Shown here piece by piece: positions 1-64,000 of a stretch of 64,000 nucleotides of DNA (its first letter is position 1; every line of letters starts with the position of its first letter). The notes beneath the pieces were generated by a model. It was not told the origin of the DNA, ran no database searches, and saw nothing but the letters and a program-made list of their open reading frames with translations. The position numbers were made by a program, and so were the translations under genes. Source of the stretch: Thermoplasmata archaeon (GTDB taxonomy: Archaea > Thermoplasmatota > E2 > JACPAO01 > JAHFTW01). Location of the stretch: the NCBI GenBank assembly GCA_034667725.1, contig JAXDQS010000010.1, forward strand, positions 1 to 64,000, in the 5' to 3' direction.

Positions 1-1113
1 GCCGAACTGGCGCGCCACGAAGAGGAAGAAGAGCATCACGAGGATGCACATCACCATCGCGATAAGGCCGGCGGTGCCCCCGAAGGCGTACAAGGCGTAG
101 AAGCCGCCGCCCAAGAGAGCCACGGAGATGAGCGTCTCCACGATGATGAAGAGGCGGGTGAGGCGCTTGGCCACGCGTTGGCGCTTGAGGGCGAGGCGCC
201 GGCCTTCGCTGCCGGGCAGGACGCTGATGTGGGGGACGTTCTGGTCCTTCAGGTTGGGCAGGCAGACGACGTCCTCGAGCTCGGCGGGGGGGAGGATCTG
301 CGCCATGGCCTTCGCGATCATGGACTTCCCGGTGCCGGGGTCGCCCAAGAGGAGCAGGTGGCGGCGCTGGCGGGCGGCCTTCTTGGCGACCTCGACGGCC
401 TCCTCCTGGCCGATGACCTCGTCGATCAGCAGCTCGGGGAGCGCCAGGTCCGCCGTGGTGGCAAGGCCCTCGGCGGCGATCCACTTGTGGGGATCGACGT
501 GGCCGAGCGCGTGGCCGTTGGCGCGCTTGGGCGCGACCCCGCCCGCGACCCCCGTCGTGGCCGCGCGGGGCTTGGCGGCGGCCGGCTTGGCCACGGTCTC
601 TGGGGCGGCGGGGGCCGGCTGGTCCGGCGCGGGGGCCGGCGCGCGGGTCGCCAGGAACGCCACGCCGGCCGTCAGCAGGGCGCCCACCGGGAGGGCCACC
701 CAGCCGAACTCGAGCGTGTAGGTCCAGGCCGCCTCGAAGGCGCCGAACGAGAGGCCCCAGAAGCCGACGGGGTCCTGCACGCTGCGCAGGGTGGGGAACG
801 CGAGGTTGCCCCAGGCGAACGCGAAGCCGAAGGCCAAGGCGGCCCACGCCGCCACGGCGCCGGCGACGGCGCCGACGGCGAGGGTGGGGCCGCGGGGCGC
901 CAGGCGGGCGACCTCCAGGGTGGCGCCGACGGCGACGCCAGGGAACAGGACCATGGCGACGCTGGCCCAGAAGCTCGCGGTGACGGCCGCGCCGGCCTCG
1001 ACCCCGGTGTACCCCAGGAGGCTGGCGAGCGCGACGGCGCAGGCGACGGTGGCCAGGAGGCTCGCGGCGGCCGCGGCCGCCAGGGTGGTTCGGGCAAGGG
1101 GTCTAGGGGTCAT
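1..1113 (-). CDS. lonB: Archaeal LonB-type ATP-dependent protease, N-terminal part (runs off window start), with an extra N-terminal hydrophobic region
   Basis: Manual translation from ATG at 1113 gives LIDEVIGQEEAVEVAKKAARQRRHLLLLGDPGTGKSMIAKAMA (Walker A) followed by the two-TM insertion typical of LonB. Not in the ORF track because the stop lies outside the window. Confidence 0.85.
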   Translation of the reverse strand, partial: MTPRPLARTTLAAAAAASLLATVACAVALASLLGYTGVEAGAAVTASFWASVAMVLFPGVAVGATLEVARLAPRGPTLAVGAVAGAVAAWAALAFGFAFAWGNLAFPTLRSVQDPVGFWGLSFGAFEAAWTYTLEFGWVALPVGALLTAGVAFLATRAPAPAPDQPAPAAPETVAKPAAAKPRAATTGVAGGVAPKRANGHALGHVDPHKWIAAEGLATTADLALPELLIDEVIGQEEAVEVAKKAARQRRHLLLLGDPGTGKSMIAKAMAQILPPAELEDVVCLPNLKDQNVPHISVLPGSEGRRLALKRQRVAKRLTRLFIIVETLISVALLGGGFYALYAFGGTAGLIAMVMCILVMLFFLFVARQFG

Positions 1114-1115
1114 GT

Positions 1116-3158
1116 TCACTTGGCCTCCGTGGTGACGTAGGAAGGGGTGCGGCGCTTGGCCAGCATGAGGTAGGTGACGGCGCTCACGGCCGCGAACGCG
1201 ACCATGGCGCCGGCGACGGTGACCGCGGGGCTCGTGATGGTGAGCGCCTGCGGGAACGCGGGGACGGTCGGGATGGGCGGCGGCGGGGGCGAGGGGCAGA
1301 ACTGGGCGGCCAGGGGCTGGAACGCGCCGTACTGCATCGCGCCGTAGTCGTTGACGGCGAAGTAGAACACGTCCATGCCGTTGTCCTGGCGGTGGCGCAC
1401 GAGGCCGTCCTGCTGGTCGTCGAACAGGCTGGGCTGGGTCGCGTAGGCGTCGGCGTTGGAGGCGTCCACCTGGGTGCCGAGCTGGAGCAGGCTGGCGGCC
1501 ACGGGGAAATTGCAGGAGTCGAAGGTCACGATGGCCTTCTTGTAGTCGTTCAGGGAGTAGAACGCGAGCGGGTTGTCGGGGTCGGGCGCCGGGGGCGCGG
1601 GCGTGCCGTCGTCCGGCTGCTGCCACTCCATGTAGATGAGGGCCGCCACGGGGGAGCCGTCGTAGGTGCCGAGCTGCATCGCGGTGACGCCGGCGTCGAA
1701 GGTCTGCTTGCCGCCCAGCATCCGGTTCAAGAGCCCGCCCACGTCGCCGGGAATCGGGTTCCAGTCGTTGCCGTACCAGGAGAACGCGGCGCGAATCTCG
1801 GCGCCGCCCTGCCCCTCCTCCGGGGTGCGCAGGCGGCTCGTGACCAAGGCGAAGTAGCCCGCGTCGGTGACGGACAGCGACGGGTGGCCGCCCGCCAAGG
1901 CGGTCGGGCCGACCAAGGTCGCGTTCCCGGTCAGCGGGTCGATGCGCCACAGGTCGTGGTCGCCGATGCGGGCGCGGCTGCGGGCCGAGTAGCCCGCCTC
2001 CACGGTGCAGACGACGTAGACCGCGCCGTCGTAGGCGACCGCGTCGCTGGCGTCCATGCACGGCCCGATGGGCTTCGTCAGGCCGGTCCAGGGGTCGCGG
2101 GCGCCGGTGCCGCTGAAGCGTGCGTCGATCCAGCCGGCCATGCCGTCGCCCTTGCCTTCGGCGGGCACCATCGCCTTCTCGTGCCAGACGGCCGCGATGC
2201 GCTCCAGCGTCGGGTCGTAGGGCTCGGCGAACTCGCCTACGTCCTCCGCGGTGGAGGGCGCGTCGGGCGTGCTGTTGGCAGGCGCAGGCGGCGTCGGCTC
2301 CGGGTGCGGGACGTCGACGAGGTGGACGCGGGTGATCGGGTTGGTGGGTGCCCGCGACTCGAAGCAGGAGCCGCCCGAGTAGGAGGCAAGCGCCGCGCTC
2401 TCGGTGCGCGGGCTGGAGGCCTTGAACAGGCAGAAGGCGGAGGCGTGGCCGGTGGTGGCGTTGCCGTTGGCCTGGTGCCACAGGTAGCCGAGGTACATGT
2501 TGCCCGCGGTGTCGAACGCGACCGTGGAGGCCTCGCCCAGGCCGGCGCCGTTCGGGATGGGCTGGTCCTGCCAGGTGACGCCCTGGTCGCGCGAGGTGAA
2601 GGCGGTGTGGGAATACCCGGCCACGCGGCTCCGAGGCGACGGGCCGTTGGTGGGCGCGCTGTGCAGGGAAGTGAACACCATCTCGCGCTCGTCCAAAGGA
2701 TTCACGGCAAGGGCGGCATTGCCGAAGTAGTAGTTGCCGACCAGGTTGGTGTCGTAGATGCGGAACGGGCAGTCGGTGTAGACGAAGCGGTCGGTGTCGG
2801 CCGCGTTGCCGCCGTCGGTCGGCAGGTTGATGGGCTGGCCGTTCGGCGGCGTCGGGCAGCAGAACATGATGGGCGGCACCGGGCCGTTGGCCTGGGCCTG
2901 CGCGCAGTCGCCCGGCGGCGCGTCGCCCGCCAGGCCCGCCGTGCCGAACAGCGGCCGCGGCGCCGGGCCGGCGACGGCGGACTCCAGGCCCGCCAGATCC
3001 TCCGGCTGGAGCCAGAAGGGCAGGGGCGCGGGGGCTGGCGTCGTGTGCGACTCGGCCAGGGGCATCGTCGACAGGGCGGAGTGGGCGCCCGCCAGGGGCG
3101 CGGCCACGGCCGCCGCCAGCAGCGCGGCGCCAAGCCACGCCGTTCGGCGCATCGTCAT
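1116..3158 (-). CDS. Secreted, C-terminally anchored protein with Asp-box (BNR/sialidase-like propeller)
   Basis: Signal peptide, SRDQGVTW Asp-box, Pro-rich linker, C-terminal TM followed by KRR; stop sits just upstream of the lonB start. Confidence 0.65.
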   Translation of the reverse strand: MTMRRTAWLGAALLAAAVAAPLAGAHSALSTMPLAESHTTPAPAPLPFWLQPEDLAGLESAVAGPAPRPLFGTAGLAGDAPPGDCAQAQANGPVPPIMFCCPTPPNGQPINLPTDGGNAADTDRFVYTDCPFRIYDTNLVGNYYFGNAALAVNPLDEREMVFTSLHSAPTNGPSPRSRVAGYSHTAFTSRDQGVTWQDQPIPNGAGLGEASTVAFDTAGNMYLGYLWHQANGNATTGHASAFCLFKASSPRTESAALASYSGGSCFESRAPTNPITRVHLVDVPHPEPTPPAPANSTPDAPSTAEDVGEFAEPYDPTLERIAAVWHEKAMVPAEGKGDGMAGWIDARFSGTGARDPWTGLTKPIGPCMDASDAVAYDGAVYVVCTVEAGYSARSRARIGDHDLWRIDPLTGNATLVGPTALAGGHPSLSVTDAGYFALVTSRLRTPEEGQGGAEIRAAFSWYGNDWNPIPGDVGGLLNRMLGGKQTFDAGVTAMQLGTYDGSPVAALIYMEWQQPDDGTPAPPAPDPDNPLAFYSLNDYKKAIVTFDSCNFPVAASLLQLGTQVDASNADAYATQPSLFDDQQDGLVRHRQDNGMDVFYFAVNDYGAMQYGAFQPLAAQFCPSPPPPPIPTVPAFPQALTITSPAVTVAGAMVAFAAVSAVTYLMLAKRRTPSYVTTEAK

Positions 3159-3225
3159 TGCCGCACGACGGCCCCCTTCCCCTGATAACGATTCCCGTCG
3201 CGGTGTCGCAGGTCGTCCGGGCGGG

Positions 3226-4002
3226 CTACGAATCCATCTGGACGGGCGGATAGGCCGCCGGAAGCATCCCGGACCCCTTGGAAATCATGGGGACACAATC
3301 CGGCAAGCTTCCTGATGGAACCAATGGCCGCAGGGCTTGGCACTTGGTCACCCACTCGGAAACGCGAGGTCGCATGGCAAGAGGGATTTGCTCCGGCTTT
3401 GGCGCTCCACATTCTTCACGGCAAGGCGTGCAAACACCATCGACGCAGATGAGGTCGGCTGGAGGAACGCCGCATTCGAGCCCTGAGGAGTTGTCTGCGT
3501 TGAATGAAGAAAGCATGTTATAGGTCGGCGATTCGCCAACAAACAGGCAGCCAATCCAAGGAGCTTTCGGCGACAGGTTCGCAACGACCCCGCTTCCGTG
3601 CTCGCTGAACGCGCCGGTTTCCTGGATGAGTACGGCAAAGCTGCAGAGTTCCTGCGCCTCGCATGTCCCAAAGCCAAATGCAGAGACGCATGTGGGTTCG
3701 CCCTCCACGATTTCGCAGTCAATGAATGCGGGCGTGTATAAAATTCCATAACCCGCCCAAAACCCGCTCGTAGTGGCTTGGCCATTGTAAAAACCGTCAT
3801 CGGTCGGCTCGTCTGCAAGAGCAATGACAAGCCCAATCCTTGGAGTCACTCGAACCGGGCCGTCAGGATAATACGTGTAAGAACAAAAAGTGTCCCGGTT
3901 TGCTTTGCCACCACAGTTGTCAAGCATCAGCATGGCGCCGCCCTGAGGTAGGGAAATTACCGTAAACACCAAAGCCAGCGTCAAGGTCGCGCGAGGAGCC
4001 AT
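3226..4002 (-). CDS. Cys-rich secreted hypothetical protein in a lower-GC patch
   Basis: ORF 3226-4038; signal-like MAPRATLTLALVFTVISL from 4002; many Cys; codon usage unlike neighbours. Confidence 0.5.
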   Translation of the reverse strand: MAPRATLTLALVFTVISLPQGGAMLMLDNCGGKANRDTFCSYTYYPDGPVRVTPRIGLVIALADEPTDDGFYNGQATTSGFWAGYGILYTPAFIDCEIVEGEPTCVSAFGFGTCEAQELCSFAVLIQETGAFSEHGSGVVANLSPKAPWIGCLFVGESPTYNMLSSFNADNSSGLECGVPPADLICVDGVCTPCREECGAPKPEQIPLAMRPRVSEWVTKCQALRPLVPSGSLPDCVPMISKGSGMLPAAYPPVQMDS

Positions 4003-4090
4003 GTTGCGCTGAGAGGTCGCCTCTAGAAAAACCAGCACGCCCAGCGCCCAACCCGAAGTTTTTCTGGAGCATCTTGGTGCATCCTACCCG

Positions 4091-4741
4091 ATGAGCGACC
4101 CCAAGAAGCCCGACCCGTGGGCGAACTTCCCTGGCGGCAACCCCTTCGGCCCCGGCGGCCCGTTCGCCGGCGGCAACCCGTTCGGCCCCGGCGGCTTCAG
4201 CGACCCCAACATGGAGGCCTGGTTCCGCAGCATGGGCATCGACCCCGGCGAGTTCCGCAAGCTGGTCGAGGAGATGCAGCGCAACCTCCAGGAGGCGTTC
4301 AAGGAGTGGGGCAGCGACCCGAACAAGTCGTTCGTCTCCGGCTTCAGCGTCAAGGTCGGGCCGGACGGCAAGCCCAGCTTCAACACGTTCGGCAACAAGC
4401 CGCAGGTCAAGCCCAGCAAGCCCGGCGTCGGCGTGCCCGGCATCCCGTCCGTCGTCAGCGACGAGCGCGAGCCCCTCACCGACGTCATCGACGAAGGCGC
4501 CCACGTGGCGGTCACGATGGAGCTGCCCGGTGTAAGCCGCGACCAGATCGACCTGCGCGTCAACGAAGGCGACCTGGAAATCTCGGTGGACACCGAGCGC
4601 CGCAAGTACCACAAGCGGGTCAAGCTCCCCGCCGCCGTGGACCCGGCCACCACGAAGGCGACCTACAACAACGGCATCCTCGACGTGACCATCCAGAAGA
4701 AAGGCGGCGGGACTCCGGGCGTCAAGGTCCACGTCGAATAG
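4091..4741 (+). CDS. hsp20: Archaeal small heat shock protein Hsp20
   Basis: GFSVKVGPDGKP..F, EREPLTDVI, ELPGV, ATYNNGILDV and C-terminal VxV motif. Confidence 0.92.
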   Translation: MSDPKKPDPWANFPGGNPFGPGGPFAGGNPFGPGGFSDPNMEAWFRSMGIDPGEFRKLVEEMQRNLQEAFKEWGSDPNKSFVSGFSVKVGPDGKPSFNTFGNKPQVKPSKPGVGVPGIPSVVSDEREPLTDVIDEGAHVAVTMELPGVSRDQIDLRVNEGDLEISVDTERRKYHKRVKLPAAVDPATTKATYNNGILDVTIQKKGGGTPGVKVHVE

Positions 4742-4754
4742 CCGAACCGTCGAG

Positions 4755-4903
4755 CCGGGGGCCGCCGTGCGCGCGAGCGCACAGGACGAGCGTGCCGGCC
4801 CGCGCGCGCAGCGGCGCGCCGGCGCGAGGAGCGGCCCCCAAGCCGTGGGGGCGCAGGGGGCGAAGCCCCCGTGCCTGCAAGCGGATAGGCCGCAGCCTAT
4901 CCG
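4755..4903 (+). repeat. Structured dispersed repeat, copy A (multi-hairpin; homologous to 22747-22958 on the minus strand)
   Basis: Same ordered blocks as copy B: CCGGGGGCCGCC, GYGCGC-GYGA-GCGCRC, AGGAC(C)GAG, GCGGCCCCC, G-rich/C-rich GNA-loop hairpin, GCGGAYAGGC-N4-GCCTRTCCG. Confidence 0.75.
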
Positions 4904-4906
4904 TGG

Positions 4907-5104
4907 TCAGTCTTCTTCCTCGTACCCGCACTTCTTGCAGAACCGGATCACGAACCTGCCCTCGACCCGGTATTCGAGGCTGATGTTGTCCTTCGGGCAC
5001 ACGTGCTTCTTGACGCCGGGGCGCAGCACCGTCTCCGTGTCGTCGGTGTCCTCGTTGAACAGCTCTTCGCCGCTGTCGTCGACCTCTTCGAATTCCTCTC
5101 CCAT
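4907..5104 (-). CDS. Small acidic zinc-ribbon protein
   Basis: CPKD...CKKCG, acidic N-terminus, host-like codon usage. Confidence 0.7.
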   Translation of the reverse strand: MGEEFEEVDDSGEELFNEDTDDTETVLRPGVKKHVCPKDNISLEYRVEGRFVIRFCKKCGYEEED

Positions 5105-5187
5105 GCGTCAATGCCTCAGGGCGGGGACCGAAGCGCTCGCGTCTGTTATCACCCTTCTGGTGGGGCGGCGCGCGGTTTCCGCGGCGA

Positions 5188-6174
5188 TCAGGCGGGCGCG
5201 CGGGTGGTGACCAGGCAGCCGTCCTCGGTGATGACCAGGGTGGCTTCGGTCTGGGCGACCATGCCGCCGGAGGCCTCGGACAAGGCCGGGTAGTGCCGCA
5301 GCAGGGCCTCCTTCTGGAGCTGCTGGAGGTTGAAGCCCAGCTTCTGGGGCTCGATGGCGCCCGCGTCGGCCAGCCAGCGCTCGGCGAACGGCAGCCGGGG
5401 GTGGGCGCGCTCGATGTGCGACTGCAGCTTCTTCATGCTGGGCAGGCGGAGCGGGCGGCTGCGCTGGTAGTGGTAGATGTTGCCGGGGCCCGAGTTCTCG
5501 ACCCGGGCGGTGAGGCCGTCGGTCACGAACGGCTCGCAGGCCAGCACGTCGCCGATGCGGGGGCGGCGGTTGACCTTCATGCCGACGTTCGGCACGGTCA
5601 GGCCGGCGTGCAGGTTGAACGTCTCCAGGCTGTGGCCGGTGAGGTTCTGGATGGTGCGGAGCCCGAAGTCCTTGGCCGTCATCTCGATGGCCGCCCCTAC
5701 GGTGCCGAGGTCGCAGTTGGGCCCGATGATGCCGATGGCCTCCTTCAGGCACGCCTCGGACGCCTGGATGAGGCGCTTGTGCCGGCCGTCCGAGCCGGCC
5801 CCGACCTCGACCGTGAGCGCGTTGTCCGAGAGCGCCCCCTCGACCTCCGCGCCGCAGTCGATCTTCACCAGGTCGCCTTCCGCGAACACGGTCTTGTCGT
5901 CGTGGGTCGGCGTGTAGTGCGCCGCCACCGCGCCGATGGAGAGCGTGCAGGGGAACGCCTGGCCGCAGCCCAGGTCCCGGATGCGCTGCTCCACGGCGGC
6001 GGCGACGTCCACCAGGCGGGCGCCGGGGACGCACAGGGCCTTCCCAAGCTGGAGCGCGTCGGCGGCGGCGTGGCCGGCCTTCACCCAATGCTGGAAGACC
6101 TGGTCGGTCTCGACGACGGGCACGGCGACGGCCACTTCGCCCTTCGGGATAACGGTGTCGGACAGGGTGGCCAT
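5188..6174 (-). CDS. map: Methionine aminopeptidase type II
   Basis: AFPC..S....AAHYTP, DLVKIDCG...DNA, NLTGHSL...LHAG, EPF, QTEATL. Confidence 0.93.
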   Translation of the reverse strand: MATLSDTVIPKGEVAVAVPVVETDQVFQHWVKAGHAAADALQLGKALCVPGARLVDVAAAVEQRIRDLGCGQAFPCTLSIGAVAAHYTPTHDDKTVFAEGDLVKIDCGAEVEGALSDNALTVEVGAGSDGRHKRLIQASEACLKEAIGIIGPNCDLGTVGAAIEMTAKDFGLRTIQNLTGHSLETFNLHAGLTVPNVGMKVNRRPRIGDVLACEPFVTDGLTARVENSGPGNIYHYQRSRPLRLPSMKKLQSHIERAHPRLPFAERWLADAGAIEPQKLGFNLQQLQKEALLRHYPALSEASGGMVAQTEATLVITEDGCLVTTRAPA

Positions 6175-6191
6175 CACGGCTGGAGGTCGGA

Positions 6192-7013
6192 CTACGCCAC
6201 CGTGATGGGGAGCAGCATCCCACGCGCGAAGTGCGGCGCGCCGGAGGCCGGGTCGTTCAGGAAGCACAGCATCACGTAGCGGCCGGCCGTCAGGGTGGCC
6301 TCGACGTAGGCGGTGCCGCCGGGGCCCATCGGAGGCAGCAGGCCGACGAAGCGGGCCGGCGGGGCGGCGGTGGCGTTGGGGCCGAGCGACTCCAGCAGCG
6401 ACGCCACGGTGGCGCCCGTGTCCAGCTTGGCGAGGACCGCCTCGTGGGGCTGGCCGCCCTGGGAGAGAATCTTGAAGGTGTGCGTGCCGGCGGCCGTGGT
6501 GACGGGGGCGGAATAGCCGAACTCGTGCATGTCGAACGCGATGTCGGCCGACGGGAGGGCGTAGGCCGTGTCCGGGCTGCCTTGCACCATCACCTCGCGC
6601 ACCATGCCGTCCGCCATGTGGGGAACGCCGTGCTCGCCAGGGATGAGGCAGAGCAGCAGGTGGCGGCCCGGCTGGAGCTTCAGCACGGCCCAGCCCTCCG
6701 CGTTGGGCTCGAACGGCCCGACGCCGCCGGCCCAGTGCATCCAGTCCGCGAGCTCGTCGCGCTCCAGCACCGCAAGGGCCTCCGCGGCGGTCTTGCCCTC
6801 GTCCAGCCGAAGCAAGGCGACGTGGTGCAGCATGGGGGCGCGGTTCTCGAAGTGGAGCTTCACCCAGCCGGCCGGCATCGTGGCGGGCGCCTCGAAGGCC
6901 ATCCCGACCGCCTGGACGTAGACGTCCGGAGGCGGCGGGGACGCCATGCAGCCGGCGAGGAGGGCCGCGGCGAGGACGGCGGCGACGGGAAGCGGGGCCA
7001 AGGTGCGAGGCAC
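6192..7013 (-). CDS. Lipoprotein with two cupredoxin-like repeats
   Basis: LLAGC lipobox; two C-x(8-9)-PH-x3-GM motifs (CLIPGEHGVPHMADGM, CFLNDPASGAPHFARGM), each with an upstream His. Confidence 0.7.
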   Translation of the reverse strand: MPRTLAPLPVAAVLAAALLAGCMASPPPPDVYVQAVGMAFEAPATMPAGWVKLHFENRAPMLHHVALLRLDEGKTAAEALAVLERDELADWMHWAGGVGPFEPNAEGWAVLKLQPGRHLLLCLIPGEHGVPHMADGMVREVMVQGSPDTAYALPSADIAFDMHEFGYSAPVTTAAGTHTFKILSQGGQPHEAVLAKLDTGATVASLLESLGPNATAAPPARFVGLLPPMGPGGTAYVEATLTAGRYVMLCFLNDPASGAPHFARGMLLPITVA

Positions 7014-7024
7014 GCCGCGGCAGC

Positions 7025-7543
7025 CTACTTGCCCTTCTTGTCCTTGCCCATCGCGTCCTTCAGCAGGTCGCCGATGGTGAGGCCGGCGCCGGCCTTCTTC
7101 TTGTCCTGGCCGCTCAGGACCGGGGCCGGGCCCTCGACCTTCTCCAGGAGCGTGATGCCCAGCTCCTTCTCCAGCTTCTTCACCAGGTCGTCGCCGGGGC
7201 GCAGCTTGCCCGCCTCGATGTGCTTGAGCTCGGGGACGCGGGCGCTCACCTTGTTGCCGAGCTGCTCGTGGCTCAGGCCCTTGGCGTCGCGGGCCTTGTG
7301 GATGCGGGCGCCGTAGTCGTCCACCAAGACCTCGGAGGTCTGGGCGTCGTACACGTTGCGGCTGGTCATGCGCTGGGCGCGGCGCTCCAGGCCCTGCTGC
7401 ATCGCGGCCTGGGTGCCCACAGGGGCCGGGGCGTCCATCGGGGTGCCATACTTCGAGCACTCCAGCCCGAGGTTCATCACGGTGCCCTCCACCATGTAGC
7501 GCCGGGTCCCGACCTTCTTGCCGCACATCTCGCATTCGCCCAT
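7025..7543 (-). CDS. mbf1: Archaeal multiprotein bridging factor aMBF1
   Basis: CEMCG Zn ribbon, LVDDYG..I..AR HTH, LEKELGITL, LTIGD; adjacent to PAN as is common in archaea. Confidence 0.9.
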   Translation of the reverse strand: MGECEMCGKKVGTRRYMVEGTVMNLGLECSKYGTPMDAPAPVGTQAAMQQGLERRAQRMTSRNVYDAQTSEVLVDDYGARIHKARDAKGLSHEQLGNKVSARVPELKHIEAGKLRPGDDLVKKLEKELGITLLEKVEGPAPVLSGQDKKKAGAGLTIGDLLKDAMGKDKKGK

Positions 7544-7640
7544 TGCCGTCACCGGGGACCCTCTATGCCACCCAGGCCCTTCCCGACAGGTGGGCCGGGC
7601 AGCAAAGGTCCTTACGACAAGCCCTAAAGGGCGGCTCCAT

Positions 7641-8867
7641 ATGAAGCAAACCGCCGTGAAGGCTCCCAAGGATTCGGACACCCCCGTCCCGGCGCAGGAT
7701 CCGGTGGCCGACCTCGAGAGCCGCAACGCCGAGCTGCGCGACGACAAGCGCAAGGCCGCCAGCGAAATTAAGCACCTCCGGGAGGAGGTCCGCGGTCTCA
7801 CCAAGGAAGTGCAGCGCCTCACCATCGAGCTGGAGAAGGTCAAGCACCCGCCGCTCATCGTCGGCTCGGTCCTCGACACCCTGGTGGACGGCCGCGTCGT
7901 CATCAAGTCCAGCACCGGCCCCAACTTCGTCGTCCCGGTCGCCGACTTCGTGTCCCGCGACAAGCTCTCGCCCGGCACCCGCGTCAGCCTGAGCCAGACC
8001 AACCTCACGGTCGTCGGCATCCTCCCCAGCAGCAAGGACCCCTTGGTCGCCGGCGCGGAGGTCGTCAAGAAGCCCGACGTCACCTACGCCCAGGTCGGCG
8101 GCCTCCAGTCCGTCATCCAGGAGCTCCGGGAGACCGTCGAGTACCCCCTCACCAAGCCCGAGCTGTTCGCCCGCCTCGGCGTCAAGCCCCCCAAGGGTGT
8201 CCTGCTGCGCGGCCTCCCCGGCACCGGCAAGACGATGCTCGCCAAGGCCGTCGCCAACGCCACCGACGCGACCTTCATCCGCATCGTCGGCAGCGAGCTG
8301 GTGCAGAAGTTCATCGGCGAAGGCTCGCGCCGGGTCCACGAGGTCTTCCAGCTCGCCAAGGAGAAGGCCCCCGCCATCATCTTCATCGACGAGATTGACG
8401 CCGTCGGCGCCCGCCGCACCGACGACGGCACTTCCTCGAACCGCGAGGTCGAGCGCACCCTCATGCAGCTGCTGGCGGAGCTGGACGGCTTCGAGCCGCG
8501 CGGCGACGTCCGCATCCTGGCCGCCACCAACCGCAGCGACATCCTCGACCCCGCCCTGCTGCGCCCCGGCCGCTTCGACCGCATCATCGAGGTGCCGCTG
8601 CCGACCCCCGAGGCCGTGCAGGAAATCTTCCGCATCCACACCACCGGCATGACGGTGGACAAGGACGTCGACCTCGCCATCGTCGTCGCCCGCCTCAAGG
8701 CCGTCAGCGGCGCCGACGTGGCCGCCATCTGCACCGAGGCCGGCATGCGCGCCATCCGCCACGAGCGCGACGCCATCGCCCAGACCGACTTCCTGGCCGC
8801 GGTCAAGAAGTTCGAGAAGGGCGAGTTGCACTCGGCGCACCAGCCCGCCGCGGCGCTCTACGCCTGA
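7641..8867 (+). CDS. pan: Proteasome-activating nucleotidase
   Basis: N-terminal coiled coil, IKSSTGP OB domain, GLPGTGKT, IFIDEID, LLRPGRFDR, C-terminal HbYX motif LYA. Confidence 0.95.
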   Translation: MKQTAVKAPKDSDTPVPAQDPVADLESRNAELRDDKRKAASEIKHLREEVRGLTKEVQRLTIELEKVKHPPLIVGSVLDTLVDGRVVIKSSTGPNFVVPVADFVSRDKLSPGTRVSLSQTNLTVVGILPSSKDPLVAGAEVVKKPDVTYAQVGGLQSVIQELRETVEYPLTKPELFARLGVKPPKGVLLRGLPGTGKTMLAKAVANATDATFIRIVGSELVQKFIGEGSRRVHEVFQLAKEKAPAIIFIDEIDAVGARRTDDGTSSNREVERTLMQLLAELDGFEPRGDVRILAATNRSDILDPALLRPGRFDRIIEVPLPTPEAVQEIFRIHTTGMTVDKDVDLAIVVARLKAVSGADVAAICTEAGMRAIRHERDAIAQTDFLAAVKKFEKGELHSAHQPAAALYA

Positions 8868-8971
8868 GCGGCCGCCGCACGCCTTGTCGGCACGCGATGG
8901 TTCATCACACCCCCGGGCGTTCACGGCTCATGACCGCGTCCTTTATGCCGAGCTCCCCGGTGGTCTTGCCG

Positions 8972-9556
8972 ATGGAAGCGCAGGAGGCCCTCCGGCAGGC
9001 CGAGGCCCACCTCAAGAACGCCGTCGAGCTGGTGGGCCGCCCCGTGGGCAAGGAGGAGCTCCTGTACATGTGGGACAACCAGATCACGGCGCTGGACAAT
9101 TTCCTGGCCGACACCGAGTCGGTGCAGTCGGACCAGCTCAAGGCCCTCCGCCCCCAGTTGCGCGAGGCCAAGAAGAAGCTCACCGACGCCGTCGTCGCCT
9201 TCGAGGCCCAGGCCGCCGGCGAGGCCATGCCGACCGACGAGCCCACCAAGGAGGAGTGGGTCCAGGCCTACCTGGAGCAGTCGCAGGACATGATCGCCCT
9301 CGTCAAGGAGGCGCTCGCCGAGAAGGTCAAGGGCGTGCAGGACCTGGTGAAGTGGGAGGAGCCGCTCGCCGTCATCAACGGCTACCTTGCCGACTCCGAG
9401 CCGTTCCAGGACGCCAGCCGCGAGCTCCGCAAGGCCCGCAGCGTCGTGCGCATGGCCCGCAAGGACCTCAAGGCGTCGATCGAGGGCGTGTTCCAGCAGT
9501 GGAAGGCCGCCGACCGCGCGTCGGCCACGACGGACAGCGACGACGACGAGGACTGA
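8972..9556 (+). CDS. Hypothetical alpha-helical protein with internal two-fold repeat
   Basis: Host-like codons; two similar halves (W...I..LDNFLADTE / W...L..INGYLADSE); start uncertain (8897-8972). Confidence 0.6.
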   Translation: MEAQEALRQAEAHLKNAVELVGRPVGKEELLYMWDNQITALDNFLADTESVQSDQLKALRPQLREAKKKLTDAVVAFEAQAAGEAMPTDEPTKEEWVQAYLEQSQDMIALVKEALAEKVKGVQDLVKWEEPLAVINGYLADSEPFQDASRELRKARSVVRMARKDLKASIEGVFQQWKAADRASATTDSDDDED

Positions 9557-10574
9557 AGGCCCGCCAGCGCCGGGCGCCTGCCGCCACCGCCAGCGAGCCC
9601 ATGGCCAGCGCCGGGCCGCCCCAGGGCGCCGGCTCCGTCCGCTGCGCGCCGGTGCCTGGCCAGGCGGAGACGGCCGCCGTGCCGCCGCCGAAGGCGAGCA
9701 CGGTGCCGTCCAGGTCCGCCGCGACGGCCTGCGCCCGCGGCTCGGCAAGCGGGGCAAGCGGCTCGAAGGCGCCGGTGCCCGGGTCGAAGGCGATGGCGGT
9801 GGCGGCCGCCGCGCCGGTCTTGCAGTCGGTGCCTCCCAGCGCCAGCAGGCGGCCGTCGTGCCCGAGGAGGGCGGCGCCGTAGGCCGGCAGGGTCGCCTCG
9901 GAGGCCGCGTAGGTGGCGGCGTCGCGCTGCGGCGCGTAGGCCAGGATGCTGGCCGGGCAGGTGTCGGGACGGCCCGGGACCGGCATGCAGCCGGCGACCA
10001 GGAAGACGGTGCCCATCCACACGGCTTGGCCCTTGGCGCACGGGAACGGCAGGCGGGCCTCCATGGACTCGACGCGGCCGAGGGCCTCGTCGTAGCGCAG
10101 GATGCGGTCGCTCGGCCCGGTGGCGGTGAGGCCGCCGAAAAGGTAGCCGCAGCCTTGGGCGCAGGCCGAGCCCGCGGGCATCCAGGCGTGCGCCGCCCAG
10201 GAGACGCCCTCCGGCAGCGCGGCGGCCTGCAGGGTCGAGCGGCCGGTGGCAGGGTCGATGGCCTCGATGGTGTTGGAATGGCTGGCGCCCCGTGCGCCCC
10301 CAGCCACCAGCAGGACCGTGCCGGTCCAGAAGAGGGCAGGCGCCTCCCGGGCCTCGCGCAGCCGCATCGGGGTCCCGGGCCCGCCGTCCAAGGTGTACGG
10401 CAGGATGGTGTCGTGGGTGGCACCTCCGGCCAGCCACGCCGTGTGGCCGTCGGAGGCAATGGCAGGGGACTGGAGGGGGAAGGGAAGAGGCTGCGGCGCC
10501 CCGCCCTCGGCTTGGCTGGCGGCGGGCGCCAGCACAAGCGCCAGGAGCAGGGCGGCCGCAGGGAGGGTCCGCAT
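9468..10574 (-). CDS. Secreted Kelch-repeat protein
   Basis: Signal peptide; repeated AGG/FGG...YDP/IDP Kelch units; stop overlaps the convergent gene. Confidence 0.7.
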   Translation of the reverse strand: MRTLPAAALLLALVLAPAASQAEGGAPQPLPFPLQSPAIASDGHTAWLAGGATHDTILPYTLDGGPGTPMRLREAREAPALFWTGTVLLVAGGARGASHSNTIEAIDPATGRSTLQAAALPEGVSWAAHAWMPAGSACAQGCGYLFGGLTATGPSDRILRYDEALGRVESMEARLPFPCAKGQAVWMGTVFLVAGCMPVPGRPDTCPASILAYAPQRDAATYAASEATLPAYGAALLGHDGRLLALGGTDCKTGAAAATAIAFDPGTGAFEPLAPLAEPRAQAVAADLDGTVLAFGGGTAAVSAWPGTGAQRTEPAPWGGPALAMGSLAVAAGARRWRAFSPRRRRCPSWPTRGRRPSTAGTRPRSTP

Positions 10575-10585
10575 GGCGCTGCGCC

Positions 10586-11722
10586 TCAGAGGCCTTGGCC
10601 GGGGTTGCTGGCGTCCACGTTGCGGACCTTGATGATGGGGCCCGCCTCGTGGACGGCCATGGTGGGCGTCTCCTCGTCGCGCGGCTCGTGGTGGACCTTG
10701 TGGCTGTACCACACCACGATGTCCTGGCCGTTGATGCTCTCGCCGCTGGCGTAGGCGTTGATGGGCGCGTCGCTGGTCGGGTTCGCCGGGACCTGGTAGC
10801 CCATCTCGCAGCCGTTGGACACGCCTTGGCACTTGTAGCGCACGGCCCAGACGTCATGCGTGGACATGGGGTCCACGGCTCCTTGGCTGTCGGACATGAT
10901 CTCGATGCTCTTGGGGTGGCCTTTGCTGTTGGTGGCGCCGAAATCGACCTGGCGCCACTTCGTGAAGGTCGCGTAGCCGCGGTCGCGGAACGTCTCGGTG
11001 CCGAGGGTGCACCACGGCGAGGCGGGGCAGGCGGCGTCCGTGTTCTGGTTGGAGTAGACCACGGCCGTCTTCGTGAACTCCTGGAACTTGTCGTTGGGCC
11101 AGCTGTTCATGTCGATGTCCATCCGCCAGTAGATGTAGTGCTGGTGCTGCCAGCTGGTGGAGCCGCCGCCCGAGTTGGCGTCGGCCAGCGTCCCTCCCAA
11201 GAGGACCTTCGGGAGGAAGGTGCCGTCCTGGCGCAGCTCGTAGGACGCGATGAACTGGTAGTTGTAGACGTTGAACTTGCTCCAAATGAAGACGCGCGGG
11301 TCCTTGCCGGTCAGCAGCTTCTCGTAGCAGACGCGGTTGTTGCCGTACAGGGTGCCCGAGCCGAGGAACCGGGGGCAGTCGGCGTTGGTGAGCGTCACCG
11401 CGCCCAGGCCGTAGCCTGGCACCGTGCTGCTGGCCTGGCCCAGGATGTCCTTGTACGGGCCGGCCATGCCGCCCTCGTACCGGGTCATGCTGAAGGGCAC
11501 GCCAATGTTGTAGAAGATGAAGGTGCCGTCGAACGACACGGAGTAGAGCTCGAGGCCCTGGCCGCGGGCTTCGTCCAGGTTGTAGCAGAACGACCACTTG
11601 ACGTCCGTGAAGCAGCCGCTGACGGCGGTGCTCTGGGCGATGGTGCCGGGGAAGGCGAGGCCGGCGGTGGCCAGGAGGAGCATGGCGGCGCAGATGTATT
11701 TGCTCGTGTCCATGGGCATCAC
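10586..11722 (-). CDS. Copper amine oxidase-like catalytic subunit (secreted)
   Basis: YKD (candidate base Asp), DCP, NVYNYQF (TPQ-precursor N-Y), HQHY..WRMDID, GQDIVVWY...HHEPRDEE.P.M. Confidence 0.75.
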   Translation of the reverse strand: MMPMDTSKYICAAMLLLATAGLAFPGTIAQSTAVSGCFTDVKWSFCYNLDEARGQGLELYSVSFDGTFIFYNIGVPFSMTRYEGGMAGPYKDILGQASSTVPGYGLGAVTLTNADCPRFLGSGTLYGNNRVCYEKLLTGKDPRVFIWSKFNVYNYQFIASYELRQDGTFLPKVLLGGTLADANSGGGSTSWQHQHYIYWRMDIDMNSWPNDKFQEFTKTAVVYSNQNTDAACPASPWCTLGTETFRDRGYATFTKWRQVDFGATNSKGHPKSIEIMSDSQGAVDPMSTHDVWAVRYKCQGVSNGCEMGYQVPANPTSDAPINAYASGESINGQDIVVWYSHKVHHEPRDEETPTMAVHEAGPIIKVRNVDASNPGQGL

Positions 11723-12372
11723 CCGTACCAGACGTCGTCCACGGCCATCGCGCTCAGGTTGAAGCGCGCGTGCAGGCCCTCGATGGGCTGGAGGTCCACC
11801 ATGTTGGCGCCCGAGTTGTGCACGAAGCGGGTCTCGAAGCAGCGCGAAAACTCGCAGGGCGTGCCGATGGTCTGGACGGCGCCGGCGTTGATCAGCTCCA
11901 GGTCGTTCAGGTCCCCGGCGTAGGAGGAGACGCGGGAGTCGGCCAGGAGCACGGGCTTGGCGGCCTGGAGCTCCTCGACGACCATGACGGGCTCGCGCAC
12001 CTCGGTCTGGAAGTCCGCGACCCGCAGGGCGGACAGGTCCACGCGGGCGGTGAGCGTGTCATGCACGTCATAACGGTAGAACTGCACCTCGGCGGCCCGC
12101 AGCACCGCCGCGAGCGGCTCGACCTTCACTGCGGGAAGCGCCAGGCTGGCGCCGATGGTGACGTGCCGGAAGGGCGCCAGCAGGTTCTGGATGTTGGGGT
12201 CGCCTTGGGCGACCTGGACCGCCAGGAGGCGCTCCACGGGGGTGAGGGGGGCAAAGCCGGCGTCGGTGCCAACGGACGGCACGGGGGCAACAACGCTGTG
12301 GGTGATCTGGCCTTTGGCAAGCGCGGCCGCAAGGACCAGCGCAGCCAGCAGGATGGGGGCTCGTGTTTTCAT
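11719..12372 (-). CDS. Secreted protein resembling amine oxidase N2/N3 domains
   Basis: Signal peptide; APLT..E, ARVDLS...V, P.M.VEE......LAD.RV pattern; ATGA overlap with the catalytic gene. Confidence 0.55.
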   Translation of the reverse strand: MKTRAPILLAALVLAAALAKGQITHSVVAPVPSVGTDAGFAPLTPVERLLAVQVAQGDPNIQNLLAPFRHVTIGASLALPAVKVEPLAAVLRAAEVQFYRYDVHDTLTARVDLSALRVADFQTEVREPVMVVEELQAAKPVLLADSRVSSYAGDLNDLELINAGAVQTIGTPCEFSRCFETRFVHNSGANMVDLQPIEGLHARFNLSAMAVDDVWYG

Positions 12373-12543
12373 GCAAGACCTTCGCGGCTCGGCGCCGCCC
12401 GGAGAGAAAATCTTCGCAAGTCAAAAAGATAGCCAGCCGGGCGCCGCCGACCGCGAAGAAAGTAGTGGCCGACCTGGGGCCTTCGCCTAGTTGATGTGGG
12501 TACAGGCGCGGCGCATCGCGGTCCCGGGTTGTGAATCTGGGGA

Positions 12544-12718
12544 AATCAGTGCCCGTCGCATGCCGCCGACTGGACACAGATTCCACAGAGGTCTGTGGGA
12601 ATCTTCCGAATCTGTGCGAATCAGTGCTCGTCGCGTGCCGCCGACTGGCCACAGATTCCACAGACCTTGGATTTGGCGGGGCCTAGCCAAAAAATTCAAC
12701 AGACCCTCTGTGGAATCT
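12544..12718. repeat. Two ~46-bp direct repeats (period 75) with the CACAGATTCCACAGA motif and inverted partial copies
   Basis: AATCAGTGCYCGTCGCRTGCCGCCGACTGGMCACAGATTCCACAGA at 12544 and 12619; TCTGTGG(G)AATCT at ~12592 and ~12707. Confidence 0.8.
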
Positions 12719-12743
12719 TCCGGGTCTGAGGGGGAATCCGTGC

Positions 12744-13928
12744 TCAATGCCCGTCCGGCGCGCGCAGCCGGTCCACCGCCAGCACCGCCACCATCACGAT
12801 GCTGAACATCAGCACGAACGACGCCAGGTTGAACGGCGCCAGGAACTCCCCCGACATCCCCTCCAACGCCCCTGGCGGCGGCATCCGCAGGTGGTACGCC
12901 CACACGAACGAGGCCAGGTGCGCCGCCGTGAACACCCACCACAACGGCCGCGGCAGCCCCGCCAGCACGAACAGCGGCAGCAGCCAGAGCGTGTACTGGG
13001 GCGAGAAGAACTTGCCCGCCACGACGTAGGCCGCCAGGAACGCCGCGGCCAACAGATGGACCTGCACCGTCCGGCGGCGCAGCGCCAGGCCGGCGATGAG
13101 GGCCGTCGCGCCCACAGTCGCCACCAGGCTCGCCAGGTTGAACTGGCCAACGGTCAGGCCGTAGCCTAGGCGCGGCATGACGACGTACTGGTCGAACAGG
13201 TAGTAGAGGGTCTGGAACGAGGTGCCGCGCTCGGCGTGGAACTGGTAGGTCCGCAGCCACAGCTCCGGGTTCAGCATGGCGTACGCCAGGTTCAGGGGGA
13301 GCCAGCCCAGCGCGAAGCCGCCGGCCAGCAGCGCCACTTCGCGCCGCCAGCCCTGCCCGGCGCGGCCGCGGTTCACCACCACCAAAAGCATGGCGAGGCC
13401 CGCCACCGCCGGGAACAGCTTGGCCGCCGTGCCCAGCCCGATCAAGAGTGCTGCCAGGAACAGCCGGCCGCGCTCGAACGCCACCAGGCCGGCCACCATC
13501 AGGAACACCGCCCACAGGTCCCAGTTGGTGAAGCCGTCCGCCACGATGGAGGGCGCCAGCACCCACGGCGCCGCGGAGCGCCAGTCGTGGCCCGCTTGCA
13601 CCAGGAGCCAAGTGACGCCCAGGCCGGCGGCGAACAGCAACGCCGCGTTGGCGTGCCACCAGGCCGCGTGGCTGTCGAACAGCAGCGCCAGCACCCAGGC
13701 CAGGCCGCCGGTCAGCACCGGATACTCGCTCTGGACCGTGACGTAGGGGATGCCGCCGTCGGCGTAGCCGTTGATGAAGTAGAGCGGGTGGAGGTCGTTG
13801 TAGCAGAAGTTCCGGAACTCGAAGCCGCCGCCCCAGGCATGGTCGAGGCACCGCGCCTTGAGCCAGTAGCCCAGCGCCAGGATGAGGGCGGAGAGGCCCA
13901 GCGCCGTCCAGAGCGCGTCCCGGCGCAT
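12744..13928 (-). CDS. GT-C membrane glycosyltransferase (GT87/DUF2029-like mannosyltransferase)
   Basis: CYND...LY, EYPVLTG, NWDLW, GLG.AAKLFP, KFFSPQY.LWLLP; many TMs. Confidence 0.8.
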   Translation of the reverse strand: MRRDALWTALGLSALILALGYWLKARCLDHAWGGGFEFRNFCYNDLHPLYFINGYADGGIPYVTVQSEYPVLTGGLAWVLALLFDSHAAWWHANAALLFAAGLGVTWLLVQAGHDWRSAAPWVLAPSIVADGFTNWDLWAVFLMVAGLVAFERGRLFLAALLIGLGTAAKLFPAVAGLAMLLVVVNRGRAGQGWRREVALLAGGFALGWLPLNLAYAMLNPELWLRTYQFHAERGTSFQTLYYLFDQYVVMPRLGYGLTVGQFNLASLVATVGATALIAGLALRRRTVQVHLLAAAFLAAYVVAGKFFSPQYTLWLLPLFVLAGLPRPLWWVFTAAHLASFVWAYHLRMPPPGALEGMSGEFLAPFNLASFVLMFSIVMVAVLAVDRLRAPDGH

Positions 13929-14008
13929 CGCGGGGCCCACCGCCCCCAGGCTTTCAAGCCCAACCATCCCAGCGTCGTTTTGTAGGGCCATCCTGTCGGC
14001 CCACTGCC

Positions 14009-16771
14009 GTGCCCCTCCTGTCGGTCGTGATCCCCACCTACAACGAGGCGGCCAACATCGCCCCGCTCTTGGCGGCGATGGAGGAGGCCCTCGCCGGCGT
14101 GGACGCCGAGTTCGTCGTGGTGGACGACAACTCGAAGGACGGCACCGCCGAGCTGGCCCGCAAGGCAACACCGCGGGCGCGCGTCATCGTGCGCACCGCC
14201 GAGCGCGGCCTCGCCACCGCCGTCGTGCGCGGCATCGCCGAGTCCAAGGGCACGTTCGTCGCCGTCATGGACGCCGACTTCCAGCACCCGCCCGCCACCG
14301 TGCGCGCCATGCTGGACCGCGCTGTTGCCGCCGACCTGGACCTCGTGGTCGGGTCGCGCTACGCCGCCGGCGGCTCCGAGGGCAGCTTCGGGCTGGCGCG
14401 CCGCACCATCAGCAAGGGCGCCCGGGCGCTCGCCAAGCTCGCGCTGCCGCCCATCCGGCGCCACCGGCTCACCGACCCCATGAGCGGCCTGTTCCTGGTG
14501 CGGCGCGAGCGGATCGACCCGGACGCGCTGCGGCCCACGGGCTACAAGATCCTCCTGGAGGTGCTGGGGCGGGCGCGGCTGGAGCGGGTCGAGGAGGTCG
14601 GCTACACCTTCCAGGACCGGCGCGGCGGCGCCTCCAAGCTCGGCAGCAAGGTCATCGTGCAGTACCTGGCGCACGTGGCCATGTTGGGCCTGGAGGATGC
14701 CGAGAACCAGCGGCTGCTGCGGTTCCTGTTCGTCGGCGCCTCCGGCGTCATCGTCAACTTCCTGTTCTTCACGTCGCTCTGGCTGGCCGGCGTCCAGCAG
14801 CACCTGGCGCTCCTGGCCGGCATCGAGGCCAGCATCCTCAGCAACTTCATCCTGAACGACCTGTTCACGTTCCGCGACCGCGCCAACCGCCCCTGGATCG
14901 CGCGCCTCGGCCTGTTCCACCTCGTGAGCCTCGGCAGCGCCGTGCTGCAGTTCGTCACCGCGACCTTGCTGGCGGACCTCCTCGGCGTCCCCCCGCTCGT
15001 GGCCGTCCCGGTCGGCATCGTGGCCGGCGTCGTGCCCAACTACCTCGGCAACCTCAAGCTCACCTACGCCGGGAAGGACGGCCCGCCCGCCCGCGCCTGG
15101 GTGCCGCTTGCCGTGCTGATCGCCGTCGCGTCCGGCCTCTACCTCACCGGCCTCGGCCCCGCCCAGTTCGGCCCCCTGGAGCCCGTGCTGCAAGGCGAGG
15201 CCTGGGGCATCAAGGACATCTACTTCGACGAGTCCTACTACGTCGTCGTCGCCCACCAGATGGACCAAGGCGTCTGGACCGACCCGTGCCACAGCGGCAG
15301 CGAGGTCATCTGGGGCATGACGGTCAACAAGGACCTCTGGCCGGTCAACTTCGAGCACCCGCCGCTGGCGAAGCTCATCATGGCCGCCTCGGTGCACGCC
15401 TACGAGACCAAGCACGGCATCTTCGAGGGCTGCCGCGCCCCCGACGACGACCACAACGGCGGCCGCGAGCGCTTCGAGGCCTGGAAGCAAGGCCTGCGCG
15501 AGGACGGCAACGCCTGGGCCTGGCGGGCGCCCTCCGCGGTCTTCGGCGTCGCCACCGTCGTGTTCGCGGCCCTGGCCGCCCGCCGCATCTACGACTCCTA
15601 CCTCGCCATGGCGCTCGCCGGCAGCTTCGTCGTGCTCGACAACCTGGTGTTGAGCTCCAGTCGCATCGCCCTGCTGGACATCTACGCCACCGGCTTCGCC
15701 GTCATCGCCGTCTACTGCGCCACCTTCGCCAGCCGCCGCGGCGTCCTCATGACCGCGCTGTTCCTGGGCCTCGGCTTCGCGAGCAAGTTCTACGTCCTGT
15801 TCGCCGCCCCGCCCATCCTGCTGCTGTCGCTCTGGATCCACTGGCGCGCCGGCGTGCTGCGGAAGCGCTGCTTCGACCTGCATCTCCTGGCCTACCCGCT
15901 GGGGTCGCTCGGCGTCCTGGTGGCCACCTACACGCCCTGGTGGGTCATCTGGATCCGGGCCAAAGGCATCGGCTACGCCCTCTGGACCTTCGTCGCCGTC
16001 CAGGCCGGCGCCATCAAGTGGGACGCCACCGGCCAGCAGGAAGGCAACCTGGTCAGCCAGCCCAACGAATGGCTGCTGATGACGACGCCCTACCAGTACA
16101 TCTCGAGCTGGCGCACCCCCGACGGCGGCGAGACTCTGTACCGCTTCATCTACGCCCTCGGCAACCCCTTCCTGTGGTGGGCCGCGTGTGTCGCCGTGCT
16201 CTACGTCCTCGTCGACTTCACCACCGATTGGCTGACGCAGCGCCGCCATGCCCCCAACGTCCCCGCCATCCTGGCCACCGCCCCCGTCGCGGACGCCACC
16301 CCGCCCATGGCCGCCATCCCCGTCGAGACGCCGGCCGCCACGCGCGCTCCGTTCCTCGGCCCCATGCGGTTCTTCGCCAGCCTGCCGCGCATCCGACAGG
16401 CGCTGCTCCTGGGCGCCTTCCTGCCGCTCTTGACCTACCTCGGCTTCCTCGGCCTCAACGCCACCGGCGGCCGCGACATGTACCTGTTCTACATGACGCT
16501 CATCGTTCCCCTCATGGCCATCGCGCTGGCCGGGCTGCTGGCGCACGTCTGGTTCCGCTTCGGCTGGCCCGGCCGCATCGTCGTGATGGGCGTCTGCGCC
16601 GCCGTGGCGTTCGCGTTCGTCTGGTTCCTGCCCGTGACCATCTACAACCCCGAGGTCAGCGAGGCGCAGTTCCACCGCATCTTCGACCTCGTGCCGTGGA
16701 TGCGCGAATGCGGCAGCGCGACCATCGAAGTCGCGGGGGAGCTGGTGCACGAGTGCCCGTTGCAGGGCTGA
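14009..16771 (+). CDS. Fusion of polyprenol-P-mannose synthase (GT2), GtrA-like flippase and PMT-like protein mannosyltransferase
   Basis: VIPTYNE/VDDNSKDGT/MDADFQHPP/DPMSG; then RFLFVGASG..VN...SNFILND.FTFRD; then FDESYY, NFEHPPLAKLI, WRAPS, SRIALLD, LGNP.LWW. Confidence 0.85.
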   Translation: MPLLSVVIPTYNEAANIAPLLAAMEEALAGVDAEFVVVDDNSKDGTAELARKATPRARVIVRTAERGLATAVVRGIAESKGTFVAVMDADFQHPPATVRAMLDRAVAADLDLVVGSRYAAGGSEGSFGLARRTISKGARALAKLALPPIRRHRLTDPMSGLFLVRRERIDPDALRPTGYKILLEVLGRARLERVEEVGYTFQDRRGGASKLGSKVIVQYLAHVAMLGLEDAENQRLLRFLFVGASGVIVNFLFFTSLWLAGVQQHLALLAGIEASILSNFILNDLFTFRDRANRPWIARLGLFHLVSLGSAVLQFVTATLLADLLGVPPLVAVPVGIVAGVVPNYLGNLKLTYAGKDGPPARAWVPLAVLIAVASGLYLTGLGPAQFGPLEPVLQGEAWGIKDIYFDESYYVVVAHQMDQGVWTDPCHSGSEVIWGMTVNKDLWPVNFEHPPLAKLIMAASVHAYETKHGIFEGCRAPDDDHNGGRERFEAWKQGLREDGNAWAWRAPSAVFGVATVVFAALAARRIYDSYLAMALAGSFVVLDNLVLSSSRIALLDIYATGFAVIAVYCATFASRRGVLMTALFLGLGFASKFYVLFAAPPILLLSLWIHWRAGVLRKRCFDLHLLAYPLGSLGVLVATYTPWWVIWIRAKGIGYALWTFVAVQAGAIKWDATGQQEGNLVSQPNEWLLMTTPYQYISSWRTPDGGETLYRFIYALGNPFLWWAACVAVLYVLVDFTTDWLTQRRHAPNVPAILATAPVADATPPMAAIPVETPAATRAPFLGPMRFFASLPRIRQALLLGAFLPLLTYLGFLGLNATGGRDMYLFYMTLIVPLMAIALAGLLAHVWFRFGWPGRIVVMGVCAAVAFAFVWFLPVTIYNPEVSEAQFHRIFDLVPWMRECGSATIEVAGELVHECPLQG

Positions 16772-16777
16772 GTCCGG

Positions 16778-17815
16778 CTACGCCTTGAGGTGCGCCTTCA
16801 GCGCCTTGATCTCCCGAATCTCCGCCGGGTCCTCGCCCTTGAGCTGCGCGACGTACACCGAGGTGTAGTCCAGGAACTGCATCAGCCTCGCCTGCTCGAC
16901 GACGTGGCTCTTGAAGTCCGTGATCGGGCCGGCGCGGCGGTCCAGCCAGGGCACGCCCCACTCGCCGTAGCGTTGGCGCATGTAGTCGACGCGCTTCTGG
17001 AGCTGCGGGTTCTGGGCGCCGTGGCTCAGGCACAAGACCGCGAAGTGGCGCCGGTTCGCAAGGTCGCCGCCCCAGCCGGTGAGGTCGTTGTGGTTGCACT
17101 CGGGCAGGAGGTCGCAGTCGGCGATCTTCTTGGCGTTCTCGTTGAGCATGCTGCGGAAGTGCAGCCCGATGCCGTGCAGCGCGGGGCTGGCGTAGATCTG
17201 CGGGATGGGCGCCAGCAGCTTGCGGGCGAGCTGGCGGGCCTCGTTGCGCTCCTCGGGCACGTCGGGGCCGCAGGCCTGGTCGACGGCGCGGACGGCGGCG
17301 GCGGCCTCGCGCACGGGCACGGGCTCGGCCAGCAGGCCGGCGCCTTCGAGGAAGCCGAGCAGGCTGAACCATGTGAAGGCGAAGGCGGCGCGCGGCTGGA
17401 ACCCGGGCGGCTGCGGGACGACGTGGGGGACCAGCTTGGCCACGGCGCCGCCGGTCGTGAACGCGGTGACGCCGAGGTCGCGGGCGACGGCCGCCTTGGT
17501 GACGGCGAGGGTCTCCTCGGTCTCGCCCGAGTAGGTGACGGCCAGCACGTGCCAGCCTTTGCGGGCGTGGCGGGGAACCTGGTAGTGCTTGACGATGGCC
17601 ACCGGGACGTCCATGACGCGGGAGCAGGCGTCCATGGCGACGTCGGCGCCCAGGCCGGAGAAGCCCATGCCCGCGATCAGCAGCCCCGCCGGCTGGAGCT
17701 TGGCGGTGGCGCCCGCCTTGCCCGCCGCGAACCCGTCCTCCACCAGCTTGGCCTTGGCCTGGATGGACGGGAGGAACCCGCTGGGGTCCCGCAGTTCGGG
17801 GATGGCGCTCAGCAC
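16778..17815 (-). CDS. Bifunctional phosphoglucose/phosphomannose isomerase (SIS family)
   Basis: GMGFSG, YSGETEET, TTGG, QPRAA, NENAK, PECNHN, DYTSVY. Confidence 0.88.
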   Translation of the reverse strand: MLSAIPELRDPSGFLPSIQAKAKLVEDGFAAGKAGATAKLQPAGLLIAGMGFSGLGADVAMDACSRVMDVPVAIVKHYQVPRHARKGWHVLAVTYSGETEETLAVTKAAVARDLGVTAFTTGGAVAKLVPHVVPQPPGFQPRAAFAFTWFSLLGFLEGAGLLAEPVPVREAAAAVRAVDQACGPDVPEERNEARQLARKLLAPIPQIYASPALHGIGLHFRSMLNENAKKIADCDLLPECNHNDLTGWGGDLANRRHFAVLCLSHGAQNPQLQKRVDYMRQRYGEWGVPWLDRRAGPITDFKSHVVEQARLMQFLDYTSVYVAQLKGEDPAEIREIKALKAHLKA

Positions 17816-17941
17816 GCGCCGCGCAAACGGCCCGGCGGCTCAAACGTTTCGGGGGAGGCGTCCCCTGCCGAACACCTCCGAGGGCAGGCGCATCGATTCA
17901 GCAACGCTTCTATCAAGGGCGCCGGTGGGAGCATGGGGAGC

Positions 17942-18802
17942 ATGGCTCGCGACGCCCGCCTGTGGAAGCGAAACCTGTTCGTCATCCCCGGCGGGCTGCT
18001 GGCGACGTACAGCGGCCTGTTCCTGCTCGACCTGCTTCTGTTGCGGCCGAGCACCGGCCCGTGCCAGGACCCCCACCGCATCCTCTACCACGGGCTGTGC
18101 TACAATGTCCTGCCCTGGCTGGCTGCCTTGCTCCTGGTCGGCCTGGTGCTGGTCGCCATCGGCGCCTTCGCGTTCCGCGGCCGCCCCCAGACGCTCGCCG
18201 GCCACCTGGAGCACGGCACCCCCGTCCACTTCGCGCTCGCCCTGCTGGTGAGCTTCGCCGTCGTCCCCATCCTGGCCGCCGGCATCGCGATGTACTTCCA
18301 GAGCGCCCAAGGCAACGTCTTCGTCACGGGCTTCCGGGGCAGCTCGTTCCGCACCGACTTCCTGCTGGGCATCGTCGCCGTCGTGGGAATCTGCCTGCTG
18401 CTGCCGTTCGCCCTCCTGCTGGCCTCGCAGCGCCGCCTCCGCCTCGACTTCCTGGCCGCCGCCGAGGCGGGCGAGGCCCCCGAGACGTTCCCCGGCGAGC
18501 CGGGCGGCGACGACGGCTACAAGGAGGAGCCGTGGCCCGAGAGCCGGGCCGCCGAGCACGCGGCGCTTGCGGCCGCGACGCCTACCCCCGCCGGCGCGGC
18601 GGCGGCGCCCGTGGTCAAGCAGGCCGGCGGCTGCAAGTACATGCTCGGCACCGGCTCCCACTGCGGCGCCGAGGTCGGCCCCGGCGGCCTCTACTGCCTC
18701 CGGCACGCCTGCCAAGGCCAGACCGCCAGCGGGGCGGCCTGCCGCAACCCGGCGCTCGCGGGCACCTCGCGCTGCCGGGCCCACACCGCCGGAAACCCTT
18801 AA
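17942..18802 (+). CDS. Four-TM membrane protein with C-terminal tandem Cys/His zinc motifs
   Basis: Hydrophobic segments, then C..G.HC......YC..H and C.GQTASG..C.N......C..H. Confidence 0.65.
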   Translation: MARDARLWKRNLFVIPGGLLATYSGLFLLDLLLLRPSTGPCQDPHRILYHGLCYNVLPWLAALLLVGLVLVAIGAFAFRGRPQTLAGHLEHGTPVHFALALLVSFAVVPILAAGIAMYFQSAQGNVFVTGFRGSSFRTDFLLGIVAVVGICLLLPFALLLASQRRLRLDFLAAAEAGEAPETFPGEPGGDDGYKEEPWPESRAAEHAALAAATPTPAGAAAAPVVKQAGGCKYMLGTGSHCGAEVGPGGLYCLRHACQGQTASGAACRNPALAGTSRCRAHTAGNP

Positions 18803-18826
18803 CCCGGCGGCTTCGTCGGCGCCGCC

Positions 18827-19117
18827 ATGGTCCTCGGGCTCGGCACCCAGGAGCTGGTCATCGTCGTGGTGGTCGTGCTCCTGCTCTTTGGCGCCACCGC
18901 CATCCCCAAGCTGGCGCGCAGCCTCGGCCGCGCCCAAGGCGAGTTCAAGAAGGCCAAGACCGAGTTCGACGCCGAGCTCCGCAAGTCGTCCGCCACCGCC
19001 CCGGTGGACGGCCCGAGCGAGGAGCAGGTGCGCCGGTCGGCGCGCGACCTCGGCATCGACGAGGCGGGCAAGCCGCTCGACGAGGTCAAGCGGCTGATCG
19101 CGCAGAAGCTGGCCTGA
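18827..19117 (+). CDS. tatA: Twin-arginine translocase TatA
   Basis: LG.QEL...LLLFGA..IPKLARSLG.A.GEFKK. Confidence 0.92.
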   Translation: MVLGLGTQELVIVVVVVLLLFGATAIPKLARSLGRAQGEFKKAKTEFDAELRKSSATAPVDGPSEEQVRRSARDLGIDEAGKPLDEVKRLIAQKLA

Positions 19118-19135
19118 CGTCCCCGACCTCCCGAT

Positions 19136-19188
19136 TAGACACAGATTCCACAGAACCTTTCCAAGATGTTCTGTGGAACCTGTGTCTA
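19136..19188. repeat. 21-bp stem palindrome between convergent tatA and tatC, sharing the core of the 12544 repeats
   Basis: TAGACACAGATTCCACAGAAC-N11-GTTCTGTGGAACCTGTGTCTA (1 mismatch). Confidence 0.8.
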
Positions 19189-20085
19189 GTGGGCTAGTGA
19201 GCGCGCGTAGGCCTTCGCCGCCGGCACCGCCAGCGCCGCGCCCAGCAGGTACAAGCCCAGCAGGGGCGCCGACACCAGCATCTGGCTCACGGGCGTCGGG
19301 TCCGGGGTCGCAAGCGCGGCGATGAGCACGATGGCCACGACAGCGTGCCGCCACTTGCGGAGGTAGCCGCGCGGGGTCGCCAGCCCGACGCGCGCGAGGC
19401 CGTACATCACGAGGGGCGTCTGGAACGCGGCGCCGGTGAGCAGCATGAACAGGAGCGCGAACGACACGAACGCCTCCACGTCGAGGAAGGTGGCGGCCCC
19501 CAAGGTGTCCGCGAAGGCGTACAACGCCGCGAACGCGGACGGCAGCACGAAGGCGTAGGCGAACAGGATGCCGAGGACGAACAGCAGGAAGGCCGGCAGC
19601 AGCAGCCGCAGCAGGAGGGCGCGCTCGTGCCGCCGCAGCGCCGGGCCGAGGAAGCCCGCAAGCTGGGCAAGGACGTAGGGCAGGCTCACGACGACGCCGA
19701 GCGCCAGCGCGACGTTGAACAGCGCCACGAAGCCGGCCGTCGGGGCCGTGACCACCAGCGCGACGCCGTCGGGCACCAAGTCGGCGGCCATGCGGCGGAA
19801 CACCTGGGCCGCCAGGTTGTCGTAGGCGTCGAAGCCGACCCAGGGCGCCACCGGCTCGATGCGAATCAGGAAGGCGACCAGGATGCCGGCGAGGACGCCG
19901 AGGACGATGCGGACCAGCCGGCGGCGCAGCTCCCCGAAGTGGCCCCAGAACGTGGCGTCGGCGGCGCCGCGGCGCGTGCCGGCCACCGCGCCGACCGTGG
20001 CCGCGAGGGCCGCCAGGATGGCCAGGGCCAGCACCGCCGCCCAAGTCGCCCAGGCGGGCACGTCCAGGCCTGGGGGGCTTGCCAC
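19186..20085 (-). CDS. tatC: Twin-arginine translocase TatC
   Basis: HFGELRRRL, FL.PAL...ER, FQTP, WRHA.V, TPDP.P.SQ...P...LY. Confidence 0.9.
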   Translation of the reverse strand: MASPPGLDVPAWATWAAVLALAILAALAATVGAVAGTRRGAADATFWGHFGELRRRLVRIVLGVLAGILVAFLIRIEPVAPWVGFDAYDNLAAQVFRRMAADLVPDGVALVVTAPTAGFVALFNVALALGVVVSLPYVLAQLAGFLGPALRRHERALLLRLLLPAFLLFVLGILFAYAFVLPSAFAALYAFADTLGAATFLDVEAFVSFALLFMLLTGAAFQTPLVMYGLARVGLATPRGYLRKWRHAVVAIVLIAALATPDPTPVSQMLVSAPLLGLYLLGAALAVPAAKAYARSLAH

Positions 20086-20141
20086 GGGCCGGCCACTCCA
20101 GGGATGCGGCTTAAAGCCCGCGGGGGGCCTGGGGGCTTGTC

Positions 20142-21164
20142 GTGCGCGGTCTGTCGGACCTTCGGGCCATCTGCTCCGCCCCTGGCAAGGTGATCCTGTT
20201 CGGCGAGCACGCCGTGGTCTACGGGCACCCTGCGCTGGCGGCCAGCACGGACCAGCGCACCCAGGTCGAGGTGGACTGCTGCGGCGACCGGTTCACGGTC
20301 AACGGCTACCGCATCCACGACCGCTACCATTCCTACCTGCTGACCGCCGTCGAGCGGGTGTGGGGCCGCGCCGAGCCGATCCGCCTCCAGACCGAGGGGG
20401 GCGTGCCGTCGGCGTCGGGGACGGGGTCGAGCGCCGCGCTGACCGTGGCGACCGTGGGGGCGCTGCACATGCTCCAAGGCCGCACCGACCTGCCCGGCGT
20501 CGCGCAAGACTCGTTCGAGGTCGAGCGCACCACCCAAGGCGGCGGGTCGCCGACGGACACCAGCATCTCGACGGCGGGCGGCGGCATCGCCATCGCCGGC
20601 ACCGCGGACCCCCCGAAGGTCGGCACCCACCTGTGGGACATCACCTGGAGCCAGCCCGACCAGGAGCCGCGGGGCTGGACGGTGGAGCGCATCGAGATGC
20701 CGCAGCTCACCATCGTCATCGGCAACTCCGGCGTCAAGGGCCGCACCGACGAGCAGGTGGCCAAGGTCGCCAACGCCGCCCGCAAGAACGCCATGGTGCG
20801 CGACTCCCTGTCCGAGATCGGCCGCCTGACCCGCCAAGCCGTGCCCGCCCTCCGGACCAAGGACTGGGAGGCCATCGGGCGGCTCATGGACAAGGCCCAC
20901 AGCGCGCTGCATACCCTGGGCGTCAACCACCCGGCCGTCGAGCAGCTGGTGCAAGCCGCCCGCGCCACCCCCGGCACGTTCGGGGCCAAGCTCACCGGCG
21001 CAGGGGGCGGCGGCAGCATGTTTGCCCTCACCGAGCGCCCCGAGGCCGTGGCAAAAGCCATCCTCGAGAAGGGCGGGACGCCGTTCGTGGTGCGGCTCGG
21101 CGGCCCCGGCGTCCAGTGGCACGAGGCCGGCCAGAGCCCGCCCCGCCTTGAAGCGACTTCATAA
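20142..21164 (+). CDS. mvk: Mevalonate kinase (GHMP family)
   Basis: SAPGKVILFGEHAVVYG, PSASGTGSSAA, GAKLTGAGGGG; clustered with ipk and fni. Confidence 0.9.
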   Translation: MRGLSDLRAICSAPGKVILFGEHAVVYGHPALAASTDQRTQVEVDCCGDRFTVNGYRIHDRYHSYLLTAVERVWGRAEPIRLQTEGGVPSASGTGSSAALTVATVGALHMLQGRTDLPGVAQDSFEVERTTQGGGSPTDTSISTAGGGIAIAGTADPPKVGTHLWDITWSQPDQEPRGWTVERIEMPQLTIVIGNSGVKGRTDEQVAKVANAARKNAMVRDSLSEIGRLTRQAVPALRTKDWEAIGRLMDKAHSALHTLGVNHPAVEQLVQAARATPGTFGAKLTGAGGGGSMFALTERPEAVAKAILEKGGTPFVVRLGGPGVQWHEAGQSPPRLEATS

Positions 21165-21210
21165 GCTTTGGCCATCCGAGGCTTAAGCCGGGAACCCGCA
21201 CCCTCCGCTC

Positions 21211-21588
21211 GTGCGAACCTTCTGGCTCCTTTTGATGGCCTTCGGGCTGGCCGGCTGCAGCGAAGCAGAAGAAGACCTCGTGGCCACGGACGGCACGACG
21301 GCGACCGAGGGGACCGGGACGGCCCCCCGAGAGTCCAGCACTTCCACCGCATCTTCGGCCGCCCCTGCGAACGGCGGGGCCATATCCACCACGACGGCGC
21401 CGGCGGCCGCAACGACCACCACGGGCCCCAGCACCGGCGCCTCTGGCTCCACCTCCCCCGGGACGACGGGCGCGTCGTCGAGCACCGCCACCGCATCGAC
21501 CAGCTCCAGCAGCACGAGCGTCCTGCCGCCGCTCCCGCCGCCTCCGCCCCTGCCGCCGGCCCCGCCCCTCCCCCCGCTCGGGATTTAG
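21211..21588 (+). CDS. Small Ser/Thr/Pro-rich lipoprotein
   Basis: LAGC lipobox and low-complexity body. Confidence 0.55.
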   Translation: MRTFWLLLMAFGLAGCSEAEEDLVATDGTTATEGTGTAPRESSTSTASSAAPANGGAISTTTAPAAATTTTGPSTGASGSTSPGTTGASSSTATASTSSSSTSVLPPLPPPPPLPPAPPLPPLGI

Positions 21589-21634
21589 GCCATCAGCGAA
21601 AGCGCGAAAGCCAAGCCCCCCGTATGGCGCCTGC

Positions 21635-22411
21635 ATGTCGCGCCCCGTCCTCTTGAAGCTGGGCGGCTCGCTCGTCACCCAGAAGGCCAAGCCTGGGACC
21701 TTCCAGCGCGGCGTCGCCGGCCGGCTCCTCCAGGAGACCGCCAAGGCCGGCATTCCCGTCGTGCTGCTGCATGGCGCCGGCAGCTTCGGCCACCCCGCCG
21801 TCGCGCGCAGCGGCCTCGGCAACGGCCCCCTCGACGCCCACCGGCGCGAGGCGGCCTCCGAGGTCCTGGCCGGCTTGGCCCAACTGGAGGGCCATATGCT
21901 GACCGCCGCGCACGGCGCCGGCCTCCGCCCCGTCCCGGTCCCGCTCCACATCAGCGTCCAGGACACCGGGGAAGCCCTGGACGGCCTGCCCATCGAGGAG
22001 GTCCGGGCGCTCCTGGACGACGGCATGACCCCCGTCCTGCACGGCACCCTGGTCCGCCACGCCCGCACCGGCTGGTGCGTCCTCGGCGCCGACCGCATCC
22101 TGGCGGAGCTGGCGGCCCACCTCGACCCGCGCCTCTGCCTCTGGGCCACCGACGTCGATGGCGCCTACGACGGCGACCCCAAGGCGCACCCCACCGCCAA
22201 GCTGCTCCCCAAGGTCTCGCCCGCCACCATGCCGGAAGGCCGCCAAGGCACCGGCGCCGACGTCACCGGCCGGATGCACGGCAAGCTGGAGCACGCCTTC
22301 GCCGCCGCCCAGTTCGCGCCCACCCTCATCGTCAACGGCATGGTGCGGGGCCGGGTGCTGGATGCCCTGCGCGGCAAGGCCGTCGTCGGGACCCGCGTCG
22401 AGGCTGGCTAG
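21635..22411 (+). CDS. ipk: Isopentenyl phosphate kinase
   Basis: LKLGGSLVT.K, HGAGSFGH, TDVDG.Y, DVTG.M.GK, C-terminal GT. Confidence 0.9.
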   Translation: MSRPVLLKLGGSLVTQKAKPGTFQRGVAGRLLQETAKAGIPVVLLHGAGSFGHPAVARSGLGNGPLDAHRREAASEVLAGLAQLEGHMLTAAHGAGLRPVPVPLHISVQDTGEALDGLPIEEVRALLDDGMTPVLHGTLVRHARTGWCVLGADRILAELAAHLDPRLCLWATDVDGAYDGDPKAHPTAKLLPKVSPATMPEGRQGTGADVTGRMHGKLEHAFAAAQFAPTLIVNGMVRGRVLDALRGKAVVGTRVEAG

Positions 22412-22459
22412 AACGAGCAGTTTCAAGAGGGGACGGCTTGCGGGCCCCGAGGCCCAGTC

Positions 22460-22744
22460 ATGCCCGTCATCCCCGGCGCCACCCCCCAGCAGCAGAAGGT
22501 CTACGACTTCCTCCACTCCGGCGGATACCTGAACGAGAACAAGCTCCAGGACGCCGACAAGATCGCCCTCGGCGTCAAGCTCCCCAAGGGCATCGTGGCC
22601 AACGCGCTCGCGGACCTCGAGAAGCAGGGCTACGCCCGCCGTGTCGCCCGCGGCAAGGCCGCCGGCTACTACATCACCAAGGAGCCCGGCGCGATGGCGA
22701 AGGTCAAGGGCGACGGCGACTTCAGCGCGGAAGACATCTTCTGA
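22460..22744 (+). CDS. Small winged-helix protein
   Basis: wHTH-like IALGVKLPKGIVANALADLEKQGY; strong host codon bias. Confidence 0.7.
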   Translation: MPVIPGATPQQQKVYDFLHSGGYLNENKLQDADKIALGVKLPKGIVANALADLEKQGYARRVARGKAAGYYITKEPGAMAKVKGDGDFSAEDIF

Positions 22745-22746
22745 CG

Positions 22747-22958
22747 CGGACAGGCTGGCGCCTGTCCGCCCTGGCAGGGGCCCTCCGGGCCCCCGCACCC
22801 CCCTCGGCGACTGGGGGGCCGCGCCCTCGGCCCGTCCGCTCGCCGAGGTTGCTCGCTTCGCATCGCAACCCGTTCGCGAAAGCGTGCGGGCTTTCGCTTC
22901 GCACTCGCGCAGGCGGGCGTCCTCGGTCCTGCGCGCTCACGCGCGCGGCGGCCCCCGG
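22747..22958 (-). repeat. Structured dispersed repeat, copy B
   Basis: Reverse complement aligns block-by-block with 4755-4903 with compensatory changes; the 17-bp end segment GCGGCCCCCGGTCCAAT is duplicated at 22948 and 22975. Confidence 0.75.
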
Positions 22959-23048
22959 TCCAATCTCGTCCAACGCGGCCCCCGGTCCAATGGCTGGCTG
23001 TGGCGGGGTGTGCGAAACCATCCTAAGCAAGGCCACGGTGGGCCGCAC

Positions 23049-24107
23049 GTGCCCAAGCCTTCCCGAGCCGTGCCGACATCCCAAGCGGCCGAGACGGAGC
23101 GGCGCAAGGAGGAGCACCTCCGCATCCCCCTGGAGAAGGACGTCCAGTCCATCCCCAGCCCATGGGACGGGGTCCGCATCCCCCACGACGCCGTCCCCGA
23201 AGTGGACCGGGACGCGGTGGACCTCTCCACCAAGTTCCTCGGCCGCAAGCTGGAGGCGCCCATCCAGGTCACTGGCATGACGGGCGGCGCCGCCAAGGCC
23301 AAGGAGTTCAACGCCCGCCTGGCCGCCGCGGCCGCCGCGCACGGCCTCGCCATGGGGGTCGGCTCCCAGCGGGCCGCCCTCGAGAACCCCAAGCTAGCCG
23401 ACACCTACACGGTCATCCTGGAGCATGACGTCCCGATGCGGATGGCGAACCTTGGCCTGCCCCAGCTCATCCTGTGGGGCGACGAGGCCGTCGCGAACGC
23501 CAAGGAGGCGGTCGCCATGGTCGAGGCCCACGCGCTCTGCATCCACCTCAACTACCTCCAGGAGGCGGTCCAGCCGGAAGGCGACGCGGTCGCGGCCGGC
23601 GGGCTTGCCGCCATCGCGCGCGTGGCCAAGGCCCTCAAGGTCCCGGTCGTCGCCAAGGAGACCGGCGCCGGCGTCTCGGCGGACGCGGCCAAGCGCCTGG
23701 TGAAGGCCGGCTGCGCCGCCATCGACGTCGGCGGCCTCGGCGGCACCAGCTTCAGCGCGGTCGAGCACCACCGGGCCGTCCAGCAGGGCGACGCCGCCAA
23801 GGCCCGCATGGGCCGCACCTTCTGGGCCTGGGGCATCCCGACGCCAGACTGCGTCCGCGAGGTCCGGGCGGCCTTGCCGAAGACGCCCATGGTGGCCACG
23901 GGCGGGCTCCGCCACGGCCTGGACGCGGGCCGCGCGCTGTGGCTTGGCGCCGACCTTGCCGGCTTCGCCGGGTCGGCGTTCCGCGCCGCCGCGCAGGGCC
24001 CCGATGCGGCATCCATAGAATTGGGGTTGGTGAAAGAAGAGTTGAAGACCACTCTCTTTCTGGCGGGAGCGCCGCGCCCCTCTTCGCTGAGGCAGGTCCC
24101 CCGATGA
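23049..24107 (+). CDS. fni: Type 2 isopentenyl-diphosphate isomerase
   Basis: RK.EHL, GMTGG, GVGSQR, HLNYLQE..QPEGD, KETGAG, GGTS, WGIPT, TGG.R. Confidence 0.95.
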   Translation: MPKPSRAVPTSQAAETERRKEEHLRIPLEKDVQSIPSPWDGVRIPHDAVPEVDRDAVDLSTKFLGRKLEAPIQVTGMTGGAAKAKEFNARLAAAAAAHGLAMGVGSQRAALENPKLADTYTVILEHDVPMRMANLGLPQLILWGDEAVANAKEAVAMVEAHALCIHLNYLQEAVQPEGDAVAAGGLAAIARVAKALKVPVVAKETGAGVSADAAKRLVKAGCAAIDVGGLGGTSFSAVEHHRAVQQGDAAKARMGRTFWAWGIPTPDCVREVRAALPKTPMVATGGLRHGLDAGRALWLGADLAGFAGSAFRAAAQGPDAASIELGLVKEELKTTLFLAGAPRPSSLRQVPR

Positions 24108-25096
24108 ACCTTGAAGCCGCCCTGCGTCCGTACCTGGACCAATTCAACGACGAGATGCAGAAGTACCTCGTCAAGCGGGAACTGAAGCCCGAGGCGCTCT
24201 ACGACGCCATCCGGCACCTGCCCATCAAGGGCGGCGGCAAGCGCCTCCGCCCCATTATGGCCATCCTGTCGGCCCAGTGCGTCGGCGGGGACTCCAAGAA
24301 GATCATGCCGTACGGCGTGGCGCTGGAGATCCTGCACAACTTCACGCTCATCCACGACGACATCATGGACGAGTGCGACACCCGCCGCGGCCTCCCCAGC
24401 GTCCACAAGCAGTGGGGCGTGCCGATGGGCATCCTCGCGGGCGACACGATGTTCGCGATGCTGTTCGAGATCCTCGACCAGCTCGAGATCGACGACAAGA
24501 TGTACCGCTCCGTCAGCCTCGACGTGGCCCGCCTGGCGCGCGAGGTGTGCGAGGGCCAGTACTGGGACATGTTCTTCGAGGACCAGAAGAAGATCGAGGA
24601 GCTCCAGTACTACCACATGATCGAGCGCAAGACCGCCACGTTCTTCGAGATCGCCATGAAGAACGGCGCGGAGCTTGGCGGCGCGGAGCCCAACCAGGTC
24701 AAGAAGCTGGCCGAGTGCGGCCGCCTGATGGGCCTGGCGTTCCAGGTGTGGGACGACTACCTCGGCGTCACCGGCAAGGAGGAGACGACGGGGAAGCCGC
24801 AGCACTCGGACATCTACCAAGGCAAGAAGACCCTGGTCTACGTCGCGACCCACGGCAAGCTCGACCCCTTCGACCGGCGCCAGTTCGTCGACCTCTACAA
24901 GAAGGAGGACAAGACCGAGAAGGACGTCGAAGCCATCCTCAAGTTCATGGAGAAGTCCGGCGGCCTGGAGTTCGCCCGCAGCCGCGCCCGCGAGTTCTCC
25001 AGCTTCGCCAAGGCGACCCTGGCCGAGATGCCCGAGACGGCCGCCAAGCGGCTGCTGCTGATCTTGTGCGACTTCGCGTCCAACCGGACAAAGTAG
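24104..25096 (+). CDS. Short-chain polyprenyl (geranylgeranyl) diphosphate synthase
   Basis: GGKRLRP, HNFTLIHDDIMD..RRG, GQ..D, KTA, FQVWDD; ATGA-coupled to fni. Confidence 0.9.
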   Translation: MNLEAALRPYLDQFNDEMQKYLVKRELKPEALYDAIRHLPIKGGGKRLRPIMAILSAQCVGGDSKKIMPYGVALEILHNFTLIHDDIMDECDTRRGLPSVHKQWGVPMGILAGDTMFAMLFEILDQLEIDDKMYRSVSLDVARLAREVCEGQYWDMFFEDQKKIEELQYYHMIERKTATFFEIAMKNGAELGGAEPNQVKKLAECGRLMGLAFQVWDDYLGVTGKEETTGKPQHSDIYQGKKTLVYVATHGKLDPFDRRQFVDLYKKEDKTEKDVEAILKFMEKSGGLEFARSRAREFSSFAKATLAEMPETAAKRLLLILCDFASNRTK

Positions 25097-25295
25097 GCAA
25101 GCGGTCATAGGTCCTCAAAGGCCCGCGGGGCCTGGGGAGAGGGCCGGATGGATGGGACCTTGTGCGGCCCCGCGGGCAACCCAAGCAAGCCCCCAGGGTG
25201 GAAGGCCGCGAACGGCCACGCCAGCGCCTGTCCGAATCCACCGCGCCCCCTGCAAGGATGAAGCCGGCCCGCGGGCTGTCCGGCCCGTGCCCGCC

Positions 25296-26012
25296 TCAAT
25301 CGCCGCGCGCAGGCTGCCACCGGGGGTGCGACAGGCGCCGTAGCCACTCGTCGCCCTCCGTGTGCCTGGGGAACCGGCGCTCGTCGCGCAGGAACTCAGC
25401 CGTGTGGATGCGCCGCTTCGAGCCCAGGCCCATCCGCACCGGGTGGACGATGTGCAGCAGCTCATGGTACACCACGTAGTCGAGCACGAACTCCGGCACG
25501 CGCGGGTCGTCCAGCACCTGGCTGATCACGATGGCGCCATGGTCCGGGTCCCAATGCCCCAGCCGCCGCCGGCTCATGCGTTGGCTCCACGACAGCTTCG
25601 GCACCTGCGGCAGCACCAGGCCCATGTCCATGCTCACGCGCAAGAACGACTCCAGCAGGCTGCGGTGGTGCCCCACCGGGTCGATGTGCTTCCGGCCGCG
25701 CGCCTCGGGACGCATCGCCCCGCGAGACTCCTCCATGTACAGCTTGTAGGCCCGCACCTGCGCGGCATCCGCGCGCGCCGCCGGCAGCCGGTGAATCTTG
25801 CACAACAGGACGCCCACGACGCCCTCCAGCACCTCGTCCGGCGCGCCCTGCAGGCGGTCGCTCAGCCGGAACACCAACGCGCCCTCGCGCTCGCGAACCG
25901 TCGACTTGCCGTCCGTGTAGGGATAGAAGGTCAAGAGCGCGGGCCGCGGCGGGCTCCGGAGGCGCGCCTGCACACGGCGCACCAACTCCTCCAGCGCCCC
26001 CTCCACGCGCAC
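25296..26012 (-). CDS. Zinc metallopeptidase-like protein (M48/SprT/YgjP-like)
   Basis: VLDYVVYHELLH...H..EF. Confidence 0.75.
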   Translation of the reverse strand: MRVEGALEELVRRVQARLRSPPRPALLTFYPYTDGKSTVREREGALVFRLSDRLQGAPDEVLEGVVGVLLCKIHRLPAARADAAQVRAYKLYMEESRGAMRPEARGRKHIDPVGHHRSLLESFLRVSMDMGLVLPQVPKLSWSQRMSRRRLGHWDPDHGAIVISQVLDDPRVPEFVLDYVVYHELLHIVHPVRMGLGSKRRIHTAEFLRDERRFPRHTEGDEWLRRLSHPRWQPARGD

Positions 26013-26057
26013 GGCACGGCCACGGGCTTTTCAAGAGGCCCGGATTGGGCGCGCCTC

Positions 26058-26891
26058 GTGCAGGACCCCTGCCACGGCCTGTTGGAGCGGCCGCGGGCGA
26101 CCACCATCGAGGCCGTCGCGCGCGAGACCGGCCGGCACGTCACCATCGCCTTCCACGACCCGCTCTTGGCGGCCGCCCCCGCCGGCACGTTCTGCATGGT
26201 GTGGGTCCCAGGCGTGGACGAGGTCCCGATGGGCCTCGGCTACAACGACACGGCCGGCCGGGTCACGCTCACGGTCGAGGCCAAAGGCGACGCCACCAAG
26301 GCGCTCGCGGCCCTGGGCACCGGCGCCCGCATCGGCGTGCGCGGCCCCTACGGCCGCGGCTTCGCGCTGCCCAAGGCCGGACGCGTGTGCTTCGTCGGCG
26401 GCGGCACCGGCATCGCGCCGATGGCACGCGGCGCCCAGGCCGCCCTCGCCGCGGGCCTCGAGGTCACCGTCATCGCTGGCGCGCGCAGCCGCGACCTCCT
26501 GCTGCTGCATCCGGTCCTCGGCGGCTGGGCCGACGACGGCCGCATCGCGTACGAGCCCTGCACCGACGACGGCTCGTTCGCCTTCAAGGGCTTCACGACG
26601 CAACGCCTGCAGCAGTTGTTGGACGAGGACGAGTTCGCCTACGTCGCCGCCTGCGGCCCCGAGAAGATGATGGTCAAGGTCACCCAGGCGTGCGAGGCCG
26701 CCGGCGTCCGCGCCGAAGCCTCCCTGGAGCGGTACATGAAGTGCGCCACCGGCATCTGCGACGCCTGCACGGTCGGGCCCGGCCTCCGGCTGTGCGTGGA
26801 AGGCCCCGTGTTGTCCACGGCGCAACTCAAGACCGTGCAGGAGTACGGCGTGGGACACCGCGACGCGGCGGGCATCCTGCACCCCTGGTAG
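26058..26891 (+). CDS. pyrK: Dihydroorotate dehydrogenase electron transfer subunit
   Basis: MVWVPGVDE.P, RGPYG.GF, GGG.GIAP, CGPE.M, SLERYMKC..G.C..C, C.EGPV. Confidence 0.88.
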   Translation: MQDPCHGLLERPRATTIEAVARETGRHVTIAFHDPLLAAAPAGTFCMVWVPGVDEVPMGLGYNDTAGRVTLTVEAKGDATKALAALGTGARIGVRGPYGRGFALPKAGRVCFVGGGTGIAPMARGAQAALAAGLEVTVIAGARSRDLLLLHPVLGGWADDGRIAYEPCTDDGSFAFKGFTTQRLQQLLDEDEFAYVAACGPEKMMVKVTQACEAAGVRAEASLERYMKCATGICDACTVGPGLRLCVEGPVLSTAQLKTVQEYGVGHRDAAGILHPW

Positions 26892-26925
26892 GCTTATGGC
26901 GCAAGGGCGGCTCGCGCGGCCCAAC

Positions 26926-26967
26926 GGGCCTTTGGGGTAGCTTGGTATCCTTGGAGGTTTGGGACCT
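26926..26967 (+). pseudogene. 5' half of host tRNA-Pro(UGG), interrupted by the element (attL)
   Basis: GGGCCTT TG GGGT AGCTTGGTA TCCT T GGAGG TT TGG GA CCT; no T-arm follows. Confidence 0.9.
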
Positions 26968-26972
26968 AAGGG

Positions 26973-26986
26973 CTCTCTTTGGTGCA
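26973..26986 (+). repeat. Left 14-bp subterminal inverted repeat
   Basis: CTCTCTTTGGTGCA, the exact reverse complement of 36849-36862. Confidence 0.9.
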
Positions 26987-27010
26987 TATCCCCAAGGATG
27001 TGCGCCCACC

Positions 27011-28180
27011 ATGACCGAGCAGAACCCCGAACCGGCGACCTACGACAGCCAGCAGGCCCTCCTGGCCTCCCTGCGGCGCCAGACCGAGCGCCGTATCGCG
27101 GAGTTGCCGCCGGCTTGGCAGACCCGCATCCAGGCGGAGTGGCTCCGGCGGGAGAACAAGGGCCGCAAGCCCGGCACGAACCGCTCCTGGGCCCAGGCTT
27201 GGGCGACCCTGGCCCGGACCATCGGCAACCGCGACCCCGCCACTGTCAGCGCGGACGAGTGGGAGGTCATCATCCACGGGTGGCTCAAGGACCACAAGCG
27301 GGCCAGCGTGTCCGTGCGCTGCGTGAACATCAAGCAGACGCTCCCCCGCTTCTTCCCGGACAAGCGGCTCCCGGAGGACGTTGCCAAGGCCCTGATCGTG
27401 CCGGCTGGACGGCGGTGCCTGAGCCCCGACCGGGAACTGTCCAAGGACGACTTTCTGCTGCTTCTGGATCACGTAACGACCGAGGAAGCCAAACGGGACT
27501 CAGCCAGGGTCACGGCGGAGAAGGTGGCCCTCCTGTGGACGCTCTGGGACTCCTGGATGAGGGTGAACGAGATGCTGGCCTGCCAGCGAAGCGACCGCGT
27601 CCGGGCCGGCCCCAAGACGACCTTCGGGTTGCGCCCGGAGATGCCGTTCCTCAAGACCAACGACGCCGTCCGGCAGGTCCCCATGGTAGAGGCGACCGAG
27701 CCGCTGGCCGTTTGGGACGCCATGCACCCCGCCGGCTCCAACCTGGACGCCCCCATCTTTTGCAACTTCCGATGCAAGACCGGCCTGAGCCGGCTGTCAG
27801 ACTCTAACCTGGACAGATGGCTCAAGCAGGTTGGCGACGGGTCCGGGCTCCACAAGCGGCGCAAGAAGAAGCTCAGCGCCCACGACTTCAGGCACACCGG
27901 CAACACCCGCTCCGCCCGCAACAAGTGGGCACGGACGCTACGCGCCAAGAAAGCCGGCTGGAGCAAGACCAGTCGGATGCCCGAACACTACGAACACCTG
28001 GACGAGGCCGACATGCACCGCCAGTTGCTCCAAGACGCCGGCATCGACCTGATGGGCTTCAAGCAGCAGATGGACGCCGGCAACCTCGAAGGCGCCCTCG
28101 CGGACCTGTTGACGAAGCTGCTGGAGAAGCGCCGGAACGAGCCGGCGCCCATCGTTGCGAGTGGGCCTGTGCGGATTTGA
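27011..28180 (+). CDS. int: Tyrosine recombinase/integrase
   Basis: Catalytic set R (WMRVNEM), K (LKT), HxxR (HDFRH), W (AGW), Y (MPEHY). Confidence 0.9.
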   Translation: MTEQNPEPATYDSQQALLASLRRQTERRIAELPPAWQTRIQAEWLRRENKGRKPGTNRSWAQAWATLARTIGNRDPATVSADEWEVIIHGWLKDHKRASVSVRCVNIKQTLPRFFPDKRLPEDVAKALIVPAGRRCLSPDRELSKDDFLLLLDHVTTEEAKRDSARVTAEKVALLWTLWDSWMRVNEMLACQRSDRVRAGPKTTFGLRPEMPFLKTNDAVRQVPMVEATEPLAVWDAMHPAGSNLDAPIFCNFRCKTGLSRLSDSNLDRWLKQVGDGSGLHKRRKKKLSAHDFRHTGNTRSARNKWARTLRAKKAGWSKTSRMPEHYEHLDEADMHRQLLQDAGIDLMGFKQQMDAGNLEGALADLLTKLLEKRRNEPAPIVASGPVRI

Positions 28181-28234
28181 ACCGCAGCCTCTTGGTCCCA
28201 AACCAAGAAGTCTACCAAACTAGCCTACAGGCCC
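28162..28234 (-). tRNA. Element-borne tRNA-Pro(UGG)
   Basis: GGGCCTG TA GGCT AGTTTGGTA GACT T CTTGG TT TGG GA CCAAG AGGC TGCGG TTCAAAT CCGCA CAGGCCC A; 73 nt; one D-stem mismatch. Confidence 0.9.
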
Positions 28235-28461
28235 GCAGGCCCGGCGACTCGACCCGTGCTTATCTGCGCTTGCCCGGCCGGCGGGCCTGCTAGACCGCCA
28301 AAAATCCGCGCCGCGCTGTCGCGCGGCGCAAGGATGAGCGGTTGCGGAGCAACCGCTTGCATGACGCGCCGGGAATCTCTGGCAAAGGTCCAGGCGTTTT
28401 TACGGCTTCACTCCGGCGACCCTAAACGTTATGAGCGCGCCCGCAAGTGGTACGATTGAGG

Positions 28462-28564
28462 CGGCCGCGGAGGGATTCGAACCCTCACTCCGCACGGCGC
28501 TGCTCCCGAGGCCCTCTCTCAAAGTGCTCTCTCGGTGCGGCTCCTTCCATTAGATTACGCGGCC
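28462..28564 (-). ncRNA. tRNA-like RNA with expanded (39-nt) anticodon loop and no assignable anticodon
   Basis: Perfect acceptor GGCCGCG/CGCGGCC, T arm GAGGG-TTCGAAT-CCCTC, D-loop AATGGA, stem CGCAC/GTGCG. Confidence 0.75.
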
Positions 28565-28575
28565 ATGTTTGGGGT

Positions 28576-29439
28576 TTAGGGGAAGGGGGGAGAGTCATCG
28601 GCGGGCTTGGCAGCTTGCCGCTGCCGCCTTTCGATGGAACGTCGCAAAGTGTCAAGGAACTCCTTCAACTCGTCCACAGCTTCTACATCCGCCTTCACTC
28701 GAACCTGGAACAAGTCGGTGTTCATCACCCGCCACTCCCCACTCTCCAATGGGGGCGGTGAGGGAGCGAACGCGGGGGTCGGACCTGCGGGGGGCACGGG
28801 AGCCTGTTGCGTTGCGACCTGCGGTGGCACCGTCAATGCGGACGAAGTGGCCATGGGAACCGCGGCCGGAACAGGGCTGGCGGCTGGAAGCGTGACGCCG
28901 CGCTCATCCCGATTCAGGATTCCCGCATACGCGAGGTAGTCCAGAATGACTCGGAGCGCCGCGCCTTTCTTCGCCTTGTCAGTCTCGGCCGCCAAGGCAA
29001 ACTCGCCAATCAGGCGATCTTCTGACATGACCGGTTCAAGTCGAAGCTGCTCCATTGCCAGCTCTGCAAACCAAGTAGGCAGAAGCAACTCCTTCAGAAT
29101 CGGCTTTGCCCGAGCCTCATCCACCGACCGGGCGTTCACAAATCGAATGCACTCCGCGGTCGGCAAGTAAAGCCCACGATCCGTCGTCGTGAGGAGCCGA
29201 ATTTCCTTCAGGAATCGCACATTCATGGAAGCGGCCTGAGTTGGAATCCCCTCCCCCTCGAACTTCTCCGCAGCGACTGCCTCCTGGCCGTTTCGCGTAC
29301 GGAGAACAATCCGCTTGAGGAGGTCGAAGTGAAGCGCAAACGGGTTTCGCTCCGAAGGCAAGACGTACTTGGTGAAAACCCGAGTCCGGGGCGCCCTTGG
29401 CGCCTGTTGCGTGTCGGTAGTCGCGGGAAGCAATTCCAT
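28576..29439 (-). CDS. Hypothetical protein, probably with winged-helix DNA-binding domains
   Basis: RFLKEIRLL...GLY.PT and LRVILDYLAYAGIL segments; lower GC; stop 12 bp upstream of the tRNA-like RNA. Confidence 0.6.
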   Translation of the reverse strand: MELLPATTDTQQAPRAPRTRVFTKYVLPSERNPFALHFDLLKRIVLRTRNGQEAVAAEKFEGEGIPTQAASMNVRFLKEIRLLTTTDRGLYLPTAECIRFVNARSVDEARAKPILKELLLPTWFAELAMEQLRLEPVMSEDRLIGEFALAAETDKAKKGAALRVILDYLAYAGILNRDERGVTLPAASPVPAAVPMATSSALTVPPQVATQQAPVPPAGPTPAFAPSPPPLESGEWRVMNTDLFQVRVKADVEAVDELKEFLDTLRRSIERRQRQAAKPADDSPPFP

Positions 29440-29864
29440 GCTGGGCCTCAACCCCCCGTAGCACAAGGGGGTAAATTATCCAATCGCTGACGAGCATCCG
29501 TCGTCCAGGCCACCTGACGACTAGCCACATCAACTGGAAATCTCCTGTCAAATGCTTTCACTCGCCACGCACTCACGTTCTTTCGAGCATCAGAGCGAAT
29601 GGCCATCAAGAGAAGAAGGGTCGCAAAACTCGCCAATATTCGTCCTTTCCGGGGCATTGCATCCCCGAATCATGGTTTCACGGAAGCTGTTGAATGCTCA
29701 ACATCAAGACTCTCAGTCCAGGTCGCAGAGTTGCAAGTTTGCAACTCGTTTTCAGGTTAGCGGTTCAGCTGCGCACGAAGATCCATGGAGGGCCCAGGAC
29801 TTGTGCCCATCAAGGGCGCGCCTCTAATGCCACTCGCAAACGAGTATTGCCGGAAGCGTGGATG

Positions 29865-30944
29865 CTATTGAAGCCTGGACGACAACGGCGAGGCCCGTCC
29901 GATCTGCGCGTCCACGTCATCGAGGAACACCCGTTCCCACTCCTCCACGTCGCCCAGGTCATCAACACCACCCATGACGCGCTGGGTCGCCCCGATGCTG
30001 CGCTTGGACAGGTGCCCAAAGCTGCGGTGCAGGTTGGTGGACTGGCCGTCGCCCCACGCTCCGAGGCGGTGCTGATACTCGTAGAACCCCAGGTGCCAGT
30101 CCCGCAGCGTGAACTTGACGCGGAGGTTCTCCTTGCCGCTCTGATAGTAGAGGACCTGCTTCTCCAGACTGTAGTCCGTGAGCTTGGAGAAGTCCACCAT
30201 CTCCCGCACTTGGTAGCACAAGGCATGGTAGTAGGCCTTCCCGCCGACGGCGGGCGCCTGGACGTGGAACATGCCGCGCTTGGCGTCCGGGTCCAACTCG
30301 CGGGCATACTCCACGACCGTCTGGTCCCAGCGGTCGCGGCCCTTGCCCGTCAAGTCGTAACGCGGCACCTTGACGGCCTTGCCGTCCTCCAGCCTCCAGC
30401 CGTTGAGCGTGAGGTCCTGGTGCGGGTGGCGCTTCTCGAAGCACCGCTCCCCGAAATCCTGGTAGCTCATGCTGGCCCCCATGCCCTCGCCGTAGAGGTC
30501 CACCAAGGCCCGCCACACGACGCTTGCGAACTTCTGCACGTCCCGGCTGGCCGCCATGCCCCAGCCCGTGCCGTCCGCATAAACCGGCGCGGTTTGGACG
30601 ATGTGGATGAAGCGCGGCTTCTGGCCCGTCGGGGTGCAGCGCCCGAAGCGTTCCAGGACGCCCCAGGCCCGCCGGACCTGGGCGGCCCGGACGCACCTGA
30701 TGCAGAACGGTTCCCGGTGGCACAGGACGGGCACGATGCGGTAATGGCCAGGCCGGTCGTGCGACTCGTATTTCTTGAACTCCAGGCCGCACGTCTTGAT
30801 GGCCTCCCATTCCTCCAGGTGCTGGTCCTCGAGGAACCGCATCAGGCTCGGGTGGCGATACCAGAGCTTCCGCGTCTTGGCTCGGGCCTCCTTGATGAGC
30901 CACGGCAGGCCGGCCCGCTTGACGACGGTCGCGCGCCGCGTCAT
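29865..30944 (-). CDS. Divergent IS91-like HUH rolling-circle endonuclease (Rep/transposase)
   Basis: C..H.R..P..C.R.PFC..C Zn domain, HIVQTAP, G...YQDFG....HPHQD, YYHALCYQVR, RSFGHLSKR, colinear with IS91-family motifs. Confidence 0.7.
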   Translation of the reverse strand: MTRRATVVKRAGLPWLIKEARAKTRKLWYRHPSLMRFLEDQHLEEWEAIKTCGLEFKKYESHDRPGHYRIVPVLCHREPFCIRCVRAAQVRRAWGVLERFGRCTPTGQKPRFIHIVQTAPVYADGTGWGMAASRDVQKFASVVWRALVDLYGEGMGASMSYQDFGERCFEKRHPHQDLTLNGWRLEDGKAVKVPRYDLTGKGRDRWDQTVVEYARELDPDAKRGMFHVQAPAVGGKAYYHALCYQVREMVDFSKLTDYSLEKQVLYYQSGKENLRVKFTLRDWHLGFYEYQHRLGAWGDGQSTNLHRSFGHLSKRSIGATQRVMGGVDDLGDVEEWERVFLDDVDAQIGRASPLSSRLQ

Positions 30945-31624
30945 GGCAAGAGCCCCCGGATTGGCGGGACCTGGATTCGGATGCCGCGGCGGCGCCGGTG
31001 TTCGCGTGGGTTCTCGGCGGCCCGGTCGATATGCCAATGGAAGCTGTCGAACAGGTCGCGGGCGACTTGGCGCGGCACGGCGAAGCGGTAGGCGTGGACG
31101 AGGAGGTGGCCGTCGCAGAACGTGAAGAAGCACCGCTGGCACTCGGTGCTGCCCGGGGTGCAGGTCTTGGCCGGGTAGCAACACGCAAGGTCGGCGTTCC
31201 GCGTCGTGGGCGGGCTGCAGTAGGCCACGACGGCCGGCGGCTCCGCTTGGCGGACCCGGCCCGCCAAAACGTAGGCAAAAAGCGGGCCGGTGGCGCGGCG
31301 GGAGGTGTGCAGCTTCGCCTCGGGCTCCACGAACCGGAGCTGGTCGAGGAGTTGGCGGCGGACGCTGCGCCACGCATCCACCGGCGCCGTCAGGCGCTTG
31401 CGGTGGCTGCGCGCGTGGTCCTCGCAGTAGGCAAAGCCGCAGACGCCGCACGACCGCTCCGCTCCCTTGCAATAGGCGCCGACGGCGCACCCCTCCGGCT
31501 TCGGCTGGCGGGGCGGGAAGCAGAACACCGAGCGCACCGGCGGCTGGCGGCCCAGCTTGACGAAGTAGGGGTCGAAGCAAGTCATCCGGCGCTTCCACGG
31601 CGCGAACTCCTGGTCAGCGGCCAT
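30941..31624 (-). CDS. Tandem zinc-finger protein (AN1-like)
   Basis: Two copies of C..C..CxxC-x4-CxxH-x3-H; ATGA-coupled to the HUH gene. Confidence 0.7.
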   Translation of the reverse strand: MAADQEFAPWKRRMTCFDPYFVKLGRQPPVRSVFCFPPRQPKPEGCAVGAYCKGAERSCGVCGFAYCEDHARSHRKRLTAPVDAWRSVRRQLLDQLRFVEPEAKLHTSRRATGPLFAYVLAGRVRQAEPPAVVAYCSPPTTRNADLACCYPAKTCTPGSTECQRCFFTFCDGHLLVHAYRFAVPRQVARDLFDSFHWHIDRAAENPREHRRRRGIRIQVPPIRGLLP

Positions 31625-32231
31625 GCAGCACCGTCCAGACGAACCGACCGAACCGCCACGCCTGATCAATGACCAGGACGAGGGGAACGAAACGACGCCA
31701 CGCCCCCACGACGCGGGGAAACCGGGCGCGCACCGCCGCCAAGCGAACAAGCAAGCCCACGACTAACCCCCTGGGCGGCCGGGATGTTCGCGGACTTGCT
31801 TTTGGGCCGAGTTGAAAACCCTGCCGCATGGCAGCGTCTGGGATACTACGCACATTCGCTAGGCGACGCAACTCGGCGGGAGGCGGCACGCGACCCCCAG
31901 GAAACGCCGACTACATGGGCCCTTCGCCGCGCGCTTGAGGCGGCTGCAAACAACCGCCGGGAACTCGTCTATTGGTCCCCCTTCGGGGGACCTAATCCTT
32001 GTCCCGGCGACCACTCCATCGGCCCGCGCGGCATCATCCACGGCGCTCCATCGCCCAAGCCCGTTCGACCCGCCCGGGCGGCTGGACCGCGCTGCGCGGC
32101 GGTCCCGCCGCCGACCCGGTGTTTCGGAGCGCTCCCAAGTCTCGCAAACTGTTCCCGCTTCGGCCACACGAGTTAGAAAGGACCGCCGGAAGCCGGAGCC
32201 CGCGGCACAAGTGCCGCACGGTGCCCCCGCC

Positions 32232-34856
32232 ATGACGCGCTCCCTGTCCGTCGCCTGCCTCGCCCTGCTGGCCATGGCCGCCCTGTCCCCCGTCGTCCCG
32301 GCCTCGCAAGGCACGCCCGCGGGCGACTGCACCGTGGTCCTGTTCCTGCTGGACGACGGCGCCCGCGACCAGGCCGTGCGCCAGGCCACCTTGGCCTCCA
32401 CGCCAGGCCTGAGCCTGCTAGGACGCAGCGACGGCAACCCCGGCGGCCACCGCGACGCCGTGGCCGCGTCCCTCTGTGCCCCGGCCCTCGACCCCTGCCA
32501 AACCCTGGCGGCCTTGGACGCCGCCGCCTTCCCCACCGCCATCCTGGGCTGCGCCGGCGCCCCGGACTCCTGCACGGAGGCCTTCACGGGCGACTTGGAG
32601 CTGGCCCTGGAAGGAGGCGACTGCACCGAGCTGCCCGACCCATGCGACGAGCAGACCGGCAGCGTGGTGGACGCCTACGGCGACGGCGAGCTGGTGGCCG
32701 TGGACTTCTGCGACCCCGAGCCCTGCCTGCCGGCGGCCGTGCCCGCGTCGCTGCGCGACTCGGTAGGGCCGCCCTGCCCCGAGCCCGCCGTGTGCCTGCC
32801 CGTGGCGCCGCCCGTGGACCTGCGCGACACGCCGCCGACCTGCGAGCCTGACCCGTGCCTCGACTGCCTGCCATGCCTGGACTGCCTGCCGCCCATCGAC
32901 CCCGACGCGTGCCTGCCCGTCCCGGTGCCCGTCGTCCTGCGCGACACGGTGGGCGAGTGCGAGCCCGAGCCCTGCACGGCCTGCCCGGAGCCTTGCGACC
33001 CCGGCCTCACGCCGGAGGCGAACGGCGGGGAGCCGTGCCCGGTGCCCGAGCCCTGCGCCCAGGATGGCGGCTGCGTCATCGACGCCTGCACAGTCCTCCT
33101 TGACTTCGGCCTGCCCTGCGACCCCCTGCCGTGCCTGTCTAGCAGCCGCGGCTGCGCGCCCCGCTGCGACGTGGTGCGCCTCCACATCGACGCCCTCGGC
33201 TTCCTGAGCCCCACGACGACCCCGGACGCCTGCGAGGCCACCTGCCTCCTGAACTCGGCCTTCGCCTCCGACGAGTCCAGCATGGAGGGCCAATGCAAGG
33301 AACACGCCTGCCTCCAGCCTGCCTCAGGGACGCTGACGTTCCGGGTGCCCTACGCCTGCCTGCCGTGCTACATCTACGAGCGCGGCGACGCCATCACGAC
33401 GAACCTAAACTACTACAAGGACACCGACTGCGACCAAGTGGTGGACCGCAAGGACAACTGCGACGCCGTGAAGAACGGCCCCGACGACGGGAACGGCCGC
33501 GGCCAGACCGAGGACGCCGACCACGACGGCCGCGGCGACGCCTGCGAGACAGACGACGACGCCGACGGCGCCAAGGACCACCGCGACAACTGCCCGACCA
33601 CGCCGAACGACGACCAAGCCGACATGGACGGCGACGGCCAAGGCGACAAGTGCGACGACGACCTGGACGGCGACGGCGATGCGAACGACTCCGACAACTG
33701 CCCGAAGGTGCCGAACAACGACCAGACGAACACCAATGAGCATGGGCCGGACGCCGACGCGGAGGGCGATGCCTGCGACGATGACGACGATGGCGACCGC
33801 GACAACGACGACGTGGACAACTGTCCACGCGACTCAAACCCTGGTCAGGAGGACGCGGACGAGGACGGCGAGGGCGACGTGTGCGACACGGACTCGGACA
33901 CGGACGGCGACGGCGTGAAGGACCACACCGACAACTGCGTCGAGGACGAGAACACCGACCAGAGGGACCTAGACCGCGACGGCAAGGGCGATGCCTGCGA
34001 GGACGACACGGACGGCGACGGCGACCTGGACACGGGCGACAACTGCCCCGCCAACGCCAACCCGGACCAAGCCGACCTGGACGGCGACGGCGCGGGCGAC
34101 ACCTGCGACCCCGACCTCGACGGCGACGGCATCCCCAACGGGGGCGACAACTGCCCCCGCGACGCCAACCCCACCCAGGCCAACTACGACGGGGTGGGAC
34201 AGGGCGACGCCTGCTCGGACGCCGACCGCGACGAGCTGCGCGACGACGTGGACAACTGCCCCGGCAACCACAACCCCGGCCAAGCCGACTGGAACGGCAA
34301 CGGCATCGGGGACGCCTGCGAGGGCGGCGGCGACACCGACGGCGACGGCCTAGGAAACGACGTGGACAACTGCCCGGTGGACTGGAACGGCGACCAGCGC
34401 GACCGCGACGGCGACGGTCGCGGCGACGCTTGCGACACCGACCGCGACGGCGACGGCCAGCCGAACACGAGCGACCCGTGCCCCAACGACTATGGCAGCG
34501 GCGCCCCCTGCCCCTACGACACGGGGTCCAACGCTGATGGCGACCACGTTCCCGACTCGGCCGACAACTGCCCGACGCAACCGAACCCCGGCCAAGCCGA
34601 CACGGACGGCGACGGCGATGGGAACGCCTGCGACACGGACGACGACAATGACGGCGTGGACGACGTTGCCGACAACTGCGACGTGGAGGCGAACCCCGGC
34701 CAGGAGAACCGCTACGGCGGACGCCTCGGGGACGCCTGCGACGACTCGGACGTGGACACCGTCATCGACGCCTACGACAACTGCGTCTATGCCTACAACG
34801 ACGACCAGCTCGACACCGACGGCGACGGCGTTGGCGACGCCTGCGACAGCGGCTAA
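32232..34856 (+). CDS. Secreted Cys/Pro-rich protein with a long thrombospondin type-3 (Ca-binding) repeat array
   Basis: Signal peptide; about a dozen DNCP...N..Q.D.DGDG.GDAC units. Confidence 0.85.
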   Translation: MTRSLSVACLALLAMAALSPVVPASQGTPAGDCTVVLFLLDDGARDQAVRQATLASTPGLSLLGRSDGNPGGHRDAVAASLCAPALDPCQTLAALDAAAFPTAILGCAGAPDSCTEAFTGDLELALEGGDCTELPDPCDEQTGSVVDAYGDGELVAVDFCDPEPCLPAAVPASLRDSVGPPCPEPAVCLPVAPPVDLRDTPPTCEPDPCLDCLPCLDCLPPIDPDACLPVPVPVVLRDTVGECEPEPCTACPEPCDPGLTPEANGGEPCPVPEPCAQDGGCVIDACTVLLDFGLPCDPLPCLSSSRGCAPRCDVVRLHIDALGFLSPTTTPDACEATCLLNSAFASDESSMEGQCKEHACLQPASGTLTFRVPYACLPCYIYERGDAITTNLNYYKDTDCDQVVDRKDNCDAVKNGPDDGNGRGQTEDADHDGRGDACETDDDADGAKDHRDNCPTTPNDDQADMDGDGQGDKCDDDLDGDGDANDSDNCPKVPNNDQTNTNEHGPDADAEGDACDDDDDGDRDNDDVDNCPRDSNPGQEDADEDGEGDVCDTDSDTDGDGVKDHTDNCVEDENTDQRDLDRDGKGDACEDDTDGDGDLDTGDNCPANANPDQADLDGDGAGDTCDPDLDGDGIPNGGDNCPRDANPTQANYDGVGQGDACSDADRDELRDDVDNCPGNHNPGQADWNGNGIGDACEGGGDTDGDGLGNDVDNCPVDWNGDQRDRDGDGRGDACDTDRDGDGQPNTSDPCPNDYGSGAPCPYDTGSNADGDHVPDSADNCPTQPNPGQADTDGDGDGNACDTDDDNDGVDDVADNCDVEANPGQENRYGGRLGDACDDSDVDTVIDAYDNCVYAYNDDQLDTDGDGVGDACDSG

Positions 34857-34868
34857 GGAGGCCTGCCC

Positions 34869-35759
34869 ATGAAGCCCGCCTTCCTCATCGTCGCGGCCTT
34901 GCTGCTGGCCGGTTGCGGCGGCGACCCGGACGACCGCAAGGACCCCGCGACATGCCGCGATGACTACACGCCGGTCGGGGACACCCAGCCCGGCGTGGCC
35001 ACGGTGCCCGTGCCGGTGCGCCTCATCAATGGCCTGACCGGCGCCGGCCTCCAGTCCGTCGTCGGCGTGTGGGCCCGCGGCGACGTTCCGTCCGGCGGCG
35101 ACACGAAAGGCGAGGACGCCTGCACCCTCGCCCTGGGCAAGACCGACCTGAACGGGCGCGTGGTGCTGCACACGGCACCTGGAACGTGGCACATCATCCA
35201 CCCCGGCATCGCCACCGTGGGCAAGACGTTCTGGACGTTCGAGGTGGCGGAGAACATCACGGTCGCGGAGGGTATGGGGGAGGTGGTCATTCCCGTGTGG
35301 CCGGGGGAGCAGACGTTCACCCTAACGGGGAGTCTGGAAGGGGTGGACGCGACTGGGGACTCGGAGACTGCCCAGCGGTTCCGCTTGTTTGGGGACGCCT
35401 ACGACGAGCGCGGGAGCCTGCTTCGGATGCGCCGCCCCGGCGAGCCGGCTTCCGACATGAGCATCGGGAACGTTACGCTGGCATGGACGAACGAGCCGAC
35501 CCGCGCCGCCGACCTGGGGTTCCGCTTCTTCTACGGCGACCAGTATGCCGGCGGCTTCACGGACCAGCAGGAAGGCACCGACCTAGGACCACAGCAGGAA
35601 ACCCTGCCGGGCCAGTCGTTCGCGTCTGAAGTCCGCCTGGGGGCCCTGGCGGACGGCCTGTTCATCGAAGTCTCCGACACCGGCCAACTGCTGGCCCCTC
35701 AAGGCATCCCCTTCACCCTGACCATCACGGCCCGTTTCACCGGGCGGGTGGCGGCATGA
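34869..35759 (+). CDS. Lipoprotein, hypothetical
   Basis: LLAGC lipobox; AAGGAGG RBS upstream. Confidence 0.75.
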   Translation: MKPAFLIVAALLLAGCGGDPDDRKDPATCRDDYTPVGDTQPGVATVPVPVRLINGLTGAGLQSVVGVWARGDVPSGGDTKGEDACTLALGKTDLNGRVVLHTAPGTWHIIHPGIATVGKTFWTFEVAENITVAEGMGEVVIPVWPGEQTFTLTGSLEGVDATGDSETAQRFRLFGDAYDERGSLLRMRRPGEPASDMSIGNVTLAWTNEPTRAADLGFRFFYGDQYAGGFTDQQEGTDLGPQQETLPGQSFASEVRLGALADGLFIEVSDTGQLLAPQGIPFTLTITARFTGRVAA

Positions 35760-36067
35760 CGGCCGAACAGGTGGCGGGTCAAGGAGCGTCCCCGACGTTC
35801 TGGTCTTGGCGCAATCTCGCCGGAGGCGCCTGCGGGCTCCTGGCTGGCGTCTTGTTGGCCTTGGGCGCCGCCGAGATCCTTCTGGGAAGCTTCGGCGGGG
35901 TCGCCGGGCTGGAACTGATGGCGGGCGGCTTAGGCGCCCTGATCAGCTACCTCCTGACCTCCAAGCCGAACCTAAGCCGCCGTGCCCGCTGGGTCCTCGC
36001 CGCCGCTGCCGCCTTGGTCATCCTCGCCGTGTTCCTGGCCGTCTATGGGCCGCCCGCCTGGACCTAA
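35756..36067 (+). CDS. Small three-TM membrane protein
   Basis: Hydrophobic; ATGA-coupled to the lipoprotein gene. Confidence 0.65.
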   Translation: MTAEQVAGQGASPTFWSWRNLAGGACGLLAGVLLALGAAEILLGSFGGVAGLELMAGGLGALISYLLTSKPNLSRRARWVLAAAAALVILAVFLAVYGPPAWT

Positions 36068-36527
36068 CCCAAGGGTCGCCGGCAAGCGACGAGGAACAGC
36101 ATCGGCCCGCGCGGGTCCTCGCTACGCTGCGGGCCGCGCAACCAAAGAGGAGTGGTGTGGCGAGGGAAGCTCGCTGGCGCACCGGGGCTTGGCGGCCGGC
36201 GCCCTGGGCCGGCCGCAGCCCCTGGCATCGGCCCTGCGGGCCGGGCGGGGCCTGCCGGCCCCGCGAACGCGCCTAGGCGGCCCGTGGCCCGCCGTGGGCC
36301 CGGAACGTGGCTGGCCTTGGCTGGGGCTGGGCCCTGCCGCCCGTCCTGGCCTAGACTGGCACTCGCTTGGACCGTGGCTTGGCTCCCCTTCCGCGACCGC
36401 TCCCGGACTCGCCCGCCCCGGACCCTGCGACCGCCCGACCGGCTAGACGGACGACCGGACCCGGCTCCCGCCCGGACCTGCCACGAGCCCACGACGACCC
36501 CCGCCGCCCCGGCGAAGTGAAACGACT

Positions 36528-36826
36528 GGAACCCCCCGACCGCCCGGTTCCAGACCTCCCCCACCTCCACGCAAGGCGGCCCGCCGGCATGGCTGGCGGG
36601 CGTTCTGCCGCGCGACGAACTAGGGCAAGCAACCCATCGGCTTTCCAAGTTGAAGCGCGGGAGCATGGCATCCACGCTTGCGAGCTTTCTCTGGTGTGTC
36701 CGTCGGCCTTTAGTCCCGTCAGAGTATCCGTCCATACGGACCCTTTAGGGGGTCCGTAAGTCGGCACTAAGACGGTCTAAGCCGTCGGTCCCAAGGAACC
36801 CCCAAACCCGGTTCCAAACCTCCCCC
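36528..36826. repeat. Hairpin and direct-repeat cluster near the element's right end (candidate origin)
   Basis: GGAACC-loop-GGTTCC-ARACCTCCCCC at 36528-36562 and 36795-36826; TACGGACCC/GGGTCCGTA stem at 36735-36758. Confidence 0.6.
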
Positions 36827-36848
36827 GCCCGACAAGGAAAACGAAGGT

Positions 36849-36862
36849 TGCACCAAAGAGAG
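36849..36862 (-). repeat. Right 14-bp subterminal inverted repeat
   Basis: TGCACCAAAGAGAG on the + strand. Confidence 0.9.
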
Positions 36863-36866
36863 AGTA

Positions 36867-36905
36867 TGGGACCTCTCGACGTCGGTTCGAATCCGACAAG
36901 GCCCA
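36867..36905 (+). pseudogene. 3' half of host tRNA-Pro(UGG) (attR)
   Basis: TGG GA CCTCT CGAC GTCGG TTCGAAT CCGAC AAGGCCC A; AAGGCCC pairs with GGGCCTT of the 5' half. Confidence 0.9.
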
Positions 36906-37068
36906 TCGAAGCTGGGCGCGGCGCCCCTCGCAGCCCGCCTGCCCAAAAACGGGGCCGGCCTCCTGAAAACCCGGCCGCGTCACGGCCACTAGCCTTGACC
37001 CCGCTGCTTCCGGTGCAACGGGGCTTCCGCTGGCAACCCTTTTGCGGCGACCCCGGGATGCGGCCGTC

Positions 37069-37326
37069 ATGCGCACCGCCCTGCTCCTTGGCGCCGCAAG
37101 CCTGCTCGCGTTCGCCGTCCTGGCCCCTGCGGCCTCGGCGACCTGCACCGTTCCTCCGGGCCCGCCCATCGGCGTCGGCTGCTCGCTCCTGCCCATCCCT
37201 GCGGGCGACGTCACCGACGTCCTCGAGCACGTCATCGGCTGGGCGTCCTGCAACGCCATCGTCACGGTCCAGAACGCGGACCGGGTCGCCACCTACTACG
37301 GCACCTGGGCCATCAGCTGCATCTAG
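37069..37326 (+). CDS. Small secreted Cys-containing protein
   Basis: Signal peptide MRTALLLGAASLLAFAVLAPAASA; four Cys. Confidence 0.55.
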   Translation: MRTALLLGAASLLAFAVLAPAASATCTVPPGPPIGVGCSLLPIPAGDVTDVLEHVIGWASCNAIVTVQNADRVATYYGTWAISCI

Positions 37327-37372
37327 GCCGGCAAGGATTCCACTTAAGAACACGGCGCGTGTCGTCGCGGCC

Positions 37373-39292
37373 GTGGCGCATTTCACGGTCCGCGAGGCCG
37401 AGGAGCTCTACCAGGTTCCGGGCTGGGCCGACGGGTATTACCGCATCACGGGCACGGGCACGCTGGCCGTGCGCCCGCTCGGGCCGGACGGCCCCGAGGT
37501 CGACCTGCACGAGGTCGTCTCGACCTTGGCCGAGCAGGGCGTGGACACGCCGCTCACGATGCGCTTTCCCCAGATCCTGCAGCACCGCGTCGACCGCCTC
37601 AACAAGGCGTTCCTGAAGGCGCTCAAGGACAACGGCATCAAGGACGTCCAGTACCGCGGCGTGTTCCCGATCAAGGTCAACCAACGCAAGGAGGTCGTGC
37701 AGACGCTCACGAAGTCCGGCCGCAAGTGGAGCTACGGCCTCGAGGTCGGCTCCAAGGCGGAGCTGGTGGCGGCCCTCACGATGGACCAGAACCGCAAGTC
37801 GCTGCTGGTCGTCAACGGCTTCAAGGACCGCCCCTTTTTGGAGGCGGCCTGCGAGGCGACCTACTTCAAGGACGAGGTCATCATCGTGCTGGACGAGGTC
37901 GGCGAGCTCGACGTCCTGCTGCCCTTGATGGCCGAGCAGGAGCACAAGCCCATCCTCGGCATCCGCCTCAAGCTCCGGTCGAAGGCGCCAGGCAAGTGGG
38001 CGCTCTCCGGCGGCGAGCGCGCCAAGTTCGGCCTCACCATCCCCGAGGTGCTGTACGCCGTCGAGCGCATCACCGAGGCCGGCCTGCTGGACCGCCTGCA
38101 GATGCTGCACTTCCACATCGGCTCGCAGATCTCCGACATCCGCCGCATCACGCAGGGCGTCCGCGAGGCCGCGCGCATCCATGCCGAGCTGCACAAGATG
38201 GGCGTTCCCCTGAAGTACATCGACGTCGGCGGCGGCATGGCGGTGGACTACGACGGCTCCGGCTCCTCGGGCTCCAACTCCGCGAACTACACGATGGAGG
38301 AGTACGCCTCGTCGATCGTGGCGCAGCTCAAGGACGTGTGCGACGAGGCCGAGATTCCGGTCCCGCACATCATCAACGAGTCCGGCCGCAGCGTCGTGTC
38401 GCACCACGCCGTCCTGATCGTGGACGTCGTGCGCCGCGTCCCTTACCTCGACATGCAGGTGGACCCGGCCGGCGCCCGCGACGACGACCCGACCTCGCTG
38501 TGGAACCTGTACGCCACCTACGACAACCTGAGCGCCAAGAACGTCTTCGAGTCGTTCCATGACGCCATCCAGTACCGCGAGGACCTGCAGAGCCTGTTCG
38601 ACCTTGGCCACTTGGGCCTCACCTCGCTGGGCCGCGCCGAGACCGTGTTCCGCGGCATCCTGGGCAAGGTCCGCGACATCCTCAAGGACGAGGAGGAGAC
38701 CGAGGCGGAGGAGTACGAGCAGGCCAACTCGCTCGCCAGCCAGAAGCTGGTGTGCAACTTCTCGCTGTTCCAGAGCCTCCCCGACGTGTGGGGCGTCAAG
38801 CAGCAGTTCCCCATCCTGCCCATCCACCGGCTCCGGGAGCGCCCCGACGAGACCACGACGCTGGCCGACATCACGTGCGACTCCGACGGCGAGATTCGGC
38901 GCTTCATCGACCCCGAGGGCAGCAAGGCCAGCCTCACCACCCACAAGCTCCGCAAGGGCGAGCCCTACTACCTCGCGATGGCGCTCGTGGGCGCCTACCA
39001 AGACACCCTCGGCGACTACCACAACCTGTTCGGCGAGACCAACGAGGCGTGGATCGAGGTGGACCCCGAAGGCGAAGGCTGGACGCTCACCCGCATGGCC
39101 CCCGGCAGCAAGGTCAGCGACATGCTGCGCTGGGTCCGCTACAACCCCGCCGAGATGAAGGAGTCCCTCAAGGACCGCATCAAGCGCATGAAGGACAACG
39201 GCAAGATCGACGCCGCCACCGCCCGCGCCCTGGGCGAGCGCTTCGTGCGCCTCATCGACAGCTCGACCTACCTCGAGCCGACCCGGAACTGA
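37373..39292 (+). CDS. speA: Biosynthetic arginine decarboxylase (PLP, bacterial SpeA type)
   Basis: FPIKVNQ, GLEVGSKAEL, SGGERAKFGL, HFHIGSQI, ESGR, NFSLFQSLPD.WG, DITCDSDG, HNLFG. Confidence 0.93.
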   Translation: MAHFTVREAEELYQVPGWADGYYRITGTGTLAVRPLGPDGPEVDLHEVVSTLAEQGVDTPLTMRFPQILQHRVDRLNKAFLKALKDNGIKDVQYRGVFPIKVNQRKEVVQTLTKSGRKWSYGLEVGSKAELVAALTMDQNRKSLLVVNGFKDRPFLEAACEATYFKDEVIIVLDEVGELDVLLPLMAEQEHKPILGIRLKLRSKAPGKWALSGGERAKFGLTIPEVLYAVERITEAGLLDRLQMLHFHIGSQISDIRRITQGVREAARIHAELHKMGVPLKYIDVGGGMAVDYDGSGSSGSNSANYTMEEYASSIVAQLKDVCDEAEIPVPHIINESGRSVVSHHAVLIVDVVRRVPYLDMQVDPAGARDDDPTSLWNLYATYDNLSAKNVFESFHDAIQYREDLQSLFDLGHLGLTSLGRAETVFRGILGKVRDILKDEEETEAEEYEQANSLASQKLVCNFSLFQSLPDVWGVKQQFPILPIHRLRERPDETTTLADITCDSDGEIRRFIDPEGSKASLTTHKLRKGEPYYLAMALVGAYQDTLGDYHNLFGETNEAWIEVDPEGEGWTLTRMAPGSKVSDMLRWVRYNPAEMKESLKDRIKRMKDNGKIDAATARALGERFVRLIDSSTYLEPTRN

Positions 39293-39294
39293 CC

Positions 39295-39537
39295 ATGCAG
39301 CACGGCAACCCCTGGCGCGTCTTCGTGGCGGCCTTGGTCGCCGCGTTCGTGCTGTGTCTCCTGTTCATGGCGACGGCGCTCTATTGGCGGCTGCACGACG
39401 GCGCCGTCACCGAGGCGCAGTTCAGCACCCTCTTGGCCCTGCTGCGGAACCTGACGTACCCGTTGGCGTTCGTGGCGCTGGGGGCCTTGCTGGTGCATTA
39501 CGTCAAGCTGGAGCGCGGGGACTACGCCCGGCGCTGA
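39295..39537 (+). CDS. Small two-TM membrane protein
   Basis: Two hydrophobic helices directly after speA. Confidence 0.6.
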   Translation: MQHGNPWRVFVAALVAAFVLCLLFMATALYWRLHDGAVTEAQFSTLLALLRNLTYPLAFVALGALLVHYVKLERGDYARR

Positions 39538-39581
39538 GCGGTTTCCCAAAACTCATCCACCCCCCGCCGCTCGTTCCTCCC

Positions 39582-40403
39582 ATGGACGTGCCCGGCCTGC
39601 CCGCCCGCCTGCGCTTCACGCTGCGCCGCGAGCTTGCGAGCCTGGAGGCGCAGCTGGAGGAGGGCGAGCGGGTCCGCGCCGCCACCGACGGCGCCCTCGA
39701 CGGCACCAACGGGCTGCTGGCGGCCACGTCGCAGCGCCTGCTGTGGGTCCCGTCGCGCGGCAAGGTGCTGGCGTGGGACTACGGCGAGGTCGACGGGCTC
39801 GGCGTCGAGGTCGGCCGCGACGACGCCACCGTGACGGTGCGCGCCGGGGTCGAGGAGACCCTCACCGGCTGCGACCGCGACGCGGCGCGCGCGGTGGCCA
39901 AGGCGGTCGAAGAAGGGGCGCCGCGCCGCAGCTTCCGCTGGGTGCAGCTGGTCGACGACCCGAAGGACGCGACCCCGCAGGCGACCCCCGCGTTCCGGCG
40001 CCGCATGGAGACGCTCGAGCGGCAACTGGAGAAGGGCGCCTTGACCGACGCGGAGTTCCGCGCCAACCGCCGCCGCCTGCTGGAGGAGTCTGGGCTTCCC
40101 ACAGACCTTGAGCTTGGGATGCCAACCAAGGGGCCGGTGCTGCCGCTGGAGCCGAGGCAGGCGCCGCCGGCGTGGCCCGACCGCTCCAAGCGCCCCGCCA
40201 AGCCGATGCTGGGCGAGCCGGACTGGCCGGAGGCGAAGCTCCAGGAGCCGGCCCCGAAGGCGCCCAAGGAGTGGACCGGCGAGCAGCGCGCCGCCGGGCG
40301 CAAGGCCGCCGACGGCAAAAGCGAGGCGCCCGCGTGGCGGGACGAGCCGAAGCGGGGCAAGCCGCCCACGAAGTTCAGCGACTGGCCCGAACACCGCTAC
40401 TAG
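39582..40403 (+). CDS. Bacterial PH-like domain plus SHOCT domain protein
   Basis: GLLAATSQRLLW (PH-like); LEKGALTDAEF...RRRLL (SHOCT). Confidence 0.65.
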   Translation: MDVPGLPARLRFTLRRELASLEAQLEEGERVRAATDGALDGTNGLLAATSQRLLWVPSRGKVLAWDYGEVDGLGVEVGRDDATVTVRAGVEETLTGCDRDAARAVAKAVEEGAPRRSFRWVQLVDDPKDATPQATPAFRRRMETLERQLEKGALTDAEFRANRRRLLEESGLPTDLELGMPTKGPVLPLEPRQAPPAWPDRSKRPAKPMLGEPDWPEAKLQEPAPKAPKEWTGEQRAAGRKAADGKSEAPAWRDEPKRGKPPTKFSDWPEHRY

Positions 40404-40721
40404 TCGAACGGAATGGCGACCTGGGGCCAGGTGCTCCGTTGCTACGGAGCGGTGGTGGTCGGTGGTTGCATGAGGCCCGGCGGTGAGCCGGACGGCCCCA
40501 GGTCGCCCGCACCATGGGTGCGGAGGCTACGGCCTCAACGGGATGAACGACTTCGGGTGCATATACCTAACTTCCATGGACTTACGTAGTCTTAGGCGCA
40601 GACGGGCCGATTGGCCCGGTCCGACGCCCTCAAGCAGGATGCCGGACAAGGAGAGCGTCCTTCCGGAGTCCAAATAGGTGCGCCGCAAAGGTGAAGATGG
40701 CGGCAGGACCGAATAGAAGCC

Positions 40722-40994
40722 ATGTCCTGGCAAGAGACGCAGCGCAGCATGCCGCCGGTGCCCGCATCGGTGCAAATCATCCTGGGGAAGCTGCAAGGCC
40801 ACAAACCGATGACCGGCAAGGAGCTGCGGGAGGCCACGGGGCTGCCGCGCCGCACCATCTACACCGCCCTCCGGAAGCTGCGCGAGCTCGGGGTCCTGCG
40901 CGAACGGCAAAGCCTGCGCGACACCCGCCAGACCTACTTCTGGATCCCGGAAGGCGGCGGACAGAGCCAAGAGGGGCAGCCGCAGCACGCCTAG
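40722..40994 (+). CDS. Winged-helix transcription regulator
   Basis: MTGKEL...TGLPRRTIYTAL..L...G...SLRD.RQ..F. Confidence 0.8.
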   Translation: MSWQETQRSMPPVPASVQIILGKLQGHKPMTGKELREATGLPRRTIYTALRKLRELGVLRERQSLRDTRQTYFWIPEGGGQSQEGQPQHA

Positions 40995-41186
40995 GCGGCC
41001 AGCTATCTGTCGGGTCCGGGTCGGCGCTCACCAAAGTCCAATGTCGTCACGGCCGCGCTGCGGCGTCCGCCCGATGTGCCAGATCATCGCGCCGGCGAAG
41101 CTGAGGCGGCGGCGCGTTTGAAGATGTGCCCTGCAGGCGTCCAAGAAAGGGAGGAGGAAGGGAAAAGGAGGCGATCTGCCGGGACG

Positions 41187-42848
41187 TTACATGTCCATGT
41201 CGCCCATGCCGCCGGGGCCGCCAGGGCCGCCGGCCCCGCCGCCGCCCGAGAAGGCCTTGGCCGCGATGACGTCGTCGATGCGCAGGATCATGACGGCCGC
41301 CTCGGTGGCGGCCTTGATCTCCTGGGTGCCGACGCGGAGGGGCTCGATGACGTGGTTCTCGATCATGTCCTCGATCTTGCCGGTGAAGACGTTGATGCCC
41401 GCGGTCTTCTGGCCCTTCATGTGGGCGCGGCGCAGGTTCAGCAGGATGTCCAGCTCGTCCAGGCCCGCGTTCTCGGCCAGGGTGCGGGGCACGACCTCGA
41501 CGGCGTCCGCGAACGCCTCGATGGCCAGCTGCTCGCGGCCGCCGACGGTGGAGGCGTGCTCGCGCAGGCTCATGGCGATCTCGACGGCCGCGGCGCCGCC
41601 GCCGGGCGTCATCTTGCCGTCCTCGAGGGCGACCGCGACGACCGAGAGGGCGTCGTGCATGGCGCGCTCGGCCTCGTCGACGACGTGCTCGGTGCCGCCG
41701 CGCAGCAGGATGCTGACGGCGCGGGCGGAGGGGCAGTCGGTGACGAAGGTGAACTTGTCGTCGCCGATCTTGCGCTCCGAGACGTCGCCGGCGGCGCCGA
41801 GGGACTTGCCGGTCAGGTCGTCGAGGGTGTTGACGATCTGGGCGCCGGTGGCCTTGGCGAGCTTCTCCATGTCCGACTTCTTGGCGCGGCGGACGGCGTA
41901 GATGCCGGCCTTGGCGAGGTAGTGCTGGGCCAGGTCGTCGATGCCCTTCTGGGTGATGAGGACGGTGGCGCCGGACTTCTTGACCTTCTCCACCATGTCC
42001 TTCAGGGTCTTCTCCTCCTGGGCGAGGAAGGCGGACAGCTGGTCGGGGGCCGTGATCTCGATCTTGGCGTCGACCTCGGTCTTCTTGATCTCCAGGGCGG
42101 CGTTCACAAGGGCGATCTTGGCGTTCTTGACCGAGGTGGGCATGCTGGAGTGCACGCGCTCCTTGTCCAGGATGATGCCCTGGATGAGCTCGGTGTCCTC
42201 GAGCGAGCCGCCCTTGGCCTTCTGGACCAGGATGTTCTCGTCGATGTCCACGGTGGTCTTGCCGTTCTTGCCCTCGGCGGTCTCCGCGACCGAGGTGCAG
42301 GCGCGCACGACGATGTCCGAGATGAGGTCGGAGTTGTAGGAGATGTTCTTCGAGTTGAGGGAGGTGGCGGCGATGCGGCGCAGGGTCGCGACGTCGTTCT
42401 TCTTGATCGGTATGGCGATCGACTCGAGGACCCGGAGGGCCTCCTTGGCCGCGAGCTGGTAGCCGGCGGTGACGGTGGTGGGGTGGATGCCCTTCTCCAG
42501 GAGGTCGCCCGCGACCTTCAGCAGCTCGCCGGTCAGGATGACCGAGGTGGTGGTGCCGTCGCCGCACTCGGCGTCCTGGGTCTTGGCGACCTCGATGACC
42601 ATCTTGGCCGCGGGGTGGGCGACGTCGATCTCCTTCAGGATGGTGGCGCCGTCATTGGTGATGACGACGTCGCCCATCGAGTCGACCAGCATCTTGTCCA
42701 TGCCGCGGGGGCCGAGGGTGGACTTGACCGTCTCCGCGATGAGGCGGGCGGCGTAGATGTTGTTGGATTGGGCGGTCCGGCCGCGGGTGCGCTCGGTGCC
42801 CTCCTTGAGGATGTAGATCGGTTGGCCGGTGGCTGCTCCATTCGTCAT
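41187..42848 (-). CDS. ths: Thermosome (group II chaperonin) subunit
   Basis: STLGPRGMDKMLV, ITNDGATIL, GDGTTT, ILRIDDVI, Gly/Met tail. Confidence 0.97.
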   Translation of the reverse strand: MTNGAATGQPIYILKEGTERTRGRTAQSNNIYAARLIAETVKSTLGPRGMDKMLVDSMGDVVITNDGATILKEIDVAHPAAKMVIEVAKTQDAECGDGTTTSVILTGELLKVAGDLLEKGIHPTTVTAGYQLAAKEALRVLESIAIPIKKNDVATLRRIAATSLNSKNISYNSDLISDIVVRACTSVAETAEGKNGKTTVDIDENILVQKAKGGSLEDTELIQGIILDKERVHSSMPTSVKNAKIALVNAALEIKKTEVDAKIEITAPDQLSAFLAQEEKTLKDMVEKVKKSGATVLITQKGIDDLAQHYLAKAGIYAVRRAKKSDMEKLAKATGAQIVNTLDDLTGKSLGAAGDVSERKIGDDKFTFVTDCPSARAVSILLRGGTEHVVDEAERAMHDALSVVAVALEDGKMTPGGGAAAVEIAMSLREHASTVGGREQLAIEAFADAVEVVPRTLAENAGLDELDILLNLRRAHMKGQKTAGINVFTGKIEDMIENHVIEPLRVGTQEIKAATEAAVMILRIDDVIAAKAFSGGGGAGGPGGPGGMGDMDM

Positions 42849-42925
42849 GGTGGTTCACCTGAAAATGGCCCCCTTGGCGCGGGCAGGCCCGCTCCAGGTG
42901 GCGCTGATTTCCTGCATGAGCGCTT

Positions 42926-42940
42926 CTATTTAAAGCCTTT
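42926..42940 (-). promoter_or_regulatory. Candidate BRE/TATA of the thermosome gene
   Basis: Minus strand reads AAAGGC TTTAAATA about 80 bp upstream of the ATG. Confidence 0.6.
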
Positions 42941-43302
42941 GCTCCCCGGCAAGCTTGGCGACAGGGAAGCGACAGGAGGGCAAAGGGCCAGCCCGGACGG
43001 AACCCGGCGAGGCATACGAAGCGGATTGGTCGGTCGATGCTCCAACGCATGCCATCGGGGGGTTGGTCGTCGATGCCTGGGTCCGTCCGGGCTGGCCGCG
43101 TGTCGAGTGGACCTGGGTGTTTACAAGCTCATTGGTCCAAGAATCCGACTGTCGAGCCATCGGCGATCGGGAAACGGAAGCGGAGGGTCGCCGGGCGCCC
43201 ACCCTGGCAAAAGCGGCGATCGCACCCCTTGGCCGCCGGTGCAGGATGGCTTCGCCCATTGTCCGAGCAGGCCCAAATAGGACCGGGCGCCGAGTCCCGG
43301 TC

Positions 43303-43833
43303 GTGTCCCGCATCGCGTGGGCGGCCCTCGCCCTGCTTCTCGCTCCCGCCCTCTCGGGCTGTTCCAGCGCCGAGTCCGGCACCTGGTTCGGCCTGCACGT
43401 GGCCGACGGCCCCGGCGCCATCGACCAGTTCCGCCGCCTGACCGTCGAAGTGTCCAAGGTGACCTTGTACCGCGAAGGGGGCGGCACCGTGGAGGTGGTC
43501 CCGCAGGCGCAGAGCTTCGACCTGGCCAAGCTCCAGGACGGCAACGTCTCCAGCGTGTTCTCCGGCCGCGTCGACCCCGGCCAGTACAAGCGCATCGAGC
43601 TCACCGTCGTCAAGGCCACCGGCGTCCTGCAGGCCGACGACCGCCTCGTGAGCCTCCAGGTGCCCGGCGGCAAGCTGGTGCTCGACCTCGACCTCGACAT
43701 CGCCACCCGGGAGATCAACTACCTCTTCGACATCCAAGTGGACCAGGAAGGCGGCGCCTACGTCCTCAAGGCCAGCCCCGAGGGCAGCAAGGTCATCTCG
43801 AAGCCCACCAACGGCCGCTCGCGCGACGCCTGA
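43303..43833 (+). CDS. Lipoprotein, DUF4382-like
   Basis: LSGC lipobox; V.D.P..I..F, FDL..L, GQY..I.L, VP..KL. Confidence 0.7.
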   Translation: MSRIAWAALALLLAPALSGCSSAESGTWFGLHVADGPGAIDQFRRLTVEVSKVTLYREGGGTVEVVPQAQSFDLAKLQDGNVSSVFSGRVDPGQYKRIELTVVKATGVLQADDRLVSLQVPGGKLVLDLDLDIATREINYLFDIQVDQEGGAYVLKASPEGSKVISKPTNGRSRDA

Positions 43834-43835
43834 GC

Positions 43836-44570
43836 CTACGGCTCGGCGGACGCGGCGGCTTCCTCGGCCTTCTCCCGCCGCCGCTCCCGCATCCCTTCCA
43901 CGATGGTGGTCCCGATCGCGATGGCGGCCACCGTGAGCGCCACCGTGAGCGGCAGCCAGCCGGGCACCAGGCCGACGAACTCCTCCAGTTGCACGAACAG
44001 CACGGTCCACGCCGCCGTGGTGACGGTGACGGCCGCCAGCATCGCGACCATGGTGGGCAGGGGACGCAGCCCGGCCAGGTGGGCCAGCACCATGGCCACG
44101 AGGGGGCCGTTGAAGCCGAACGGCACCAGCATGAACAGGAACAGGCCGACGCCGCCGTAGCGGTCGATGAGCTTGCGCTTCTTCTCGGCGCGGCGCCGGG
44201 TCGAGCGCACCATTCCGCCGACGATGCCCTTGTTGCGGTGGGCGCCGTCCATCGCGGCGTCCACGAACGGGAACAGCACGAACGTCATCGCGACGTCGGT
44301 CCACAAGAGCGCGACGCCGATGGTGACGGGCTCGCCGCCGTAGAGGGTGACGCCGAGCGGGATGCCGGCCTCCTTGCCGGCGACGAAGAAGGTGCCGATG
44401 GCGAACAGCACGGCGCGCGCCTCGCCTTGGTCGAGCGCCCACAGCAGGCCGTAGGCGCCGATGCCGGCGGCCAGCATCCCGAGGCCCACGTATAGTAGCG
44501 GCGAGTGCCAGGGCCGGCGCTCGGTGGCAAGCTGCGTGACCGTGGTCGGCGGGGCGGGCTCCAACGTCAT
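43836..44570 (-). CDS. Small multidrug-export family membrane protein
   Basis: GKEAGIPLG, RYG.VGLFLF...PF..NGP.V. Confidence 0.7.
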   Translation of the reverse strand: MTLEPAPPTTVTQLATERRPWHSPLLYVGLGMLAAGIGAYGLLWALDQGEARAVLFAIGTFFVAGKEAGIPLGVTLYGGEPVTIGVALLWTDVAMTFVLFPFVDAAMDGAHRNKGIVGGMVRSTRRRAEKKRKLIDRYGGVGLFLFMLVPFGFNGPLVAMVLAHLAGLRPLPTMVAMLAAVTVTTAAWTVLFVQLEEFVGLVPGWLPLTVALTVAAIAIGTTIVEGMRERRREKAEEAAASAEP

Positions 44571-45469
44571 CCCTCCTTGCGGGGCCGGCCGCGGCCGCGG
44601 GCCTTGGCGCCAAGGCGCAAGAGGGCGCGGGCGGCCTTGGGGCCGACGAGGCGCTGCACCATGGCGGGGTCGAAGCGGCCGTCGCGCCACAGGGTGTCGA
44701 ACTTGCCCACCAGGTCCTCGGCGAAGGCGCGGTCGTCGAGGTGGACCACGGCGAAGTAGCTGCGCGGGTCGAGCGGGTTGCGGACCCCCAGCACGACGCG
44801 CTCCTGGTCGAGCACGGAGAACGGGTTGCTGTCGTTGGGGGACAGGCGGACCTGGAGGGTGTCGCCGAGGTGGGGCAGCAGCGCGTCCAGCACCTGGGGG
44901 ACGTAGGGCGTCGACAGCAGGTAGTCGACGTCGCGCTCGCGCAGCAGCAAGCGGGTTCGGACGCCGCGGGCGACGGCCTCGCGGAACGCCTCGAAGATGG
45001 CGAGGTCCTCGTCGGCGATCTTCTCGAACGACAGGTAGGCGTCGATGCTGCGGCGGGCGCCGTGGGTCGCCTCGACCAAAAAGTCGCGGGCGGCGTCCTC
45101 GCCCAGCCGCACCCCATAAACGGTCGAGGCGGGGGCGGCGCGGGGCTGGAGCCGGGCCATCTGGGCCTCCAGGGCCGCGGCCTGCTGGGCCATCCCGCGC
45201 TCGTCGTCCTGGAGGCGGCGCTTGCCGGCGGCCAGGAGGCGCTGGGGGACGCTGTGCGCGGGCGCGGCCGTGAACACGCGGGGGCGGCCCGCCTGCCCGG
45301 TGGCCAGGCCGCGCTCGACCAGGGCGTGCAGCGTGTCGTACACCCGGCCGAACGGGATCCCGGTCTCGCGGCTCAGGTCGGGCGCCGTGCGCGGCCCCAT
45401 CCGAAGCAGGTGCGCCAGCGCCTTGGCCTCGTAGGTGGACAACCCCAGCCCTTCCAGCAGCTCCAGCAT
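44567..45469 (-). CDS. TrmB family transcriptional regulator
   Basis: LGLS.YEAKA...L, LS..TGIP..RVYDTL..L..RGL, RP..F. Confidence 0.88.
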   Translation of the reverse strand: MLELLEGLGLSTYEAKALAHLLRMGPRTAPDLSRETGIPFGRVYDTLHALVERGLATGQAGRPRVFTAAPAHSVPQRLLAAGKRRLQDDERGMAQQAAALEAQMARLQPRAAPASTVYGVRLGEDAARDFLVEATHGARRSIDAYLSFEKIADEDLAIFEAFREAVARGVRTRLLLRERDVDYLLSTPYVPQVLDALLPHLGDTLQVRLSPNDSNPFSVLDQERVVLGVRNPLDPRSYFAVVHLDDRAFAEDLVGKFDTLWRDGRFDPAMVQRLVGPKAARALLRLGAKARGRGRPRKEG

Positions 45470-45532
45470 CGCAACCCCGGGCAAGTTGTGGAAGACGGCA
45501 TCGTTCATCAAGCCCGCCTTTGTCGCGCACCC

Positions 45533-46825
45533 ATGGAGACGGGCGTGCGGGCCATCCTGGTCGGCCACCTGGCCCGCGCCTCCCGCGACGACCCCAACGC
45601 CCTCCTGCCGGCCGCCCGCTTCGCCGAGGCCGCCGCCGGCCGGGGCGACGCCGCCCTCCGGGACGCCGCCGCCGACTACGTCCGCCTCTGGGCGCGGACC
45701 TTCAAGACGCTGGTGCGCCACCTGCGCGGCCGCCCCGAGCGCGCCATCTCGCTGTTCGCCGCCGAGGTCTATCCGTTCCTGCGCGGCGACCGCCTGGCCG
45801 CCCGCGTCGAGGCCGCAAGCCCCGGCCAGGCCCGCCTCCGCCTCCTCCAGGACCTGCCCGACGCCTACACCGCCGGCCTGCTGGAGGCGTTCGTCGGCCT
45901 GTCCGGCGCCGAGGTCCATGCCAAGCCCCTCGGCGGCGGCCTCTGGGAGGTCCACCACCGGGTCGCCGCCGCCGACCGCCTCGCCCATTTCATGGAGGCC
46001 GTCGCCTCGGCCCGCTGGCACCTGGTCTCCGCCACCCTGCTGGCGTGCAGCCTCGGCCTCGCCCTTGCCTGGAGCCTCGGCGCCGCCGTCGAGCCGTGGC
46101 GCGCGGGGGCCATCGTCGCCGGCGCCGTGGCCGCCCAGATCGGCGCCAACGCCCTCCACGACCTGCGCCACGCCCACCCCGCCGGCCCCTTGGCCGTGCG
46201 GGTCGCGGACCGCCGCCTGCTGCGCCGGCAGGCGATGGCCGGCTACGGCCTGGCCACCCTGCTCGGCGCCCTGCTGGCGGTCGCGGCCCCCGCCGTCGTG
46301 CTGTTCGCGGCCGCCGGCCTCGCCCTCAGCCTGTCGTTCGGCGCCCTGCGCAACCACGGCTGGGGCCCCGCCGTCGTGGCGGCCATCTACGGCCCCCTCA
46401 TGGTCGGCGGCGCGCTCCACGCGGCGGCGCCCGAACTCGGCCTGCGTCTCGAGCTGGTGCCGGTGACGCTCCCGGTCGGCGTGTTGGCGGCGGCGACCCT
46501 TTACGTGGACGACCTCGCCGACCGCCCGCTCGACGAGGCCGGCGGCCAGCGCACGCTCCTGGTCCGGCTGCCGCGCCGCCGCCACGTCGCCGGCTTCGCG
46601 GCCCTCGCCCTCGGCGCCGCCGCCCTTGCCGCCTGGATCCTGGCCGCGCGCGCCCCGCCCCTGATGTGGGCGGCGGCCCCGCTCGCCGTCGCCGCCGCGG
46701 CCCTCGTGGCCTTGGTGCGCCGCCACGCCGACGACCCGCACGGGCTCGCGCCAGCCCGCCTCGGTACCCAGGCGCTGCACGCCGCCACCGCCCTGCTGCT
46801 GGTGGCCGCGGAGGCGGTCGCATGA
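45533..46825 (+). CDS. UbiA/MenA-like prenyltransferase with an extra soluble N-terminal domain
   Basis: DD..D...D...G.RTL.V motif with multiple TMs; ~150 aa soluble N-terminus. Confidence 0.65.
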   Translation: METGVRAILVGHLARASRDDPNALLPAARFAEAAAGRGDAALRDAAADYVRLWARTFKTLVRHLRGRPERAISLFAAEVYPFLRGDRLAARVEAASPGQARLRLLQDLPDAYTAGLLEAFVGLSGAEVHAKPLGGGLWEVHHRVAAADRLAHFMEAVASARWHLVSATLLACSLGLALAWSLGAAVEPWRAGAIVAGAVAAQIGANALHDLRHAHPAGPLAVRVADRRLLRRQAMAGYGLATLLGALLAVAAPAVVLFAAAGLALSLSFGALRNHGWGPAVVAAIYGPLMVGGALHAAAPELGLRLELVPVTLPVGVLAAATLYVDDLADRPLDEAGGQRTLLVRLPRRRHVAGFAALALGAAALAAWILAARAPPLMWAAAPLAVAAAALVALVRRHADDPHGLAPARLGTQALHAATALLLVAAEAVA

Positions 46826-47790
46826 GCAACCCCGTCACCGCCGTGTTCCCCCCGAGCGTCACCGGCCGGCTCGGCGCCGTCGAGCAACGGCTGGTCGAGC
46901 AGGCCCGCTCGCGCGACGCCTCGCTGCAAGCGTGGAGCCACCAGGCGGTCGCCGCCGGCGGCAAGCGCATCCGCCCCCTGCTGCTCTTGACCGCGTTCGA
47001 GGCGTGCGGCGGCGACCTCCTGGGCCCGGAGGCGAACGCGCAGGCGATCGACGCCGCCGTCGCGCTGGAGCTGGTGCACACCGCCAGCTTGGTGCACGAC
47101 GACATCATGGACGAGGCCGCCGAACGCCGCGGCCAGCCCAGCATCTACAAGGCGCACGGCCGCGACAGCGCCATCCTGGTCGGCGACTTCCTGTTCACGC
47201 AGGCGTTCTCGCTTGCCGCCACGCTGCCGAAGGACGCGATGGCGATGACGGCCGACGCCTGCCGGCGCCTTTGCGAAGGCCAGTTGCGCGAGCAGCAGGT
47301 GCTCGCCGCCCGCGTGCCCGACCGCGAGGGCTACATCGCCGTCATCCGCGACAAGACCGCCAGCCTGCTGGCCGCCGGCTGCGGCATCGGCGCCACCATG
47401 GCCCGCGCCCGCCCCGCCACCGTCCAGGCGCTGCACCGCTACGGCGAGCTCATCGGCCACGCCTTCCAGGTCCTCGACGACCTCTTGGACGTCTCCGGCG
47501 ACCCGCAGTGGACCGGCAAGCCCGCCGGCACCGACTACCTCGCCGGCACGCTGTCGAGCCCGTACCTCAACTTCCTCGAGCGCGGCGGCCGGCTGCCCGC
47601 GGCCCGGGAGCCGGAGGACTTCGCCCGCGTCCGCGCGGAGCTCTTGGAGTCGGGCGCCGTCGCGGCCAGCCAGCTGGAGGCGTCGGGCTACACCCAGGCG
47701 GCCCTGCTGGAGCTGCAGGGCCTCGCGGACACGCCGGCCCGCCGCTCGCTGGAGGCGCTGGCGGAGCTGCTCATGGAGCGGGCGGCGTAG
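46822..47790 (+). CDS. Medium/long-chain polyprenyl diphosphate synthase
   Basis: GGKRIRP, HTASLVHDDIMD..RRG, GQ, KTA, FQVLDDLLD. Confidence 0.88.
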   Translation: MSNPVTAVFPPSVTGRLGAVEQRLVEQARSRDASLQAWSHQAVAAGGKRIRPLLLLTAFEACGGDLLGPEANAQAIDAAVALELVHTASLVHDDIMDEAAERRGQPSIYKAHGRDSAILVGDFLFTQAFSLAATLPKDAMAMTADACRRLCEGQLREQQVLAARVPDREGYIAVIRDKTASLLAAGCGIGATMARARPATVQALHRYGELIGHAFQVLDDLLDVSGDPQWTGKPAGTDYLAGTLSSPYLNFLERGGRLPAAREPEDFARVRAELLESGAVAASQLEASGYTQAALLELQGLADTPARRSLEALAELLMERAA

Positions 47791-48340
47791 GCCCCGCGGC
47801 CACGGCGACGGCGGCACGCAGGCGGGCCCGCCGCCGTCCCCACGCCGCCAAGCCGCCGTAGGCCAGCGACACCGGGATGGTCGCCACCACCGACACGGCG
47901 GTCACGCCCATCCGGAACAAGCCCTCCTGCAAGCTTCCGAAAAGCAGGGAGGGATGGGGCGGCACGTAGACCAGTTGCACGGCCAGCAGGACCGCGCCGC
48001 AGGCCACGATGCCAAGCACCATGGCGCTCACGACCAGGTCGCCGGAGCGCCAGGCCATGCCGAGCCGCCACGCCGCCACGAAGCCGCCGAGGGCGCCCAA
48101 CGCGAACCACCCGATGCTGGTGGCCATCAGGGCGGCGAACGCGGCCGCGGGGGCGAGGGCCGCGACCCAGGCGGACGGGAAGCGCAAGACCTCGCGGAAC
48201 AAGAAGGAACGGCGGAACAGCCGCTGGGCCGCCCAGCCCAGGAACGCAGACGCCGCGATCTGCAGCAGCAGGCCCGGCGCCAGGATCAGGAGGGCCAAGC
48301 CGAGGACGGAGGCGAGCGTGATCCAGAGTCGGCGGCGCAT
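47771..48340 (-). CDS. Membrane protein, hypothetical
   Basis: Five to six hydrophobic segments downstream of thyX. Confidence 0.6.
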   Translation of the reverse strand: MRRRLWITLASVLGLALLILAPGLLLQIAASAFLGWAAQRLFRRSFLFREVLRFPSAWVAALAPAAAFAALMATSIGWFALGALGGFVAAWRLGMAWRSGDLVVSAMVLGIVACGAVLLAVQLVYVPPHPSLLFGSLQEGLFRMGVTAVSVVATIPVSLAYGGLAAWGRRRARLRAAVAVAAGPTPPAP

Positions 48341-48347
48341 GGGGACC

Positions 48348-50111
48348 TCAGTACGGCCGCTTCGGCACGCCCTTCTGGGCGTCGAAGTTGAGCCACACCT
48401 TGACACCGCACCACTTGTCGCCTTCGGGGCAGCACGCCTCGACCGACTCCTGCAAGTGGGCTGGCTGGCGCGGCGCCACGAAGCTGCACGGCGGGCCGAT
48501 GAAGCGCGTGAGGCGCGGATGGACGCGTTGGGCCTCCCGCAGCTCGGCGAGGCTGGCGTCGAAGATCTCCTTCTGGGCGTTGAAGCACAGGCGGAGGCGC
48601 CACTTGTGGATCAAGGACAGCAGGTCGCCGGTCTGGGTGAAGGTGATGTTGGCGGCGTTGGGCAGCAGGTAGGTGGCGTCCTCCGGCGGCACCCCCCGGC
48701 GGCGCAGCGCGTGCATCGCGTCCCACGACGCGCGGATGGCTTCGTCGTAGGTGCGGCGGGCCTCCTTGCTGGCGGCGATGACGTCGGGCACGTGGACGTC
48801 GGGCTCGTGCGTGAGGCACTGCGTCAAGAGCGGGCGGGTGCCGGGCGTCATGCGGTGGCGCTGGTCCTGCGCGTAGGCGGTGAGGCTCATGCGCTTGCGG
48901 AAGGTGTAGTGGACGTGCCGCAGCGCGCGCAGCACCGGGCTGTGGTCCCAAGTGTTGAGGGTGTCGGCCCAGGCGGCGTTGGCAGCGGGGTCCAGCACGA
49001 GCGCAAGCAGCTCCGCGTCACCGAGGCGGCTGCCCGTCACCTCGCGGATGGCGTCCACCACCAGCTTCTCGGCGTCCTGGGTGTGCGCCAGCAGCACGGC
49101 GGGCTCGCGCTGCGCGGCGATGACGGGGCCGGGGCCGTCGTTGATGCGCCACTCGACGTGGTCGTCGCGCGGCCGGGCCTGCTCGCGGATGCCCTCCATG
49201 AACGACGAATCGATGCGGCGGACCTCCTCCACCATCTGCTCGACGACACGGCGGGCCTCGGCGCCGGCGTTCTGGGCCTCGCACATCCGGACGTAGCGCA
49301 GCAGCACGATGCCGGACACCGTGTGGTAGAGCTGCGTCGAGGCGGCGATCGGGACGACGTAGCGGGCCATCTCCTGCGCCTTCTTCTCCGCCTCCTTGCG
49401 GACGCGCTTGTCGTCGTGGCCCTTGGCCTTCCCGATGGCGGCCATGACGCGCAGGTTAGCCTCGACCAGGCCCTCCCGCAGCGTGTCGTAGGCCGCCCAC
49501 GCCTGCCGCACCGCGCCCTCGTACACCGCGAGCGCCTGCGGGTCGGCGCGCACCGACGCCGGCACGTGGACCTGCGCCCGCTTCATCTCGACGTAGCGCT
49601 GGCTCTGCTGCTCCGAGTTGTAGAAGATGTGGTTGTGGAAGAACGACTCCACCACGTTGCGGCTGACACCCTCGAGCGCGAACACGAAGGTCGGATGCTG
49701 GAACGGCGTGTGGTGGCCGGCCTCGTAGATGGACGCAGCCAGCTCGGCGTCGTTGGCGGCGCGCTGCCGGGCCAGGTCCGCGAACGTCAGGAGGGCCGCG
49801 CGCACGTCGAGGTCGCGGATGGCGGCCTGCACGGTCTCGACCAACTGGACGCGGCGCTCGTGCGGCGTGTCGAGGCGGCCGATCTCGTCCAGCTCGGCGG
49901 CGTGGCCGGGCACCGCGTCCAGGAGCGTCGTGCGGGTGCGCTCGCCCTTGGCGCCGAGGCGGCCGGTGAACACGAACTCGGAGGCGTAGCAGGTGCGCGC
50001 CGAGGCGACGGCCAGCTCGAAGGGGCGCTGCGTGTGGGCCACCAGGCGCACGCGGGGCTGCACGTGCTCGACGTCCCGGAGGGCGGCCTCCTGCACGAGG
50101 GTCCCACGCAT
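48348..50111 (-). CDS. thyX: Tandem-domain FAD-dependent thymidylate synthase
   Basis: H.TPFQH..F.F..EGVSR...QQSQRYV...ARYVVP in domain 1; QDQRHR...ATYLLPNA...RLC..AQ.EI in domain 2. Confidence 0.85.
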   Translation of the reverse strand: MRGTLVQEAALRDVEHVQPRVRLVAHTQRPFELAVASARTCYASEFVFTGRLGAKGERTRTTLLDAVPGHAAELDEIGRLDTPHERRVQLVETVQAAIRDLDVRAALLTFADLARQRAANDAELAASIYEAGHHTPFQHPTFVFALEGVSRNVVESFFHNHIFYNSEQQSQRYVEMKRAQVHVPASVRADPQALAVYEGAVRQAWAAYDTLREGLVEANLRVMAAIGKAKGHDDKRVRKEAEKKAQEMARYVVPIAASTQLYHTVSGIVLLRYVRMCEAQNAGAEARRVVEQMVEEVRRIDSSFMEGIREQARPRDDHVEWRINDGPGPVIAAQREPAVLLAHTQDAEKLVVDAIREVTGSRLGDAELLALVLDPAANAAWADTLNTWDHSPVLRALRHVHYTFRKRMSLTAYAQDQRHRMTPGTRPLLTQCLTHEPDVHVPDVIAASKEARRTYDEAIRASWDAMHALRRRGVPPEDATYLLPNAANITFTQTGDLLSLIHKWRLRLCFNAQKEIFDASLAELREAQRVHPRLTRFIGPPCSFVAPRQPAHLQESVEACCPEGDKWCGVKVWLNFDAQKGVPKRPY

Positions 50112-50175
50112 CGGGCGCCTTTGAAGCTAGGCTTCCCGCAGCGGGATTGAAGACCCGTCCGTGCCTGGGACCCGC

Positions 50176-50748
50176 ATGCCCCAGGAGGCTCCCTCGGAGC
50201 TCCCTCGAATCGAGGCGAAAAACGTCCACATCATCCACAATTCGGGCACCATGGGGAACGTCCAGCAGGGCGGGGCCGGCAACGTCCAGAGCGCGCCAAG
50301 CTTCGAGGTCGCAAAGGAGGAGTGGAATCCACGCCATGAACGGGCCGCCAGGTTCTTTGCCGCCTTCCTTGGGGAGCTGGGGACCATGGTGGCAGGTTGG
50401 CTTGGCGCGTTGCTGGGAAGCCTGCTCGTGGCCGGATTCCTCACCGAAAAGCTTCCCCCGCAGGTGCAAGGCGGCTACGCGTGGCTGGTCCTTGGGCTCG
50501 GGATCGCGGTCATTTCGGGAGGCGTCCTGCTGCAGCGGGCCGCGAAGCACATCAAGAGAAGCCGATGCCCTTCGTGCAAGAAGCCGTATGCGCTGGAGGA
50601 GGTCGGGACGCCGAGCGCACGTGACGTCCACACCGGCGGCGGCAGCGACGGCAAAGACCGGTTTGAGCGGACGGTGACACGGAGCTTCCTGTGCAAGGAG
50701 TGCGGCAAAGAAACCACGCGCAAGGCCGTTTTCAACATCGAAAGGTGA
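50176..50748 (+). CDS. Two-TM protein with C-terminal zinc ribbon
   Basis: CPSC...CKECG; atypical codon usage. Confidence 0.6.
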   Translation: MPQEAPSELPRIEAKNVHIIHNSGTMGNVQQGGAGNVQSAPSFEVAKEEWNPRHERAARFFAAFLGELGTMVAGWLGALLGSLLVAGFLTEKLPPQVQGGYAWLVLGLGIAVISGGVLLQRAAKHIKRSRCPSCKKPYALEEVGTPSARDVHTGGGSDGKDRFERTVTRSFLCKECGKETTRKAVFNIER

Positions 50749-50771
50749 GGCTCTCGCCGTCTGCGCGTCCG

Positions 50772-50779
50772 TTAAATAA
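50772..50779 (+). promoter_or_regulatory. TATA box of the aIF-1A operon (probably leaderless)
   Basis: TTAAATAA 23-30 bp upstream of GTG 50802. Confidence 0.55.
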
Positions 50780-50801
50780 CCCCAAAGAGTCGGCCGGGAA
50801 C

Positions 50802-51218
50802 GTGCCCAAAGAGGACGAAGTGGACGAGGTCGAGGCCGTCGTCGCGGAACCCGACGAGGACGACCTCGGTCCCATCGAAGAGGAGGACGTCCCCGTCGAG
50901 GCCGGGATGGACTCCGACGAGGCGGTCAACCGCTACCGGATGCCGGACGGCCGCAACCGCGAGATGTTCGCCATCGCGGACCAGCTGATGGGCGCCTCCA
51001 AGCTGAAGGTGATGTGCGAGGACGGCAAGTCCCGCATGGCCCGCATCCCGGGCAAGATGAAGCGCCGGATGTGGATCAAGCCCGGCGACCTGGTGATCGT
51101 GAAGCCCTGGGACTTCCAGGACGACAAGGCGGACGTCAAGTACCGCTACGTGCGCACCCAGGCCGTCAACCTGAGCCGGCGCAAGAAGATTCCAGAGCTC
51201 CTCGATGTCGGCTTCTGA
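50802..51218 (+). CDS. eif1a: Translation initiation factor aIF-1A
   Basis: C.DG..R.ARIPGKMK.R.WI..GD.VIV.PWDFQ..KADV.YRY. Confidence 0.95.
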   Translation: MPKEDEVDEVEAVVAEPDEDDLGPIEEEDVPVEAGMDSDEAVNRYRMPDGRNREMFAIADQLMGASKLKVMCEDGKSRMARIPGKMKRRMWIKPGDLVIVKPWDFQDDKADVKYRYVRTQAVNLSRRKKIPELLDVGF

Positions 51219-52179
51219 GGGCGCCGCCCTCCCTGGACCCCCGGACGACGGGGACGAGCAGCCCCTCCTGAGCCTCGACGAGATCGTGATGCAGGAGGTC
51301 GCGTCGAACGACGAGTGGGCCTACCGCCAGGCCGACCGGCTGCGCGCTGCGATGCCCGACCGCGTCGGCGGCCCCGACCGGCGCACCGAGGGCGAGGTGT
51401 TCGACCAGCCCACGCTGCTGACGCTGCACAAGTTCCTGGTCCACGGCGTGCTGAAGTCGCTCGATTTCCCGGTGGCCACCGGCAAGGAGGCGAACGTGTT
51501 CCGCGGCACGACGCCGCGCGGCGGCTACGTCGCCGTCAAGATCTACCGCATCAACACGGCGACCTTCAAGCACGTCCTGAAGTACATCCAGGGCGACGAG
51601 CGCTTCGAGGGCGTCACCGGCGACAAGCGCGGCCTGGTGCACGCCTGGTGCCAGAAGGAGTTCCGCAACCTGGCCCGCCTGCGCGACGCCGGGGTCATGG
51701 TCCCCGAGCCCATCAAGGCCACCTCGAACGTCCTGGTCACGGAGTACCTCGGCACCAAGCAGGGCCCGTGGCCGCGCCTCCAGGAGCTGCGCGACCTGCC
51801 CGACCCGCAGCGGCTCTACGACCAGCTGGTCGAGCAGTACCTTCTCGCCTACAACAAGGCCGACCTGATCCACGCCGACCTGTCGGAGTACAACGTGCTC
51901 GTGGCCAACGCCGACCAGCCCGCCAACAAGTGGGAGGCCCGCATCATCGACGTCGGGCAGGCCGTCCTCAAGTCCCATCCCATGGCCGCCGAGTTCATCG
52001 AGCGCGACCTGCGGAACCTTGCGAACTACTTCCGCCGCAAGGGCGTGGACGCCGATCCCTTGGCGATCCGCGCCCGCCTGGTGCACGAGCGCGCCCGCGA
52101 CTCGGAGCCGAAGGCGCTTGCCGGCCGGGGCCGCCGCTCCCGTCGCCCCTGGAGCGAGGGCGGGGAGGAGGAAGAATGA
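51205..52179 (+). CDS. rio1: RIO1 serine kinase
   Basis: TGKEANVF, AVKIY, W..KEF.NL, HADLSEYN, IDVGQAV..HP. Confidence 0.95.
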   Translation: MSASEGAALPGPPDDGDEQPLLSLDEIVMQEVASNDEWAYRQADRLRAAMPDRVGGPDRRTEGEVFDQPTLLTLHKFLVHGVLKSLDFPVATGKEANVFRGTTPRGGYVAVKIYRINTATFKHVLKYIQGDERFEGVTGDKRGLVHAWCQKEFRNLARLRDAGVMVPEPIKATSNVLVTEYLGTKQGPWPRLQELRDLPDPQRLYDQLVEQYLLAYNKADLIHADLSEYNVLVANADQPANKWEARIIDVGQAVLKSHPMAAEFIERDLRNLANYFRRKGVDADPLAIRARLVHERARDSEPKALAGRGRRSRRPWSEGGEEEE

Positions 52180-52724
52180 CCGTCGTCCTCAGGATCCCGG
52201 GCGACCGCATCGGCGTCCTGATCGGCCCCAACGGCGACACCCGCCGCCTCTTGACGCAGCGCAGCGGCATCCGCATCGAGGTCGACTCGGAGCTCAACGA
52301 GGTGTCGCTGTACACGCTGGAGCCTGGCGTGGACGCCGTCATGGCGCTCAAGCTGCGCGACATCGTCAAGGCCATCGGGCGCGGCTTCAGCCCCGAGCAC
52401 GCGATGCGGCTGTTCTCGGACGACTGCTACTTCGAGCTCCTGGACTTCCACGACTACGTCGGCAAGCACAAGGGCCACATCCGCCGCGTCACCAGCCGCC
52501 TCATCGGCAGCGAGGGCAAGACCCGGCGCATCATCGAGGAGCAGACCGGCTGCGACCTGGCCATCTACGGCCACACCGTCGGCATCATCGGCGACCTGGA
52601 GGACCTCGGCAACGCCAAGCAGGCGGTGGACATGATCCTGCGCGGCGCCGAGCACGCCTCGGTGTACCGGTTCCTCGAGAACCAGCGCCGCAAGGCGCGG
52701 CGGTCGAACGCCGAGCTCTGGTAG
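52176..52724 (+). CDS. KH-domain RNA-processing protein (Dim2/Pno1-like)
   Basis: RIGVLIG..G, AIGRGFSPE.A, RLIG.EGKTR.IIE, G..H..VY.FL; conserved eif1a-rio1-KH order. Confidence 0.92.
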   Translation: MTVVLRIPGDRIGVLIGPNGDTRRLLTQRSGIRIEVDSELNEVSLYTLEPGVDAVMALKLRDIVKAIGRGFSPEHAMRLFSDDCYFELLDFHDYVGKHKGHIRRVTSRLIGSEGKTRRIIEEQTGCDLAIYGHTVGIIGDLEDLGNAKQAVDMILRGAEHASVYRFLENQRRKARRSNAELW

Positions 52725-52725
52725 A

Positions 52726-54630
<1,905 letters not shown>

Positions 54631-54763
54631 CGGACCGACCTTGCCGCGGAAGCGGCCGGCCCTCATCCAAGCGCCGCCATTTGAAGGCTTGCTGGCGGGT
54701 CCGTGCGGCTTCGTGGCGGCGGCGCGGCTTTCCGCCGCCCGCCCACGAAGCGCGGACGCCGGC

Positions 54764-56974
54764 TCAGTCGCGCCGCCGCACCGCGAGCGCCACGACCATG
54801 CCGGCAAGGGCCGCCGCGGCCAGGCCGGCGGCGAGCATCATGCCCACGTCGGTGCCGGCGCTGGCCGGGGTCGCGACCATGCCTTGCAGGCTGCGCGAGC
54901 GCTCGGCGGGGGCGCCTGCGACGACGGGGTCGAGCTCGCCGGCCGCGAGGAGCGCGCAGGCGTCGCCGTGGCGGTCGCCGTAGCTGTCCTCTTGGCCCGC
55001 GTTGGGCGTGAACAGGCAGTTGTCGCCGAGGTTGGCGATGCCGTCGCCGTCGATGTCGTCGTCGCACAGGTCGCCCTGCGAGTCCTTGTCCGCGTCGGCC
55101 TGGTCGGCGTTGGCGGCCTTGCTGCAGTTGTCGAGGCTGTTGGCGAAGAAGTCGCCGTCGCGGTCGGGGTCGCACGCGTCGCCGACGCCGTCCAGGTCCT
55201 GGTCGGCCTGGTCGGCGTTGGTGGTGAGGGCGCAGTTGTCCATGCTGTCGACCTGGAGGTCGGAGTCGGTGTCGACGTCCACCAAGGACGGGTCGACGCC
55301 GTCGCGCGGCGGGGTGAGGTGGCCGGGCAGGACGCTGGAGACCTGGGTGGGGATGCCGCACTCGGTGATGCCGGTGGCCAGCACGCGCTTGGTCACGGCG
55401 TACACGTAGCCGGCGTCGTCCTGGATGGTCAGCTTGACCGTGTAGGCGCCGCTCAGGCGGTAGGTGTGGACCGGGTCCTGGTCGCTGGCGGTGTCGCCGT
55501 CGCCGAACTCCCAGGTCCAGGCGACGATGGGCGTCGAGCCGGGCACCGAGGTGTCGAGGAAGCTGACCGGGTGGGGGCCGCAGCCGGAGGTGTCCATGCT
55601 GATGCCGAAGCCCGCGCTGGCCGGCTTGTAGGGCGGCGGCGGGGGCGGGGGCGGAGGCGGCGGGGGCTCGGTGGTCTCCAGGCCGCCGAAGGCCCAGATG
55701 AAAGTGTTGGGGGTGCCCGTGGTGTAGCTGCACGAGGCGCGGCTGGACGGGTTGCACTGCCCGAGCGTGTAGATGTCGGCGTCCACGTCGGTGATGGCCG
55801 TCATGGCGCCGGTCTCGTTGGCGGTCGCGCCGTAGAAGCTCAGGAACTGGATGGTCTCGGCCGGGTCGAGGCCGCCGAACTCGAAGTCGAACAGGGCGCC
55901 GTGGTCGTTGGGGCCGTTGTCGAAGACGTCGCACTGGTCGGGCGGGCCGACGAAGCTCATGCTGGAGCGCGCCGAGGTGGGCTTCTTGTCCTCGAAGCCG
56001 TTGTCGCTGCTGAACGCCAGGAACGGCGCCATCGAGGGCCAGAAGCCGGTGGAGCCCGCGACCGGCCTGGCGGCGGGCGGCGGGCTGCAGGTGCTGCCGC
56101 CTAGGGTGGGGCTGCCGCCCGGGGGCGGGTAGCCGCACGCCGTGCTGTAGGCGGTGGGGCCGACGACGGGGACGGAGTAGAGGTAGCCGATCACCAGGTA
56201 GGCGGGGTAGGTCCAGCAGGCGCCGGGGGGAACCGGGCTGGGGCCGGTCGAGGGGGGCGTGATGGGGATGCCGCCGCCCGTGATGGCCGGGTTGTGGGCG
56301 ATGGTGACGTACTCGGAGAACGGCGTGGGCTCGATGTCCCAGTCCATGCCGCGGCGGTAGCGGACGTTCTCCAGCGGCAGGAGGCCGGCGTTCTCGATGG
56401 TGACGTTCACCACGTACATGTAGGCCGACATGGGGCTGGGCCGGAACTGGTGGGTGACCTGGAGGTCGCCGCAGCGCACGACCGAGATGGCGCTGGTGGC
56501 GGTCGAGGAGAACGAGACCAGCGTGAGGCCCTCGACGGACGGCCAGCCGGCGGTGTCGGCCTTGCAGGAGGTGGTGCTGGGCGCGCCGCCGGAGGGCCAG
56601 GGCGGCAGCGGCGGGGGGAGCGGGCCGATGGGCGACGGCGGGATGGTGCCCGGCGGGACGGGTGCCGCGGCCCCGATGTCGTAGGCGACGCCCCATCCTT
56701 CGCAGGTGCAGCCGGGGCTGGTGGCGTCGTTGTTGGTCGGCATGTAGCGGATGCCCACGACCGAGGTGCCGCTGGAGGCGGACGAGGTGCCGCAGCAGTA
56801 GTTCAGCTCGCCGTAGTTGTTGACGCCGAGCTGCACCTTGCCGTTGTTGATGATGGCGCCCGCGTCGGCGTCCACGGCGAGGTAGACGGCGGCGCACAGC
56901 AGGACGATGGCGCCCAAGCCCAGGAGGAGGGACGCACGGCCATCAGCGAAACGGGACTGCACACTCGTGGACAC
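54764..56974 (-). CDS. Surface protein, tandem paralog of 52726-54630
   Basis: Same domain order and shared motifs GC.CEGWG, MDWD.EPTPF.EYVTI; start uncertain. Confidence 0.8.
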   Translation of the reverse strand: MSTSVQSRFADGRASLLLGLGAIVLLCAAVYLAVDADAGAIINNGKVQLGVNNYGELNYCCGTSSASSGTSVVGIRYMPTNNDATSPGCTCEGWGVAYDIGAAAPVPPGTIPPSPIGPLPPPLPPWPSGGAPSTTSCKADTAGWPSVEGLTLVSFSSTATSAISVVRCGDLQVTHQFRPSPMSAYMYVVNVTIENAGLLPLENVRYRRGMDWDIEPTPFSEYVTIAHNPAITGGGIPITPPSTGPSPVPPGACWTYPAYLVIGYLYSVPVVGPTAYSTACGYPPPGGSPTLGGSTCSPPPAARPVAGSTGFWPSMAPFLAFSSDNGFEDKKPTSARSSMSFVGPPDQCDVFDNGPNDHGALFDFEFGGLDPAETIQFLSFYGATANETGAMTAITDVDADIYTLGQCNPSSRASCSYTTGTPNTFIWAFGGLETTEPPPPPPPPPPPPYKPASAGFGISMDTSGCGPHPVSFLDTSVPGSTPIVAWTWEFGDGDTASDQDPVHTYRLSGAYTVKLTIQDDAGYVYAVTKRVLATGITECGIPTQVSSVLPGHLTPPRDGVDPSLVDVDTDSDLQVDSMDNCALTTNADQADQDLDGVGDACDPDRDGDFFANSLDNCSKAANADQADADKDSQGDLCDDDIDGDGIANLGDNCLFTPNAGQEDSYGDRHGDACALLAAGELDPVVAGAPAERSRSLQGMVATPASAGTDVGMMLAAGLAAAALAGMVVALAVRRRD

Positions 56975-57153
56975 TGGACCGACCTGCCGCCTGGAAACGG
57001 CACGGGCCGATTGCAGGCTCGGCATTTGAATCCTTCCCGGCGGCTCCCCGTCCTTTCGTGGAGCGGCGGCGGAAACCGGCGGCCCGCCCGCGCCTTCGGC
57101 AGCGCCCGCGCCTGACCGAGTCCCTCTAAGAAGCCCCCGGCCGTCGCCGCGGC

Positions 57154-58458
57154 GTGGCTGACAGCGCGGGGCCTTCGGACGTCGGTTGGGCGGAGCTGCG
57201 CTCCACGGGCGTCCTGCTGCTGTTCTTCGTGGCCAACATCCTGCTGGCGGCGCTGTTCGCGTCGCCGTTCCGGGCGGCGGGGCTGCAGGCCTTCGAGGAT
57301 CCGCAGGACGTCGGCAACTCGCTCTGGTACCTGGTCCTCATCCTGGCGTTCACGTTCCTCATCCTGTGGATCGCCAAGCGCGGCCACAAGTGGCTCATCC
57401 GCCTCCTGATCCTGGGCGCCGTCGGCTCCACCGTCGCCTACGTCGTGCTGCCCCTGGCCGCCCAGTTCCCTGGCCTCCAGGAGCCCACCTGGGAAGGAAT
57501 CCCGGTGGTGCCGCTGGTGCTGGCCGTCGTGCTGGCGGCCGCCTGCGTCTTCGCCCTCTACCGCAACCCCGAGTGGTACGTCATCGACGCCGTCGGCCTG
57601 CTGGTGGCGTCGGCCTCGTCGGCCATCTTCGGCATCAGCCTCGGCGTCGTGCCGGTCCTGGTGCTGCTGGCGGCGCTCGCGGCCTACGACGCCATCGCCG
57701 TGTACCGCACCAAGCACATGCTGTCGCTGGCGGACACGGTCATCGAGCTGCGCCTGCCGGTGTTGCTGGTCATCCCGAAGCACGGCGGCTACCGCTTCCG
57801 CCGCCAGGCCGCCCAGTTCAAGCAGGCCAGCGCCGAGAACAAGCACGAGCGCGAGGCGATGTTCATGGGCCTCGGCGACCTCGTGATGCCCACCATCCTG
57901 GTCGTCTGCGCCCTGGCGTTCCTGCCCCACCTGACCGCGCTCCCCATGGAGGCGCATGAGCTGGAGAGCGAGGCCGCCGGGCTGCCGCTGGAGCTGGAGG
58001 TCGCGTCGGCCGGCGGGCATCCTGCCGCCGTCACGTACCGCATCACGTCTCCGGACACCAACTCGACCTACTGGGAATGGAGCCTGGACCGCGACGGCGA
58101 CGGCACCCCCGACCACTCGGGCGCCGGCCTGCCCGCCCAGGTCACGGTGCAGGTCGCGCAGCCCGAGCTGGCCATCGCCCGCGCCCACGCCACCAGCTCC
58201 GGCATGGCGCAGGGTTGGGCCAACAGCACCGTCCAGGCCGACTACACCTCCCAGGGCTGGCACCTGGGCGCCATGCTGCTGTTCGCCAACCTGCCCGCCA
58301 TGGGGGCCGCCATCGGCACCTTGGTCGGCTTCGGCGTCCTCATGGCCTTCGTGCTGCGCGGCAACCCGCAGGCCGGCCTGCCCCTCCTGAACGGCGGCGC
58401 CATCGCCGGCTTCCTCGTGGGCCTGTACGCCGCCACCGGCTCGTTCCGGTTCTGGTGA
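57154..58458 (+). CDS. Presenilin/SPP-like intramembrane aspartyl protease (GxGD) with a soluble insertion
   Basis: YDAIAVY.T.HM..LA, MGLGD...P, PQAGLP.LNGG. Confidence 0.88.
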   Translation: MADSAGPSDVGWAELRSTGVLLLFFVANILLAALFASPFRAAGLQAFEDPQDVGNSLWYLVLILAFTFLILWIAKRGHKWLIRLLILGAVGSTVAYVVLPLAAQFPGLQEPTWEGIPVVPLVLAVVLAAACVFALYRNPEWYVIDAVGLLVASASSAIFGISLGVVPVLVLLAALAAYDAIAVYRTKHMLSLADTVIELRLPVLLVIPKHGGYRFRRQAAQFKQASAENKHEREAMFMGLGDLVMPTILVVCALAFLPHLTALPMEAHELESEAAGLPLELEVASAGGHPAAVTYRITSPDTNSTYWEWSLDRDGDGTPDHSGAGLPAQVTVQVAQPELAIARAHATSSGMAQGWANSTVQADYTSQGWHLGAMLLFANLPAMGAAIGTLVGFGVLMAFVLRGNPQAGLPLLNGGAIAGFLVGLYAATGSFRFW

Positions 58459-58547
58459 GGCAAAACATCCGCGCCTCGGAATCAAGACGGAGCCACACAA
58501 GAAGCCTGATATCCGTCCGACCCTTGGAACGCCAACAGGGACGCAAC

Positions 58548-58829
58548 ATGGACGCCGAGGTCACTTCCTTCATCAACCTCCCTGTGTACACGCACGGCGG
58601 CCGCTACGTCGGCGTGGTCCAGAACGTCATCCTCGACCTGCCCAACCGCCGCGTCGGCTCGCTGCTCCTGACGCGCACCTCGACCAAGCTCATCGAGGGC
58701 GGCCACAACGTCGCCGTCCCCTACCGCTGGGTCGCCTCCGTCGGCGACATCGTCATCCTCAGCCACTTCCCGGACAAGGTCGTCGCCTCGGGCGCGGCCA
58801 ACCCGGAAGAAGAGCCGATCGCGGCGTAG
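58548..58829 (+). CDS. PRC-barrel protein
   Basis: VYT..G.YVG.V..VILD, VPYRWV..VGDIVIL. Confidence 0.88.
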   Translation: MDAEVTSFINLPVYTHGGRYVGVVQNVILDLPNRRVGSLLLTRTSTKLIEGGHNVAVPYRWVASVGDIVILSHFPDKVVASGAANPEEEPIAA

Positions 58830-58830
58830 C

Positions 58831-59178
58831 CTAGCCGAGGCTCGCGATCAGCCGGTCCACGCTCGGCTTGCGCACGAGCCGGTACAAGCCGGCGACGTCG
58901 GGCTCCTGGGCCGTGTAAAGGACGCGCCGGGCGTCGGGCTGCAAGGCGGCCACCAGGCGCAGGAACACGCTGCCCTTGCCGTCGGGCAGCCGCTCGTCGG
59001 TCACCACGGCGTCGAGCCGGTGCTGCTTGAGCGCCGCGAGGCCGGTCGCGATGGTGGCGGCCTCGTGGACGCGCCAGCCTTCGCCCTCCAACACGACTGT
59101 CAACGACGCCAAGGTGTCGGGGTCGTCCTCGACCAGCAAGACCTCGCGGCCTTCCGGGTTTGCTTCGCTCGCTGCCAC
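58831..59178 (-). CDS. Stand-alone response regulator receiver (CheY-like)
   Basis: VLLVEDD, D.VVTD..LPDG.G, TA, KP. Confidence 0.8.
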   Translation of the reverse strand: MAASEANPEGREVLLVEDDPDTLASLTVVLEGEGWRVHEAATIATGLAALKQHRLDAVVTDERLPDGKGSVFLRLVAALQPDARRVLYTAQEPDVAGLYRLVRKPSVDRLIASLG

Positions 59179-59244
59179 TAGACCACCATGCCAACCAGTC
59201 CGGGGCCGGCAGTTAGCCCTTGCCGTCGTCCGTTTTGCGGCCTT

Positions 59245-60399
59245 TCAGTCCTTGAGCGGCATCTTCTCGACGTGCGCCTCGAGGATGTCCATGCCCCGGT
59301 CGATGTTCTCCAGGCTGCAGGCGTAGCTGAAGCGCAGGTGGCCTTCGCCGAGCCGCCCGAACGCGCTGCCCGGGCTGCAGATCAAGCCCTTGGCGGCCAG
59401 GTTGAGGGCGAACTGCTCGGACGGGATGTCGAAGTCGAACTGGGGGAAGGCGTAGAACGCGCCGCCCGGCTTGACCATGTGGATGCCGCGCATCTTCCGC
59501 AGGCGGCGCGTAATCAGGTCGCGGCGTTTCTTGAACTCGCGGAACATCTGCTCCGACTGGTCCTGCGGGCCCTCGATGGCGGCGACCCCGGCCCACTGCA
59601 TCGGCGTCGGCGGGCACGCGACGGTGTAGTAGTGCATCGTCTCGATGGCCTTGACGTAGTCGCGCTTGGTGGCGATGCAGCCCAGGCGCCACCCGGTGAG
59701 GGCGTAGGTCTTGGAGAACGAGTTGACCCAGATCACGTTGTCCATGTGGCTCAAAAACGAGTTGTGCGGCGCGTCGTAGGACAGGAAGTCGTAGACCTCG
59801 TCGGCGACCACCATGATGCCGTGGTCCTCGGCGACCTCGCACAGCGCGCGCACCGTGGCGGCGTCCATGCAGGCGCCCGTGGGGTTGGAGGGGGTGTTGA
59901 CGATCAGCAGCTTGGTGCGCGGCGTGATCTTGGCCTTGATCTCCTCGACGTCGGGCTGGTACTTGTTCTCCGGCGTCAGCGAGTAGCCGATGGGGAAGGC
60001 GCCGCACAGCCGGGCCTGGCTCGGGTAGAGCACGAAGCCGGGGTCGGGCACCAGGACCTCGTCGCCGTGGTCGACGAAGGTGTGGTTGATGGTCATGAGC
60101 GCCTGGGTGGCGCCCATCGTGACGATGATGTTCTGCGCGGACACGGACTCGCCGCGGTAGTCCTTGATGCGGTGCGCGATGGCCTCCCGGAGCTGCGGCA
60201 GGCCCAGGCTGGGGCCGTAGTGGTTCTTGCCGGCGGCGACCGCGTCGGCGAGCGCCTGCGAGATGTGCGGGGCGGGCTCGAAGTCGGGCTCGCCGAGGCC
60301 CATGTTGACGGAGTCCTTGCCCGCCAGCTCGAACATCTTGCGGATGCCCGACATCTCGATGCCCAGCAGCCTGCGGGCGATCAGGCTCTTGCCGGTCAT
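59245..60399 (-). CDS. PLP-dependent aminotransferase class I/II (aspartate aminotransferase-like)
   Basis: GEPDF, N.PSNPTG, DEVY, SFSKTY..TGWRLG, PG..FG, RFSY. Confidence 0.92.
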   Translation of the reverse strand: MTGKSLIARRLLGIEMSGIRKMFELAGKDSVNMGLGEPDFEPAPHISQALADAVAAGKNHYGPSLGLPQLREAIAHRIKDYRGESVSAQNIIVTMGATQALMTINHTFVDHGDEVLVPDPGFVLYPSQARLCGAFPIGYSLTPENKYQPDVEEIKAKITPRTKLLIVNTPSNPTGACMDAATVRALCEVAEDHGIMVVADEVYDFLSYDAPHNSFLSHMDNVIWVNSFSKTYALTGWRLGCIATKRDYVKAIETMHYYTVACPPTPMQWAGVAAIEGPQDQSEQMFREFKKRRDLITRRLRKMRGIHMVKPGGAFYAFPQFDFDIPSEQFALNLAAKGLICSPGSAFGRLGEGHLRFSYACSLENIDRGMDILEAHVEKMPLKD

Positions 60400-60487
60400 G
60401 CGGCCACCTGGCGGGGCACGGCTGCGGCGACGGGGGAGGGCTAGATAACGAGGTGGGAGGATGGGCAGAGGTGGTCGGTGGGCCTGC

Positions 60488-60925
60488 CTAGAGCGGCGGG
60501 AGGACGGGCGCGATCACGACCTCGAGGTCGGCGCCGTCGTCGCGGACGTTCACGCACACGTGGCCTTGGCCCGCCAGGTCCTGGCAGGCCGGGTCGATGG
60601 CGGCGGCCGCGGCGTTGGGCGGGATGGTGACCTCGACATCGAACGAGACATCGACGCCGTTGTCGGTCACCTCGGCGCACACGAAGCCTTGGCCCGCCAG
60701 GTCCTGGCAGGTCGGCGCGGCCGCGGCCGCGACCGGCGGGATGGTGGGCGCGATGACGATCGAGACGTCGGCGCCGTCGTCGCGGATGTCGGTGCAGACG
60801 ACGCCTTGGCCAGCGAGGTCCGTGCAGGTCGGTTCCGGCGTCGCGGGCAGCAGGGCGGGCGACGCGGCGGCGAAGGTGGTGGCGGCGCCGACGGCAAGGA
60901 GGGCGGCCAAGATTGCAGGGTTCAT
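60488..60925 (-). CDS. Small secreted protein made of three ~38-aa Cys-pair repeats
   Basis: P.C.DLAGQG.VC....D.G.D........PP three times after a signal peptide. Confidence 0.75.
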   Translation of the reverse strand: MNPAILAALLAVGAATTFAAASPALLPATPEPTCTDLAGQGVVCTDIRDDGADVSIVIAPTIPPVAAAAAPTCQDLAGQGFVCAEVTDNGVDVSFDVEVTIPPNAAAAAIDPACQDLAGQGHVCVNVRDDGADLEVVIAPVLPPL

Positions 60926-61152
60926 TTGTGTTCACCGTTGGTTGTGGGCGCCGGCCCGGGTCCCGGCGTCCGGCGCTCCATTCACCTGCCACCAAAAAGA
61001 GCTGGGCTCCGTTCCCGCATTGCCAGAATCCAAAGCCTGGATCGGGACCGGTTCACGTTCACCGCGACCAAGCCACCGCCGCGACGCGCATTCCTGGACA
61101 ACGCGTTGGCCGCATCTGGGCATTGGCCCGTTGCGGCGGTGCGCACAACTGG

Positions 61153-62580
61153 TCAGTGGTAGCGCTCGACCCGCAGCCGCTTGAACAGCGTGGCCTCGGG
61201 CTCGCCATGCTGGGCGGCAAGCTCGTCGCCGATGCGGTGGCCGTCGGTGGCGTAGCCGTAGACCAGCCACACCTCGGTCTCGTTGGCCACGATGCGGCGC
61301 AGCGCCGGCAGGTCCGCGTCGGTGACGGGACGCTGCTGCAGGAACGGCACCAGCCGCAGGTCGCTCCGGTCGCCGTAATGCTCGAAGGCGCATTGCCAGT
61401 CGCGGTCGGTCGTGGAGTCGCAGTAGCCGTCGTTGAACAGCACCAAGGCGCCCGGCGGCGCCTCCGCCTCGACGTAGGCCGTCGCCGCGCGCCAGTCCTC
61501 CTTCGAGTCCTCGGGCTCGCCGGCCATCTGGTGCAGCCCCACGGTCGCGGCGCTGGCCACTAGCAGGCCCGCCACCGCCACCGTGCGCCAAGGGGCGCGC
61601 AGCCGCAGCGCCGCGGCGGCCACGACGACGTAGAGCGGCACCGAGGCGGCGATGGCGTACTTCGGCGTGAAGACCTGCGTGTGCAGCGACAGCAGCAGCG
61701 GCAGCGCCACCGGCACCACGAGCCAGAGCACCAACAGCGGCGCGCGGCCCCTGCCGGGCCCCGGCACGCCGCCCGCCATCGGCGGGGCGCCGCGGTAGCG
61801 GGCCGCCAGCAGGGTCGCGGCGAACGCGGCCAACAGCAGCAGGCTGCCCGCGAACAGGACTGCCGTGTCGAGGAGGTGGTGCCAGGCCGGCGCAGGGATC
61901 CAGAAGCCGCCGGCCACCCGGCTGGCGCGCTCGGCCAGGATGCCCAGCCAGGGCGCGAACAGCAGCAGCACGCCGGCCTGGAGCTGGAGCCAGCGCGCCG
62001 CGGGGACGCGCGGATGCCGGCCTGGCAACGTCTGGTAGGCCCATTGGGCCGCGACGATGAACACCCCGAACAGGTGGCTGTAGAGCAGCAGCGCCGTCAG
62101 CACGACGTAGGCCGGCCCCGCCGCGCGCCGGCGCTCCAGCAGCCGCAGGTAGGCCCACATCGACGCGAGCGCCAGGAGGACGAGCAGGCTGTAGGCGCGC
62201 GCGTCGCGGGCGTTGACGACGTGGTGCAGCGACAGCGCGAGCAGGCTGGCGGCCAGGACGCCGACGCGCCGGTCGTAGAGGCGGGCCGCGACCGCGTGCA
62301 GCAGCGGGACGGCGGTGACCCCGAACACGGCGGCGGGCACGCGGACGGCCAGCTCGGACTCGCCGGCCACGCGGATCCAGAAGTGCAGCACCAGGTTGTG
62401 CAGGGGCGGGGTCTGGTCGCGGTCCGCCAGCACCTGCCAGAGGCTTTGGCGCGCGGCGTTGAGGCTGTACATCTCGTCGGCCCAGAAGCCCTGGCGGCCG
62501 AGGTCCCAGAACCGCAGCAGGGCCGCCGCTAGGACGGCCAGGGCGAGGCCCCAGGCGAGGCGTCGTCCGCCGGCGTTCAC
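61153..62580 (-). CDS. GT-C glycosyltransferase (GT39/PMT_2-like)
   Basis: W.DE..S, PPL....L..W, R.P...FG, AR.Y, EDWR. Confidence 0.82.
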   Translation of the reverse strand: MNAGGRRLAWGLALAVLAAALLRFWDLGRQGFWADEMYSLNAARQSLWQVLADRDQTPPLHNLVLHFWIRVAGESELAVRVPAAVFGVTAVPLLHAVAARLYDRRVGVLAASLLALSLHHVVNARDARAYSLLVLLALASMWAYLRLLERRRAAGPAYVVLTALLLYSHLFGVFIVAAQWAYQTLPGRHPRVPAARWLQLQAGVLLLFAPWLGILAERASRVAGGFWIPAPAWHHLLDTAVLFAGSLLLLAAFAATLLAARYRGAPPMAGGVPGPGRGRAPLLVLWLVVPVALPLLLSLHTQVFTPKYAIAASVPLYVVVAAAALRLRAPWRTVAVAGLLVASAATVGLHQMAGEPEDSKEDWRAATAYVEAEAPPGALVLFNDGYCDSTTDRDWQCAFEHYGDRSDLRLVPFLQQRPVTDADLPALRRIVANETEVWLVYGYATDGHRIGDELAAQHGEPEATLFKRLRVERYH

Positions 62581-64000
62581 TTGCGCTCGACGAAGACCGT
62601 CACCGGCTCGCCGCCGACGGGCACGTCGAACGCCGTGTCCGCCTCGTAGCGGACGGCGGCGCCCTCGGTGCTCGTCGCGTTGTAGTCGACGATGGCCCGG
62701 TAGGCGCCCGGCCCGAGCGAGGTGCTGGCGACTCCGGTGGCGTTGGTCACAGCCGAGGCCGAGAAGCCGTTGGGGCCGGTGAGGCGCAGCGGGACATCGG
62801 GGATGCTGCTGCCGTCCGCGTTGCGGAACGTCAGGGTCACCGGGCTGGGCACCGGCGCCAGCGGGACCAGCACCGAGCCGGCGCCGCCCGCGGGGACCTG
62901 GCCGGGCACGGTGGCGTTGCCGTAGCCCTTCAGGCTGACCTTGACGCTGACCGAGCCGGCCTGGAGGCCGCCCACGTTGAAGGTGCCGTTGGCGTCGGTG
63001 GTGACGACGCGGTCGCCGACCATGACACGGGCGCCCGCGAGGGCGCGGTCCTTGCCGGCGGTCTTGTTGTACTCGCCGTCGGCGGGGACGTCGCCCTCGA
63101 CGTAGACCGTGCCCGCGAGGCTGCCGCTCGGGACCGTGGCCTGGCCAAGGTCGCGCTGGCCGCCCTGCATGGCCTCCGCGAGGGTGAACTGGTAGCGGGT
63201 GTCGTTGCGGTCGCTCTGCCAGAGCATGCTGCCGTCGCTGCCGAGGACCGCGAGGCGCAGGTCGTGGTCCTGCGAGAACGGCGCCAGGACGCTGAAGTGG
63301 CCCTGGGCGTCGGTGACGGCGGCGTCGTGGCCGGCGCCGAAGCCGTCGCCGAAGGTGACGCGGACGCCAGCCATCGGCTTGCCGGTGTCGTCGACGACGG
63401 AGCCGCTGGCCTGCACGCCGTTGTAGTAGCGCAGCAGCACGACCTGGCGGTGCGGGCTGCCGTTCCGCAGCGGCGCGTCGGCGATGGTCTCCTCGATGGC
63501 GCGCCAGTGCGCCAGGCCGTTGCCGGCCGCGGCGCCGTCGCCGGCGAGGCCGCCGAAGGCGCGGGCGAACATGGTCTGGCCGTACCGTTCGGTCGGCTCG
63601 AAGAAGGCGCCCTGCTGGGACAGCTCAAGGCCGCCGTCGGCGGCGTAGCCGTGCCGGGGCGACATGCCCATGCGGTACAGGCGGCCCTGGTAGACCTCCC
63701 ACTCCTGGTTGCCGGCGTCGTAGAAGCGCTCGACGCCCGTGTCGACGGAGACGTTGTCCACCATGGCGTAGCGGCGGACCGTGAAGATCTGCCCGCCCGC
63801 CTGGACCTTCTGCTGGATGTAGTCGTCAGGGTTCTTGTCGCTCAGGTAGACCGGGGCGTAGAAGATGCCGCGGTCGAGCGAGGCGCCGTAGCGGCCGTTG
63901 GTGGCCGGGAACGAGCCCATGCGGTCGTCGACGCCGAGGTACAGCACCGACTTGCCGGTGGCGGCCATGACCTCGTTGTAGAGGGTGTACACCTTGTCGC
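62577..64000 (-). CDS. C-terminal part of a probable oligosaccharyltransferase AglB with carboxypeptidase-regulatory-like repeats (5' end outside window)
   Basis: Y..VD.RM...GIFYAP..L, TMF.RAF.G, GL.HWR, V.LLRYY.G, then beta-sandwich repeats; the WWDYG motif is not inside the window. Confidence 0.6.
   Translation of the reverse strand, partial: DKVYTLYNEVMAATGKSVLYLGVDDRMGSFPATNGRYGASLDRGIFYAPVYLSDKNPDDYIQQKVQAGGQIFTVRRYAMVDNVSVDTGVERFYDAGNQEWEVYQGRLYRMGMSPRHGYAADGGLELSQQGAFFEPTERYGQTMFARAFGGLAGDGAAAGNGLAHWRAIEETIADAPLRNGSPHRQVVLLRYYNGVQASGSVVDDTGKPMAGVRVTFGDGFGAGHDAAVTDAQGHFSVLAPFSQDHDLRLAVLGSDGSMLWQSDRNDTRYQFTLAEAMQGGQRDLGQATVPSGSLAGTVYVEGDVPADGEYNKTAGKDRALAGARVMVGDRVVTTDANGTFNVGGLQAGSVSVKVSLKGYGNATVPGQVPAGGAGSVLVPLAPVPSPVTLTFRNADGSSIPDVPLRLTGPNGFSASAVTNATGVASTSLGPGAYRAIVDYNATSTEGAAVRYEADTAFDVPVGGEPVTVFVERK

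Follow-up and report, generated by a model that had tools for sequence, protein, structure and literature searches.

The insert and the tRNA gene that it interrupts

The window, a stretch of 64,000 nucleotides which was analysed as a whole, derives from a soil archaeon of the Thermoplasmata (phylum Thermoplasmatota), and contains an insert of 9.9 kb that interrupts the host gene for tRNA-Pro(UGG) and has an 8-bp direct repeat at both ends (Table 1). Upstream of the 5′ half of the interrupted gene lies a host-type tRNA promoter region, with a CTTAT box like those of the other host tRNA-Pro genes. When the two halves are fused at the duplicated TGGGACCT, the resulting 73 nt are called by ARAGORN as tRNA-Pro(UGG), confirming what a preliminary description of the locus had proposed. 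With the intact tRNA-Pro(UGG) of a genome of the same genus (G002), the rejoined host tRNA shares 92% identity along its whole length; the corresponding values for G004, G005 and G008 are 85–89%. At the left and right junctions themselves no tRNA is called by either ARAGORN or Rfam, such that the second part of that description, in which neither junction restores a tRNA, also stands; in a comparison of both junctions, the element ends outside the core are devoid of tRNA sequence. The duplicated core calls for a correction. The 8-bp repeat is indeed present, but the truly shared core amounts to only the 7 bp TGGGACC, as the host sequence of a related element (L070/L100) reads TGGGACC-C. That the eighth base (T) matches in the window host is due solely to the pair A29-U41 in the anticodon stem of this host.

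Table 1. Features of the insert and of the interrupted host gene (positions in the window)
Feature	Position	Strand	Evidence and remarks
Host tRNA-Pro(UGG) 5′ half (tRNA positions 1–41)	26926–26967	+	93–95% identity to intact G002/G008 5′ halves
Left att core copy, TGGGACCT	26960–26967	+	7-bp shared core TGGGACC, tRNA positions 34–40
Inverted repeat, left arm, CTCTCTTTGGTGCA	26973–26986	+	14 bp; motif kept upstream of int in 6/6 elements
Tyrosine integrase (int), 389 aa, intact	27011–28180	+	Pfam PF00589, E 9.4e-6; PHROG integrase, E 4.5e-9
Element-borne complete tRNA-Pro(UGG)	28162–28234	−	ARAGORN; Rfam 58.6 bits
tRNA-like gene, 39-nt insert replacing the anticodon loop, no assignable anticodon	28462–28564	−	Rfam tRNA 40.1 bits
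Conserved core protein, 359 aa, N-terminal Cys/His cluster	29865–30944	−	Homologues in L067, L069 and L070 elements
269-aa protein, its gene upstream of the HUH-like gene and overlapping it	30941–31750	−	31% identity to the L067 15652–16059 product
Cargo: thrombospondin type-3 repeat (calcium-binding repeat) protein, 973 aa	31935–34856	+	Pfam TSP_3, E 6e-81, 11 repeats; NCBIfam
Three ORFs	34869–35759; 35756–36067; 36064–36735	+; +; −	No family matches (Pfam, NCBIfam, PHROG)
Inverted repeat, right arm, TGCACCAAAGAGAG	36849–36862	+	Like arrangement at L069, L099 and L100 right junctions
Right core copy and host tRNA-Pro(UGG) 3′ half (tRNA positions 34–73)	36867–36905	+	Sequence; ARAGORN on joined halves

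Just inside the core copies lie the two arms of an inverted repeat, of which the left, CTCTCTTTGGTGCA, is probably an integrase-binding site, as predicted from its conservation, and may overlap with the promoter of int. No empty site was found in a syntenic position in the same-genus genomes, because both flanks of the locus are rearranged with respect to them.

Genes of the element

The integrase gene begins 44 nt in from the left junction, and its reading frame agrees with the GC3 frame plot. Its Pfam score of 25.9 bits is slightly below the curated cut-off of 27.1; the catalytic residues R184, H291-x-x-R294, W317 and Y327 are invariant in the eight homologues compared. The 359-aa product of 29865–30944 is a probable HUH-type endonuclease, either a rolling-circle replication initiator or relaxase-like, as judged from an AlphaFold model with a pLDDT of 94. 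The best structural matches of this model are SIRV1 ORF119 (Z 7.5), parvovirus NS1 (7.0/6.8) and AAV Rep (6.1), followed by further HUH proteins in Helitron (6.0) and TrwC (5.9), where Z values of 5–7.5 are in the middling range. H173-P-H175 and Y244 are conserved across 49 sequences. No sequence-family match was found for the protein, and none of its approximately 50 homologues carries a Pfam domain; the few whose source is named are from Thermoplasmatota MAGs. The conservation of the neighbouring 269-aa protein in L067 is weak, and it has no family match in Pfam, NCBIfam or PHROG. Searches of Pfam, NCBIfam and PHROGs gave no capsid, portal or terminase match within the element, several ORFs of which are without a known family.

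The carried tRNA and the tRNA-Pro genes of the assembly

As the preliminary description had it, a full tRNA-Pro with the same anticodon as the interrupted gene lies within the element. Its 3′ end shares the last 19 nt of int, the two genes being arranged tail to tail, and an AT-rich box is present ca 30 nt upstream. It is 73% identical to the split host halves, and a hybrid of the host 5′ half with the cargo 3′ half would have mismatches in both the acceptor and anticodon stems. The same description had proposed a genome-wide count as a test: across the 26 contigs of the assembly, which is 90% complete, ARAGORN and Infernal/Rfam find the carried gene as the sole tRNA-Pro(UGG) and no second intact one. 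The remaining tRNA-Pro genes, Pro(GGG) and Pro(CGG), are on contig C3. Three extra ‘tgg’ calls with ‘introns’ of 137–581 nt, made in the intron mode of ARAGORN, are regarded as false, being Rfam-negative and without similarity to tRNA-Pro. Under standard wobble rules CCA is not readable by tRNAs with C34 or G34.

Related elements

The comparison set comprised all contigs with both retrievable DNA and a gene for a related integrase (L067, L068, L069, L070–72 and L098), all of them metagenome assemblies. The integrases of the five other elements are 30–53% identical to that of the window, and the order of features is the same in all six elements: host genes, a 5′ half of tRNA-Pro with the core at its end, the conserved motif, int and a complete tRNA-Pro(UGG). 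In five cases this last gene adjoins int, or runs into its end, in tail-to-tail orientation. Both junctions are in hand for four elements, with inserts of 7.4–20.2 kb (7.4, 12.8 and 20.2 kb for those with right junctions L069, L099 and L100), and in each of these the halves join to give a tRNA-Pro(UGG) that is called by ARAGORN. The core is constant while the interrupted host genes fall into at least three sequence types; the anticodon loop is the sole part common to the six target genes, which vary along all of their stems. The cloverleaf is kept in five element tRNAs by means of compensatory changes (9/25 pairs). One observation that is counted against the proposal set out below is that in five of the six elements the carried tRNA also contains the 7-bp core.

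The search of integrase homologues for split tRNAs with a same-anticodon cargo tRNA, suggested in the preliminary description, thus returned the layout in five further elements, and the structural part of the ‘disrupt-and-complement’ arrangement which that description advanced is borne out, as a conserved design of an integrase clade (six elements) rather than a one-off. Chance is excluded as the source of the split-tRNA layout, because the halves fit perfectly, match their orthologues and recur as a layout in the five other elements. That the junctions are artefacts of metagenome assembly is a notion to which we give almost no weight, even though the genome is a MAG, since junctions built in the same way, with differing host flanks and element lengths, recur in assemblies made independently from at least five other samples, and the contig of the window is 487 kb long.

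It might also be supposed that the locus began as an integration of the classical kind, with the tRNA restored, and was scrambled afterwards, in which case the tRNA beside int would be the restored host gene and the halves the debris of an inversion or of a second element. The classical attL layout does have an integrase gene that reads toward a tRNA 3′ end, and there is an inversion of ~48 kb at the locus relative to four relatives. Against this, the halves are in direct orientation, have a perfect mutual fit and differ from the internal tRNA to the extent given above; in four elements that are independent and have unrelated flanks, the halves enclose the internal tRNA; and had the left half and the internal tRNA been the endpoints of an inversion, the outcome would have been a hybrid with mismatched stems. 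Such a history is accordingly judged extremely improbable.

Could the halves be spliced?

Mobile-element insertion has long been proposed as an origin of split tRNAs. Trans-spliced split tRNA genes have reportedly been described in Nanoarchaeum equitans and Caldivirga, in work attributed to Randau et al. in 2005 and Fujishima et al. in 2009, and the window resembles these in its separated halves, in a break near position 37/38 and in a complementary trailer and leader of ~14 nt. It differs from them in that there is no bulge-helix-bulge, in the 8-nt duplication at the break, in the complete tRNA with the same anticodon and in that the halves flank a mobile element. The halves could nevertheless be thought to form a functional split tRNA, transcribed apart, paired through the 14-bp inverted repeats and joined by splicing endonuclease and ligase. 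Between the trailer that follows the 5′ half and the leader that precedes the 3′ half, complementarity is perfect, extending over 14 nt in the window and 15 nt in L069, where a matching T-to-C/A-to-G change is found in the two arms, and RNAcofold of the two transcripts gives a cloverleaf-like dimer with the acceptor, D and T arms intact. The intron-like insert in the neighbouring tRNA-like gene may further be taken as a sign that the host splices introns of the tRNA type; this gene is confined to the window element and has no counterpart in the other elements compared.

The helix-bulge-helix-bulge-helix motif is, however, present in none of nine possible splice registers in the window and L069. 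Register 37/38 comes closest, with one U-U mismatch and two G-U pairs in its central helix and the bulge not adjoined by an outer helix, and the bulge in the cofold is one of 6 nt on the wrong side of a 4-bp helix. Moreover, the repeat is kept in sequence, and not in complementarity alone, across integrases as divergent as those above, which fits a protein-binding site, and in more distant integrase relatives it occurs as a single copy beside complete tRNA genes. Every element also carries a complete tRNA with the same anticodon, which would be superfluous if the halves were rejoined. Trans-splicing of the halves is, therefore, very unlikely. An equally slim chance attaches to a related idea, namely that the att architecture generates split tRNA genes and that a relaxed splicing endonuclease processes the duplex, such that the host tRNA survives in trans-spliced form; were the duplex spliced, the locus would show in action the origin of a split tRNA by insertion of a mobile element.

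Proposed mechanism of integration and replacement

The reading that we prefer, and hold to be probable, is that 26968–36866 is an integrated plasmid-like element which breaks the host tRNA-Pro(UGG) gene and supplies a replacement for it. In this scheme the tyrosine integrase, by which the insertion was presumably made, would recombine the attachment site of the element with the anticodon loop of the host gene. The attachment site would consist of the 7-bp core between the 14-bp inverted repeats, with no tRNA sequence beyond 7–8 bp, and, because it contains so little of the tRNA, integration would leave two dead halves. The element would then provide a complete tRNA-Pro(UGG) directly behind int, expressed from its own upstream AT-rich box and charged, to which the decoding of CCA would pass. 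Since the tRNA is carried whole, no 3′ half fitted to the host would be needed, and therefore entry into hosts with widely differing tRNA-Pro genes would be open to the element; avoidance of mismatched hybrids between host and element, with a widened host range, is thus the suggested pay-off of the design. Dependence of the host on the element would be a side effect, barring precise excision, and the ‘addiction-like’ effect that had been put forward is speculation.

It is conceivable that the split and the carried tRNA are both real and that the host is nonetheless independent of the element, either since the 10% of the genome missing from the assembly holds a further tRNA-Pro(UGG) or since decoding of CCA is dispensable, in which case the carried tRNA would be ordinary cargo. 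MAGs often miss tRNA genes, and CCA is rare in the host ORFs (1.9 per 1000). On the other hand, there is one tRNA-Pro(UGG) gene in each same-genus relative examined, matching the non-redundant tRNA sets that are usual in archaea (PMC3293823), and all six elements which cut tRNA-Pro(UGG) bring exactly that isoacceptor, which is hard to explain unless it is needed. Independence of this kind is consequently regarded as unlikely.

If the replacement reading is correct, the compact integrase, the 7-bp core and the tRNA module could together make an integration tool for Thermoplasmatota, for which we know of no genetic system. For annotators, an orphan tRNA half is not necessarily decay, nor is a tRNA in an island necessarily cargo related to codon usage.

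Comparison with known systems

In classical archaeal tRNA-targeting elements the displaced part of the tRNA is included in attP and an intact gene is rebuilt, a rule that is restated in a 2021 review of archaeal tyrosine recombinases (PMC8371274) and from which the elements described here depart. The window element shares with the classical ones (the sublocation classes of Williams 2002; pNOB8-type and SSV-type) a tyrosine recombinase, a crossover in the anticodon loop, an int beside the junction and an anticodon stem-loop that resembles the core site. It differs in that nothing is rebuilt at its junctions and its attP is without a displaced tRNA segment, and, unlike the SSV-type integrases, its int gene is unsplit.

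The strategy of breaking and replacing is not new to biology. Proof of it came in 2024, for phages of Actinobacteria alone, under the name tRNA-dependent lysogeny (Fionnbharth/K4, Cluster L, Gaia and others; Guerrero-Bustamante & Hatfull 2024, PMC10865867); in that system, experiments showed that lysogens need the carried tRNA to survive. The Lj965 prophage of Lactobacillus johnsonii is also cited in that paper. The common features are a tyrosine integrase, an attB inside a tRNA gene, a carried tRNA and a common core (~7–10 bp in the phages, 7–8 bp in the window) from which no functional tRNA is rebuilt. In contrast to the actinobacteriophages, the host here is an archaeon, no viral gene is detected, the conserved core of the element includes the probable HUH-type protein, the tRNA is tail to tail with int in most of the elements and the att core lies between long inverted repeats; the integrase clade is also unrelated at family level to the integrases of those phages. 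No published archaeal case of break-and-replace integration was found in the literature searched. The six elements show the same solution as the established layout of one archaeal integrase clade, in small elements that resemble rolling-circle plasmids rather than viruses.

The tRNA-Thr(GGU) locus of Caldiarchaeum subterraneum (Sugahara et al. 2012, PMC3293823) likewise has a recombinase-bearing insertion and an orphan tRNA 5′ fragment near a complete tRNA with the same anticodon. There, the insert replaces the 5′ part of one gene (to position 27), such that the complete tRNA is a hybrid of host and element, whereas in the window the element contains the complete tRNA as a gene in its own right and the host gene keeps both of its halves.

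The split tRNA gene and its proposed replacement

The element lies between the two halves of the host tRNA-Pro(UGG) gene. When the halves are joined through the 8-bp repeat, the resulting 73 nt are called as tRNA-Pro(UGG) by ARAGORN. Among genomes of the same genus, this sequence shares 92% identity with the intact gene of G002 and 85-89% with its counterparts in G004, G005 and G008. The preliminary description had read the halves in this way, and had further stated that neither junction rebuilds a tRNA and that a full tRNA-Pro of the same anticodon lies within the element. These statements hold, since neither ARAGORN nor Rfam makes a tRNA call at either junction and both call the internal gene.

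Features of the element and its junctions
Feature	Position	Strand	Remarks
5' portion of tRNA-Pro(UGG)	26926-26967		perfect; ends in TGGGACCT
Left inverted repeat	26973-26986		14 bp, perfect; just inside junction
Integrase	27011-28180		intact, 389 aa; GC3 frame plot and translation; starts 44 nt inside left junction
Complete tRNA-Pro(UGG)	28162-28234	-	73% identity to split gene
tRNA-like gene	28462-28564	-	Rfam tRNA, 40.1 bits; 39-nt insert replaces anticodon loop
Low-G+C stretch	28600-29800		G+C 0.57-0.61 against ~0.70 in backbone
Gene for 359-aa protein	29865-30944	-	
Second gene of pair	30941-31750	-	
Thrombospondin-type-3-repeat protein	31935-34856	+	973 aa; at least 11 calcium-binding repeats
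Right inverted repeat	36849-36862		14 bp, perfect; just inside junction
8-bp repeat, then 3' portion of tRNA-Pro(UGG)	36867-36905		perfect
Three ORFs without assigned family	rest of insert		

The host assembly is an archaeal MAG of 2.3 Mb and ~70% G+C in 26 contigs (the window forms the first 64 kb of one of 487 kb), is 90% complete, and has no encoded CCA in its tRNA genes. A count of tRNA-Pro(UGG) genes across these contigs returns the element copy only, with no UGG isoacceptor found outside the element; three intron-mode 'Pro(tgg)' calls by ARAGORN (introns of 137-581 nt) were judged false positives. It is improbable that the host has a second tRNA-Pro(UGG) that was left unassembled; such a gene would remove the argument for dependence while the architecture would be unaffected.

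Integrase and attachment sites

The integrase falls slightly under the curated Pfam cut-off (E 9.4e-6) and matches a PHROG integrase at E 4.5e-9. As the catalytic Arg, His-x-x-Arg, Trp and Tyr are invariant across its homologues, it is by sequence a divergent tyrosine recombinase. In its last 19 nt the gene overlaps the internal tRNA, which is encoded on the opposite strand and whose 3' end falls there. The inverted repeats inside the junctions are most simply predicted to be integrase-binding sites, possibly overlapping the integrase promoter, because their sequence, and not complementarity alone, is conserved across the clade.

The motif also occurs in single copy near more distantly related integrases, both in this genus and elsewhere in the Thermoplasmatota, where it lies 6-10 bp off the 5' end of a complete tRNA-Arg, tRNA-His or tRNA-Gln gene. 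In this superclade (loci L077-L081 and L096) the integrase stands head to head with the tRNA-Arg, -Gln or -His gene, and the CTCTCTTTGGTGC-like motif beside the tRNA 5' end is weaker at tRNA-Gln and is absent at the tRNA-Pro of locus L083. The arrangement hints that the distant integrases may direct integration to the 5' side of the tRNA gene, a mode described among archaea only for the pTN3 group.

Related elements

A search of 5.8 billion proteins with the integrase gave seven relatives of 30-53% identity, all from metagenome assemblies. Integrase-profile scans found no relative in genome contigs or viral contigs and two distant matches only in metagenome contigs, and a class-wide search of 197 genomes returned more distant integrases only. 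The contigs compared (L067, L068, L069, L070/71/72 and L098) represent five distinct elements, every one of which has the same order: host genes, a tRNA-Pro 5' half ending in TTTGGGACCT, a motif of consensus CCCTCTTTGGTGCA, the integrase and a complete tRNA-Pro(UGG). In other words, the split tRNA with a same-anticodon cargo tRNA beside the integrase, which the preliminary description had suggested looking for among homologues, is present in all five. In four of them the complete tRNA lies on the strand opposite the integrase and directly adjoins its stop codon; in L098, the outgroup of 30% identity, the two share a strand and 336 bp separate the integrase from the downstream tRNA.

After extension of two contigs, right junctions were recovered for three elements, L069, L067/L099 and L070/L100. 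In each, the motif recurs in inverted orientation 3-4 bp before the core, and the 3' half that comes next matches the 5' half of the same host gene. The inserts measure 7.4, 12.8 and 20.2 kb. All reconstructed empty sites are called as tRNA-Pro(UGG) by ARAGORN. The host genes that were split fall into at least three sequence types, with differences in all parts of the stems, and they have different host genes as neighbours; the integrations are therefore independent. At the right junction of L070/L100 the host reads TGGGACC-C, and the shared core is therefore 7 bp, tRNA positions 34-40. Seven base pairs is a normal size for the overlap region of a tyrosine recombinase.

An artefact of metagenome assembly is contradicted by the appearance of the same architecture in independent samples, and a scrambled classical integration by halves that are directly oriented and fit perfectly, as well as by four independent elements with both junctions. 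A simple inversion with endpoints in the left half and the internal tRNA was also rejected as the origin, as the hybrid stems would mismatch. Trans-splicing, in which the repeats would bring the 5'-half trailer and the 3'-half leader into a duplex, recalls the split tRNAs of Nanoarchaeum, and RNAcofold does assemble a cloverleaf-like dimer from the halves; it is nevertheless unlikely, because none of the nine registers that the duplication leaves for splicing contains a bulge-helix-bulge motif (window and L069) and because a complete spare tRNA is universal among the elements.

All stems are preserved in the five carried tRNAs that abut the integrase, where 9 of 25 pairs show compensatory changes, and each has an AT-rich box ~30 nt upstream; both features argue that these tRNAs are functional. 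The idea that a changed core protects the carried tRNA was rejected: five of the six cargo tRNAs contain the 7-bp core, and that of L070 has all 8 bp.

Other contents of the element

Besides the integrase and the tRNA, the 359-aa protein is common to the elements of the window, L067, L069 and L070. It has ~50 homologues, none with a Pfam domain; the few with a source name are from Thermoplasmatota MAGs. A structural model from 49 sequences reached pLDDT 94 (a four-sequence model, pLDDT 57, was discarded), and its best structural neighbours are HUH nucleases, with middling Z-scores (SIRV1 ORF119 7.5, parvovirus NS1 7.0/6.8, AAV Rep 6.1, Helitron 6.0, TrwC 5.9). A PDB sequence search gave no match, nor did Foldseek at E <= 0.001. 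A conserved His-Pro-His and conserved tyrosines fit the HUH family, and the protein is a probable HUH replication initiator, the middling Z-scores being the reason for the qualification. If so, the element resembles an integrative rolling-circle plasmid. Searches with Pfam, NCBIfam and PHROGs found no viral hallmarks in it, and a viral nature is still conceivable.

The low-G+C stretch between the tRNA-like and HUH-like genes contains no frame with a coding-type GC3 bias, is apparently non-coding, and is possibly a replication origin region. The tRNA-like gene is perfect in its acceptor and T arms. Neither a sensible anticodon nor a canonical intron could be assigned to it, and no homologue was found in the genome or in the related-element loci compared. 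Shorter stretches resembling the thrombospondin-type-3 repeats occur near tRNA-Pro in G004 and G005. The larger elements L067/L099 and L100 encode HTH_HVO_0163-type regulators, an ImmA/IrrE-type M78 peptidase, a HEPN (Swt1-type) protein and a 1696-aa protein, such that the cargo of the family is variable between a fixed integrase-tRNA-HUH core and the right end.

Proposed mechanism and precedents

The element would integrate site-specifically into the anticodon loop, sharing only the 7-bp core with its target; the host tRNA-Pro(UGG) would thereby be lost and complemented by the carried gene. The structural core of this disrupt-and-complement reading, as first proposed, is supported by the split, the sole UGG copy and the recurrence in related elements. 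By standard wobble rules CCA is unreadable by C34 and G34 tRNAs, and since CCA codons are in use (1.9 per 1000 in host ORFs, including speA on the right flank), a UGG tRNA is needed. Dependence of the host on the carried tRNA, and any addiction-like effect, is what we infer from this. A hybrid of this host's 5' half and the cargo's 3' half would have mismatches in the acceptor and anticodon stems, and thus a classical attP would fail in many hosts. A whole carried tRNA would work in any host sharing the anticodon loop, which is the evident pay-off of the design.

The split-and-replace strategy is itself known. The tRNA-dependent lysogeny of actinobacteriophages was genetically proven in 2024, with prophage Lj965 as an older hint (PMC10865867); of 23 papers found to use this term, none, judged by title, concerns archaea. 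A 2021 review of archaeal tyrosine recombinases has integration reconstituting an intact tRNA gene, names the pTN3 group, which targets the 5' half, as the sole unusual case and leaves Thermoplasmatota unmentioned (PMC8371274). In Caldiarchaeum, only the 5' part of a tRNA-Thr is replaced (PMC3293823), whereas here the whole gene is. What is new, and first documented here, is the strategy as the conserved design of a family of archaeal elements that are apparently non-viral.

The tRNA-Pro(UGG) locus in the genus

No syntenic empty site was found in the relatives, where a different block precedes speA and the intact tRNA-Pro sits elsewhere. A segment of ~48 kb that begins shortly after the tRNA 3' half, on the speA side, and extends to ~85400 of the window's contig appears inverted relative to G002, G005, G006 and G007, in which the block preceding speA corresponds to 85424-87495 of that contig. 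In G005 the reverse of position 83732 directly follows the intact tRNA-Pro. One breakpoint of the inversion is at most ~470 bp from the tRNA.

Two very different tRNA-Pro(UGG) alleles exist in the genus at native promoter-bearing loci (L013-L017, L034-L037), one like the split host gene (G002, G004, G005, G008) and one like the cargo gene (G003, G006, G011). Their sequences suggest that the cargo tRNA may have been captured from a host with the second allele type, or that such elements may drive turnover of the gene. Insertions of several kinds favour tRNA-Pro(UGG): two integrase-like genes adjoin tRNA-Pro in G005, and in G004 the intact gene is preceded, ~165 nt upstream, by an exact 24-25-nt copy of the tRNA-Pro(UGG) 5' end (locus L054 on contig C5, 10281-10305).

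What the first reader, a model, noticed from the sequence alone, without database searches (positions are those of the whole stretch)
28462..28564. Second element-encoded tRNA-like RNA with a 39-nt structured insert in place of the anticodon loop
Seen: perfect acceptor and T arms and a CGCAC/GTGCG stem enclose CGAGAGAGCACTTTGAGAGAGGGCCTCGGGAGCAGCGCC. The insert can fold as a CGAG/CTCG 4-bp helix, a 3-nt bulge AGA and a weak GAGA-tetraloop hairpin, half of a bulge-helix-bulge motif. Cutting at those sites would leave a 15-nt loop with no U33, so no anticodon can be assigned. Inference: possible roles are a tRNA mimic or decoy (e.g. for anticodon nucleases or splicing endonuclease), an RNase P/Z processing tag for the downstream tRNA-Pro transcript, or a tRNA scaffold displaying a guide loop.
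Basis: partly seen in the sequence, partly recalled or inferred. Interest (0 to 1): 0.72.

Follow-up and report, generated by a model that had tools for sequence, protein, structure and literature searches.

The report
tRNA-shaped RNA tied to regulator gene
Inside a 10-kb integrated element of a Thermoplasmatota archaeon lies a conserved tRNA-shaped RNA gene whose anticodon loop is replaced by a structured 39-base module, always sitting right behind one family of DNA/RNA-binding protein genes; it cannot become a normal decoding tRNA and looks like a small, previously undescribed tRNA-like RNA family of archaeal mobile DNA.

Summary
Window 28462-28564 (-) is a 103-nt tRNA-like gene: Rfam tRNA 40.1 bits, with acceptor, D and T arms, a 5-bp anticodon-type stem and a 39-nt insert.

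The genome is an archaeal MAG (Thermoplasmatota). It has its own tRNA-Pro(CGG), so this RNA is extra. It lies inside a 9.9-kb element that splits the host tRNA-Pro(UGG).

I found three homologues, in one related MAG and two metagenome contigs. All stems covary, and the insert keeps the motifs CGAGAG and CUCGGGA.

In the window and in both metagenome contigs, the RNA starts 8-11 nt after, or 10 nt inside, the stop codon of one clade of an uncharacterised tandem winged-helix protein family (window 28576-29466 -).

No single excision gives a canonical anticodon loop. The bulge-helix-bulge motif is only half present and is lost in one homologue. The host splicing endonuclease is the strict alpha'2 type.

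Best reading: a non-decoding tRNA-like RNA, co-transcribed with the regulator gene. It is probably released by RNase P/tRNase Z like an archaeal t-element, with the conserved insert as a binding platform. The function is inferred, not shown.

Only four members are known. Interest is moderate.

The parts
28462..28564 (-). tRNA-like RNA gene, 103 nt (RNA position p = 28565 - coordinate)
   Evidence: Rfam RF00005 40.1 bits. Own covariance model: 116.7 bits here and 87-123 bits in three homologues.
28558..28564 (-). acceptor stem 5' strand GGCCGCG; pairs with 28463-28469; discriminator G at 28462
   Evidence: 7/7 pairs. Two positions change on both sides among the homologues.
28541..28555 (-). D arm (AUCU / AAUGGAA / GGAG) with G18 G19
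   Evidence: UCUAAYGGA is conserved in all four sequences.
28535..28539 (-). anticodon-type stem, 5' strand CGCAC; pairs with GUGCG at 28491-28495
   Evidence: 5/5 pairs. A-U here is C-G in the homologues.
28496..28534 (-). 39-nt insert in place of the 7-nt anticodon loop
   Evidence: The homologues carry 41-43 nt at the same place.
28531..28534 (-). helix H, 5' strand CGAG; pairs with CUCG at 28507-28510; followed by the 3-nt bulge AGA at 28528-28530
   Evidence: CGAG/CUCG plus AGA or AGU is conserved in W, L082 and L083. In G016 the helix is shifted to GAGA/UCUC and there is no 3-nt bulge.
28511..28527 (-). inner irregular hairpin GC-A-CUUU / GAG / AGAG-G-GC
   Evidence: Folding. All four have a C/U-rich 5' strand, a G-rich 3' strand and an A.G mismatch near the base (by eye).
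28496..28510 (-). CUCGGGA, the most conserved motif (it reads like a tRNA-Pro CGG anticodon loop), followed by the 8-nt tail GCAGCGCC
   Evidence: CUCGGGA is invariant in the four sequences. The tail is C(C/U)GCUUC in the other three.
28470..28486 (-). T arm GAGGG-UUCGAAU-CCCUC
   Evidence: two pairs change on both sides.
28576..29466 (-). upstream gene (P0002, 296 aa as the longest ORF): tandem winged-helix protein with a small C-terminal beta-beta-alpha domain. Its stop codon is 11 nt before the RNA.
   Evidence: About 40 homologues, no Pfam family. AlphaFold model pLDDT 83; weak Foldseek matches to winged-helix proteins such as GntR, SelB WH domains and BpuJI/FokI recognition domains. The clade P0002/4/5/6 has 100/99 support.
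28161..28234 (-). element-borne tRNA-Pro(UGG), 227 nt downstream of the tRNA-like RNA
   Evidence: ARAGORN and Rfam 58.6 bits. Not present next to the homologues.
27527..28180 (+). tyrosine integrase catalytic domain and C-terminus. Its end overlaps the 3' end of tRNA-Pro on the other strand.
   Evidence: PF00589, E 2.9e-5, 24.4 bits (below Pfam's 27.1-bit cut-off), residues 495-654 of ORF 26045-28180.
26926..26967 (+). attL: 5' part of the host tRNA-Pro(UGG), up to the core TGGGACCT
   Evidence: Read directly.
36868..36905 (+). attR: core TGGGACCT plus the 3' part of the host tRNA-Pro(UGG)
   Evidence: Read directly.

Best explanation
This is a real, selected, non-decoding tRNA-like RNA carried by archaeal mobile DNA.

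Anatomy: it keeps everything the tRNA end-processing machinery reads. That means a 7-bp acceptor stem, a 5-bp T stem, the GUUCGAAUC T loop, G18 G19 in the D loop, and an anticodon-type stem. The anticodon loop is replaced by a conserved module of about 40 nt. The module consists of helix CGAG/CUCG, a 3-nt bulge, an irregular hairpin, and a 3' single strand of about 10 nt that starts GGGA.

Context: it sits 8-11 nt behind, or overlaps, the stop codon of a tandem winged-helix (regulator-like) gene. I saw no TATA-like box in the ~30-50 nt read upstream of it, and a pyrimidine-rich trailer follows.

Proposed mechanism (inferred): gene and RNA are one transcript. RNase P cuts at the 5' end of the tRNA-like part and tRNase Z at the 3' end, as with archaeal t-elements. 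This sets the 3' end of the regulator mRNA and releases a stable RNA of about 105 nt. The conserved insert would then be a binding surface, most plausibly for the neighbouring winged-helix protein, or for the splicing endonuclease docking on the half bulge-helix-bulge.

Shown: the structure, its conservation, the gene linkage, and the impossibility of a canonical anticodon loop.

Inferred: co-transcription, processing, and what the released RNA does.
For: - Cloverleaf: Rfam tRNA 40.1 bits.
- Three homologues at 87-123 bits with my covariance model, while ordinary tRNAs score 50 bits or less.
- Covariation in the acceptor, anticodon-type and T stems.
- The insert motifs CGAGAG and CUCGGGA are conserved.
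- In W, L082 and L083 the RNA follows the stop of an orthologous gene: 11 nt and 8 nt after it, and overlapping it by 10 nt. These proteins form one clade with 100/99 support.
- In G016 the RNA also follows an ORF, by 22 nt.
- No duplicated half of the RNA occurs nearby, so it is not an active att site.
- The host already has tRNA-Pro(CGG) and a near-complete tRNA set.
- No single excision gives a canonical loop.
- The host EndA aligns along its length with the alpha'2 enzymes 1R0V and 2OHC. That type is reported not to cut non-canonical introns (PMC5829648, abstract seen).
Against: - There are only four sequences, so the structure inside the insert is not settled.
- In L083 the annotated stop codon lies inside the RNA. 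RNase P cleavage there would leave a non-stop mRNA.
- A plain processing tag would not need a conserved 40-nt insert, D-loop identity or an anticodon-type stem, so the released RNA must do something more that I cannot name.
- More distant members of the protein family lack the RNA.
- The ORF upstream of the G016 copy is not demonstrably homologous (hhalign probability 0.7%).
- There are no expression data.
Confidence: 0.45

Rival explanations
1. It is a true intron-bearing tRNA of the element. The splicing endonuclease cuts at the half bulge-helix-bulge (after CGAG-AG), and a second cut near the 3' stem gives a tRNA with an unusual loop (CCGAGAG or CGAGAGC) that still decodes.
For: - Helix H (4 bp), a 3-nt bulge and an inner helix sit in the right geometry in W, L082 and L083.
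- Cutting there ends exon 1 with CCGAGAG, which is 7 nt with A at position 37.
- The G016 variant CCAAGAG keeps a Leu-box anticodon (AAG against GAG).
- A second half motif can be drawn in three sequences by eye: tail CCGC/CUGC pairing with GCGG/GCAG, followed by UUC.
Against: - Position 33 is C or G in every product, never U.
- The body is class I, whereas Leu and Ser tRNAs are class II.
- The 3' bulge is 10-11 nt, not 3.
- G016 has no 3-nt bulge.
- The two half motifs exclude each other.
- The host EndA is alpha'2-like, the strict type (PMC5829648).
- The host already has tRNA-Leu(GAG).
- The discriminator differs between copies (G in W, U in the others).
Confidence: 0.13
2. It is a tRNA mimic or decoy. 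The tRNA body carries a Pro(CGG)-like loop sequence, CUCGGGA(CC), to soak up or sense a tRNA-directed enzyme. Candidates are an anticodon nuclease of a defence system, ProRS or Trm5.
For: - CUCGGGA is invariant.
- UCGGGACC in L082 and L083 equals the anticodon loop plus the start of the 3' stem of the host tRNA-Pro(CGG).
- The neighbours look like defence-island or mobile-element genes: NERD nuclease, HerA-like ATPase, XPD-like helicase, methyltransferase.
Against: - In the consensus fold, CUC is paired with GAG and no conserved stem closes CUCGGGA as a 7-nt loop.
- The match to tRNA-Pro is 7-8 nt and was noticed after the fact.
- No tRNA-targeting nuclease was identified in these loci.
Confidence: 0.15
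3. It is the RNA partner of the neighbouring winged-helix protein. It would form a ribonucleoprotein or act as an RNA regulator or antitoxin. The tRNA body would serve only as a stable scaffold, and the insert would be the protein's binding site.
For: - Gene-RNA adjacency is strict within one protein clade.
- The model is a tandem winged helix, a fold that binds RNA hairpins in SelB (weak matches: E 0.02, probability 0.97).
- In other loci, members of the family sit beside M78 peptidase genes, like HTH-protease regulator pairs. That comparison rests on my own knowledge of ImmR/ImmA and CapH/CapP.
Against: - Most family members have no such RNA.
- Winged helices mostly bind DNA.
- The G016 copy has a different upstream protein.
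- There is no direct evidence of binding.
Confidence: 0.17
4. It is a dead tRNA, or a relic of an old attachment site, disrupted by a small insertion and simply carried along.
For: - The element family integrates in tRNA genes.
- Another clade of the same protein family has a tRNA gene just downstream (L133). So tRNA genes next to this gene could reflect att-site history.
- The RNA is rare: absent from 36 of the 38 genomes of the order.
Against: - Four copies at only ~70-85% identity keep every helix, with compensatory changes, and keep motifs within the insert.
- There is no partial duplicate that would mark an att site.
- In W it lies inside the element, away from the att sites now in use.
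Confidence: 0.08

Closest known systems
[quoted passage not shown] 2008/2012 cited there)
   Same: A tRNA-shaped module joined to another RNA in one transcript. It has the acceptor/T-arm minihelix that both enzymes need. The setting is archaeal.
   Different: Here a full cloverleaf is kept and a conserved ~40-nt module is added. The RNA follows a protein gene on mobile DNA rather than an rRNA. Processing was not tested.
Archaeal intron-containing pre-tRNAs with bulge-helix-bulge motifs (canonical 37/38 and non-canonical introns; PMC4090602, PMC5829648)
   Same: An insert of 30-40 nt in the anticodon region. A 4-bp helix followed by a 3-nt bulge and an inner helix.
   Different: The second bulge is 10-11 nt. 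One homologue lacks the first bulge. No excision restores a U33 loop. The host endonuclease is the strict alpha'2 type.
MALAT1 mascRNA / MEN-beta tRNA-like 3' elements (Rfam RF01684)
   Same: A tRNA-like structure at the 3' end of a longer transcript, which in that system is cut by RNase P to make the upstream RNA's 3' end and a small RNA.
   Different: That system is eukaryotic. The Rfam score here is 20.7 bits against a cut-off of 42.5. mascRNA has a reduced anticodon arm, not an expanded one.
tRNA genes carried by viruses and integrative elements
   Same: It is encoded inside an integrated element, next to an integrase and a genuine element-borne tRNA-Pro(UGG).
   Different: Those are decoders with normal anticodon loops. 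This one has none.

Membership tests
Canonical decoding tRNA | Cloverleaf with a 7-bp acceptor stem, D arm with G18 G19, and T arm with a GTTCRA loop | tested here: met
   Rfam RF00005 40.1 bits, above the gathering score of 29. Helices are kept in four sequences.
Canonical decoding tRNA | 7-nt anticodon loop with U33 and purine 37, directly or after removal of one intron | tested here: not met
   The loop is 39 nt. All single excisions of 8-61 nt were tried on four sequences. The only normal-size products have loops CCGAGAG, CGAGAGA or (C/U)GCUUCG, without U33. CUCGGGA cannot be closed by a conserved stem.
Archaeal BHB-intron pre-tRNA | hBHBh' motif: two 3-nt bulges on opposite strands, 4 bp apart, flanked by helices | tested here: not met
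   Only H (CGAG/CUCG), the 5' bulge AGA/AGU and the inner helix are present. On the 3' side 10-11 nt are unpaired. G016 has GAGA/UCUC with a 1x1 mismatch instead of the bulge.
Archaeal BHB-intron pre-tRNA | Host endonuclease able to cut relaxed motifs ((alpha-beta)2 or epsilon2 type) | tested here: not met
   There is one EndA ORF with two repeats. It aligns over residues 57-353 with the alpha'2 enzymes 2OHC and 1R0V, and only over the catalytic domain with epsilon2 4FZ2. The specificity of this particular enzyme was not measured.
t-element / tRNA-like processing signal | Acceptor plus T-arm minihelix and elbow recognised by RNase P and tRNase Z | tested here: met
   A 12-bp coaxial acceptor/T stack, the GGUUCGAAUCC T loop and G18 G19 are conserved.
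t-element / tRNA-like processing signal | Lies in the same transcript as the RNA whose end it defines | tested here: inconclusive
   Same strand. The spacing from the stop codon is 11 nt, 8 nt and -10 nt in the three orthologous loci. I saw no TATA-like box in the ~30-50 nt read upstream. There are no transcript data.
t-element / tRNA-like processing signal | Cleavage by RNase P and tRNase Z | not testable with these tools
   Needs enzyme assays or end-mapping.
mascRNA-menRNA (RF01684) | Score at or above the Rfam gathering threshold | tested here: not met
   20.7 bits against 42.5.

The most novel reading that the evidence does not exclude
A two-part module of archaeal mobile elements and defence islands. 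A tandem winged-helix regulator gene is transcriptionally fused to a tRNA-shaped RNA. The RNA's expanded anticodon arm shows a half splice-site and a Pro-anticodon-like sequence. The RNA would work as a decoy, sensor or antitoxin-like partner in conflicts that involve tRNA-directed enzymes. That would make it a new class of functional tRNA mimic in archaea.
Probability: 0.2. Interest if true: 0.8.

Novelty: new variant of a known kind. Interest (0 to 1): 0.55.

Why it matters
tRNA-shaped RNAs that are not decoders are known as processing signals, viral 3' ends and enzyme mimics. In archaea only a few t-elements have been described.

This one is a small family with a conserved extra module, a fixed protein-gene partner and a mobile-element home. 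If the RNA is released and bound by a protein, it would be a new way for archaeal mobile DNA to use the tRNA maturation machinery. It would also be a ready-made natural scaffold for expressing small RNAs in archaea.

The case also shows that standard tRNA finders either miss such genes or label them with meaningless anticodons.

Tried and rejected
- **Core host tRNA with an intron.** Rejected. It is missing from 36 of the 38 genomes of the order. The host has its own tRNA-Pro(CGG).
- **Bacterial origin or group I intron.** Rejected. The genome is archaeal: class I tRNA-Tyr, Arg-GCG, no tmRNA, EndA present, and a relative titled Thermoplasmatota. The insert is far too short for a group I intron.
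- **Class II reading (insert as a long variable arm).** No anticodon arm can be drawn. ARAGORN's lenient 'Pro(cgg)' products of 80-86 nt use non-homologous excisions and mismatched stems.
- **K-turn.** The tandem G.A positions are not present in any orientation (by eye).
- **Guide RNA.** The single-stranded part has no consistent complementary target in 5-8 kb around the four loci.
- **Active att site.** There is no duplicated half.
- **Wider searches for homologues that found nothing:**
  - three exact-pattern scans of viral contigs and two of metagenome contigs gave only ordinary tRNAs or chance hits;
  - the genome-collection scan found only G016;
  - 151 class genomes searched with the covariance model;
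  - 401 phylum genomes searched with the motif;
  - plasmids;
  - viral contigs searched with the protein family.
- **Homology of the G016 upstream ORF to the P0002 family.** Not demonstrated.
- **ARAGORN's intron-mode 'tRNA-Trp' at C1:236751.** This is a false positive.

Full report
**What is there.** On the minus strand, 28564 to 28462 reads as a cloverleaf:
- acceptor GGCCGCG/CGCGGCC with discriminator G;
- D arm AUCU-AAUGGAA-GGAG;
- a 5-bp stem CGCAC/GUGCG where the anticodon stem belongs;
- variable region GAGU;
- T arm GAGGG-UUCGAAU-CCCUC.

Between the two strands of the anticodon-type stem lie 39 nt instead of 7. Rfam's tRNA model scores the gene 40.1 bits (gathering score 29) and places the 39 nt in the anticodon loop. 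Default ARAGORN and the filtered whole-window Rfam run miss it.

**Whose genome.** The window is the first 64 kb of a 487-kb contig of a 2.32-Mb MAG with about 70% G+C. The genome is archaeal:
- tRNA-Tyr is 75 nt (class I), Arg uses GCG, and there is no tmRNA;
- a tRNA splicing endonuclease is present;
- the related genome G016 is titled 'Thermoplasmatota archaeon'.

The host has a near-complete set of ordinary tRNAs. This includes a normal tRNA-Pro(CGG) at C3:483069-483142 and tRNA-Leu(GAG). The tRNA-like gene is therefore extra.

**Where it sits.** 26926-26967 is the 5' part of a tRNA-Pro(UGG), and 36868-36905 is its 3' part. They share the core TGGGACCT, and inverted repeats lie just inside. 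So a 9.9-kb element splits the host gene. From the left end it carries:
- a tyrosine integrase (PF00589, E 2.9e-5, 24.4 bits, below Pfam's 27.1-bit cut-off);
- on the other strand, its own tRNA-Pro(UGG) at 28161-28234;
- the tRNA-like gene;
- an ORF at 28576-29466 (P0002), whose stop codon is 11 nt before the tRNA-like RNA.

G+C drops to 61% in this part of the window.

**Relatives of the RNA.** A DNA search of 40 relatives gave one full-length match, in G016, a different genus of the same family. That copy scores 41.1 bits with Rfam tRNA and has a 42-43-nt insert. A motif search found it in no other genome of the order, so it is in 2 of 38.

I built covariance models.
- In 151 genomes of the class, only W (this window's copy) and G016 score above 115 bits. 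Ordinary tRNAs, best of all tRNA-Arg(UCU), score 50 bits or less.
- Exact-pattern scans of viral, metagenome and genome collections, a motif scan of 401 genomes of the phylum, and a plasmid search added nothing.

The breakthrough came from the upstream protein. P0002 has about 40 homologues at 39-57% identity in metagenomes. The two closest ones for which DNA was available are L082 and L083. Each carries the RNA right after the gene, at 87 bits: it starts 8 nt after the stop codon in L082 and overlaps the last 10 nt of the gene in L083. The family therefore has four known members.

**What is conserved.** All four keep the acceptor, D, anticodon-type and T helices.
- 98.9% of cells are paired and five pairs change on both sides.
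- Slid controls give 40-56% paired. The caveat is that there are few sequences and the alignment was fitted to the model.

Within the insert, the conserved features are:
- CGAGAG at the 5' end (CAAGAG in G016);
- an irregular hairpin with a C/U-rich 5' strand, a G-rich 3' strand and an A.G mismatch near its base;
- the invariant CUCGGGA;
- a 7-8-nt tail, C(C/U)GCUUC in three copies and GCAGCGCC in W.

CGAG pairs with CUCG and is followed by a 3-nt bulge (AGA or AGU) in three of the four. In G016 the helix is shifted to GAGA/UCUC and the bulge is lost.

Other points:
- The 3' trailers are pyrimidine-rich (UCCUACUYYC in three copies).
- I saw no TATA-like box in the ~30-50 nt read upstream of any copy.
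- CCA is not encoded.
- The discriminator is U in three copies and G in W.

**Can it become a tRNA?** For each of the four sequences I removed every stretch of 8-61 nt between the D and T arms and ran ARAGORN on the products.
- Products of normal size have loops CCGAGAG, CGAGAGA or (C/U)GCUUCG. None has U33.
- CUCGGGA is the only conserved U33-purine-37 heptamer and reads as Pro CGG. It appears only in 80-86-nt products that use non-homologous excisions and mismatched stems.
- Making CUCGGGA the loop of the conserved stem would need two excisions, one of only 7-8 nt.

The bulge-helix-bulge motif is half present. The 5' bulge and the 4-bp helix have the right geometry, but 10-11 nt are unpaired where the 3-nt 3' bulge should be.

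The host endonuclease is a single two-repeat polypeptide. It aligns along its length with the alpha'2 enzymes of Archaeoglobus and Thermoplasma (1R0V, 2OHC) and only in the catalytic domain with the epsilon2 enzyme. [quoted passage not shown] I therefore judge a decoding role unlikely (about 0.13).

**The partner gene.** P0002 has no Pfam family.
- An AlphaFold model built from a 40-sequence alignment (pLDDT 83) shows two winged-helix units, a disordered linker and a small beta-beta-alpha domain.
- Foldseek matches are weak (E of 0.01 or more) and are all to winged-helix nucleic-acid binders, among them the SECIS-binding domains of SelB.
- The proteins with the RNA (P0002, P0005, P0006) form one clade with P0004, with 100/99 support. 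The gene table for P0004's contig shows a 150-nt uncalled gap after the gene, but no DNA could be fetched.
- More distant members lack the RNA. Several of these sit in front of an M78 peptidase gene in what look like defence islands.
- In another clade, P0045 is followed after 28 nt by a strong tRNA (63.8 bits) with anticodon UAU and a long variable arm.
- The ORF upstream of the G016 copy has a similar layout but no demonstrable homology.
- The neighbours of the RNA-bearing loci differ: NERD nuclease, HerA-like ATPase, XPD-like helicase, methyltransferase. The gene plus RNA therefore behaves as a unit of its own.

**How it most likely works.**
- Shown: a selected tRNA-shaped RNA with an expanded, conserved anticodon arm, fixed to the 3' end of one regulator-like gene on mobile DNA.
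- Inferred: one transcript, cut by RNase P and tRNase Z as for the t-elements of Haloferax (PMC4326828). This would define the mRNA 3' end and release a stable RNA.

The conservation of the insert says that the released RNA has a role of its own. My ranking of possible roles is:
1. a binding platform for the winged-helix protein;
2. a platform for the endonuclease;
3. a mimic of tRNA-Pro(CGG) for a tRNA-directed enzyme.

Two facts fit the model poorly: the stop codon overlaps the RNA in L083, and the RNA is absent from most of the protein family.

**Comparison and novelty.** It works most like a t-element or a mascRNA-type 3' module, but it is not a member of RF01684 (20.7 bits against a 42.5 cut-off). 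It fails the tests for a canonical tRNA and for a BHB-intron pre-tRNA. I found no description of such an RNA in three literature searches. I class it as a new variant of a known kind (tRNA-like RNAs). It has moderate interest and rests on a thin data base of four sequences.

Noticed in passing
L133:1622-1708 (+), Logan SRR21753543 contig: A strong tRNA (Rfam 63.8 bits) with anticodon UAU, a class-II-type long variable arm (about 20 nt: 5-bp stem, 4-nt loop) and discriminator G. It lies 28 nt after a P0002-family gene of another clade (P0045). A long-arm tRNA reading AUA is unusual and could be charged by SerRS or LeuRS.
   Followed up: partly
window 26968-26990 and 36848-36867: Inverted repeats CTCTCTTTGGTGCA / TGCACCAAAGAGAG lie just inside the two att cores of the 9.9-kb element. 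They are probably integrase binding sites.
   Followed up: no
L081:4795-10597 and L084:3259-9149: RNA-less members of the P0002 family sit in a conserved block: dCTP-deaminase-like (DCD), P0002-like, M78 peptidase, AAA/adenylosuccinate-synthetase-like, DUF7002. This looks like a defence system with an HTH-protease regulator pair.
   Followed up: no
window 28400-28430 (-) and L082:3665-3680: The motif CTCATAACGYTT recurs about 35-50 nt downstream of the tRNA-like RNA in W and L082. Its meaning is unknown; it could be a promoter or a terminator element.
   Followed up: no
G000 whole genome: No SSU rRNA was found. Among the tRNAs found by ARAGORN and the Rfam tRNA search, I saw no credible tRNA-Trp and no tRNA-Ala(UGC). 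ARAGORN in intron mode gives dozens of false intron-bearing tRNAs in this 70% G+C genome.
   Followed up: partly
L028:8700-11200 (G016): The G016 copy lies in a 2.5-kb island of lower G+C (57-63%) between acyl-CoA dehydrogenase and fumarylacetoacetase genes. No integrase was seen there, so it is probably an element remnant.
   Followed up: partly
window 28290-28365 (-): Two G+C-rich hairpins (GCGCCGCGCGACAGCGCGGCGCG and AGCGGTTGCTCCGCAACCGCT) lie between the tRNA-like RNA and the element's tRNA-Pro.
   Followed up: no
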